From the NCBI GenBank assembly GCA_038231135.1, contig JBBRLX010000035.1, forward strand, positions 1 through 45,716: 45,716 nt of DNA, given 5' to 3'. Positions 1 to 45,716 of the stretch are shown in pieces. The position numbers and the translations under genes were made by a program. Under the pieces are notes generated by a model. That model did not search any database. It was not told the origin of the DNA and worked only from the letters and a program-made list of their open reading frames with translations. This DNA comes from Candidatus Eiseniibacteriota bacterium. GTDB taxonomy: Bacteria; Eisenbacteria; RBG-16-71-46. The first letter of the stretch is position 1; every line of letters begins with the position of its first letter.

Positions 1-501
1 GTTGTTCGAGCGACGTATACTGGAACATCGAAGCCTGAGTGTTGGTCGTGCCCATCATGGGAGAGGTCTCCTTCCTGGATACGTTCCAACCTACTCGCTC
101 CAGCGGCTCAAGTTCACCCCTTTTTCAGCAGCCTGCTAGGGGGAGCCAAGGTGCGTCGTTGAATCTTGGCATCCCCTCCGACTTTAGGCCCATTCATGTC
201 TCCACTCGCGGGATTAACCCAAGTGCTCTTTTGGCGCCCACCGAGCCCTCGGAAGAATTTGGAAGGCTGTGCAGAGCTTATGCCGAGCACAGCCATGTAG
301 CCAAAAGGGCAGGCCATAGGAGCATTGCGGGAAGGCCCCAAAAGGCCTCGAGAAGCCCCGCAGCCCCGAGGGCTTCGCGTGCAAGCACTGCTTGACGGCC
401 GTGGGGTGACCGGCAAGCGGCATCACCGGCGGCATCAGATTTTCCGCTTCGCTGGCGGCTCTCGATGCGAAGCATTGACGAAACGTTCGCGTCGGAAGCC
501 C

Positions 502-525
502 TACTCGGACAAATACTCGGACAAA
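502..525. repeat. Perfect 12-bp tandem direct repeat (TACTCGGACAAA x2), candidate integrase arm-type site
   Basis: tactcggacaaa at 502-513 and 514-525, about 45 bp from the tRNA-Leu 3' end. Confidence 0.75.
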
Positions 526-565
526 CGAAAGATCCGCGCCCGTAACTCCTTCCGAACGCGGATCT
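522..565 (-). terminator. Intrinsic terminator-like hairpin after tRNA-Leu
   Basis: Arms agatccgcg (530-538) and cgcggatct (557-565), extendable by G-U pairs on the minus strand, followed by TTCGTTT. Confidence 0.65.
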
Positions 566-569
566 GCAG

Positions 570-654
<85 letters not shown>

Positions 655-667
655 ATTCGAGTCGCTG

Positions 668-1123
668 CTACTTCTTGCCTCCGGTGCTCGGCGTGGGCGG
701 CGGCGGCTTGGTGCCGGTCGCGGGCGCAGGCGTGCCGCTCTTCGCGGGAACCGGAGCGCCTGTGGTCGCCGGGGCCGGTGTGCCGGCCGTCGGCGGCTGG
801 AGCCCGCCCTGCGGAATCGCACCGCCGGGCTGCGCCGGTGCGGTCGCGCCGGAGTGTCGCGCCTCGTTCTGGATCAGGCTGCGAGATCCGGTCGTGCCGC
901 TCGACATGAGCGCCAGTGTCATCGACGTTATGAAGAACGCGGCGCCGAGCCCCATCGTGGCCTTGGTGAAGAAGTCGGTGGCGCCACGGCCGCCGAATAC
1001 GGTCTGCGCCGAGCCGCCGAATGCGCCGCCCGCCAGTCCGCCACCCTTGCCGGATTGAACGAGCACGACGGACACGAGCGACAGGCAGATGATCATGTGC
1101 AGCACGAGCAGGAACGGGTACAT
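668..1123 (-). CDS. secG: Preprotein translocase subunit SecG with long Pro/Ala/Thr-rich C-terminal tail
   Basis: VLVQSGKGGGLAGGAFGG...TVFGGRGATDFFTKAT motif, two TM segments, tpiA-secG-tRNA-Leu synteny. Confidence 0.95.
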   Translation of the reverse strand: MYPFLLVLHMIICLSLVSVVLVQSGKGGGLAGGAFGGSAQTVFGGRGATDFFTKATMGLGAAFFITSMTLALMSSGTTGSRSLIQNEARHSGATAPAQPGGAIPQGGLQPPTAGTPAPATTGAPVPAKSGTPAPATGTKPPPPTPSTGGKK

Positions 1124-1177
1124 GCAATCCTCGAGGTTCTGGGTGCCAGGGACGTCCGGGCACCGAAGCGGCCGGAT

Positions 1178-1207
1178 ACCCTATCAACCGCGCCGGATCG
1201 GCGTCAA
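1178..1207 (-). promoter_or_regulatory. Candidate sigma70 promoter for secG-tRNA
   Basis: TTGACG-18 bp-TAGGGT on the minus strand. Confidence 0.4.
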
Positions 1208-1227
1208 CCGACTGGCGGATGCGGAGT

Positions 1228-2004
1228 TCAGCCCGCGGCCGCGGCCACCACGATCTTCCAGAACGACCCGGCGTCGAGTGCCGCGCCCCCCACCAGCGCG
1301 CCGTCGATGTGATCCTCGGCGAACAGGCTCGCGGCGTTGGCGGCGTTGACGCTGCCGCCATACAGGATCGCGATCCGTTCCCCGGCGCCCTGCCCGACCA
1401 CCCGGTCGAGCGTGGCCCGGATCACGCGATGGGCGTCGCGGGCCTGCTCGGGCGTGGCGACGCGCCCGGTACCGATCGCCCACACGGGCTCGTAGGCGAC
1501 CACCGTGTGGCCGGCGGCGTCCTCGCCCAGGCCTTCGTAGGCGGCCTGGATCTGGCGCACCAGCACGTCGGTCGTGCGGTCCGCTTCGCGCTCGGCGAGC
1601 GTCTCCCCCACGCACACGATCGGCAGCAGCGAGTCACGCTGCGCCGCGCGCAACTTGCGCGCGACCATGGCGTCGTCCTCGCCCATGCCGTGGCGGCGCT
1701 CGGAGTGCCCGACGATCACGCTCATGCAGCCCAGCGCGGTGAGCATCGTGCCCGACACCTCACCGGTGAACGCGCCCTGCGGCTCGGGGTGCAGGTTCTG
1801 GCCGCCGAGCTGAAGATTCGAGCCGCGCAGCGCGGCCCCCACCGATTCCAGCGCGGTGAACGGCGGACACACCACGATCTTCGCCTGCGGCCTGCCCCCC
1901 AGCAACTCGACCAGCTCGCGCGCCAGCGTCGCGCCCTCGCGGGCGGTCTTGTGCATCTTCCAATTGCCCGCGACGAGCCGCGGCCGGCGCGGCCACGCGG
2001 TCAC
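1228..2004 (-). CDS. tpiA: Triosephosphate isomerase
   Basis: AGNWKM, GHSERR, YEPVWAIGTG, LYGGSV, GALVGGA. GTG start overlaps the pgk stop (GTGA). Confidence 0.97.
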   Translation of the reverse strand: MTAWPRRPRLVAGNWKMHKTAREGATLARELVELLGGRPQAKIVVCPPFTALESVGAALRGSNLQLGGQNLHPEPQGAFTGEVSGTMLTALGCMSVIVGHSERRHGMGEDDAMVARKLRAAQRDSLLPIVCVGETLAEREADRTTDVLVRQIQAAYEGLGEDAAGHTVVAYEPVWAIGTGRVATPEQARDAHRVIRATLDRVVGQGAGERIAILYGGSVNAANAASLFAEDHIDGALVGGAALDAGSFWKIVVAAAAG

Positions 2005-3209
2005 GCGGACACCGCATCGTCGAGCGCGGCGACGCCGGGCAGCACCTTGCCCTCGAGCAGCTCCAGCGACGCGCCGCCGCCGGTCGACACGTGCGAGAAC
2101 TGGCCGGTGAGCCCGGCCTCCTGCACCGCCGCGACGGAATCGCCGCCGCCCACGATCGTCACCGCGCCGCGCCCGGTGGCCTCGGCGCAGGCCCGCGCGA
2201 CGGCCATCGTGCCCGCGGCGAACGCTGGCACCTCGAAGATTCCCATCGGCCCGTTCCACACCACGGTCTTGGCGTCGGCCAGCGCGGTCGCGAACCTGCG
2301 GACGGTCGCGGGCCCGATATCCACGCCCATCTCGGCGGCGCCGATCGTGCTGATGGGACGGACGACGCCGGGCGCCGAGCCGTCGGGCGCCGTGGACGCC
2401 ACGCAGTCGACCGGCAGCTGCAGCTCGACGCCGCGCCGCTGCGCCTCCGCCAGCACCTCCTTCGCCATCTCGATGCGGTCCGGCTCCACGAGCGAGCGGC
2501 CGACGGACTTTCCCTGGGCGGCGTAGAACGTGAACATCATGGCCCCGCCCACCAGCAGCTTGTCGACCTTGCCGAGCAGCGCGGTGATCACGTCGATCTT
2601 GCCCGAGATCTTGGCGCCGCCGAGGATCGCGACAAACGGCCGCTGCGGCTGCTCGAGCGCACTGCCGAGGAACTCGAGCTCCTGCTCCATCAGGTAGCCG
2701 GCGACCGCCGGGTGCAACAGATGCGCGACGCCCTCGGTCGACGCATGGGCGCGGTGCGCCGATCCAAACGCGTCGTTCACGTAGACGTCGCCCAGCGCCG
2801 CGAGCTGGCGGGCGAACGCGGGATCGTTCTGCTCCTCCTCCTTGTGGAACCGCAGGTTCTCGAGCAGCAGCACGTCGCCATCGGCGAGCCGGCGCGACGC
2901 GGCCTCGGCCGCGGGCCCCACGCAGTCGTCGGACCACGCCACCGGGCGCCCCAGCAGCGATTCCAGCAGGACGCGCACGGGCGCCAGCGAATACCGGGGA
3001 TCGGGCCCGCCCTTGGGGCGGCCGAGATGCGACATCAGCACCACGCGGCCGCGGCGCTCGATGAGATCGCGGATCGTCGGCAGCGACGACTCGATGCGCG
3101 TGGCATCGGTGATCGCGCCATGCTCGATCGGCACGTTGAAGTCCACGCGGGTCAGCACGCGTTTACCGGCGCAGTCGAGCGTGCGCACGCTCTGCTTGGC
3201 GAAGCTCAC
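2001..3209 (-). CDS. pgk: Phosphoglycerate kinase
   Basis: RVDFNVP, SHLGRP, LLENLRF, NDAFGSAHRAH, WNGPMGIFE, STGGGASLE. GTG start with GGAG RBS. Confidence 0.97.
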   Translation of the reverse strand: MSFAKQSVRTLDCAGKRVLTRVDFNVPIEHGAITDATRIESSLPTIRDLIERRGRVVLMSHLGRPKGGPDPRYSLAPVRVLLESLLGRPVAWSDDCVGPAAEAASRRLADGDVLLLENLRFHKEEEQNDPAFARQLAALGDVYVNDAFGSAHRAHASTEGVAHLLHPAVAGYLMEQELEFLGSALEQPQRPFVAILGGAKISGKIDVITALLGKVDKLLVGGAMMFTFYAAQGKSVGRSLVEPDRIEMAKEVLAEAQRRGVELQLPVDCVASTAPDGSAPGVVRPISTIGAAEMGVDIGPATVRRFATALADAKTVVWNGPMGIFEVPAFAAGTMAVARACAEATGRGAVTIVGGGDSVAAVQEAGLTGQFSHVSTGGGASLELLEGKVLPGVAALDDAVSA

Positions 3210-3220
3210 GTCGGCTCTCC

Positions 3221-4222
3221 TCACGCCAGCCTGAGCAGCGCGTCGACCATGCGGTTCGAGAAGCCCCACTCGTTGTCGTACCACGACAGCACCTTGATCA
3301 GCGAGCCTTCCATCGTCATGGTCGACAGCGAATCGAACACGCTGCTGTGCGGGTTGCCCACCACGTCCATCGATACGATCGGGTCCTCGCAATACTCGAG
3401 GATGCCACGCAGCGGGCCCTGGGCCGCGGCCTGGATCGCGCCGTTCACCGCCGCCTTGTCGGCCGGGCGCTTGAGCTTCGCCACCAGGTCGACGAGCGAG
3501 CCGTCCATGACCGGCACGCGCACCGAGATGCCGTCGAGCTTGCCCTTCATCTCGGGCATCACCTCGCCGATCGCCTTCGCGGCACCGGTCGAGGTCGGAA
3601 TCATGCTGACCCCCGCCGCCCGCGCGCGCCGGAGGTCCTTGTGCGGCAGGTCCAGCAGATGCTGGTCGTTGGTGTAGGCGTGGATCGTGGTCATGTAGCC
3701 GTGCTCGATGCCGAACGTGTCGTTCAGCACCTTCACCACCGGAGCCAGGCAGTTCGTCGTGCACGAGCCGACGCTGACGACCGTGTGCGAATCCTGGAGC
3801 AGGTGATCGTTGACGCCGATCACGAACGTCAGGTCCGCGCCCTTGGCGGGCGCCGACACCAGCACCTTGCGGGCGCCGGCGGTAATGTGGGCGGCGGCCG
3901 CCGAGCGCTCGGTGAAGCGGCCGGTGGCTTCGATCACGACATCGACGCCGAGCGCCTTCCACGGCAGCTTCGACGGGTCCTTTTCCGCCAGCACCTTGAT
4001 CTCGTCGCCCCCCACCACGAGGTTGCCGCTCACATGGGGCTTGCTGGCGCAGTCCTGCCAGATGCCGTGGACGCTGTCGTAGCGCAGCAGGTGCTGCAGC
4101 GTCGCGGCATCGGTGAGATCGTTGACGGCCACGAACTCGATCCCGGCCTGGCGCTGCCGGGCGGCGCGCACCACGAGCCGTCCGATGCGGCCAAATCCGT
4201 TGATCGCAACCTTGAGGGCCAT
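3221..4222 (-). CDS. gap: Type I glyceraldehyde-3-phosphate dehydrogenase
   Basis: INGFGRIGR, SCTTNCL, SWYDNEWG. AAGGAG RBS. Confidence 0.98.
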   Translation of the reverse strand: MALKVAINGFGRIGRLVVRAARQRQAGIEFVAVNDLTDAATLQHLLRYDSVHGIWQDCASKPHVSGNLVVGGDEIKVLAEKDPSKLPWKALGVDVVIEATGRFTERSAAAAHITAGARKVLVSAPAKGADLTFVIGVNDHLLQDSHTVVSVGSCTTNCLAPVVKVLNDTFGIEHGYMTTIHAYTNDQHLLDLPHKDLRRARAAGVSMIPTSTGAAKAIGEVMPEMKGKLDGISVRVPVMDGSLVDLVAKLKRPADKAAVNGAIQAAAQGPLRGILEYCEDPIVSMDVVGNPHSSVFDSLSTMTMEGSLIKVLSWYDNEWGFSNRMVDALLRLA

Positions 4223-4322
4223 GGGAACTCTCCTTGTTCGGGGATCTGGCGGACACGGACACCGCGGGCGGGCTGAACGGGGTGCCGTGATTCGAGTGCG
4301 TGCGAGGAGCCAAAACCGTCCG

Positions 4323-4352
4323 ACTATGACCCACGGGATTCCGCAGGGTCAA
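4323..4352 (-). promoter_or_regulatory. Candidate sigma70 promoter for gap-pgk-tpiA
   Basis: TTGACC-18 bp-CATAGT about 100 bp upstream of gap. Confidence 0.45.
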
Positions 4353-4502
4353 CTCGCAGGGACGTGGGGCCGCGTTGCGGCTGCGTCGAGATTGCATCGC
4401 GAAGGCGCGTCGCAGGTGCTGCGGGGGTGCAACGCCGGGCGCATACCACGCTGTCACGGCCGCACGGGCACCGGCGGCGCCCCAGGGAACCCGGCGCGGC
4501 CG

Positions 4503-5981
4503 CTACTCGGTGGAGTAGCGCAGCGTGTATTCCCCGAGGCCCTGCTCGTCGACGAACAGGAACACCAGGCGCTTGCGGTGCGCGCGCTGGTCGTTGGGGT
4601 CGGCGTCGACGGGCGGCGCGATGTCGCCTTCGTAGATCCACACTTCGAACGGGCGCATGTCGCCGACCAGCCCCTTCTTCTCGACGTCGCCGACCGGCCG
4701 GTCCTCGTTCTGCTGGATATCCGCCAGCGCCTGGGTCAGCGTGTTGTCGCCCGATGGGATCACCTGTTTCAGGATCTCGCTCGGCTCGCCATACCGGATG
4801 AACGTGCGGCCCATGTCGGTGAGCATGCCGGGCGTGAGCTTGAGGATTCCATAGGTGTGATTCGCGATGGCCACGCGGCTGCGGAACGTCTCCAGCGCCT
4901 CGTTGAGCGCGGTGCCGGGCGTGGGGTCGCGCCGGCGCCAGAATTCGTCGAGCACCTGCTCCTGCTCGCCGGGTTGCATGCGGAAGAACGCGTCTTCGTC
5001 GTCGGGCTGCAGCAGCAGGTGCACGGCGTCCTCGACGTCGCGCGGATTGCGGAACCACGAGTCCGACTCCCAGGCGATGCTGAACCGCGCGGTGCGCACC
5101 GCGGGCTGGGGGTCGCCGTCACGGCCGGCGCGCACTTCGAGCTGATAGCCGCCGGCACGTTCGTGGACGAGATCGAACGTGACCTCGGCGTCCAGCGGCC
5201 CCGGGGTGGACTCGGTGCTGTCGCGCGACGCCACCACCTGACCCGCGGAATCGAGCACGCGCGCGGTCCAGTGCCACGGCCGCGTGTCGCCGGAGTCGCG
5301 CGCGGAGAACCAGGCGTGAAGATCGTTCGCGTGCAGGCCGTACAGCCGCTCGGGATTGGGCACCACCTCCCGGCCGCCGTGGCGGAACGATCCCGAGCGC
5401 GCGCCCTCGCCGGGCCATACGAACTCGAGGTCCGACAGCTCGGGGCCGTGCTTCGGCACCGTGATCGGGAACTCGCCCTCGACGTGGCCGCTCTCGACCA
5501 CCTTGCGTCCGGTGTAGATCAGGCCGCGCTTGCGGGATCGCTGGTCCTCGAGCCGCACCCCCAGCTTCTGCGGGCCCGGGTGCGCCGGGTACCGGAGCAT
5601 GACGACGTGGCCGAAATCGCGCGCCGAATCCGCCGGGGCGATCTCGAATTCGTGCGTCTGTTCCACGGTACGGCCGGAATAGCCGCTCCGCAGCCGTGTG
5701 ATCAGGCGCAACCGCCCGGTCGAGAGTGAATCCACGGTGAGCGCCGCGAGCGTCGCGGGCGGGATGCGCACGTACACCTCGAGCGCCCGGCCCGCGCTGT
5801 CGGGGACCATCGCAGCGTCGACGGTGAACCCAACGCGGCCGCCGACCCGCCACGGCAACGGCCCGGGACCCTCGTCGGGGTGGGCGGCGAGCGCCGGCAG
5901 GGCAGAGCCGACGAGCGCCAGCAGCCCCAGGCCCGCAAACAGGCGACGCGCTCCCCTGAGGGAGCGCGTCGCCAGGACCAT
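4503..5981 (-). CDS. GWxTD domain-containing secreted/periplasmic protein
   Basis: N-terminal signal peptide, then FWRRRDPTPGT-x-LNE...RVAIAN...GMLTDMGRTFIRYGEP...EVWIY...FLFVDEQGLGEY, matching the GWxTD domain pattern. Start placed at ATG 5981; the upstream part of the ORF track overlaps porV. Confidence 0.85.
   Translation of the reverse strand: MVLATRSLRGARRLFAGLGLLALVGSALPALAAHPDEGPGPLPWRVGGRVGFTVDAAMVPDSAGRALEVYVRIPPATLAALTVDSLSTGRLRLITRLRSGYSGRTVEQTHEFEIAPADSARDFGHVVMLRYPAHPGPQKLGVRLEDQRSRKRGLIYTGRKVVESGHVEGEFPITVPKHGPELSDLEFVWPGEGARSGSFRHGGREVVPNPERLYGLHANDLHAWFSARDSGDTRPWHWTARVLDSAGQVVASRDSTESTPGPLDAEVTFDLVHERAGGYQLEVRAGRDGDPQPAVRTARFSIAWESDSWFRNPRDVEDAVHLLLQPDDEDAFFRMQPGEQEQVLDEFWRRRDPTPGTALNEALETFRSRVAIANHTYGILKLTPGMLTDMGRTFIRYGEPSEILKQVIPSGDNTLTQALADIQQNEDRPVGDVEKKGLVGDMRPFEVWIYEGDIAPPVDADPNDQRAHRKRLVFLFVDEQGLGEYTLRYSTE
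5942..5973 (-). terminator. Perfect 14-bp-stem hairpin (terminator/attenuator-like)
   Basis: ggcgacgcgctccc-ctga-gggagcgcgtcgcc, followed by TGTTT on the minus strand. Confidence 0.55.
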
Positions 5982-6010
5982 CGTTGCCTGTAGCGGTGCC
6001 GTGACCGGCC

Positions 6011-6964
6011 TCAGAACAGGAATTTGAGCGAGATGCGGTGCGCGGCGCCCAGATCCTTCATGTCGGTGTAGGCATAGTCGAGATCCGCCATGCCGGCCAC
6101 GGACACGGGAAAGTGGAAACCGACACCCCCGGCGAGCCCTTCGGCGTCGTAATTGATGTTGTAGCCGCCGCGCAGGAACAGGTAGCGGTGGAACGAGTAC
6201 TCCCCGCCCACGTTCATGCGCTCGGAGTTGTCGGGCGGATGCGAGAACTCGAACGAACCGATCAGCTTCTGGTTGGCGTTCTGAATCAGGTTCACCGAGG
6301 TCCCGACGCGGAAGATCGACGGGATCCGCGCCTCGCGGTCGATGAACTTGACCTGCGAGCCGATGTTCGAGATCGCCATGCCGATCTTCATTCCCAGCGT
6401 GCCGACGTCGTACAGCGTCCCGATGTCGAACGCGAACGTCTGCTGGGACAGGTCGGCGAGCCCCTCGTGAATCAGGTTGCCCGTCACGCCGGCGCTGAAC
6501 TTGTCCGTGAACGACCGCGCGTAGGTGATGCCCGCGGTCATCATGCCCGCGTCGAACGTGTTCCCGGTACCGACGTTCGGATCGGGCTGGTACGCCGTGG
6601 TCTCCACCATCGGAGCCATCGACAGCGAACGCGCGTGAATGCCGAACGCGCCCGGGATGCGCTTGATATGGAACACGTAGCCGACCTGGTCGAACGACAG
6701 GTCCGCCGGCCAGTTGGCGTGGTTGATCGACAGTTCGGACTTGTCGGGATCGATGCGGGCGATGCCGGCGGCGTTCCAGAACAGCGACGACGCGTCGTCG
6801 GCCACGCCGACGAACGCTCCACCCATGGCTTCGGCCCGGGCGCCGACGCCAATCTTGAGGAACTGTCCGTCGAAGGTGCCCACCTTCTCGAAGATATTGG
6901 CCGCGAGCGACACCCCGGGCAGCAGCAGCGCCGCGAGTGCCAGCGCCCAAGCGGTTCTTTTCAC
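6011..6964 (-). CDS. PorV/PorQ-family (UPF0164-like) outer-membrane beta-barrel
   Basis: Signal peptide; QFLKIGVGARAEAMGGAFVGVADDASSLFWNAAG; LFLRGGY; DYAY...LG..HRISL..F C-terminus; AAGGAGG RBS. Confidence 0.9.
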   Translation of the reverse strand: MKRTAWALALAALLLPGVSLAANIFEKVGTFDGQFLKIGVGARAEAMGGAFVGVADDASSLFWNAAGIARIDPDKSELSINHANWPADLSFDQVGYVFHIKRIPGAFGIHARSLSMAPMVETTAYQPDPNVGTGNTFDAGMMTAGITYARSFTDKFSAGVTGNLIHEGLADLSQQTFAFDIGTLYDVGTLGMKIGMAISNIGSQVKFIDREARIPSIFRVGTSVNLIQNANQKLIGSFEFSHPPDNSERMNVGGEYSFHRYLFLRGGYNINYDAEGLAGGVGFHFPVSVAGMADLDYAYTDMKDLGAAHRISLKFLF

Positions 6965-6989
6965 TCTTGATCCCTCCTTCGAACCCGCG

Positions 6990-9900
6990 CTAACGGATCA
7001 CCACGAACCGACCGCGCTGGGTGCCTTCCTTCGATTCGACCGTGAACACGTAGATGCCGCTCACGACGTCCTGTCCGTTGCGGGAAATCAGATTCCACCG
7101 CGCCTGGCCATCGTTCGGATTGTCCTGCTGCCGGTTGTATCCCGGAAGCTGGCTGCCGTTGGGCTGGATGACCACCGGACGCACGGATTCGTTGACGGAG
7201 TCCGTGGACTTGATCACCGCCACCAGATCGCCCGACACGGTGTAGATTCGGATCGTCCACTGACTCGGCGGCAGACCCAGGAAGTCGATGTGCGTTCCCG
7301 TCGGGTCGGACGCGTTCGGCGTCAGATCCCACGACGACGGCCGCAGTGCGATGTTCGAGTAGCCGCGGTAGGGATTGGGCACCACCCACACGCCCTTGCC
7401 CTTCTTCGTACCCACCTGCGGCACCACGCCTTCGGCTTCGACGGCCGAGCGCCTGCCCCCCAGTTCGGTCGTACGGTTCAGGCTGGTCGTGGAATCGAAT
7501 GCGGTCACGGAATAGAAGTACATGAACCCGTTCTTCACCTCGTGGTCGACATACTTGTATTCGCCGATGGCGAACCGTTCCCGGGTCTCGCGATTGCTCG
7601 GAGTGTCGCACGGGTTGCGATGCACGATGCAGCCGTCGACGGCGGAGCAGTCACCCAGGCTGTCCTTGATGCAACCCAGCGTCGTATCCGGATGGAGGAT
7701 CTCGCCGCTCTGGCGGTCCCACAGGTCGCCGCGCTGGAGGCAGATCGGCACGGTCGCCGGACCACGAACATGCGTCACCGGATCGAGGTAGTTCGGGAAG
7801 AACACCTTGGGACACACGGTGTCCGGAACGGCCAGTGTCGAGTCGATGTACTTGTTGTTCGGGATCAACTGGTTGTGCTGATCGCGGTAATAGAACTGCC
7901 GGAACTCTCCGACCAGCGTCCAGTCCGCTTCGCTCGGGCCGGCGGATCCGACAGGCCGCTTCCAGTCCGCCACCTTCCAGATCCGGTACCCGCGGAAGTC
8001 GAACCACTGGGACTTGGGATCTGCCGTGACTTCGGACAGATTGTCCCAGGCGAGCGTCACCGTGTTGTCGCCCGCCGGCGCGATGTTCCGATCGGGATTC
8101 GCGCTGTAGTTGTAACGCGACGCCACGTTCAAATTCGGATTCGGCGGCGGCGCCTCGGCATTCCACGTCTTGTGGAACAACCCGCCGACCCGCGGATTCG
8201 ACGCACCGAGATTGGAGTCCCATACGCCGGTGCAATAGCTGCAATCGAAGTCGAACCACGTGGGCTCGCGATCCGTCACCTCGCGCGTGCGGCCGAGCTG
8301 GACGTCGCGGCAGTCGGCGAGGAACACCGGCGGCTCGCCGGGCTTGAGCTGGCGCGGGGTCTCGCGGCCATGGTAGTCCGGGGTGCGGAACCCTTCCCGA
8401 CGCTCGTTCACGCCCTCGTAGGCCAGCTGCACGTTGAACGCGTTCAGCAGCGCCGGGTATTCGTTGAACAGCTCGTTGGCCCGTTCGTTCTTGAGGACCG
8501 CCGGACCGTCCCGATACGCCCCGTACTTGGCGGGCCACTGCAGCATTTCCTGGTAGGTGCCCTTCTGGACCGCGAACGCGACCGTCGCGGTCACACTCTG
8601 ACCGTCGGCAACATTGAGGAACGGACCGATCGAACTCCAGGTGATGTAGTCGCCCTTCTGGTCCCCCGGCAGCTTGTTGATGAACCCATCGTCGCCGATG
8701 TTCTCCTTGCTCGACATGAACTCGTAACGCTGCTGGTCGATGACCGGGTTGCCGCCCTGCACGTACGGCGTGCCGCCCGTGAACGAACGGAAGGCCCGGA
8801 ATCCGACGCGCGCCGGGGCCGTCTCGCCGGTCGGATCGGTGGTGTGATTGACGAGCAGGAACGAACCCACGCCCGGGGTTCGGCCATTGTCGCCGTTGTC
8901 GTCGATCACGGAGAAGCCGTTGATCCGCAGCGTGTCCACGGGACACAGCGCCGAATCCTTGGGAAACGCGTTGTTGAGCTGGGAGTCATGAGGCTGCTGC
9001 CGGCGTTCCGGATCGACCAGCTGACCCGGCGACGAGCCGACCTGGATCAGGTACTCGCCCTGGGGGAACGTCGGGACGTCGAAGTCGTCGGCGAAGAAGT
9101 TCGAGATGTCGATGGGACCCGAGTCGATGTCCACGAGCCACCCGACGTACATGCTGTCGAGCGTGTGGCCGGAGCGGTTGAAGATCTGGTACTCGATCAC
9201 ATCGAAGTCCTGGAAGCCTTCGATCGAATAGGCCCAGGCCTTCTCGCGGCATTCGAGACCGAGCGGGACGTGCTTCTCGTTGAACACCGAGTTCACCGCC
9301 TGGATCGTGTTGTCCCACATCACCAGCGAATACATCTCCTGACCGAGCGCGCCGTAGTCCTCGTCGATCAGCCCATCGCCGTCGTTGTCACGACCGTCGA
9401 GGAAGTCCTCGTCGATCTTGGGGCACGGCGGATTGTCGCAGCCGAACGGGTTCGTGTTGTCGAAGTCGCCGTCGTCGTTGACGTACCGGGCACCGTTGAC
9501 GATGCCGTCGTAGGCCCGGTAGATCTTGTCCTGGGGCTCCAGCGTCTCGGGCCGCCATTCGAGCAGGTAGCTCACCCGGCGGATCCCCGCGGGATCGGTG
9601 GCGCCCGGGTTCACGGCGCCCACCGCGAGCCGGATCGAACTCAGGTATTCGATCCCCGAGGCGCCGGGCCACTGGCCGCTCGGATCCGTCGACAGCTGCG
9701 TGAACAGGTTTCCGCAGTGCCCCCAGTTCGTCACCTTCATGTGGACGTTGCCGACCCTGAGCACTGCGCCCGGACCGAACACATCCGGCAGATCCGCCGG
9801 CTGCACGCGTCCGTTGCCGCCGGTCGGATGGAAGTACTCCGGCAGCGCCGCCTTGAGCTTGGCCAGGTCGTAGCCATCGGGATCGACCTTGCCGGGGAAC

Positions 9901-9992
9901 ACCTGCGCCCGCGCTGCGATCGGCGCCAGCAGCGCTGCACACGCGAACAGCGCGGCCAGGAACCCACGAATGTCGTATCGGTTAGGCTTCAT
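6990..9992 (-). CDS. Large secreted hypothetical protein (~1000 aa) with acidic Ca-binding-like loops, Fn3-like region and T9SS-like C-terminal domain
   Basis: Signal peptide (…APIAARAQ); DEDFLDGRDNDGDGLIDED; AGDNTVTLAWD…DFRGYRIWK…YFYSVTAFD (Fn3-like); CTD VVPNPY…TIRIYTVSGDLV…WNL…VVSGIYVFTVE…GRFVVIR. Confidence 0.85.
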   Translation of the reverse strand: MKPNRYDIRGFLAALFACAALLAPIAARAQVFPGKVDPDGYDLAKLKAALPEYFHPTGGNGRVQPADLPDVFGPGAVLRVGNVHMKVTNWGHCGNLFTQLSTDPSGQWPGASGIEYLSSIRLAVGAVNPGATDPAGIRRVSYLLEWRPETLEPQDKIYRAYDGIVNGARYVNDDGDFDNTNPFGCDNPPCPKIDEDFLDGRDNDGDGLIDEDYGALGQEMYSLVMWDNTIQAVNSVFNEKHVPLGLECREKAWAYSIEGFQDFDVIEYQIFNRSGHTLDSMYVGWLVDIDSGPIDISNFFADDFDVPTFPQGEYLIQVGSSPGQLVDPERRQQPHDSQLNNAFPKDSALCPVDTLRINGFSVIDDNGDNGRTPGVGSFLLVNHTTDPTGETAPARVGFRAFRSFTGGTPYVQGGNPVIDQQRYEFMSSKENIGDDGFINKLPGDQKGDYITWSSIGPFLNVADGQSVTATVAFAVQKGTYQEMLQWPAKYGAYRDGPAVLKNERANELFNEYPALLNAFNVQLAYEGVNERREGFRTPDYHGRETPRQLKPGEPPVFLADCRDVQLGRTREVTDREPTWFDFDCSYCTGVWDSNLGASNPRVGGLFHKTWNAEAPPPNPNLNVASRYNYSANPDRNIAPAGDNTVTLAWDNLSEVTADPKSQWFDFRGYRIWKVADWKRPVGSAGPSEADWTLVGEFRQFYYRDQHNQLIPNNKYIDSTLAVPDTVCPKVFFPNYLDPVTHVRGPATVPICLQRGDLWDRQSGEILHPDTTLGCIKDSLGDCSAVDGCIVHRNPCDTPSNRETRERFAIGEYKYVDHEVKNGFMYFYSVTAFDSTTSLNRTTELGGRRSAVEAEGVVPQVGTKKGKGVWVVPNPYRGYSNIALRPSSWDLTPNASDPTGTHIDFLGLPPSQWTIRIYTVSGDLVAVIKSTDSVNESVRPVVIQPNGSQLPGYNRQQDNPNDGQARWNLISRNGQDVVSGIYVFTVESKEGTQRGRFVVIR

Positions 9993-10010
9993 GTCTCCCG
10001 TTCCCACCGG

Positions 10011-12806
10011 TCAGAAAGTGACGTTCATGCCGAGGCGCACGTTCCGGCCCTCGGAGAATACCCGGGGGTCGCGCACCGGAACCCAATCCGGAATGTTGTC
10101 GCCGTTGACGTCCTGCAGATACGCCCCGCCGGCCCGGCCCGTCTGGGTGTAGTAGATCGTGTAATCGTCGCCTGCGAAATTCACGTTGGGGTTGGGGAAG
10201 CCACCCACACTCAGGTTGTCGATGTTCACCACGTTGAGCACGTTGCGGGCGTCGAAGAACAACGTCACGTTCTGGCCCCAGATCTTGTAGAACTTGTCGC
10301 CGTCGATCGTCAGGTCCGAGTTCGACGGCAACCGGCGCGAGTTCGTGAGCTTGGGATCCGGCCGCCGGTCGTTCGCGTATGCCGGCGTGAACGGGAAGCC
10401 CGAACCATAGACCCACAGCATCCGGAACCCCCACTTGCCGGGATCGCGCACGGTCGACGAGAAGCTCAGCGTGTGCCGCTGATCCCAGTCCAGCGCCTGC
10501 TCGGAGATCGGCAGGTACAGCCGGCCACCGTTGAAGAACTGCAGCGCCTGGTTGGGGTCGGAGGCGACGCCGGTCGCGAGCGAGTAGGTGTAGTTGACCT
10601 CGGCCGAGAACTTGTGGCTGAAGCTCTTGATGATGCTGGCCTCGAAGCCGCGCGAGCTCGCGTAGTCGCCGTTGTAGAACACGTTCACCAGGTTGCCGAA
10701 CTCGTCCCGCTCCTGCCGCGTGGTGATCAGCCCGTAAATGTCCTTGAAGAACACCGAGAACTGACCGGACACGTCGCGCGAGAACAGGTGCTGCATGCCG
10801 GCCTGGTACGCGATGTTCGTCTCGGGCTCGAGGTCCGGGTTGCCGCGCGTGACGACGCTGGTGCCGGCATCGCGATTCTCGAAGATGTAGCGGCGCGCCG
10901 GGGTCTGGTAGGTCCAGCCGTAGTGGAAGCTCAGCACGTCCTTGTCGGAGATCGGGTAGGCGATGCCGAGTCGCGGGCTGAACTGCATCTTGTCGCGCTT
11001 GCCGCTGCGCAGGTCGGCGTTCGAGATCTGGTCGCCGGGCGTGAAGAAGTCGTAGCGCACGCCGGCGTTGAGCACCAGACCCTCGTACTCCCAGCGGTCC
11101 TGGACGTATGCGGCGCCCTCGGGATTGAAGTTCGTGTAGTCCGAGCGGTTACCGCCGGGCAGGCCGTTGTTCTCGACGTTCGGGAACGCCAGCGTGAGAT
11201 TCTGCACCCGGTTGTACTTGGCCTCGATGCCGGTCTTGAGCGTGTGCTGCTTGTAGCGGCGCGTCGAGAAGTCGGTCTTGAGCGAATACGTGGCCGCGTC
11301 CCGGTTGAAGTACTGCGGGAAGTCGCCGTGCGTCGCGTAGTACGGATTGTCCTCGGTGCCGGTGCCGAGGTTGCCGCTCCAGTAGAACGGGCTCTGAATC
11401 GCGTACTCCCACGGCTCCTTCTGGCCCACCGAGTTGAGCGTGTTGAACCGGAGACTGGCGAGCCGGGTGGTGAGCACCGACTTGTCGGAGATCTGGTTGG
11501 TCCACACGGCGGTGTACTGGCGGTAGCGATCGTCCAGCGTGGGCACGTGGTCCGGCAGGTTCACGGGCAGATACGTGCTGTCCACCTGCAGCGCCGACCA
11601 GGTCCCGTAGTGGGGCGAATAGCGGTCCGGCTGGCCGGCCGAACGCAGGGTGTCGAGCGCCACCTTCACGAACCCCTGCCGGCTCCACATGTGGTTGTAC
11701 GGCGTGTTGACCGTGTGGTTGTTGATGATCTCGAGCGTCACCTTGTTCTTGGGGTTCGCCCGGTACGCCAGCTTGAGATTCGCGTTCACCTGGTTCGACT
11801 GGCGATTGCCGAGCGTGATGAAGTCGAGGAACGTGCGGCGCGGCTTCGTGAGCGTCGACTTGAGGTAGGTGTCCGAGAACGTCCCCTCGTAGGTCGCGAA
11901 GTAGGTCAGGCTCTTGATGGGCGTCGGTCCGCCGAAGCCGAACGTGAACCGGTCGAAGTCGTTGAACGTCTTGGTGGGGTCGCCGAACCGGTCGGTGTCC
12001 CACCGCACCTCGCCGCCCAGGCGGTCCGTGCCCTCCTTGGTGCTGACGTTCACGACGCCGGACAGCGCGTTGCCGTATTCGGCGTCGAACCCGCCCGACA
12101 GCACTTCGGCACCGGCGATCGCAAGGTTCGCCACGTTCGCGTTGCGACCAAACAGCGGATCCGAAGCCTCGGTGCCGTCGATCTGCAGCTTCACCTCGCC
12201 GCCGCGGCCGCCTCGGAAGTGGAGCTCGTCGCCGCGCGCCACGACGCCCGCCTTGGTGGCGATCGCCTGGCTCAGGTTGTCGACCGGCAGCTCCTTGAGC
12301 CGCTCGGACGTGATCGCCTGCTTGGTCGTCGACGACTTGGTGTCGATGACCTTCGCGCCATGGACCTCGATGACGTCGAGTTCCTTGACCGACTTGGCGA
12401 CGCCGACGGAGAACGTGAGCGCCGAGTTCTGGCCGGCGTTGACCTGGACCGTCTGGGTCATCTTGTCATGCCCGATCGCCATCACCTGCACCTGCTGGGT
12501 GCCCACGGGCACGCCATGGATCACGAAGTTGCCGTTGTCGTCGGTCGAGGTGCCCTGCTTGGTTCCGAGCACGACGACATTGGCGTAGGGCAACGGGTCC
12601 TTGCCGTTATCGAGCACCCGTCCCGAAATGGTGCCCGACAGCGCGGGAACGCCAGGTGCGGCCACCGTGGGCGTGGCAGGTCGTGCGGGAGCAGCTGCTT
12701 TCGTGGGCGCCGCCGGCCTTTGCTGTCCGAACCCAGGAGCAGCGAAGGCGACGCCGAGGACCGCCACCGTCAATGCGGGTAGGAAGCGCCTGATCGTCTG
12801 GTGCAT
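10011..12806 (-). CDS. TonB-dependent receptor with N-terminal carboxypeptidase-regulatory-like domain
   Basis: Signal peptide; GTISGRV…PLPYANVVV…GTSTD..GNFVI; plug motifs HFRGGR and SGGFDAEYGNALSGVVN; NAGVRYD, SPRLG, GNPDLEPE; terminal Phe. Start ATG 12806 with GAGGT RBS. Confidence 0.93.
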   Translation of the reverse strand: MHQTIRRFLPALTVAVLGVAFAAPGFGQQRPAAPTKAAAPARPATPTVAAPGVPALSGTISGRVLDNGKDPLPYANVVVLGTKQGTSTDDNGNFVIHGVPVGTQQVQVMAIGHDKMTQTVQVNAGQNSALTFSVGVAKSVKELDVIEVHGAKVIDTKSSTTKQAITSERLKELPVDNLSQAIATKAGVVARGDELHFRGGRGGEVKLQIDGTEASDPLFGRNANVANLAIAGAEVLSGGFDAEYGNALSGVVNVSTKEGTDRLGGEVRWDTDRFGDPTKTFNDFDRFTFGFGGPTPIKSLTYFATYEGTFSDTYLKSTLTKPRRTFLDFITLGNRQSNQVNANLKLAYRANPKNKVTLEIINNHTVNTPYNHMWSRQGFVKVALDTLRSAGQPDRYSPHYGTWSALQVDSTYLPVNLPDHVPTLDDRYRQYTAVWTNQISDKSVLTTRLASLRFNTLNSVGQKEPWEYAIQSPFYWSGNLGTGTEDNPYYATHGDFPQYFNRDAATYSLKTDFSTRRYKQHTLKTGIEAKYNRVQNLTLAFPNVENNGLPGGNRSDYTNFNPEGAAYVQDRWEYEGLVLNAGVRYDFFTPGDQISNADLRSGKRDKMQFSPRLGIAYPISDKDVLSFHYGWTYQTPARRYIFENRDAGTSVVTRGNPDLEPETNIAYQAGMQHLFSRDVSGQFSVFFKDIYGLITTRQERDEFGNLVNVFYNGDYASSRGFEASIIKSFSHKFSAEVNYTYSLATGVASDPNQALQFFNGGRLYLPISEQALDWDQRHTLSFSSTVRDPGKWGFRMLWVYGSGFPFTPAYANDRRPDPKLTNSRRLPSNSDLTIDGDKFYKIWGQNVTLFFDARNVLNVVNIDNLSVGGFPNPNVNFAGDDYTIYYTQTGRAGGAYLQDVNGDNIPDWVPVRDPRVFSEGRNVRLGMNVTF

Positions 12807-13085
12807 AGAGTGAGACCTCGCTCGAAGAACCATGGCTGCATGCGGATCCGGGTAAAAATGCCTGTGGTGTGGTACCAAGTCAACGAGATTCCCGTCCAAG
12901 TGCTTCGCGGCAAGCAAGTTAGTTCGCGAAGTTCTCGAGAGGTGTCGGTCCGTCACGATCGCCTCACGCACTTCACGCGATAGGGATCGGGAGCAGCGAC
13001 CCGGAGCGGGTCGGCAGTTGGCGTCGCAGGGGGGGTTCCGCAAGACAGCACTCGAACAGCGGTGCCGGACGCCCAGTCCATGGCA

Positions 13086-13114
13086 ACTATCGTCAGGAGT
13101 CCTCCGACTGTCAA
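13086..13114 (-). promoter_or_regulatory. Candidate sigma70 promoter for the TonB-receptor operon
   Basis: TTGACA-17 bp-GATAGT. A second candidate TTGACT-17-CATTTT lies at 12855-12883. Confidence 0.55.
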
Positions 13115-13143
13115 GGGGTTTTTCGGTCCATGTCCATCGCGGA

Positions 13144-14781
13144 TCAGAAGACCCACCGCAGTCGGCCCGCCAACCGCTGGCGGCTGGTACGGGTGTTGGA
13201 CGGATCCTGGAAGTCGGAACGCGTCCATTCATAAGCGTATCCGGCATCGAACGACCAGCGCACGTCCCGGGGATGGAGGCCGAAACCGGCCGTGCCGGAG
13301 TTCGTGGTGGTCTCGTTGAACCGGGTGGCGTCGTCCTGGTCCTGCCAGTGATAGAGGTAGCCCATCCGGACCGTGAGCATGGGGACCAGCGGCAACTCGA
13401 CTCCGGACCGCACGTCCCAGCCGGTGGCCTTGGGGCCGATCCCGGTCAGTTCCTGGTCGTGGTGACTCACGTAGTAGTGGCCCTCCACCCCCAGCACCGT
13501 CCCGTGTAGGCCCGACTTCCAGGCGATCCCGCCCCCCGCCTCGACCGAACGGTCCTCGACGACGTTGTGAACGATGCTGTCCGGCACCGCGAGCGTGTCC
13601 GCGCCGTCGCGATTGAACACCACGTCGATGAAGTGGTTGAAGCTGTCCTCTTCGCCGATCGGAGGCGGAGTGGTCTCCGCCTTGCGATAAGCGGTCGCGA
13701 GCCCGGCCCCGATCTCGAACCGGCGTCCCGCCCAGCGCACGCGCGCCTTGAGGTTCGAGCCCTCCTCCACGCGGTGCAGCAACCGGCCGCGTCCCTCGAG
13801 CGGATCGGTCGCCGTGCCTGCCGAGGTGGTGAACACGTAATCCTGGTCGGACTTCGCGCGCCAGCCGCGCGCGTCCGCGCCCCACTCGAGACCCCCGGTG
13901 CGGCCAATGATCGAGGCCTGTCCGACGTGATACGGCCGCTGTTCGTGGATTTCGGACGCGTTCCGTAACCCATCGTTCGTTCCCAGGATGTTGTGACTCA
14001 CGGCATCGTAGCCGACCGCCACGTGGATGTCGGGCGTGACGCGCATCCCGAGATGGGCGCCGAGCCCGAACGAGTGGACGATGGTGTGCGTCGGCGCGAA
14101 GAAATCGGGCGGGTCGATCTGGGTGCCATCGCGATCGAGGAACTGGCCGGCGCTGTTCGCGACGAACAGGCGATAGTGATCGATGTTGGACGGCGTCGCG
14201 ACCAGGCCCCGCAGCGCGTAGGTGAACCGGCGGGTCTTCCCGATCGGCAGATGGCCGGCGAGAATCGGCATGATGTTGGGTCGGCCGAGCATCGAGCGGC
14301 GCTCGATCGCCTCGTTGTACGGCAGGTCGGTGCGCGCGGTGCTCCAGTCCCCGACCGCACCGTACGTCGAATTCTGCGTGCGCCGCCAGCCTTCGTAGTA
14401 GGTGCGGAAGTCGCGCGCCGCATAGGTCTGACGCTGGTATGCCGGGTCGGCCTGGAACCGATCCGTGACCGTCGAGCCGGAGCCCGTCACGGGGCCGAAC
14501 TCGAGCGTCGAGCTGCTATCGGCATCGAGCACGCCGATCGGATTCTGGCCCAGGTCCCACATGTTGATCCGGTTGTGGGCATCGTCGAGTACGTAACTGA
14601 GGCGTCCCATGCCGAGCAGCCGGGGGCTGCGCGCGATCGGATCGGGGGTGCCGTCGAGATACGGGCTGGGATCGTCGAACACCGAGTACACCGATTGAGC
14701 CATGGCCGGTGCGATGGGCGCGGCGATGCCGGCGGCGACTGCCAGCAGCGCGCTCCATCGAACCCCGCGCGAAGGGCTCAT
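13144..14781 (-). CDS. Hypothetical outer-membrane beta-barrel protein, FadL/PorV-like N-terminus
   Basis: Signal peptide, alternating amphipathic strands, C-terminal …LRWVF (BAM beta-signal), AAAGGAG RBS. Confidence 0.75.
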   Translation of the reverse strand: MSPSRGVRWSALLAVAAGIAAPIAPAMAQSVYSVFDDPSPYLDGTPDPIARSPRLLGMGRLSYVLDDAHNRINMWDLGQNPIGVLDADSSSTLEFGPVTGSGSTVTDRFQADPAYQRQTYAARDFRTYYEGWRRTQNSTYGAVGDWSTARTDLPYNEAIERRSMLGRPNIMPILAGHLPIGKTRRFTYALRGLVATPSNIDHYRLFVANSAGQFLDRDGTQIDPPDFFAPTHTIVHSFGLGAHLGMRVTPDIHVAVGYDAVSHNILGTNDGLRNASEIHEQRPYHVGQASIIGRTGGLEWGADARGWRAKSDQDYVFTTSAGTATDPLEGRGRLLHRVEEGSNLKARVRWAGRRFEIGAGLATAYRKAETTPPPIGEEDSFNHFIDVVFNRDGADTLAVPDSIVHNVVEDRSVEAGGGIAWKSGLHGTVLGVEGHYYVSHHDQELTGIGPKATGWDVRSGVELPLVPMLTVRMGYLYHWQDQDDATRFNETTTNSGTAGFGLHPRDVRWSFDAGYAYEWTRSDFQDPSNTRTSRQRLAGRLRWVF

Positions 14782-14892
14782 GCGAACTCCTTTCTACGAG
14801 TCGGCAGGAAGGCAACAACCGACGCGAATGGAAAATGCCGGCACGAAGCGCCGGCACGCGCGGTCCACGAAGTACGCCACGAGTTGCCGAGC

Positions 14893-14921
14893 ATACTAGG
14901 AACGGCCCCCGGGGGTGTCAA
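14893..14921 (-). promoter_or_regulatory. Candidate sigma70 promoter for the beta-barrel gene, overlapping the mpg 3' end
   Basis: TTGACA-17 bp-TAGTAT, with palindromic CCCCCGGGGG in the spacer. Confidence 0.6.
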
Positions 14922-15630
14922 CCACAAACGCAATGTTCCGTGCACGTTGGGTGCCCGACACGCAGGGGTCGCCGGCGAGGAAGAACCGCCACTCGCGCTC
15001 GGTGGCGCGACGAATGCCGATGCGCGCGCTGCGCGCGATGCGGCGCCCATGACGCACCGGATCCCGGTCCGATATCCACAACGGCGGCCGCGTGAGATCG
15101 AGGCCATCGTGCGTGAGGTCGATTCCCAGCGCGCGCGCCACGCATCCCGGACCGCGCAGCAGCCGCTCGCGAGGCACCGGTCCCCGCCGCCGCTCCATGA
15201 GCTCGAGCCCGGCAATGGGTTCGCAGGCGCGCACCAGCACCGCCGCGGGAATCCCCACGCCTTCCGCGACCACGTTGAAGCAGTGGTGCATGCCGTAGGT
15301 GAAGTAGACATACGCGTGACCGGGAGCGCCGAACATGATCGCGGTGCGCGGGGTCTTCCCGCGCCACGCGTGGCTGGCCGGATCGCCGGGGCCGCGGTAG
15401 GCCTCGACTTCGACGATGCGGCCCGCCGTGACACCTGCGTCCGTGGCGTGGATCAACACACGGCCGAGCAGGGCCCGCGCGACGCTCACCACCCCGCGCG
15501 CATAGAACGCCCGCGGCAGCGGACGCCCGAACGGCGCGTCCGGCGCCGGGCGAACGGCGGTCGCCGGGCGCGGCGCCCGGCGAACCCGGCCCGCCGGGGG
15601 CCGCGCGTCAGTGTCCGACGGCCGCTTCAC
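14896..15630 (-). CDS. mpg: DNA-3-methyladenine glycosylase (MPG/AAG family)
   Basis: ARALLG, GRIVEVEAY, DPASHA, GHAYVYFTYGMHHC, AVLVRACEP, GPG, RIGI. Confidence 0.93.
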   Translation of the reverse strand: MKRPSDTDARPPAGRVRRAPRPATAVRPAPDAPFGRPLPRAFYARGVVSVARALLGRVLIHATDAGVTAGRIVEVEAYRGPGDPASHAWRGKTPRTAIMFGAPGHAYVYFTYGMHHCFNVVAEGVGIPAAVLVRACEPIAGLELMERRRGPVPRERLLRGPGCVARALGIDLTHDGLDLTRPPLWISDRDPVRHGRRIARSARIGIRRATEREWRFFLAGDPCVSGTQRARNIAFVVDTPGGRS

Positions 15631-16978
15631 CCACGCCCAACCGGCGCAGCGGCTCGAGCATCATGGCTGTGATCTCCGCCAGCCGTTCCGGGGTGCGCGC
15701 CTCGAACCGCACGACGATCACCGGCTGCGTGTTCGACGCCCGCACCAGGCCCCAGCCGTCGCCGAACTCCACGCGCGCGCCGTCGATGTCGATCACCGGG
15801 TAGACGCCGCCGAACTCCCGCTTGATCGCCTCCGGCACCTCGAACTTGAGTTCGTCGGGACACGCGAGCCGCGTCTCCGGCGTCGAGAAATACTGCGGGA
15901 TCGATTCCACGAGTTCGTCGAGGGTCCTGCCCGTCGAGGCCACGTATCGCAACAGCCGGCCGGCGGCGAACAACGCGTCGTCGAAGCCGAAGAACCCCTC
16001 GCTGAAGAACATGTGGCCGGACATCTCCCCCGCGAGCGGCGCGCCGCTCTCGTGCAGGCGCTGCTTGATCAGCGAATGCCCGGTCTTCCACATCGTCGGG
16101 CGCCCGCCGTGGGCGAGGACGTCCTCCGCGAGCCCCTGCGAGCACTTGACGTCGTAGATGACCTCGCCGCCCGGCACGCGGGTGAGCACATCGCGCGCGA
16201 ACAGCGCCAGCAGCTGGTCGCCCCACACGATCCGCCCGCTGCCGGTCACGGCGCCGATGCGATCCGCGTCGCCGTCGAACCCGATCCCGAGATCGGCGCC
16301 CGTGTCCTTCACCTTCTGCTGCAGGTCTAAGAGCAGCGCGGGCACCGTCGGGTCCGGCAGGTGGTTGGGAAACCGGCCGTCGAGCTCGGAAAACAGCGGC
16401 GTGACGGTGTGCCCCATCCGCTCGAACACCCTGGGCACCACGGTGCCGGCGCAGCCGTTGCCGCAATCCATCACCACCCGCAGCCCGGTGGCACTGGTGC
16501 AACGCTCGACCAGCATCGCCGAGTACTCGTCGAGCACCGGGCTCCCGGTCCAGCGTCCCGAGCCCGTGGCGAGTTCGCCGGCCTCGATGCGATCCCGCAT
16601 GCGCACGATGTCGGCGCCGAACAGCGGCAGCTGGCGCTTCATCATCTTGAAACCGTTGAACTCGGGCGGGTTGTGACTGCCGGTGATCTGCATGCCGCCG
16701 GCGAGGCCGCGCGACACCACGGCATAGTAGAGCGCCGGCGTGGGCACGATGTCGACGCGCTCGACGTCCACCCCGGCGGCGAGCATGCCGCGCTCCGCGG
16801 CCGCCGCCAGCCGCTCGCTGCTGGGGCGCACGTCGCGCCCCACCGCGACCCGGGTGCCGCCCTCGTCGCGGATCATACTGGCGAACGCCCGCCCCACGCT
16901 CATTGCCGCCTCGGTGGTGAGTTCGGTCTCGTGCAGGCCGCGGATGTCGTACTCGCGAAAGATGTGGCGCGGGATCAT
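15608..16978 (-). CDS. Phosphomannomutase/phosphoglucomutase (AlgC-like)
   Basis: [39 protein letters not shown] overlaps the prfB stop (ATGA). Confidence 0.95.
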
Positions 16979-18082
16979 GCCGGGTCCTTGCGCTTGAGCC
17001 ACGCGTCGATGAACGGGTCGAGCTGGCCGTCGAGCACGGCGTGCACGTCGCCGATCTTGAGCTCGGTGCGATGGTCGTTGACCATGGTATACGGCTGCAT
17101 CACGTACGAGCGGATCTGGCTGCCGAAGTCGATGTCCTTCTTGGGGCCGGCGAGCACCGCGGTCTTGACCTTCTCGAGCTGCTCGTAGTGGACGAACAGG
17201 CGACCCATGAGGATCTTCATCGCCGCGTCCTTGTTGCGATGCTGGCTGCGCTCGGCCTGCGACTGCGTCACGAGCCCGGTCGGCAGGTGCGTGATGCGCA
17301 CCGCGGACTCGGTCTTGTTCACGTGCTGCCCACCGGCGCCGCCGGCGCGGAACGTGTCGATCCGCAGGTCGCCGGGGGCGATGTCCACCTTGATGGTGTC
17401 GTCCACCATCGGCATCACCGCCACGGATGCGAACGAGGTGTGGCGTCGCTGGTTCGCGTCGTACGGCGAGATTCGCACCAGCCGGTGGACGCCGGTCTCG
17501 GCCTTGAGGTAGCCGTAGGCGTATTCGCCGTCGATCTCGAGCGTGGCGTCCTTGATGCCCGCCTCGTCGCCGGCCTGGTAGTCGAGCAGCGCCACCGGAT
17601 AGCCGTGACGCTCCGCCCAGCGCTGGTACATGCGCATCAGCATCTCGGCCCAGTCCTGGGATTCGGTGCCGCCGGCGCCCGGATGGATATTCACGAGCGC
17701 CCCGAACCGGTCGTGCTCGCCGGACAACAGGCTCCGGGTCTCGAGTTCCAGGACCTGGCGCTCGAGCCCTCCCAGCTCGCGCTCCAGCTCGATCAGCATC
17801 GATTCGTCGCCTTCGGTCTCGGCCAGGTCCACGAGCTCGGCGAGGCTGCGGCACGCGGCGTCGGGCGCGTTCCAGTCGTCGATCGTCTTCTTCGCCTGCT
17901 TCATGCGCTGGACGGTCTTCTGCGCGTCCTCCTGCCGGTCCCAGAATCCGGGCTCCGCCATGCGGGCCTCGAGCTGCCGGGTCTCCGCGGCCCGGGCATC
18001 GACGTCAAAGATACCTCCGCAGACTGTCGAGGGTGGCGCGCACGGCGTCGATTCGTTTCCGCAGATCCGCGGTCGTCAGCAT
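16975..18082 (-). CDS. prfB: Peptide chain release factor 2, programmed +1 frameshift
   Basis: ORF1 18082-18005 ends …RRYL-TGA in the context GGAGG TAT CTT TGA C. The +1 frame continues DVDARAA…MAEPGFWD…[11 protein letters not shown]…HRLVRISPY…[13 protein letters not shown]. Confidence 0.97.
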
Positions 18083-18735
18083 GTGTCCTTCCCCGCCGCC
18101 TCGCGGCGGGCCCGCAGCGTGCGGACCGCCTCGCGCGCGGCGCCTGCCAGCCGTTCGGGAGTTCCATCGTTGTCGAGCGTCACATCGGCGGCCGCGCGAA
18201 ACGCCGCGTCGCTGCGTTGCACCTCGCGCCGTTCCCGTGCCTGTTGAGGCGTCCAGTGCCGCGACGCGACCAGCCGTTCGATCGCGAGCGCCTCCGGCGC
18301 CACCACCGCCAGCACCGCATCGCACCAGCGTTCGAGTCCCCATTCCAGCAGCAGCGCGGCGTCCAGCACCGCGACGCCGCGGAACCCGTCGCGCAACCAT
18401 TCGGAGATCTGCTCCGCCGCGCGTTCGATGATGCGTGGGTGAACGAGCCGGTCGAGGCGCGCGCGCGCCGCGGGATCGGTGAACACCCGCGCCGCGACCC
18501 GTCCTCGATCGAGGCTGCCGTCGGCGCGGTAGACGTCGTCGCCGTACTCCGCGGCGAGCGCCGCCCGCACTCCGGGGTCGTGATCGGTGACCTCGTGACC
18601 GAGCGCGTCGGCGTCGATCACCCGCGCGCCGTCCGCCGCCAGCGCCCGGGCCACCGTGCTCTTGCCGGCGCCCGCGCGCCCGACGAGCCCCAGCACGAAC
18701 GCGCCGGCGCCCGCCAGCCGTGGATCAGTGAACAT
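18076..18735 (-). CDS. coaE: Dephospho-CoA kinase
   Basis: GLVGRAGAGKSTV, IDAD…GH, LDR….VF, LxxLVHP, DAALLLE, ADVTLDNDG. Confidence 0.9.
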   Translation of the reverse strand: MFTDPRLAGAGAFVLGLVGRAGAGKSTVARALAADGARVIDADALGHEVTDHDPGVRAALAAEYGDDVYRADGSLDRGRVAARVFTDPAARARLDRLVHPRIIERAAEQISEWLRDGFRGVAVLDAALLLEWGLERWCDAVLAVVAPEALAIERLVASRHWTPQQARERREVQRSDAAFRAAADVTLDNDGTPERLAGAAREAVRTLRARREAAGKDTC

Positions 18736-21700
18736 CGAACCACGTGGCGCCGCTGCCGACCGACACCCGCAGCGGCACCTTGAGCACGAGGCACCCTTCC
18801 ATCTCGGCCTGGACCCGGTTCGCGACGGCTTCCGCCGCGTCCACCGGCGATTCGATCACCAGTTCGTCATGCACCTGTAGCAGCAATCTAGCCGAGGGTG
18901 CCACCGCCTTCAAGGCGTGGTGGACGCGGATCATCGCGAGCTTCATGAGATCCGCCGCGGAGCCCTGGATGGGGGCGTTGATCGCGACCCGTTCCGCCAG
19001 GCTGCGCTCGCCGCCGCCGCCGCCCGCCAGCGCGGGCAGATACCGGCGACGGCCGAGCAGTGTCTGCACGAACCCGCCGCGGCGCGCGTCGTCGAGCTGG
19101 CGGTCCAGGTACTCGCGCACGCCGGAGAACACCGCGAAATAGTGGCGGATGAACTCCTGCGCGTCGCGCAGCGGGATCTTCATCTGCTGGGACAGGCTGC
19201 GCGCGCCCATGCCGTACATGATGCCGAAGTTCACGATCTTCGCGCGCGACCGCAGCGCGGGATCGAGCTCGCCGGTGATGCCGAAGATCCGCCGCGCGGT
19301 ACTGGCGTGGATGTCCTCCCCGCTCGCGAACGCGTCGATCAGGCTCGTGTCCCCCGACAGATGCGCCATGAGCCGCAGCTCGATCTGGGAATAGTCAGCG
19401 CCGATCAGCACCGCCCCCGGCGGCGCGACGAACGCGCGCCGGATCGCGCGGCCCTGCGGCGTGCGGATCGGGATGTTCTGCAGATTCGGATTACTGGACG
19501 ACAGCCGCCCCGTCGCGGCGCCGGCGGCGTCGTACGTGGTGTGCACGCGGCCGTCGCGCGGATCCACGGCGAGCGGCAGCGCGTCGAGATACGTGGACTT
19601 GAGCTTCGTCAGCGCGCGGTATTCGAGCAGCCGGGCCGGGAACTCGTGCGAGCCGGCGAGTTCCTCGAGCACCGCCTGATCGGTCGAATAGCCGGTGCGC
19701 GTGCGCCGGCCGGGGGCGAGCTTGAGCGTCTGGAACAGCACGCGCGCGAGCTGCTGCCCGCTCTGGAGGTTCACCGGCTCGCCCGCCATCGCGAGCAGCG
19801 CCTGCTCGAGCCCCGCGATCTCGGCGCCCGCGCGATCCGCCAGCTCGCGCAGCGCCGCGGTGTCGACCCGGATGCCGGTCCGCTCCATCTCCAGCAGCAC
19901 CGGGATCAGCGGATGCTCGAGCTGGTCGTAGAGCGGCCCCTGCTGGCGCGACTCGAGCTGCGCCCGTAGCGCGTCCGCCGCCGCCCCCATCGTCGCGACC
20001 GCCGGCTCGAGCGCGCGCGCCACGTCCGCGGGGTTCAGCGCCGCCGGCCCCGGCCGCGCGCGGCCCGCGCGACCCAGGAGCACGTCGTCCAGTCCCGGCA
20101 GCGCGATGCCGAGGAAGTCGCGCGCGATCGCCGCGAGGCCGTGATCGCGATCGGGATCGCACAGGAACGAGCCGATGTGCAGATCGAACTCGAGCCCCGC
20201 GAACGCGAGCCCGGCGGCGGCGAACAGGTGGGCGTCGCGCTTGAGGTCGTGCCCGATCTTGGGGTAGGCGGGATCGCTCAGCAGCGGCGCGAGCCAGCCG
20301 AGCGCCTCCTGCATCGTGAAGTTCGGGCCCGCGTCGTGACCCAGCGGCAGATACGTGGTCGTCCCATCGCGCGCCGCGAGCGCGACGCCGATCAGCCGTG
20401 ACGTCCGCGGTTCGGATCCGGAGCCGAGCGGCAGCACGAGGAGTCCGTGCGCCGCCGCCGCGTGGATCTGCTCGAGGCGTTCCCGCCACTCGGCAAGTCC
20501 GCCCGCCGCCACGGGCCCCGGCGGTGCGGCCCACAGATCGAGCGCGCCCTGCGCCTCGGTCGTGCCCGCCGCGGCGGATCCGGGCGCGGACTCGGGTGGC
20601 GGTTCCGGCCGCGAGCTCGCCCTGCGGTCCGCCGCCGGTTCCGCCGTATCGGCGGGGTCTGCGCCGGCAGCAGGCGTCGCGGTGGCGGGCCGCGGCGCGG
20701 TCCAGGCCGCCCCATCGCCGTTCGCCGGCGCCATGGAAACGCGACCCGTGAGCTTCACGCCCGGGGCCCGGGTCTCGGCCGCGGTGCCGCGCCGCTCGGG
20801 AGAACGGCCCGGCGGCGGCGGCCCCGCGGCCTCGTCGCCGACACCCTCCGCGATCGCGATCTTCTCGAGCCGTGTCAGCTCATAGCGGCGCGCGAGCGCG
20901 AGCAGGTCGTCGCGGCGGATCGGTCCGCGCCGCAGCGCCTCCCACTCGTACGGCAGCTCGCAATCCGCCTGCACGGTGACGAGCTCCTGCGACAGGAACG
21001 CCAGCTCGCGATGCGCGGCGAGCTTCAGGCGCAACGCGGGTCGCGCCACGCGGCCGAGATCGGCGTACAGCGCGTCGAGCGAACCGAACTCGCGAATCAA
21101 CTCCGATGCCGTCTTCGGTCCGACTCCCGGCACCCCGGGAATGTTGTCGCTGGTGTCGCCCATCAGAGCGAGCACGTCGCGGGTCTGTTCGGGCGAAACG
21201 CCCCACTTCTCCATGATCGCCGCGCGATCCACCCACACGTACTCCTCGCCGCGCCCCACCGGGCTCAGCAGCCGCACGCGATCGTTCACCAGCTGGGCGA
21301 GGTCCTTGTCGCTCGTGACCAGCGCCACGTCGAAGCCGTCGCGCGCGCCGCGGCACGCGAGCGTCGCCATGACGTCGTCGGCTTCGAGCCCGGCGACTTC
21401 GAGCACCGGCAGGCCGAGCGAGCGGGCCAGATCCTCGATCGCATCGAGTTGCCCGCGCAGGTCCGGCGGCATCTCCTTGCGGGTGGCCTTGTAGTCCGGG
21501 AACCGGGTGTGGCGCTGCGTCGGACCCGGGCCGTCCCAGGCCAGCGCCCAGTAGTCCGGCTGCTCCTCGCGGCGGATCTTGAGCACGGTGTTCGCGAATC
21601 CGTAGATCGCGTTCGTGGCCTCGCCCCGGCTGTCGCGCAGCGGTTCCCAGCGGAACGGGTTCACCTTGCGGTCCGGCTGGCTCGCCTGCTCCGCGGCGAT

Positions 21701-21790
21701 GTCCCCGGGGGACTTCGTGGTCCGGGTCATCAGCGCGTGGTATGCGCGATAAGCGAGACCCATGGCGTCGAGCACGAACAGGCGGGGCAT
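18725..21790 (-). CDS. polA: DNA polymerase I
   Basis: 5' nuclease (LD…AYRAYHA, YKATR, EADD, SDKD, GDTSDNIPGVPGVGPKTA) and polymerase (TGRLSSSNPNLQNIP, ADYSQIELR, AKIVNFGIMYG, LLQVHDEL). Confidence 0.97.
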   Translation of the reverse strand: MPRLFVLDAMGLAYRAYHALMTRTTKSPGDIAAEQASQPDRKVNPFRWEPLRDSRGEATNAIYGFANTVLKIRREEQPDYWALAWDGPGPTQRHTRFPDYKATRKEMPPDLRGQLDAIEDLARSLGLPVLEVAGLEADDVMATLACRGARDGFDVALVTSDKDLAQLVNDRVRLLSPVGRGEEYVWVDRAAIMEKWGVSPEQTRDVLALMGDTSDNIPGVPGVGPKTASELIREFGSLDALYADLGRVARPALRLKLAAHRELAFLSQELVTVQADCELPYEWEALRRGPIRRDDLLALARRYELTRLEKIAIAEGVGDEAAGPPPPGRSPERRGTAAETRAPGVKLTGRVSMAPANGDGAAWTAPRPATATPAAGADPADTAEPAADRRASSRPEPPPESAPGSAAAGTTEAQGALDLWAAPPGPVAAGGLAEWRERLEQIHAAAAHGLLVLPLGSGSEPRTSRLIGVALAARDGTTTYLPLGHDAGPNFTMQEALGWLAPLLSDPAYPKIGHDLKRDAHLFAAAGLAFAGLEFDLHIGSFLCDPDRDHGLAAIARDFLGIALPGLDDVLLGRAGRARPGPAALNPADVARALEPAVATMGAAADALRAQLESRQQGPLYDQLEHPLIPVLLEMERTGIRVDTAALRELADRAGAEIAGLEQALLAMAGEPVNLQSGQQLARVLFQTLKLAPGRRTRTGYSTDQAVLEELAGSHEFPARLLEYRALTKLKSTYLDALPLAVDPRDGRVHTTYDAAGAATGRLSSSNPNLQNIPIRTPQGRAIRRAFVAPPGAVLIGADYSQIELRLMAHLSGDTSLIDAFASGEDIHASTARRIFGITGELDPALRSRAKIVNFGIMYGMGARSLSQQMKIPLRDAQEFIRHYFAVFSGVREYLDRQLDDARRGGFVQTLLGRRRYLPALAGGGGGERSLAERVAINAPIQGSAADLMKLAMIRVHHALKAVAPSARLLLQVHDELVIESPVDAAEAVANRVQAEMEGCLVLKVPLRVSVGSGATWFDVH

Positions 21791-21920
21791 CGGACCACGG
21801 TATGGCCTGACGGGGAATCGGAGCAACCGCGCGCGGTCCCTGCAGAACAAAACCCGAGCGGCCACCGAACTGCGTGGCCGCAAGGGAAGAAACGGTGCCT
21901 TGACTTAGGGTCGTTCCATA

Positions 21921-24302
21921 TCAGCGCACGACGCTGATCCGTCGCACTTGAACCTTGGCTGCCTGCCGGAGGCGAAGAAAGTACACGCCGATCGGGAGGT
22001 GAAGCCCGCGGCCCATTTCCACCCTGTGAACCCCGCCGCCCAGGGAATCGAGGATGCGTGCGTCCACCACCCTCCCCGAGAGATCCACCAGGTCGAGCTG
22101 CGCCGTGGCCGTCACGGGCAGGGAGAATTCCACGGTGAAGGTCGAGGGCGCGGGGTTGGGCTGAATGCGTGTCAGCTCGAAGCGCGGCGCAACGGCGGCG
22201 GGCAGCACCGGCCGGGACGCCCCGTCCTCCACGCGGTAGGTCGGCTTCGAGCCGGCCCCCCAGGTCAGGAACTGGGTATCGCCGAAGAACATCCGCTGAC
22301 TGTCGCGATAGCCGCCGAAGACCGCCAGCCGGTCCCCGCCGGCATCGTAGACCGCCGTCATCAGGTCACGTTCTCCGGGGCTCAACCCATCCGGACGCAG
22401 TTTGTTCCAGCGCGCATGGGCGCCGAGTCTCAGCTCCCAGACGTCTCCGAGAAATCCCGAGTTCAGATTGAAGCCGCCATAGAGCACCAGCCGCTGCCCC
22501 GCGGAGTCGTACACGGTCGTGTGCAGGTAGCGCGGCGTGGGATTCGGTCCCCCGGTCGCGAGCCGCGACCAGGCCGGGGTGCCGTTCGACAGGTCGAGGG
22601 CGAACGTCTCGTCCCGGGGTCCGGCGGCATTGCCGCCAAACACGACGGCGCGATCGCCCAGCGGGTCGTACGTCATCGACATGCCCCATCGTGGAGACGG
22701 AGGCGTCCCGGCCGCGGCGATCGAGTGCCACTGCAGCGCATTCGGTCCACTCAGTGGCAGCTCCCACAGGTCGGCCAGGCTGGCGAAATTCAACCCGCCG
22801 AACACCAGCATTCGATCGCGCAACGGGTCGTAGATCGCGCCGTGCGACAGCCTGCCGTCCGGACGGACTCCTGTCGTCACGAGTTCGGCCCAGGCCGGGC
22901 CGGGTCCCGTGGTCAGCTGCCAGGTGTCGTTGGCGTACTGCGACAGCGTCTGGTCGTAGCCGCCGAACAGGATCATCCGGTGACGGAGCGGATCCCAGAT
23001 CGAGGTGCTGCCGTGTCGTGGATGAGGCGCCACCGGCGTATGCAACCTCGACCATACCGGGTCACCCGAGAGTGCGAATGCCCAGGTCTGGTCGTCGTCG
23101 AACAACGTGAGCGTCGTCCCCGAAAACACGATCATCTGCCGGTGATCCGGATCGATCGCCGCCGAGTATTCACGCCGCGGTGAAGGCGCGGCGGCATCGG
23201 GCGGGGAGGGGAGCGTGTACTCGGTCCATCCCGTGGGTGCCGAGAAACTCAGGAACGCCGTCTGTTGCAGGTAGCTTCCATCGTATCCGCCAAACGTCGC
23301 CAGGCGGTCGAGGATGGGATCGTAGACCGACTGATGGCCAAAGCGCGCGGTCACGACGGACGTTCCCGGATCGACGAGCTGCCACGCCGGGCTGCCGGTG
23401 AGATTCAGCGCCCAAGCATCCGAGTAGTACACGAACGGCCCGCTGATTCCCCCGCTCGTCCCGCCGAAGATCACCATCCGATTGCGGGCACCGTCGTAGA
23501 CGGGGCTGAATTCCCGGCGCGCGGACGGCGCCGCCGCGGCGGGGATGACGCTCCACGCGGGACTCGATCCCAGGCTCAGCGCCCACGTATCGGAGAGGTA
23601 TGCGCCATTCCAGCCGCCGAAGATCACGAGCCGGTTCGACACCGGGTCGTAGATGCCCTGGGACAGGTCGCGCACCGGAGGTGCCGGACCCGCGGGCGAT
23701 AGCTGCGTCCACGCCGGTGCCGCTCCCAGCGACAGCGCCCAGACGTCGTTGCGGAACGCGAAACCGTCGTAGCCGCCGAACACGATCAGCCGATTCCCCG
23801 CGGCGTCGTAGACCGTCGAGTTGAACGCGCGGGCCGGGGGCGGGGTGCCGGTCGGCGACAGCGGGGTCCACACCGGCGATGCGCCGAGCGACAGGCTCCA
23901 GGCGTCGTTATGGAAATTACCGTCGTAACCGCCGAACACGATGAACCGGTCTCCGGCCACATCGTAGACCGCGCCGGCTCCGTGACGCGGCGCGGGTTTC
24001 ACGCCGGCCGGCTCGAGCTCGATCCAATGACCATGCGGACCGAGCGAAAGCGTCCACGCATCGTTGCGATAGGTGGGCGTGCCCCCGAAGATGATCATCT
24101 GGTTGCGATGCGAGTCGTATGCGGCGCCCATGGACAATCGCGCCGAAGGGATCGAGTCCCCTGGCGGCGCGGGCGGCGGTGCCGGGATCGAGCTCCATGT
24201 GCCATCGCGACCGTTGGAGGCGCCGGCGGACCCGATCGCGACCATCATCGCGAAAGCGAGAACCATGATTGACATCAGATTCGAGAGGGAGCGTGTGCCC
24301 AT
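21921..24302 (-). CDS. Secreted Kelch-repeat protein (12 repeats) with T9SS type A-like C-terminal sorting domain
   Basis: 12 copies of P..R……YD….R..hFGG…DxW; signal peptide; CTD IQPNP….TVEFSLP….LDLVDLSGRVV…L.IGVYFLRL….RISVVR; GGAGG RBS. Confidence 0.9.
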   Translation of the reverse strand: MGTRSLSNLMSIMVLAFAMMVAIGSAGASNGRDGTWSSIPAPPPAPPGDSIPSARLSMGAAYDSHRNQMIIFGGTPTYRNDAWTLSLGPHGHWIELEPAGVKPAPRHGAGAVYDVAGDRFIVFGGYDGNFHNDAWSLSLGASPVWTPLSPTGTPPPARAFNSTVYDAAGNRLIVFGGYDGFAFRNDVWALSLGAAPAWTQLSPAGPAPPVRDLSQGIYDPVSNRLVIFGGWNGAYLSDTWALSLGSSPAWSVIPAAAAPSARREFSPVYDGARNRMVIFGGTSGGISGPFVYYSDAWALNLTGSPAWQLVDPGTSVVTARFGHQSVYDPILDRLATFGGYDGSYLQQTAFLSFSAPTGWTEYTLPSPPDAAAPSPRREYSAAIDPDHRQMIVFSGTTLTLFDDDQTWAFALSGDPVWSRLHTPVAPHPRHGSTSIWDPLRHRMILFGGYDQTLSQYANDTWQLTTGPGPAWAELVTTGVRPDGRLSHGAIYDPLRDRMLVFGGLNFASLADLWELPLSGPNALQWHSIAAAGTPPSPRWGMSMTYDPLGDRAVVFGGNAAGPRDETFALDLSNGTPAWSRLATGGPNPTPRYLHTTVYDSAGQRLVLYGGFNLNSGFLGDVWELRLGAHARWNKLRPDGLSPGERDLMTAVYDAGGDRLAVFGGYRDSQRMFFGDTQFLTWGAGSKPTYRVEDGASRPVLPAAVAPRFELTRIQPNPAPSTFTVEFSLPVTATAQLDLVDLSGRVVDARILDSLGGGVHRVEMGRGLHLPIGVYFLRLRQAAKVQVRRISVVR

Positions 24303-24504
24303 GGAAACCTCCGTTGGTTTCGGGCTGGCGGGCCGGGTGGAGTGTTAAGTCTAGGGCATGACACTCTGTGCGCAACAACGGTGACCAGCGAATTGCGCCC
24401 TATTGAGACATTGAGTCCCAGGCGCCGGGACAATCCGCCGCGGGGTGCTGCTGGGAGCCGTGAGCCCTCGCGGCGGGAATCGCCCGCCCGGACCAGAGAG
24501 TGAC

Positions 24505-25359
24505 CTAGGCCGACGGCGTTTGCGAGGGCGCTGGCGCCGGCGGCTTACGCCACGCCGTGAAGAAGAACTGTGCGAATCGATGGATCGGGGACAGCCGTGA
24601 CAGGCGCTCGTTGATGCGCTGGATCGTGACGAATCCGGGCTTGCCGTGCAGCGCCGCGATGTTCGGGCCGAACAGGAACAGATTGGTGCCGGTCGTGGCG
24701 ACGCGCTCGAGTCCGTGCGGTTCGAACAGGTGTCGCGCCCGGCTGCTCGGCCAGTTGAGATGATCGCGCAGTCCCGGGTCATAGGGCTTGCGTCGAATCG
24801 CGTGCGTGAGCCGGGCCCATGAATACGGAATCGACGTGCGATTCGGCAGCGTGACGACGGCGATCCCGCCGGGCCGCAACGCCGTCGCGATGTTCGCGAT
24901 CACGCGCCCGGGATGTTCGGTGTGCTCGATGACCTCTGTGCACAGCACGAAGTCGAACGCCTCCGCGGCGGGGAGCTCCTCGGCGTTCCCCACCCGAAAC
25001 GTTCGCCGCCGGCCCTCCGTCGCATCCCCGAACGCGCGACGGGCCCGGTCGATGAACTCGGGTTCGATGTCGATCCCCAGCACGTCGCGAAATCCGAAGT
25101 CGGTCAGCATCTTCGAGAAGTAGCCGCCGTTGCACCCGAGATCGAGCGCCCGCTCGAACGACCGGATGTCGCCGCGACGGATCAATCCGCTCACGAAATG
25201 GTGGAACAGATTGAGGCGGCTGCGGTGCAGCACGCGGGTCTCGAGATCGTCGGAGTATCCGTAGAGCTCGTCGAGCGCCGACTGCAGCGGGCCGGGTGCC
25301 GGCTCGACGACCGCCGGTACGTAGGGAGGATCGAGCGCCGCGGCGTGCGTGGGACTCAC
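24505..25359 (-). CDS. Class I SAM-dependent methyltransferase
   Basis: ALDLGCNGG, GIDIE, FDFVLCTEVIEH, LRPGG…VTLPN. GTGA overlap with the upstream gene. Confidence 0.88.
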   Translation of the reverse strand: MSPTHAAALDPPYVPAVVEPAPGPLQSALDELYGYSDDLETRVLHRSRLNLFHHFVSGLIRRGDIRSFERALDLGCNGGYFSKMLTDFGFRDVLGIDIEPEFIDRARRAFGDATEGRRRTFRVGNAEELPAAEAFDFVLCTEVIEHTEHPGRVIANIATALRPGGIAVVTLPNRTSIPYSWARLTHAIRRKPYDPGLRDHLNWPSSRARHLFEPHGLERVATTGTNLFLFGPNIAALHGKPGFVTIQRINERLSRLSPIHRFAQFFFTAWRKPPAPAPSQTPSA

Positions 25360-26084
25360 GGACGCGCCGCCTTGCGCGCGATCAGCAGCTGATTCCTTCG
25401 CCCCCGGTTCCAGCGGTTCGCGAGCACGACCCGGTCGAGTGCCAGCAGCAATCCCGGAAATCGATTGAGAAACCGCCACCACCCGAGTTCATGGTTCAGC
25501 AGGAAGTGGGTCGCTTCCATGTGGACGACCTCGAGTCCCACCGCTCGCAGCAGTTCCCGATGCCGCTCCTCCGGCCGTGTGCGGTTATGCGGGTCCTCGG
25601 CGCCGCGGGGCGCGAACACGTCGGTGTACACCAGGACGCCGCCCGGCGCGACCGCGTTCGCGGCGTTGCGCAGCGCGTACTCCCAGCGCGCGTCGTCGGT
25701 GATGTGGTAGAACACGTCGAACACATTCACCACGTCGAACGCGCCGTCGATCGGAGTCTCGCTGACGTCGGCCAGCACGAACCGCGCCTGCGGGAAGCGC
25801 GCGGCGAGGCCCTCCACCGACGCCGACGTGATGTCGAGCCCGGTCACGCGGGCGCCGTGCTCGAGATAGAACTGGGTGAAGAACCCGGTGCCGCATCCCA
25901 CGTCGAGCACGCTCGCGCCGGTCAGGGTCACGCCCGAAGCACCCAGCGCGCGTTCCAGCACCTCGCGCCGCAGCGTGTAGCACGCCCGATTGTAGGCCAG
26001 CGACAGGCCGGTCTCGCCGGTGCCGCGCAGATCGAACTGCTCGCGCAGCCGCTGTTCCCAGAACTCCCGGGGCTGGTACGTCAC
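25356..26084 (-). CDS. Class I SAM-dependent methyltransferase
   Basis: VLDVGCGTGFF, GLDI, FDVV…DVFYHI, APGG. GTGA overlap with nadD. Confidence 0.88.
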   Translation of the reverse strand: MTYQPREFWEQRLREQFDLRGTGETGLSLAYNRACYTLRREVLERALGASGVTLTGASVLDVGCGTGFFTQFYLEHGARVTGLDITSASVEGLAARFPQARFVLADVSETPIDGAFDVVNVFDVFYHITDDARWEYALRNAANAVAPGGVLVYTDVFAPRGAEDPHNRTRPEERHRELLRAVGLEVVHMEATHFLLNHELGWWRFLNRFPGLLLALDRVVLANRWNRGRRNQLLIARKAARP

Positions 26085-26677
26085 GCGCGGCCCCGCCGGT
26101 AGAGCCGGTGGCGGGCGATGTAGCGCGCCACGGCGTCGGTCACCAGGTAACGCAGCGAACGGCCGCCGCGGGCCCGGCTGCGGATCATGCTCGACGACAC
26201 GTCGAACGACGGGTTGCCGAGCCACTCGGCGGCGCGCGCGAAGCGCCGCGCGGGACCGCGGCGCACCGGGCCCACGCCCGGCCGTCCCGCCACGGCGAGC
26301 GTCGCCTCCGCGGCGATCGCATCCGGATCACGCCAGGTGTGGAACTCGTCGAGACTGTCGGCGCCGAGGATCAGCACCAGCCGCGCTCCGGCATGTCGCG
26401 CCCGCAGCGCGCGCACGGTGTCGATCGTGAACGACGGACCGCGCCGCCGGGTCTCGATCGGGGACACGATGAACGCGGGATTGCCGCGCACCGCGAGCCG
26501 CGTCATGGCGAGTCGGTCCGTCGCGGAGGAGCGCGCGCGGCCGAGCTTGTGGGGCGGAGTCCCCGACGGCACGAACACCACGCGCTCGAGACTGAGTTGT
26601 TCGCGCGCCCACTCGGCGATCATCAGATGCCCGACATGCGGCGGATCGAACGTGCCGCCGAGCACCCCGAGCCGCAT
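26081..26677 (-). CDS. nadD: Nicotinate-nucleotide adenylyltransferase
   Basis: GVLGGTFDPPHVGH, PPHK, SFTIDT, ILGADS, VSSSMIR. Confidence 0.95.
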   Translation of the reverse strand: MRLGVLGGTFDPPHVGHLMIAEWAREQLSLERVVFVPSGTPPHKLGRARSSATDRLAMTRLAVRGNPAFIVSPIETRRRGPSFTIDTVRALRARHAGARLVLILGADSLDEFHTWRDPDAIAAEATLAVAGRPGVGPVRRGPARRFARAAEWLGNPSFDVSSSMIRSRARGGRSLRYLVTDAVARYIARHRLYRRGRA

Positions 26678-27432
26678 CACCGCTCGAGCCGCGCGCGCTC
26701 CTTCGCGGCGCGCACGGCGATCGGCTGGCCGGGGTACTGGGTCTCGAGCTCGCGCAGCCGCGCGATCGCGCTCTGCCGCTTGTGCGTCAGCACGTCCGCC
26801 AGCGCGAGCCCGATCGAGGCCTCCCCCGCCTGCGGCGTCTCGGGGTAGTCGTCGAGCACGCGCTGGAAGTACGCCCGGGCCGGCCTCCCGAGCTTGAGGC
26901 TCAGGTACAGCTCGCCGCTCGCGAGGACCTTGCTCGCGAGCCGGTTGCGGGTGGACTGGATCCGCCGTGCGGCTTCCGGCTGCAGCCAGTGGCCCGGATG
27001 AGTGTCGCGGTAGCTCTCCCACTGTTCGAGCGCCTTGTGCGTGTAATCCTGGTCGAAATCGGGACCGCGCGACTGGCCGAACAGCGCCTCGCCGAGGCGG
27101 AACGACGCCGACGCGCTCGAATCGCTCTCCGGGTAGTCGCGCAGCAGCCGCTCGAATTCGATCTGAGCGGACGGGTAGTCCTTGGTCATCAGATAGCCCT
27201 GGCCGAGCTGGTAGATCGCCTCGTCGACGTCGGCGCTGCCGGCGTTGTTCGCCACGTAGGTCTTGAACAGCTCGATGGCCTGCGTGTAGTCGTGGGCCGC
27301 GTACAGCCGCCGCGCCACCTGGAGCCGCTCGGGCTCCGAATGCACCTGCGGCAGCGTTCCCGCGCCGCACCCCGCGATCACAAACAGCCCGATCCCCACC
27401 ACCAGCCGGAACCCGAATCGCAATTCGATCAC
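26677..27432 (-). CDS. bamD: Outer membrane protein assembly lipoprotein BamD
   Basis: Lipobox IAGC, TPR repeats, SRGPDFDQDYT..A (RDQ-like motif), LASK….GELY, DYPET. Confidence 0.85.
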   Translation of the reverse strand: MIELRFGFRLVVGIGLFVIAGCGAGTLPQVHSEPERLQVARRLYAAHDYTQAIELFKTYVANNAGSADVDEAIYQLGQGYLMTKDYPSAQIEFERLLRDYPESDSSASASFRLGEALFGQSRGPDFDQDYTHKALEQWESYRDTHPGHWLQPEAARRIQSTRNRLASKVLASGELYLSLKLGRPARAYFQRVLDDYPETPQAGEASIGLALADVLTHKRQSAIARLRELETQYPGQPIAVRAAKERARLER

Positions 27433-27436
27433 CTCG

Positions 27437-28255
27437 TCACGGTCGATTCTGGAAGAACAGCGCGACCAGTCCGGCGACGACGCCGATCACGATCACCGGT
27501 TCGAACACCTTGTTGAGGCCGCGCTCCGGCACGGCCGCCTTGAGATCGGAGAACCGGTCGTCCTCGACGAGCGGCAGCTGGGAGCGCGGGAACATGTCGA
27601 TCAGGTTCCAGCTCGCGTCGCCGGTCCACAGCACGCGCGACGTCGCGGGATCCCGCAGCGTCAGGCGGCCCTCGACGAGCGCCTGGCGCTCGACCTTGAT
27701 GCGGCCGGGCAGCCAGCCGCGCAGCCTCAGGTACGTCACGCGCGCGGACGCCAGCTGGTAGTCGAGCACGGCCGGCGACGCGGTGGCCGTGCTCCCGGTG
27801 TGCGAGGCGGCCGCGAGGCTGTCGTCCACCACCGGGGCGCGCCGCACCTGCGTGACCACGCCGCGCTTCGACAACTGCTTCAGCACCGCGTGCTCCACTG
27901 CGAAATTGAGCGGATGCGATTCGGCCGGAGCCAGCACGACCTCCTGGCCCTTCACGAGCGGCACGTCGGCCATCGCGCGCTCGAACGCCTGGTTCGCGAC
28001 GAGGCTCACGAGCTGGAGGTTCGTGGGCGCCATGCGCGGGCCGCGCTCGCGAACCGGCTCGAGCTCGAGCTGACCGACCGACAGCAGCGTGTCCGTCGCG
28101 GGCTTGGGCCCCGCCGCGTAGCGAAACTTCTTCGCCTCGGCCGGCGCCGCGGCCAGGGCCACGAGTGCCAGCAGCGCGAGCCCGCGCGCCAGCCGCCCGC
28201 CGCAGCGGCGCCATCCCGCTCCCGTCCCGTGCGAAGCGGAGTCGTGCCGCCTCAT
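27437..28255 (-). CDS. Hypothetical exported protein with C-terminal membrane anchor
   Basis: Signal peptide (LALLALVALAAAPAEA), C-terminal hydrophobic EPVIVIGVVAGLVALFF, ATGA overlap with rimO. Confidence 0.75.
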   Translation of the reverse strand: MRRHDSASHGTGAGWRRCGGRLARGLALLALVALAAAPAEAKKFRYAAGPKPATDTLLSVGQLELEPVRERGPRMAPTNLQLVSLVANQAFERAMADVPLVKGQEVVLAPAESHPLNFAVEHAVLKQLSKRGVVTQVRRAPVVDDSLAAASHTGSTATASPAVLDYQLASARVTYLRLRGWLPGRIKVERQALVEGRLTLRDPATSRVLWTGDASWNLIDMFPRSQLPLVEDDRFSDLKAAVPERGLNKVFEPVIVIGVVAGLVALFFQNRP

Positions 28256-29739
28256 CCGCGTCCTCCGATCACCGTGAGACCGTGGGGCGCGCGCGGCCCG
28301 TCGACACGCGCGAACAGGTCATAGGCGGAGGCGCCGGTGACGCGCACCTCCACCCGCGTGCCGGGGGTCAGCGATTCGGCGTCCACGACGACGCCACCAT
28401 CCACTTCGAACGCCTGGCCGGCATGGCGCGCGGCCCACTGCCCGCGCCCGGCGGGGCCGTCGATCATCACCGTGATCCGCTCCCCGATTTGCCGCGCCAG
28501 CCGGGCATGCGACAGGCGCTGCTGCAGCGCGAGCAGCCGCGCGCGGCGGCTGCGCCGGGAATTCAGTGCGACGCGCGGCGTCATGTGCCACGACGGGGTC
28601 TCGGGTTCGCGCTCGTACGTGAACACCACGACGTTCTCGAACGCCGCCTCCTCGACGAACCGGCTCAGCGTGTCGAAGTGCTCCTCGGTCTCGCCCGGGA
28701 ACCCCACGATGAAATTGGTCCGGAACGCCACGCCCGGAATGCCGTCGCGAATGCGCCGTACCAGCGCCCGCGTGTCACGTTCCGTCATGGCGCGCGCCAT
28801 GGTGCGCAGCATGTCCTGCGCGATGTGCTGCAGCGGCATGTCGACGTATGGCACCACGCGCTTCGCGTTCGCCCACATGCCGATCAGCCGGTCGCTCCAC
28901 AACCGCGGATACGTGTACTGGACGCGGATCCAGTCGATGCCGTCGACCGTGTCGAGCGCCTCGAGCAGATCGGCGAGCGACGGCGTGCCCGGCAGGTCGG
29001 TGCCGTAGCCCGTCGTGTCCTGGCCGATGAGATTCAGCTCGCGCACGCCGAGCTTCGCCAGCGACCGCGCCTCCTCGACCAGCATGTCCAGCGGCTTGCT
29101 CTGCTGGTCGCCGCGCAGCCGCGGAATGATGCAGAACGTGCAGCGATGATCGCAGCCCTCGGAGATCTTGAGGTAGGCGATGTGGCGCGGCGTCGACAGC
29201 GCGCGGGGCGCGAGCGCGTCGAGCGCTCCGCCCGGGAACTCGGTGTGCGCGCGGCGCACGCCGCCGTCGCCCGCGATCACGTGCCGAGCGGCCTGCACCA
29301 CCTCGCGCCACTGGCCGGTGCCGAGCACGGCGTCGACCTCGGGGAACTCGCCGAACAGCGCATCGCCGGCCCGCTGCGCGAGGCACCCGGTCACGATCAG
29401 CCCCTTGAGCCGGCCCGCCTGCTTGAGCTGGGCGAGCTGCGCGATCGCGTCCTTGGACTCGCGGACCGCGCTCTGGAGAAATGCGCAGGTGTTGATCACC
29501 GCCACGTCGGCGCCGTCGGGGTCGGCGACGGTGCGGAACCCGTCCTGCACCAGCATCCCCAGCATGTGCTCGGAATCGACGGTGTTCTTGGGGCAGCCGA
29601 GCGACACGAACGCCAGCGACGGCGGCCCCGCGGCGGTCCGGCGGTGGCCGGCACGCGGCGCGGGCCGGGGCGAACGGGCGGCGCCGCGCGCGGCACGGGT
29701 GGCGGCGCGTCCGGAATCACGGTTCCCGCGGGAGCTCAC
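28252..29739 (-). CDS. rimO: Ribosomal protein S12 methylthiotransferase RimO
   Basis: SLGCPKNTVDSE, INTCAF, AYLKISEGCDHRCTFCIIP, IVGFPGETEE, C-terminal TRAM (FEVDG). GTG start overlaps the ftsK stop; start uncertain. Confidence 0.93.
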   Translation of the reverse strand: MSSRGNRDSGRAATRAARGAARSPRPAPRAGHRRTAAGPPSLAFVSLGCPKNTVDSEHMLGMLVQDGFRTVADPDGADVAVINTCAFLQSAVRESKDAIAQLAQLKQAGRLKGLIVTGCLAQRAGDALFGEFPEVDAVLGTGQWREVVQAARHVIAGDGGVRRAHTEFPGGALDALAPRALSTPRHIAYLKISEGCDHRCTFCIIPRLRGDQQSKPLDMLVEEARSLAKLGVRELNLIGQDTTGYGTDLPGTPSLADLLEALDTVDGIDWIRVQYTYPRLWSDRLIGMWANAKRVVPYVDMPLQHIAQDMLRTMARAMTERDTRALVRRIRDGIPGVAFRTNFIVGFPGETEEHFDTLSRFVEEAAFENVVVFTYEREPETPSWHMTPRVALNSRRSRRARLLALQQRLSHARLARQIGERITVMIDGPAGRGQWAARHAGQAFEVDGGVVVDAESLTPGTRVEVRVTGASAYDLFARVDGPRAPHGLTVIGGRG

Positions 29740-32096
29740 GATGAGAACCGATCCTCGAGCCAGCGCTCGTCCACGAGCACGTCGCGGGCCTTCGGGCCCT
29801 GGAACGGGCCGACGACGCCGATGTGCTCGAGTTGATCCATGAGCCGGCCGGCGCGCGAGTACCCGACCTTGAGCCGGCGCTGGAGCAGCGACGTCGAGCC
29901 CTGCTGGTGCGTCACGACCAGCCGCGCAGCGTCCTGCAGCAGCGTGTCGTCGACGGGCACGTCGTCGTCGTCCTCCTCGGCCTCCGACATGTCGGGGCGG
30001 GTGGCGAGCGGCGGCAGCGTGGCGACCTGGCCGACGCCGAGCAGCACGGGCTTCACCTTCGCCTTCCAGAATTCCACGATCCGCGCCGTCTCCTCCTCGG
30101 ACACGTAGCAGCCGTGGATGCGATACGGCTCGGGCTTGCCCGCCGGCGTGAACAGCATGTCGCCGTTGCCGAGCAGGTTCTCCGCGCCGTTCATGTCGAG
30201 CACGGTGCGCGAATCGGTCTTGCTCGCGACCTGGAACGCGATGCGCGACGGGAAATTCGCCTTGATCACGCCGGTGATGACGTCGACCGACGGCCGCTGC
30301 GTCGCGAGCACCAGGTGGATGCCCACGGCGCGCGCCATCTGCGCCAGCCGCGCGATCGGCTCCTCGATCTCGGCGGGGGCGGTGAGCATGAGATCCGCCA
30401 GCTCGTCGATCACGATCACGACGTAGGACAGCCGGTCGGGCGCCGGGCCGTCGCTGCCGTCGGACAGCGGCGGCCCCGCCGGCACCAGGCCCGCGGTGAT
30501 CTTGTCGTTGTAGGCGGCGATGTTCCGGGCTCCGCAGGTGGCCATCAACCGGTAGCGCTTCTCCATTTCGGACACGGCCCACCGCAGCGCGCGGCTCGCC
30601 TTCTTGGGCTCGGTCACGACGGGCATGACGAGATGCGGGATCCCGTTGTACGCCGACAGCTCGAGCATCTTGGGATCCACCATCAGCATGCGCAGCGTAT
30701 CCGGGCCGTGCTGGAACAGCAGTCCGGTGATCATGGCGTTCAGGCACACGCTCTTGCCCGAGCCCGTCGCCCCCGCCACGAGCACGTGGGGCATCTTCGT
30801 CAGGTCCGCGACAAACGGCTTCCCGACGACGTCGACGCCCATCGGAATCTTGAGCGCGGCGTCGCTGTTCTGATAGACCGGGGCGCACAGCACCTCCCGG
30901 AGATACACCGTACGGCGGTTGCGGTTCGGAATCTCGACGCCGACGGCGCCCTTGCCGGGAATCGGGGCGAGGATCCGGATGCGCTGGGCGCGCAGCGCCA
31001 GCGCCAGGTCGTCCTCGCGCGACACGATCTGGTTCACCTTGACGCCGGCCGCGGGCTCGAATTCGAACGTGGTCACCACCGGCCCGGGGTGGATCTCGGT
31101 GATGCGGCCGTCGATGTCGAAGTCGCGCAGCTTCGCCAGCAGCAGGTTGGCCTCGCTCGTCATGTCGGCCGCGGTGATCGGTTCCTCGGTCGTCGTGCCG
31201 ATGCCAAGCAGGTCGAGTGGCGGCAGTTCGTGCTCCGCGGCGGCCGCGACCGCGGCGCTGGTGCCCTGGGCCAGCTCCTGCGCCGCCGACGTCAGCGCCG
31301 CGGCGCGCTTCGGGCGCGCCTCGACGGCCTTGAGCCCGGGCAGCGGCATGCGAAGCTGATTGTGGGCATCGAGCTCGAGCGCGGCCGCCCCGACCCCACC
31401 GTTGGACGCCGTGTTCGCAAGCGTCACGACGGGTCCGGCCGCGGCGGGGACGCGCGTCGGGACCGGCTTTGGCTCGGGCCTGGGGCGCGACGCCCGGGCG
31501 GCGCGCGGCTTCGCGGCCACCGCCTTGGCGCGATTCGCCTGCCACGCGGCGACCATCGCCGCCAGCCGGCGCAGCGGCGCCAGCACCACGGCGCGGCCGA
31601 AGTGTCCGATCCAGTGGAACCCGAGCTCACTCGCCGCGAGCACGGTGACGCCCGACAGCGCGCCCGCCACGACCCACGAGCCGAGATTGCCGAGCGCGGC
31701 ATGCAGGGTCATCGCGGTCGCCAGTCCCCAGCCTCCGCTCCACGTCCAGCGGTCGAGCCCCGCGAGTCCCAGCATCGTGCACAACTCGAACGCCAGCAGC
31801 GTGCCGATGAGCGAGCGGGTGATGAGCGGGTTGGCGTCGCGGTTCCGCAGCCGGTTCCAGCCCCACGACAGCGCCAGCAGCGGCAGCCCGAAGCTTCCGA
31901 ACCGGCCGAACGCCCACACCATTCCGTAGGACAGCGCGGCGCCGACCGGGCCGCAGGCGTTGTCCGTCGACCACGGGGGCATGCCCGCCACCGGGCGCAC
32001 GAACGTCGCCAGGCTCGCGAGCGACAGCAAAGCGAACGCCGCGAGCAGGAGGGCGAGGATTTGACGCTGACGATGATGGGAAATGGACGCTGCCAC
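29736..32096 (-). CDS. ftsK: DNA translocase FtsK/SpoIIIE
   Basis: N-terminal TM domain, GPVVT.FE, PHVLVAGATGSGKSV, VIDELADLM, ATQRPSVDVITG, gamma domain SLLQRRLKVGYSRAGR. Confidence 0.96.
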   Translation of the reverse strand: MAASISHHRQRQILALLLAAFALLSLASLATFVRPVAGMPPWSTDNACGPVGAALSYGMVWAFGRFGSFGLPLLALSWGWNRLRNRDANPLITRSLIGTLLAFELCTMLGLAGLDRWTWSGGWGLATAMTLHAALGNLGSWVVAGALSGVTVLAASELGFHWIGHFGRAVVLAPLRRLAAMVAAWQANRAKAVAAKPRAARASRPRPEPKPVPTRVPAAAGPVVTLANTASNGGVGAAALELDAHNQLRMPLPGLKAVEARPKRAAALTSAAQELAQGTSAAVAAAAEHELPPLDLLGIGTTTEEPITAADMTSEANLLLAKLRDFDIDGRITEIHPGPVVTTFEFEPAAGVKVNQIVSREDDLALALRAQRIRILAPIPGKGAVGVEIPNRNRRTVYLREVLCAPVYQNSDAALKIPMGVDVVGKPFVADLTKMPHVLVAGATGSGKSVCLNAMITGLLFQHGPDTLRMLMVDPKMLELSAYNGIPHLVMPVVTEPKKASRALRWAVSEMEKRYRLMATCGARNIAAYNDKITAGLVPAGPPLSDGSDGPAPDRLSYVVIVIDELADLMLTAPAEIEEPIARLAQMARAVGIHLVLATQRPSVDVITGVIKANFPSRIAFQVASKTDSRTVLDMNGAENLLGNGDMLFTPAGKPEPYRIHGCYVSEEETARIVEFWKAKVKPVLLGVGQVATLPPLATRPDMSEAEEDDDDVPVDDTLLQDAARLVVTHQQGSTSLLQRRLKVGYSRAGRLMDQLEHIGVVGPFQGPKARDVLVDERWLEDRFSS

Positions 32097-32230
32097 TCGA
32101 GTGCTGGGACACCCTTCCTGGTGTGGGTACCGCGGCCCTCCGCGCGCGTCCGCGAGGCGATCGCTCGCCACGGCGGGTCCGGCGCGGAATCGCGCGCCCC
32201 GTCCGCCTCCCTGGCGGGCGTTGGCGGGCT

Positions 32231-32259
32231 ATTGTGCCCTAGCCCCGGGGCGGGAGCAA
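32231..32259 (-). promoter_or_regulatory. Candidate sigma70 promoter for the ftsK operon
   Basis: TTGCTC-17 bp-CACAAT. Confidence 0.45.
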
Positions 32260-32285
32260 TGGGGATGGGTGGGGGGCCCAACTCT

Positions 32286-32915
32286 TCACTTCATCCACAC
32301 TTCCACGGCCACGGGGGTGCGCCCGGCGGCCGCAAGGTAGCGGACGTGCAGCAGGCGCTTGACCGGATCGACGTTCATGATCTCGCACGACCGGCCGGCG
32401 CCCTGGTCGGCCGGCGAGGTTGCGTCGTTGGGCCACACCCGCTGCGCCTTCCGGGCCGGCAGATCGAGGCGGAACACCGCACCCGTGCCGTGGTCGCCGG
32501 TCGAGACGAACAGCACGTCGGCGCCCGGCGCCCACACCAGCGCGTTCGCGTCGCCCGACCAGGCCGGGTCCTGCCAGAACCGGTCGTCGAGCGACCACGC
32601 CCCGTCCCGGGTCCCGCGCATGAGACCGCGGTAGACGACCCCGACGTGATCGTCATGGGCGTCGTCGTGGAACACCAGCGCCGCGAACCGGCCGCCGGGC
32701 TGGGCCACGAGCGAGTCGGCGAGGTCGCGGGTGCGCAGCAGCGTCCCGCGCGCGGCGGCCGGTACGCCGGTTGCGGGTAGGGCCGCCGCGGGGTTCGGCG
32801 ACCGCTCGGTCGCGACGCCGATGACCGGCGCCGCGGCGCGGGGACTCGCCGCGACGCCGGAAGTCAGCGCGACGGCGGCGCCGAACAGCGCGGCGCAGGC
32901 GGCAGCGCGACCCAT
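32286..32915 (-). CDS. Hypothetical secreted protein
   Basis: Signal-peptide-like start MGRAAACAALFGAAVAL and a beta-rich body (LVWAPGADVLFVST, VFRLDL). Start uncertain. Confidence 0.6.
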   Translation of the reverse strand: MGRAAACAALFGAAVALTSGVAASPRAAAPVIGVATERSPNPAAALPATGVPAAARGTLLRTRDLADSLVAQPGGRFAALVFHDDAHDDHVGVVYRGLMRGTRDGAWSLDDRFWQDPAWSGDANALVWAPGADVLFVSTGDHGTGAVFRLDLPARKAQRVWPNDATSPADQGAGRSCEIMNVDPVKRLLHVRYLAAAGRTPVAVEVWMK

Positions 32916-32929
32916 TGCGCCTGCGGCGC

Positions 32930-33697
32930 TTATCTGGGCCCCGCGTTCACGAAGCGTTTCCATGTTCCCTCGCTCATGTGGCCGGCGCGGCGGAGCGTGA
33001 GCTTGAAGCTCGTCCACTCGGGGGCGTCCGGCAATCCGCAGTCGATCTCCTGAATGTACCCATCCTTCACGCGCGTCCATAACGAGCCTCCGCGATGGTC
33101 GAGTCCCTCGCCGTCGACATCGTAGAGCCGGCACCGCTCGCGATCGCGGATCTCGTCGCGGCGGTAGGTCAGCTTCGCGAGCCCGCGATAGCGATAGCGC
33201 GCCGAATCCGCCGCGACGCTCGGCCGTACGATCGCGATCGACAGCGATTCGGCCGGCGTCGTCCAGTGGGGCAGCGTGATGTTCAGCGTCGCGAGATCGA
33301 GATCGTAGAGATGCCACGGCCGCCACACGACGTCGACGCGCCGCGCGGCCTCCGTGGTGTCCGACACCACGTCGAACGACCGGTCATCCGAGCCGCCGGA
33401 CACCACCCGGACGAGGACCGGCGCGCCGTGGCGCGTGACGTCCCACCATTCGATCCGGCGGATCGCGCAGGTGGTCCATTCCATCCACACGATCACGTGC
33501 CGGGCCCGGCTGCCGCCTTCGGTCACGGACAACGTCTCGAACCGGTCGTGCGCCGCGATGTACAGCGTCACCGGGGCCGCATGGCTGCCATCGAGGTTCG
33601 ACTTCACGTAGCGGAACACGCTGCCGACGGGGCTACGGTCCGGCTGATACAGGAACCGGATCGCGTCGTCGGCGCGACCCGCCGACGCCAGCAGCAT
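32930..33697 (-). CDS. Hypothetical secreted protein (true start possibly CTG at 33736)
   Basis: Natural-looking globular sequence (YVKSNLDGS, PWHLYDLDLA, PEWTSFKL) filling the gap after the acyl-CoA dehydrogenase. Confidence 0.7.
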   Translation of the reverse strand: MLLASAGRADDAIRFLYQPDRSPVGSVFRYVKSNLDGSHAAPVTLYIAAHDRFETLSVTEGGSRARHVIVWMEWTTCAIRRIEWWDVTRHGAPVLVRVVSGGSDDRSFDVVSDTTEAARRVDVVWRPWHLYDLDLATLNITLPHWTTPAESLSIAIVRPSVAADSARYRYRGLAKLTYRRDEIRDRERCRLYDVDGEGLDHRGGSLWTRVKDGYIQEIDCGLPDAPEWTSFKLTLRRAGHMSEGTWKRFVNAGPR

Positions 33698-33732
33698 CAG
33701 CGATGCCGCGAGCAGGCCGCCCCACCGGCGTG

Positions 33733-35637
33733 TCAGCTCGCGGCCTTCGCCTCGCGGCTCTCGGCCGGAGCCTCGGGAGCGTCGACGATGCCATCCTCCA
33801 GCCAGTCGTAGCGCCGGTCGAGCACCCCGCGCGCCACCTGGTAGGCCGCGGGATCGTCGTGGGAACGGATGCGCCGGAACAGCGTGTCCACGCGGCGGCG
33901 GGCGTCGCGGCAGAACAGGTCGGCGAGCTCGACGGCGTTGGCGCTGTCACCGGCCCGGGCGTCGCGCTGGGCGCGCGCGCAGGTCGCGGCCATCGCGAAC
34001 AGCTCGGCGCCGATGTCGACGCAGCGGAACAGCAGCGCCTGCTTCTTCTCGAGCGCGGGCCCGTTCAGCACCATGAGGTGGAACTGCGCGCGCGCCAGCC
34101 GCCGCGACGTGTGGTCGATCCAGCGCAGGTGCCGCGCGAGCCGTCCGAATTCCGAGTAGCGCGGCCACAGGCTCCAGCCGAACCAGCGGGTCGGATACCA
34201 GCGGGCGTAGAACAGCACGGAGCGGACCGCGCCCGACAGCCGCTTGCCGAGCGGAACTCCGGGCATCACGACGTCGCCCGCGACCCGCAGGTGCACGTCG
34301 AGCGCCTCGCGCGCGATGAACAGCCGCATCACCTGGTTCGTGCCCTCGAAGATGCGGTTGATGCGCAGGTCGCGCATGAGCTGCTCGAGCGCCACCGGCG
34401 CCTCGCCGCGCGACGCCAGCGACCGCGCGGTCTCGTAGCCGCGGCCGCCGCGCACCTGCAGCGCCTCGTCCACGATCTCCCACGCCACGTCCGAGTTCCA
34501 CAGTTTGGCGATCGCGGCCTCGAGCCGGATGTCCGACTTGCCGGCGTCCGACAGCAAAGCACCCAGGTCCGCCACCGCCTCCATGGCGTAGGTCTTGGCG
34601 GCCATGTTCGCGAGCATCTGCGCCACGGCTTCGTGCTGGCCGACGGGTCTACCCCACTGCACGCGCTCCGCCGCAAACCGACGCGCCACCTGCAGGCACC
34701 ACTTGCCCGACGCCGCGCACGTCGCGGGCAGCGTGAGCCGGCCGGTGTTGAGCGTGACGAGCGCGAGCTTGAGTCCCTTGCCCTCGCCCCACAGCAGATT
34801 CTCCTTCGGCACGCGCACGTTCGTGAACCGCATGAGCGCGTTCTCGATGCCGCGGATGCCCATGAACTCGAGCCGCTGCAGCACCTCGACGCCGGGCGAC
34901 TTGGCCTCGACGATGAACGCGCTGATCGGGCCCGGCTTGCCGCCGCGGCCCGGAGTGCGGGCCATCACCACCAGCAGCTCGGCGATCGCGCCGTTCGTGC
35001 ACCACAGCTTCTCGCCGTTGATCAGGTAGGCGCTGCCGTCGGGCGTCGGCGTCGCGAGCGTGCTCATGCGCGCGGGATCGGAACCGACGTCGTTCTCGGT
35101 GAGCGCGAACGCCGAGATCGCGCCTTTGGCGAGCCGGGGCAGCAGGCGATGCTTCTGCTCCTCGGTGCCGAACAGCTTGAGCGGTTGCGGCACGCCGATC
35201 GACTGATGCGCCGACAGCAGCGCCACCAGCGCGCCCGACTTGGTGCCGATCTTCGCCACGGCGCGGCCGTAGCTGTACTGCGACAGGCCGAGGCCGCCGT
35301 ACTCGCGGGGGATCTTGATGCCGAACGCGCCGAGCTCGCGCAGCCGCTGGATCAGCCGCTCCGGGATCCGCGCGTCGTGCTCGATCTCCTCGGGATCCAC
35401 CTCGTCGAGGAACCGGTCGACGGCGTCGAGGAACACCTGCGCGCGCTTCTGCTCCTCGGGATCGGGCTCGGGATACGGGTGGATGAGCTCGAGTTCGAGC
35501 TTGCCGAGGAACAACTCGCGCACGAACGACGGCGCCGTCCACGTGGTCTCGCGGGACGCCTCGGCGACGGCACGGGCCTCGTGCTCGGAAACCTGGGAGA
35601 TATTGCGGTCGGGCATTTCGGTCATTCGCTGGGTCAT
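33733..35637 (-). CDS. Acyl-CoA dehydrogenase (ACAD9/VLCAD/FadE10-like)
   Basis: FGIKIP.EYGG, SAHQSIG, AFALTE…GSD, NGEKLWCTNG, LNTGRL, RVQWG, QVRGGRGY, RIFEG. Confidence 0.94.
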   Translation of the reverse strand: MTQRMTEMPDRNISQVSEHEARAVAEASRETTWTAPSFVRELFLGKLELELIHPYPEPDPEEQKRAQVFLDAVDRFLDEVDPEEIEHDARIPERLIQRLRELGAFGIKIPREYGGLGLSQYSYGRAVAKIGTKSGALVALLSAHQSIGVPQPLKLFGTEEQKHRLLPRLAKGAISAFALTENDVGSDPARMSTLATPTPDGSAYLINGEKLWCTNGAIAELLVVMARTPGRGGKPGPISAFIVEAKSPGVEVLQRLEFMGIRGIENALMRFTNVRVPKENLLWGEGKGLKLALVTLNTGRLTLPATCAASGKWCLQVARRFAAERVQWGRPVGQHEAVAQMLANMAAKTYAMEAVADLGALLSDAGKSDIRLEAAIAKLWNSDVAWEIVDEALQVRGGRGYETARSLASRGEAPVALEQLMRDLRINRIFEGTNQVMRLFIAREALDVHLRVAGDVVMPGVPLGKRLSGAVRSVLFYARWYPTRWFGWSLWPRYSEFGRLARHLRWIDHTSRRLARAQFHLMVLNGPALEKKQALLFRCVDIGAELFAMAATCARAQRDARAGDSANAVELADLFCRDARRRVDTLFRRIRSHDDPAAYQVARGVLDRRYDWLEDGIVDAPEAPAESREAKAAS

Positions 35638-35931
35638 GAGTAGGTTGTCGGGCGAAACCGGGCCGATCTGAAGTCCTGGCCGGCCATTGGCGGGTCGCCG
35701 GATTCACGACGTGTCCGGGGTGCGCGGACGTGCTCCGGGACCGGGCACCCAACGGCGCCAGCGTATCGCGGCGCCGCCCCCCGCGCCAGCGACGCTCAGG
35801 CAGATCGCACGGTGATGGCTCGGCGCTACGTCACGCCGCCCGGACATGGGGGGCTTCCCAAGCGCGTCGAGGCCCGTCGAGAGCCGTACACGGCCCGCCC
35901 CCAGAGCCGCAAATCGGGTCCCATAATCGAC

Positions 35932-35960
35932 TTGTTCCGATCCCGGCGCTCGGCTATGGT
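35932..35960 (+). promoter_or_regulatory. Candidate sigma70 promoter for hppA
   Basis: TTGTTC-17 bp-TATGGT about 150 bp upstream of the ATG. Confidence 0.45.
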
Positions 35961-36110
35961 CCGTCGTCCTCCGCCGGGCGCCACCGTGGCGGACCACAAC
36001 CCCCAGCCGTCCGGGCCTTCGTCCTGCAAGGTCGTCCTCGCGCCCAACGGCTTGATACACCGGCATTTGCATGAGGCCGGTCGTTGAACAACCTCTCAAG
36101 GAGTGACCGA

Positions 36111-38516
<2,406 letters not shown>

Positions 38517-38544
38517 GCTCAACGCCTGCGGCAGCACGTCGACA

Positions 38545-38581
38545 TTCGGGCCCCTGCCTCTTGCCGGGGGCCCGAACTGTT
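38545..38581 (+). terminator. Hairpin terminator after hppA, between convergent genes
   Basis: ttcgggcccc (38545-54) / ggggcccgaa (38567-76), perfect 10-bp stem. Confidence 0.65.
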
Positions 38582-38669
38582 GCCTGGCACGGGCCGTGGA
38601 AGTCGCGGCCTGCGCGCGGCTTGAAAGCGCAGGCTCGCCTCGATCCGAACCCGTCGTGCGACTCCTGCG

Positions 38670-40391
38670 TCAGCGCGGCGAGAGATCCAGCCTCACCACC
38701 CGGAACCCGTCGTCCGTCAGCCACAGTTGGGTGCGGAACACGTGCCATTCGGGATGGCTCAGCGCCACGTTGGGGTTCGCGACGAGCGGCGCCCACTCCG
38801 TCCAGGCGCGCGCGGGGTCGCGGAACGCCAGCACCACGCAGCGAAACGCCACCCGTGAACGGCACGCGTCCACGTCGGCGGGACCCAGCGCCAGATGCAA
38901 TACGGGCCGGCCGGCGTACCACGCGAGCGTGGGCCCGAGATTGCTCATCACCACCTCGCCCGGCCGCAGCGTGTGGTCGAGATCCTCGACGATCGTGTGG
39001 AGCGTGGCCACGGTGGGCAGCCCGCGCTCCTGCCCGGTGCCGCGCGCCTCGTCGAGGCCGCGCAGCGTCTGGATGCCGCCCCACAGCACCATGACGGCGG
39101 CGAGCGCCGCGGGCACGGCGTACCGCAGGCGCGGCGTACGCGCCGCGAACGGCGCGAGCCATAGCCACACGGCCGCGAGGCCGGCGGCTTCGATCGGCAC
39201 CCGCGCCGGGAACAGGTAGCGGCGCCAGCCTGCTCCGACCGCCGCCACCGCGAGCGCGAGTGCCGCGTACAGCAGCAGCACCACGATCGTGATGCGCGCG
39301 GCCCGCGCCGCCGCCGCCCGCGCGGGATCGGCGTCGCCGGCCGGGCGCCGGAACCCGGCGAGCGCGAGCGCCAGCGCCAGCGATCCGATCCCCGCCATCC
39401 CGGTCGCGAGCACCGGCGACAGCGCGGCCAGGTTGCGCATCACCTTGGGCACGATCGCCGCCGCCGCGGCCGGCCCGGTTGCGAGATCCGGGAACTCCGC
39501 CCGATGGGTGAGCGAGAACCACGTCCAGTTCCCCGCGCCGTCCCAGATCGCGAGCGCCGACAGATCCCACATCGGCGTGCCGAACGCGCGCCACTTGTAG
39601 ATCCACCACGGCGCGAGCGGCACGAGCGCGCCCACCAGCACGAGCGCCGCGATGCGCACCCGGCGTGATCTCGGCGCGTCCGGCGCCGCCAGCGCCGCCG
39701 CCACCGCGAGCAGCGGCGCCAGCGCTGCGAGCTGGCCGCGGATCGCGCACGCGGCGCCGAGCAGCAGCCCCCATGCGAGCGGGCGGCGCGACGCCCAGCC
39801 GTTCGCGAGCAGCACCAGCGCCGCCACGAACGCCAGCGTGAACGGCAGTTCGGTGAAGCCGCCGAGCGCCAGGTGCTGGGCTTCGGGATCGAGCAGGAAC
39901 GCCACACCCGCGGCCAGCGCGACGAGCGTGTGCCCCGGCCGGCCGGGATCGAATGCCTCGAGCCGCGAGCGCAGCGCCCGCGCGAGCAGCAGGCCGAGTG
40001 CCAGGTAGCAGCCGAACGAGATCACGAGCGGCAGCCATTCGCGGCGCTCGGGCGCCGACAGGTCCATGCCGGGCAGCTTCGCGGGGACGATGCGGTCGAG
40101 CGCCGCCTCGAGCACCACGAGGCCCGGCTGCACCACCGACAGCGGCCATGGCGGCGTGGTGTTCAGCGCGAGGTCGATGGGCAGCGCGAACGGTGTGGCG
40201 AGCGAGCCGGTGGTGGCGAGCGTGCGGGCGGCGAGCGCGTACTGCGCGGCGTCGAAGCTCAGCACCGGCGTGCGGTCGCCGAGTCCCCACGCACGCGCGT
40301 GGAGCGTGCCGAGCCCGATCCCGAGCGCGACGAGCCCCAGCGCGCCGAGCGCGCCCAGACTGCTGCCGGAAGACGTCCGTGTCCGCCACAT
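38670..40391 (-). CDS. Polytopic membrane protein, putative GT-C (ArnT/PMT-like) glycosyltransferase
   Basis: D-AAQY after TM1 (FDAAQYALAARTL), FTELPF, PWW, RRYLFP, many TM segments, C-terminal soluble domain (VVMSN…LAWYAGR). Confidence 0.7.
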   Translation of the reverse strand: MWRTRTSSGSSLGALGALGLVALGIGLGTLHARAWGLGDRTPVLSFDAAQYALAARTLATTGSLATPFALPIDLALNTTPPWPLSVVQPGLVVLEAALDRIVPAKLPGMDLSAPERREWLPLVISFGCYLALGLLLARALRSRLEAFDPGRPGHTLVALAAGVAFLLDPEAQHLALGGFTELPFTLAFVAALVLLANGWASRRPLAWGLLLGAACAIRGQLAALAPLLAVAAALAAPDAPRSRRVRIAALVLVGALVPLAPWWIYKWRAFGTPMWDLSALAIWDGAGNWTWFSLTHRAEFPDLATGPAAAAAIVPKVMRNLAALSPVLATGMAGIGSLALALALAGFRRPAGDADPARAAAARAARITIVVLLLYAALALAVAAVGAGWRRYLFPARVPIEAAGLAAVWLWLAPFAARTPRLRYAVPAALAAVMVLWGGIQTLRGLDEARGTGQERGLPTVATLHTIVEDLDHTLRPGEVVMSNLGPTLAWYAGRPVLHLALGPADVDACRSRVAFRCVVLAFRDPARAWTEWAPLVANPNVALSHPEWHVFRTQLWLTDDGFRVVRLDLSPR

Positions 40392-40451
40392 GCGTCGGCG
40401 ACACTACGGGAGCCGGGGCCCTGGGCCCAAGTGCTTTCGACCGTCCGGCGT

Positions 40452-41309
40452 TCAGCTCCGCGGGTGAAACGTCGCCATGCCCAGCGCCGGCGCCAGGAAA
40501 TACGCGGCCACGTAGATCCCGCCCAGCCCCAGCACCGCGATCAGCAGCCGGTCCTTGCGCACCGGCTCGGTGCTCTCCCAGCGGAACAGCAGGCCATTGA
40601 GCGTGATGCCGATCACCGACGTCAGCGCCAGGATCGCGAGCGGCCCCGCCACCTGCGTCAGACCCTGGTGGCGCACCGCGACGCCCTGCAGCGATTCGTT
40701 CACGTAGGTGGTCGGCACCAGGCGACCGATGCGCTGCATCCACGCCGGCAGCATCATGAACGGGATCGCCGAGCCCGACAGGAACATCAGCGGGAAGAAC
40801 AGGAAGTTTGCGATCGCGGGCGCGCTGCGCGAGTCGCGCGCCACGCTGCCCACGATCAGCCCGATCGGGATCAGCGCCGCGCCCGCCAGCACCAGCACGA
40901 CGACGAACGCCGGCGTCGCGGCGCCCAGGTCGAAGTGGAACAGCAGCCGCGCGACGATCAACTGCAGCGCGAGCGAGGCCAGCAGCATGGTGAGCGCCAT
41001 GGCGCCGTGCGCCAGCACCACCGCCACCGCGCTGACCGGCGTCACGCGGTGCCGGCGCAGGATGCCCGACTCGCGTTCGGTCACGATCCGCATCGCGACG
41101 CCGAACACGCTGCCCGAGATGATCGTGATCGTGAACAGCCCCGGCATCACGAACCGCGTGTCGTCGGGATTGCCGTGCCCGAACACGAACCCAAACATGA
41201 GCAGGAAAAATAGCGGGAACGCCAGCGACCAGTAGATCGCCGTGCGTGTGCGCTTGTACGCCAGCAGGTGGCCGCGGTAGAGCGCCGTGAACGCGCGGAA
41301 CTGGCTCAT
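40452..41309 (-). CDS. ABC-2 type transporter permease
   Basis: WSLAFP, PG, ERESGILRR…TP, FPLMFLSG…P…LP.W. Confidence 0.92.
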   Translation of the reverse strand: MSQFRAFTALYRGHLLAYKRTRTAIYWSLAFPLFFLLMFGFVFGHGNPDDTRFVMPGLFTITIISGSVFGVAMRIVTERESGILRRHRVTPVSAVAVVLAHGAMALTMLLASLALQLIVARLLFHFDLGAATPAFVVVLVLAGAALIPIGLIVGSVARDSRSAPAIANFLFFPLMFLSGSAIPFMMLPAWMQRIGRLVPTTYVNESLQGVAVRHQGLTQVAGPLAILALTSVIGITLNGLLFRWESTEPVRKDRLLIAVLGLGGIYVAAYFLAPALGMATFHPRS

Positions 41310-42247
41310 CGGGATGCCTCCAGCACGTGCGCGGGGTCGCCGTCGGCGTCGCCCTCGCCGACCAGTTCGAGATACACGTCCTCGAGCGTCGGCCGCTTCA
41401 TGCGCAGATCGGTCAGCGTGACGTGTTGCGAGCGCAGCACCTCGCCCAGCGCCACGATCACCGCCGCGGGATCGCGGGTGGTGAACCTGTGATGCGTGCC
41501 TTCGAGACCGTGATGCGTCGTGCCCGCCGCCTCGAGCCGCTGGGGATCGAACGGTCCGGAGCACTCGATCCACAGCGTCGACAGCCCCTCGGCGCGTCCC
41601 ACCAGCTCGAACGGCGTGCCGTCGGCCACCACCACTCCTTCGCGCATGACGATCACGCGGTCGCACAGCGCCTCGGCTTCTTCGATGTAATGCGTGGTGA
41701 GGATCACGGAGTTGCCGGCCGCGTTGTAGGCGCGGACGACCTCGTGCAGCGCACGCCGCGCCGCGGGATCGAGGCCCGACGTCGGCTCGTCGAGGATCAG
41801 CAGTTCGGGATCGTGTATCAGCGCGATGCCGAGCGCGAGCCGCTGCTTCTGGCCGCCCGACAGATGCCGCGTGAGCGTGGTGGCCTTGGCCTCGAGCCCC
41901 ACCCGGTGCAGCACGTCCGCGACCGGCGACGTGCGCGAATAGAATGCGGCGTACATCTGGAGCAGCTCGCGCGCCGTGAGGTCCATCGGCATCGCCGTCG
42001 ACTGGAGCTGGACGCCGAGCCGGCGCTTGAGCTCGCCGGACTGCCGCTGCGGATCGAGCCCCAGCACCGAGACCTTGCCGCTGGTGGGCTGGCGCAAGCC
42101 CTCGAGAATCTCGACCATCGTGGTCTTGCCCGCGCCGTTGGGGCCGAGGATGCCGACCACGCCGCCGCTCGCGATCGAGAGGTCGACGCCTTTGAGTGCC
42201 TGTGTTTCACCGTACGTCTTGCGGAGTTGCTCGAGGACGATGCTCAT
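41306..42247 (-). CDS. ABC transporter ATP-binding protein (drug-export type)
   Basis: GPNGAGKTT, LSGGQKQR, LILDEPTSGLD, TTHY, TLEDVYL. Confidence 0.95.
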   Translation of the reverse strand: MSIVLEQLRKTYGETQALKGVDLSIASGGVVGILGPNGAGKTTMVEILEGLRQPTSGKVSVLGLDPQRQSGELKRRLGVQLQSTAMPMDLTARELLQMYAAFYSRTSPVADVLHRVGLEAKATTLTRHLSGGQKQRLALGIALIHDPELLILDEPTSGLDPAARRALHEVVRAYNAAGNSVILTTHYIEEAEALCDRVIVMREGVVVADGTPFELVGRAEGLSTLWIECSGPFDPQRLEAAGTTHHGLEGTHHRFTTRDPAAVIVALGEVLRSQHVTLTDLRMKRPTLEDVYLELVGEGDADGDPAHVLEASR

Positions 42248-42421
42248 GCGACGCAGTATCGTGCGGTGCGGCCGTGCGCCACAAGCGGGGTTGCGATGAA
42301 CGGTTGTTTCGAGCTGATGAAGTGTCGGGCACCGACGCAGTCGGTTGCGGCGCTGGGCCGCGCGCCGCGCGCCGCGGCGCATATTGCGTCCGCTGGTCGG
42401 GCGCCCGTCATTCGCCCTGAT

Positions 42422-42769
42422 TCAGCGCCGTGCGGCGGACAACTCGTCGACTTTCGCCGCTAGAACAAAATCGTTCTTATGCAGCCCATGAATCTTGTGC
42501 GTCCAGGTCTCGACCCGCACCTTGCCCCACGCGATCCACAGGTCGGGGTGATGCTGCTCCTGCTCCGCCAGCTCGCCCACCTGCACTCCAAATGCCATCG
42601 CGCTCTTGAAGTCCGGGAACGTGAACGAGCGGCGCAGCCGCTTCACGCCGTCGACCTCCGCAACCTCCCAGTCGGGCACCTGCGGCTTGAGCCCGGTGAT
42701 CTCGGCGTCGGTGAGTGTGGGAACGCCGCCGCGGCACGGTACGCATGATTCACGGGTCAGACCTGCCAT
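42422..42769 (-). CDS. Pterin-4-alpha-carbinolamine dehydratase
   Basis: CVPCRGG, F.F.DF, AE.EQHHPD, WTHKIHGLHKNDF..AAK. Confidence 0.93.
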   Translation of the reverse strand: MAGLTRESCVPCRGGVPTLTDAEITGLKPQVPDWEVAEVDGVKRLRRSFTFPDFKSAMAFGVQVGELAEQEQHHPDLWIAWGKVRVETWTHKIHGLHKNDFVLAAKVDELSAARR

Positions 42770-42800
42770 GTGAGATCTCCTTGGGAGCGCTTGCGCGCGA

Positions 42801-43337
42801 TCAGCCCCGGGGCGAACGCTCCCGGCGCAACGTATCGATCACTTGCAACACATGCTTCCAGTCATCGGTGCCGACGTGCAACTCGCCGATGTGGGTGAGC
42901 CTCACATGGCCCTGACGGTCGAGCACGTAGAGCGCCGGCCAGTACTCGTTACCGAACGAGTTCCAGACTTTGGAATCGTTGTCCTGGGCGACCGGAAACC
43001 GGATGCGCTCCTGCTTCAGCACGCGTGCGAGCGCCCGCGGGTCCCGCTCCGCTTCGAATTCGGGCGTATGGATGCCCGCGATCGTCACACCATCGAGCGC
43101 CAGCGCGTCGAGCGCCCGCATGGCCGGAATCGTGCGCCGGCAGTTGTAGCAGCCGAGCGTCCAGAACTCGACGATGACGATGTGGCCTGCAAGATCCGCG
43201 GAGCGGAAGCCGGAAGGCTGCATCCAGCGCAGGCCTGCACTCCAATTCGCGGGCGGGTCGGCGGCGTGAACGGCCGCTGGCGCGAGCATGGTCATTCCCA
43301 GCATCGCAATTGCAAGCGTTCCGGCGTAGATTCGCAT
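42801..43337 (-). CDS. Exported thioredoxin-like redoxin (DipZ C-terminal-like)
   Basis: Signal peptide, VEFWTLGCYNC, GIHTPEF, QDND, NEYWPALY; AGGAGG RBS. Confidence 0.9.
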   Translation of the reverse strand: MRIYAGTLAIAMLGMTMLAPAAVHAADPPANWSAGLRWMQPSGFRSADLAGHIVIVEFWTLGCYNCRRTIPAMRALDALALDGVTIAGIHTPEFEAERDPRALARVLKQERIRFPVAQDNDSKVWNSFGNEYWPALYVLDRQGHVRLTHIGELHVGTDDWKHVLQVIDTLRRERSPRG

Positions 43338-43441
43338 CGTCAGTACCTCCTGTTGCCATGATACGCCGCACCGCGCTTGCGTGTGACGGCCGCCACACCC
43401 ACGGGCCTCGAACGAGGCTCCCGAATCGACCCGAGGATTCC

Positions 43442-44005
43442 ATGACGATTGCACCCGATCGCATCCTTGTTCCCGCGGCAGGCACCCCGTCCCCCGCGGC
43501 CGGGCTGTTCCTGGCTCAACTCGACGACCAGAACCGTCTCCTGCTCCAGGCCCTTGCCGACATCACGCCCACCGAGCTCGCATGGCAGCCGGAACCCGGA
43601 ACGAACACGATCGGCATGCTGCTCGCGCACCTCGCGATCGTCGAGCCGTTCTGGATCTCGATCGCCATGCAGCAGCCGTTCGACTGCAAGGCCGTGATCG
43701 GCATTGGCGAAGACGACGACGGCCTGCCGATTCCCGCCGGGGGCGCGCCGCCTGCGAATCTGGCAGACAAGGACCTGGCCTACTACGCAGATCTCTTGGC
43801 CCGCGCCCGCGCGTATCATAAGCACACCGCGAAGCCCTGGACCGACGCCGAGCTCGACCGCAAGGTCGAGCGCAAGCGCCCGGACGGCTCGACGATGACC
43901 TGCAACGTGCGCTGGATCGAATATCACATCTTGGAGCATCTGGCCGGGCATTTTGGGCAGATTCTGCTGCTGCGGCATTTGTACAAGATTGCGAAGAGCG
44001 CTTGA
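43442..44005 (+). CDS. DinB/DUF664-family metalloprotein
   Basis: NTIGMLLAHLA.VE..W and RWI.YHILEH.AGH.GQI His triad; GAGGA RBS. Confidence 0.88.
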   Translation: MTIAPDRILVPAAGTPSPAAGLFLAQLDDQNRLLLQALADITPTELAWQPEPGTNTIGMLLAHLAIVEPFWISIAMQQPFDCKAVIGIGEDDDGLPIPAGGAPPANLADKDLAYYADLLARARAYHKHTAKPWTDAELDRKVERKRPDGSTMTCNVRWIEYHILEHLAGHFGQILLLRHLYKIAKSA

Positions 44006-44057
44006 GTCGCGACGATTCTGACGACGGTTCGCCGCGAACACCCTGTCACGGACGTGG

Positions 44058-44999
44058 CTATCGATAGCGGGCTTTCAGGCGCCCCCAGGTCATTTGGCCA
44101 ATAGGTGTTTGCAAGTATCCGAATCTCTCGATGCGCTGGTTGCCATCCACGACATAGACATCGCCGCTGGCATCCACAGCGATTCCCTCTGGGGCCACGA
44201 ATTGGCCGTCAAAGGAACCATGGCTACCCCAACTCGTCAGATAGCCACCATCGCGAGTAAATTTCAAAACTCGGCTGCCGCACCAATCCGTGACGAGCAC
44301 ATTGCCGTCACCGTCCGTCGTGATGCGTTCCGGACAGGTGAGCCCGGACCCGGCCGCGCCCCATTGCGAGAGATATTCACCCGCGGCGGAGAACTTCTGG
44401 ATGCGATTGTTGTCGATCTCACAGACGTATATATCTCCATTGGCGTCGATCGTAATGCCGGACGGTCTCCCGAGCTGGCCATTGCCGGAGCCATGAGTGC
44501 CCCAGCTCGATAGGTATTGACCGTCGTGAGTGAATTTATTGATCCTGTCGGCGTACGAGTCGGCGATATAGACGTTATCGCTCGCGTCGATGGCAAACCC
44601 GAAGGCGCCGTAAATTTGACCCGGGCCCGTGCCAGGCTCGCCCCAGGTTGCTAGCAACACGCCTTCCGAGGTGAACTCTTCCACTCGCTGTCCGAGGAAA
44701 TCGAGCACGAAGACATGCGACGAGTGATCCACTGCGACGTCCGATGGCCCGAGGAATTGGCCTGGATCAGTCCCGTGGGTTCCCCAAGAGCGCACCGGCT
44801 TGCCATCCACAGTGAACTCCTGGATCCGGGAGTTGCCATAGTCGGCGATGTAGAGATTCTTCCCCAGGATAGCGATGCCCCGTGGGCCATAAAATTGGGC
44901 TCTGGATCCAAACGCCAACTTGAATTGCGGTGCCCCTGCATCTTGAATCGCCGTCGGAGCGACGAGCAGCAATGCGACTAGGATAACGCCGATGAACAC
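44058..44999 (-). CDS. Secreted six-bladed NHL-repeat beta-propeller with C-terminal TWGRLKARYR motif
   Basis: Six F..P.GIAhD…hYhAD..N.RhQ.F repeats, signal peptide, GGAGGGAG RBS. Confidence 0.9.
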   Translation of the reverse strand: MFIGVILVALLLVAPTAIQDAGAPQFKLAFGSRAQFYGPRGIAILGKNLYIADYGNSRIQEFTVDGKPVRSWGTHGTDPGQFLGPSDVAVDHSSHVFVLDFLGQRVEEFTSEGVLLATWGEPGTGPGQIYGAFGFAIDASDNVYIADSYADRINKFTHDGQYLSSWGTHGSGNGQLGRPSGITIDANGDIYVCEIDNNRIQKFSAAGEYLSQWGAAGSGLTCPERITTDGDGNVLVTDWCGSRVLKFTRDGGYLTSWGSHGSFDGQFVAPEGIAVDASGDVYVVDGNQRIERFGYLQTPIGQMTWGRLKARYR

Positions 45000-45091
45000 G
45001 GGAACGCTCCCTCCTGCCCGGTCGGGCGAGCGGCGATCTACTTCCCGAGCGTAGCACGTGAGCCGCTATCGCCTTCGGTCGTTCCTGGGAG

Positions 45092-45715
45092 TCATGGGCT
45101 AACCCCGGGGTTCCTGTCTGCTGCCACCGCCGCCATGGCCGTGACCGCCGGGGTACGCGCTTTGCGCGCCGCCCGAGCCTCCTCCCGCTTGCGGCTCATG
45201 AACTCGGCGCCGAACTCGCATTCTGCCGTGAACTGATTGTGCGCGCGACAGCGTAGCCGCATGCGTGGAGCCGTCGATGCGCCGCCTTGCGATATGGGAT
45301 CCGCGTGATCGTACTCGAGCAATTCGCGAGCAGTACACCTATGGCCGGCATCGCTCACGAACGTGCAGCGGCCCCCGTCCCGCTGCCAGACCGAGCGCCG
45401 GACCTGTGCGGGTACGTATCTGCGCACCGGCCGCGCCTCGTCGGGACATGAATTCGGCGCGCCGGACGTAAGAACCGTCGCACGGGGCTTGTCCGTCGCC
45501 GCGAACTTGCGCCGCTCGAGCTGCTGGATGAGTACGTCCAGCGCGCGATCGAGCACTTCGGCGACATCGCCCGATGGCATTGCGTGACTGAGCAATGCCT
45601 TCGCATGCATCAGCTTGTCATGAGTGCTCCGGCGGATCGTGAGCTGCAGCGAGTATTTCTCCGCCGACAGCGGCTGCATTCTCGGCCTGGGCGCCGGCGG
45701 TTCAACTGGTTCCGG
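45092..45715 (-). CDS. HNH endonuclease-domain protein (DUF222-like), 5' truncated by the window edge
   Basis: PLS…Y.LQ.T…DKL..AK.LLSH…D.AEVLDRALD.L…LERRKF; R.VPA.VRR.VW.RD.GRC…C…LEYDH..P…GG…LRCRAHN. Frame is open to the end of the window. Confidence 0.85.
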   Translation of the reverse strand, partial: PEPVEPPAPRPRMQPLSAEKYSLQLTIRRSTHDKLMHAKALLSHAMPSGDVAEVLDRALDVLIQQLERRKFAATDKPRATVLTSGAPNSCPDEARPVRRYVPAQVRRSVWQRDGGRCTFVSDAGHRCTARELLEYDHADPISQGGASTAPRMRLRCRAHNQFTAECEFGAEFMSRKREEARAARKARTPAVTAMAAVAADRNPGVSP

Positions 45716-45716
45716 A

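Follow-up and report, generated by a model that had tools for sequence, protein, structure and literature searches.

Among the closest described systems is the SusC/SusD (RagA/RagB) pair of Bacteroidota, in which the gene of an N-terminally extended TonB-dependent transporter immediately precedes that of a large surface partner, an arrangement shared by the gene cassette described here. In the P. gingivalis T9SS attachment complex, a barrel of the PorV/PorQ family holds one CTD protein at the surface, according to PMC12365241, and PMC12618676 describes Type B CTD substrates as genetically linked to a dedicated carrier, orphan substrates sharing a carrier. The two accounts provide a precedent for dedicated anchoring barrels. 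In the Oar-PopC system of Myxococcus xanthus the TonB-dependent transporter is encoded beside exbB-exbD genes, as the cassette is in a sister phylum, but the cassette host differs in having SprA available. To our knowledge, PopC has neither a CTD nor an anchor barrel. We have found no account in the literature of a cassette joining a TonB-dependent transporter, a CTD-bearing protein and a PorV-family barrel.

The window, i.e., the whole stretch of 45,716 nucleotides that was analyzed, comes from Ca. Eisenbacteria, an uncultured soil-type bacterium. Five co-directional genes of its minus strand, whose starts were corrected by means of ribosome-binding sites or a coding model, encode an outer-membrane barrel, a TonB-dependent transporter (TBDR), a large protein that we call the cargo, a PorV/PorQ-family barrel and a GWxTD-domain protein. 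Sec signal peptides were judged by eye at all five N-termini, which bears out the five co-directional signal-peptide genes of an earlier, sequence-only reading, and none of the five proteins contains a lipobox. The intergenic gaps are, in this order, 337, 18, 25 and 29 bp. Thus, the spacing of about 20-30 bp claimed for the last four genes is correct. The one correction concerns the first barrel, which is set off by 337 bp with two conserved promoter-like sites. The cassette is flanked by prfB-pgm-mpg on one side and by (pfk)-gap-pgk-tpi-secG on the other, and the scan of the 36 ORFs of the window revealed no glycosidase and no other clue to the substrate. These flanks, together with the near-universal and mostly single-copy occurrence of the cassette, make it resemble core envelope machinery rather than a nutrient locus. 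In a soil RNA run (n = 1, 0.05 word share), contigs of relatives with 85-99% likeness cover portions of the cassette genes; neither operon structure nor expression level can be read from these contigs.

The TBDR gene (10011..12806) encodes a 931-aa protein that consists of a carboxypeptidase-regulatory-like N-terminal extension, a plug and a barrel, and exceeds the cut-offs of the PF00593, PF07715 and PF13620 family models. It differs from SusC in scoring far below the cut-off of the SusC/RagA subfamily model TIGR04056 (55.7 bits; cut-off 368.25). Its close orthologue is found in 79 of 81 genomes of the phylum and is the single match in 66 of those 79. SusD (PF07980) was found in 0 of 61 genomes by a search whose control gave a signal, which supports the earlier view that the TBDR partner is not SusD.

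The cargo gene (6990..9992) encodes a 1000-aa non-lipoprotein of an unnamed family with conserved cysteines, for which a search of 50%-identity representatives gave 3709 clusters with E ≤ 1e-10. The sequence search yielded no solved relative (best E 0.33), and the AF2 model has a pLDDT of 83.6. The N-terminal domain (8559..9776) is a beta-supersandwich with an acidic DxDGD hairpin and invariant Asp/Glu residues that matches residues 28-314 of 1lf6 (Z 18.6, rmsd 3.0, 245 aligned residues). This fold is that of the N-terminal domains of GH15, GH94 and GH65 enzymes and also of galactose mutarotases; we have modelled the domain as a putative non-catalytic, glycosidase-type supersandwich, bearing in mind that sharing a fold proves no function. 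It is followed by an FnIII-like domain (7419..8081), recognised from strands in the AF2 model and a weak Fn3 match (E 0.33), that contains a variable insertion rich in Cys. The absence of a lipobox and the supersandwich fold agree with the proposal that the TBDR partner is neither a SusD nor a lipoprotein, which sets it apart from SusC/SusD. The C-terminal domain (CTD; 6990..7397) forms seven strands in the AF2 model, as expected for the T9SS-like CTD that had been read from the sequence, and belongs to a distinct subclass (VVPNPY...IRIYTVSGDLV...WNLISRNGQ..SG.Y...GRFVVIR); the CTD scored slightly below the cut-off of TIGR04183 (21.9 bits, E 1.3e-4; cut-off 23). The cargo thus combines a Sec signal and a seven-stranded C-terminal beta-sandwich, as T9SS Type A substrates do. 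It is not PorZ, since it reaches 17 bits with the PorZ model NF052228 (cut-off 260), through the CTD part only.

The next gene (6011..6964) encodes a 317-aa PorV/PorQ-family barrel that exceeds the cut-off of the PorV family model NF033709 (192.7 bits; cut-off 90) and matches PorV of F. johnsoniae (E 2.1e-12). It stays below the cut-offs of the PorV equivalog NF033710 (74.7 bits; 250), the PorQ model NF033711 (77.1 bits; 220) and the PorP/SprF model TIGR03519 (17.8 bits; 90.55). The pairing of the cargo CTD with this barrel, suggested by the sequence-only reading, is supported by a predicted complex with a score of 0.89 (best of three controls, 0.00), a pass that may stem from the likeness to solved PorV-CTD structures. 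Solved pairs attained the mark used for this score in 116 of 157 cases, mismatched pairs in 2 of 215. The runs share at least 92% of their contacts, the partner pLDDT is at least 64, and all the named contacts lie within residues 839-972 of the cargo CTD. With inserts removed, conservation is only weakly enriched at the interface of both the CTD (0.77 vs 0.68, p 0.065) and the barrel (0.77 vs 0.72, p 0.10). The barrel is the predicted anchor of the cargo CTD, an anchoring that SusC/SusD does not have. A PorV/PorQ-family barrel holding one CTD protein, as predicted here, is also seen in the PorZ-PorQ and PorU-PorV pairs, but the cargo is neither PorZ nor PorU and is linked to a TBDR, and PorU-PorV is encoded elsewhere in this genome at a locus of its own. 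As with Type B CTD proteins and PorP/SprF, the gene of the substrate is linked to that of a dedicated carrier, although here the carrier is of the PorV family and the CTD is a Type A-like subclass.

The last gene (4503..5981) encodes a 492-aa protein with two Ig-like sandwiches, a GWxTD helical domain and a C-terminal alpha/beta part. Its motif is degenerate (GMLTD), and its score exceeds the cut-off of TIGR04514 (70.8 bits; 28) but lies below that of Pfam PF20094 (21.6 bits; 26.9). It has no solved relatives by sequence, and the fold search returned generic Ig-like matches only (Z up to 9.5), with no match for the GWxTD domain proper. The protein is probably periplasmic. Its gene follows PorV in 31 of 31 Eisenbacteria and 14 of 15 sister-phylum cassette loci.

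The first gene (13144..14781) encodes a 545-aa outer-membrane beta-barrel with a C-terminal W-V-F that is probably FadL/OmpP1-like. No family model was over its cut-off and no solved relative was found by sequence (best E 0.02); its Atlas neighbours are mostly Toluene_X/FadL, which is a lead only. We have rejected the possibility that it is a PorV paralogue (hhalign probability 18%). It is preceded by a sigma70-like promoter (TTGACA-17-TAGTAT, 14893..14921; 10/12 matches, consensus only), and the gap between this barrel and the TBDR gene contains two promoter-like sites: P1 (TTGACA-17-GATAGT, 13086..13114), from a consensus scan, lies before a conserved GGGCG and a 5' hairpin, and P2 (12855..12883), some 50 nt upstream of the TBDR start, is a second TTGAC..CAT site that a stricter scan missed. 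All three are on the minus strand. Equivalents of P1 and P2 are present in 20 and 21 of 21 such gaps, respectively. A riboswitch or known RNA in this gap was rejected (no Rfam match up to E 1), and the idea of ops/RfaH-type antitermination at GGGCG met with zero NusG matches in this 93%-complete genome, an uninformative result. The barrel precedes 30 of the 31 Eisenbacteria cassettes with room for it and is likely a looser, phylum-limited neighbour, not a subunit.

Of the 40 Eisenbacteria loci in the gene-neighbourhood survey, 33 showed the order TBDR-cargo-PorV-family, as did 15 of the 20 sister-phylum loci, in line with the sequence-only reading, and an order kept in two phyla indicates that the cassette is more than chance. 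In the sister phylum, all 15 cassette loci continue with exbB, and 14 of the 15 with the set exbB-exbD-exbD-tonB; the genome of the window has nine TonB_C matches. The triad is present four times in this genome, all four cargos sharing the N-terminal domain and the CTD subclass. One paralogous cassette, C8, sits in a beta-glucan utilisation locus with LacI, two PF10091 glucanases (which we take to be GH144), GH94 and a sugar ABC transporter, and thus stands where SusCD would be expected. This location favours the SusCD analogue already suspected, although the core copy has no CAZymes nearby. We have also considered that the two stand-alone TBDRs of the genome pair in trans with its two stand-alone cargos, an idea prompted by the mirrored similarities described below. 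It was rejected: among 41 family genomes their orthologues share no locus and are never adjacent, nor do they strictly co-occur (30 vs 27 genomes).

With moderate confidence, we propose that the cassette core is an importer resembling SusCD, with a helper that is exported by the T9SS and tethered to a barrel. Its substrate would probably be a glycan or some other polymer of envelope scale. The cargo would likely cross the outer membrane through the SprA translocon and not through the cassette. Indeed, SprA and PorU-PorV are encoded in the genome away from the cassette, a PorV-family gene adjoining PorU on contig C30, and SprA occurs in 79 of 81 genomes of the phylum and in 31 of 31 of a second set, so the notion of a self-contained module or minimal secretion route is not supported. 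The special-subclass CTD would then dock in the mouth of its cognate barrel, where the cargo may remain uncleaved, by analogy with PorZ on PorQ; the supersandwich would capture the ligand for delivery to the TBDR, with TonB-ExbBD supplying the energy. The GWxTD protein may be a tightly linked accessory of the core copy, perhaps bridging the TBDR and the Ton motor.

The cargo could instead be tethered by the barrel and work apart from the TBDR, as an adhesin, a surface-layer element or an enzyme scaffold that is merely co-expressed with it. Stand-alone cargo paralogues are indeed common (6 of 40 Eisenbacteria and 5 of 20 sister-phylum loci have the cargo without TBDR upstream or PorV downstream), cargo genes occur in tandem at loci L066 and L141, and a cupredoxin-like domain inserted in 12 of 120 homologues suggests a modular display protein. 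We consider this unlikely, because each of the four TBDRs of the genome that carry the N-terminal extension of this subfamily has both a PorV-family and a cargo gene as neighbours, loci L055 and L089 pair a TBDR with a cargo in the absence of PorV, and the similarity among TBDR paralogues mirrors that among cargo paralogues.

Two other readings start from the secretion motor. The search for T9SS components suggested earlier detected SprA and PorU; GldL, GldM and GldN were not found, with silent controls, so diverged motors are possible. Under the same silent controls, GldM turned up in none of the 81 genomes and none of the 31, and none of 41 had a GldL match above the cut-off. According to PMC10994853, Flavobacterium depends on the GldLM motor for release from SprA, which leaves the proposed SprA export step without a known energy source. 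The core copy might act as energy relay for a type IX secretion system that has no motor. In this scheme TonB-ExbBD pulls the TBDR, and the TBDR, together with GWxTD and a permanently loaded barrel-cargo pair, takes the role of GldLM/GldKN in helping loaded carriers off SprA. The TBDR is found as widely as SprA, the Ton operon is linked in the sister phylum, and of the genome's 50 matches to the PorU model 45 are to the CTD alone, indicating many substrates in need of export. Nevertheless, Ton genes next to a TBDR are ordinary and a paralogous cassette lies in a sugar locus, and we regard this relay as improbable. Equally doubtful is the broader idea of a motor-less T9SS with the near-universal cassette as power take-off, representing an ancestral, pre-gliding type IX secretion in Eisenbacteria and the sister phylum.

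Alternatively, the TBDR itself might export the cargo, in the way that Oar secretes PopC, with the barrel then catching it. The oar gene also adjoins exbB/exbD and its product secretes a 50.8-kDa protein, as stated in PMC11658791 and PMC6434023, the paralogous TBDR C3 of the genome matches PF25183, and the missing motor would fit. However, the cargo is roughly double PopC in size, contains conserved cysteines and a T9SS-type CTD, and occurs also without a TBDR in a host that has SprA, making this export very improbable. A single fixed complex of all five proteins, adjacent in most Eisenbacteria loci, is hardly credible, since promoter-like sites set the upstream barrel apart, tldD/pmbA intervene after it in some genomes, it was undetected in 20 sister-phylum loci (0 of 15 cassette loci there), and cassettes C2 and C8 of the genome, like locus L153, have no adjacent GWxTD gene.

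The proposed importer with a tethered helper is likely an undescribed alternative to SusC/SusD nutrient capture, and would raise the question of how the T9SS releases the cargo with SprA and PorU but GldLM undetected. If true, several uncultured FCB-related phyla would fit their TonB transporters with surface helpers without lipoprotein flipping, the helper being exported by the T9SS and held on an anchor barrel of its own. This would explain polymer uptake in lineages that have no SusD and would give GWxTD proteins their first context.

All five co-directional envelope genes proposed by the sequence-only reading are real open reading frames on the minus strand, with starts re-chosen by ribosome-binding site, GC3 frame bias and a coding model. 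The first gene (14781-13144) encodes a barrel that profile searches left without a family and whose Atlas neighbours are mostly FadL/OmpP1-like, a likeness that we take as a lead. The second (12806-10011) encodes a TonB-dependent receptor (TBDR) with plug, barrel and a carboxypeptidase-regulatory-like extension; its profile score is well under the SusC cut-off, and a TonB-box-like stretch of consensus EEIxV lies ahead of the plug. The third (9992-6990) encodes the cargo, with only a marginal match to a type IX secretion (T9SS) C-terminal domain (CTD). The fourth (6964-6011) encodes a barrel above the PorV/PorQ family cut-off and below both equivalog cut-offs, and the fifth (5981-4503) a GWxTD protein over the TIGR cut-off, whose model (pLDDT 85.5) has two Ig-like domains with generic fold matches. 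None of the five proteins contains a lipobox, in agreement with the proposed non-lipoprotein nature of the cargo, and their nearest named homologues are from Ca. Eisenbacteria. The tight spacing holds from TBDR to GWxTD (gaps of 18, 25 and 29 bp), but not between barrel and TBDR (337 bp).

This 337-bp gap carries a sigma70 match at 10/12 positions (3 such found in the region vs. 1.1 expected) and a second promoter-like site close to the TBDR start; relatives have equivalents of the first in 20/21 gaps and of the second in 21/21. After the first site come GGGCG and a 6-bp hairpin, in whose alignment 85.5% of cells are paired, 4/6 pairs show two-sided changes and 1/500 shuffles was equally high, with one row miscut, the window copy pairing poorly in that register and kinship alone able to beat shuffles. 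The conserved GGGCG and 5' hairpin directly after the sigma70-like promoter (window 13114-13050) also occur ahead of three stand-alone cargo genes (loci L045, L055 and L056) and of another cassette of the same genome (contig C3), and may be a leader or pause element specific to the phylum. The scan found no terminator-like site 3' of the barrel or of GWxTD.

The cargo model (pLDDT 83.6, pTM 0.80) predicts an N-terminal beta-supersandwich. In a fold search (best match Z 18.6, rmsd 3.0, 245 aligned) it resembles the N-terminal domains of glucoamylase and of GH94 and GH65 enzymes, which are non-catalytic. The cargo model has no catalytic barrel after it; an FnIII-like domain (weak match) and a seven-stranded CTD come next. 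The T9SS-like CTD proposed for the C-terminus is supported by the model, seven strands being the architecture described for T9SS CTDs in PMC11285876. Of the 120 cargo homologues listed, 12 (P0030, P0037, P0055 and 9 more) have a ~120-aa insertion past residue 780 that resembles a circularly permuted cupredoxin with Cys/His/His, with Pfam matches below cut-off in 3/12.

Co-folding of the PorV-family barrel with cargo residues 606-972 scored 0.89 vs. 0.00 for the best control, the runs sharing at least 92% of contacts with partner pLDDT of at least 64; the pass mark was reached by 116/157 solved and 2/215 mismatched pairs. The named contacts all lie in the CTD and in the N-terminal hatch and loops of the barrel. 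Since solved PorV-CTD complexes exist, the pass may reflect likeness alone; docking of the cargo CTD on the barrel of its own cassette is predicted, and its cognate specificity is putative. CTD interface residues were conserved at 0.73 vs. 0.49 for the rest and, with inserts removed, were only weakly enriched (0.77 vs. 0.68, p 0.065). The CTD face touching the promiscuous PorV of F. johnsoniae is poorly conserved (PMC10994853), so that conservation of this face in the cargo would suit a dedicated cargo-barrel pair; the evidence for this is suggestive only.

The genome holds 8 PorV-family genes and 14 TBDR barrel matches, and four of each meet around a large CTD protein in cassettes on contigs C35 (the window copy), C2, C3 and C8. 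SusD had no match in this genome, where the search control gave a signal, or in any of 61 genomes. The C8 cassette belongs to a SusD-less glycan locus (C8, 79570-99708; L133) comprising a LacI-type regulator (read from sequence), a CTD protein, TBDR, cargo, PorV-family barrel, two PF10091 proteins, GH94 and a sugar ABC transporter. Its cargo has 2685 homologues at E<=1e-20, and by family link the substrate of the locus is probably beta-1,2-glucan. We give about an even chance to the cassette being a SusCD-like importer, in which the cargo would cross the outer membrane via SprA, would be retained on the PorV-family barrel, as in known anchoring barrels (PMC12365241; PMC12618676), and would hand its ligand over to the TBDR. 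A tethered cargo acting apart from the TBDR appears rather unlikely. A CTD profile built on orthologues of the window cargo found 7 proteins of this genome, which score 49-171 bits against 20 for the next best; they comprise the cargos of all four cassettes plus three genes that stand alone, and 6 of the 7 were also recovered by an N-terminal-domain profile of the same origin.

The HMM check for sprA and porU placed SprA and PorU, both over cut-off, outside the cassette, 45/50 PorU-model matches being CTD-only. SprA was found in 79/81 Eisenbacteria and 31/31 sister-phylum genomes. GldM, GldN and PorP had no match in the genome, in searches whose controls were silent; GldM was found in 0/81 and 0/31 genomes of the two phyla, and GldL over cut-off in 0/41, with one weak match. 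A T9SS locus (C30, 27400-43865; L136) encodes PorU, a PorV-family barrel, an M6-peptidase CTD protein, two small barrels, Omp85 and a 1127-aa protein with a weak SprA match. At 21921-24302 the window also encodes a Kelch-propeller protein whose CTD is of the ordinary Type A-like kind. That the cassette is the energy relay of a motor-less T9SS seems improbable, and Oar-like export of the cargo by the TBDR, after Oar-PopC secretion (PMC11658791; PMC6434023), slightly more so. TBDR and sprA lie at most 65 kb apart in 8/13 Eisenbacteria genomes with both matches on one contig (hand count); 5 of these 8 are of one family, the sister phylum shows similar spacing, and this may be plain long-range synteny.

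Cargo-family matches occur in 150/151 phylum genomes (paralogues counted in) and the TBDR orthologue in 79/81, as a single match in 66 of the 79, where scoring took in no more than 11 candidates from each genome. The gene-neighbourhood survey, covering 40 Eisenbacteria loci from 37 genomes hand-picked among the best cargo matches with long contigs favoured, and 20 fetched loci of the sister phylum (labelled Ca. Krumholzibacteria; cargo in 50/51 genomes), upheld the core order: TBDR-cargo-PorV was kept in 33/40 and 15/20 loci, respectively, counts that come from kin and are descriptive, not statistical tests. Six of the 40 have neither TBDR upstream nor PorV downstream (one has a TBDR downstream), and the remaining one is a cut locus; in L106 gap directly follows the cargo, and L089 has a TBDR-cargo pair with no PorV match. 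GWxTD comes next in 31/31 Eisenbacteria triad loci with room and accompanies 14 of the 15 sister-phylum triads. The upstream barrel is present in 30/31 Eisenbacteria triad loci with room and was detected in none of the 20 sister-phylum loci; a fixed complex of all five proteins is the least probable reading.

Literature searches, with subscription papers outside their scope, returned no paper for GWxTD, nothing for PorV with TonB-dependent, Ignavibacteri and type IX secretion, nothing on type IX secretion in Eisenbacteria and no title on a TBDR-cargo-PorV cassette; 10.1101/2025.01.14.632903 treats a different sprA/TonB-C operon.

Downstream of the cassette lie gap/pgk in 29/30 Eisenbacteria triad loci; in the sister phylum, where glycolysis genes were found in none of the 20 loci, exbB follows in 15/15 triad loci and exbB-exbD-exbD-tonB in 14/15. 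Between GWxTD and gap, pfkA is found in many relatives but not at that place in this genome (window 4222-4503), and sister-phylum loci L144-L151 have a TolC-like gene, often with a second GWxTD gene, after the Ton genes. The housekeeping site and near-universality of the window cassette are the main facts still without explanation, and because of them a core envelope substrate or role is favoured over a diet-specific one.
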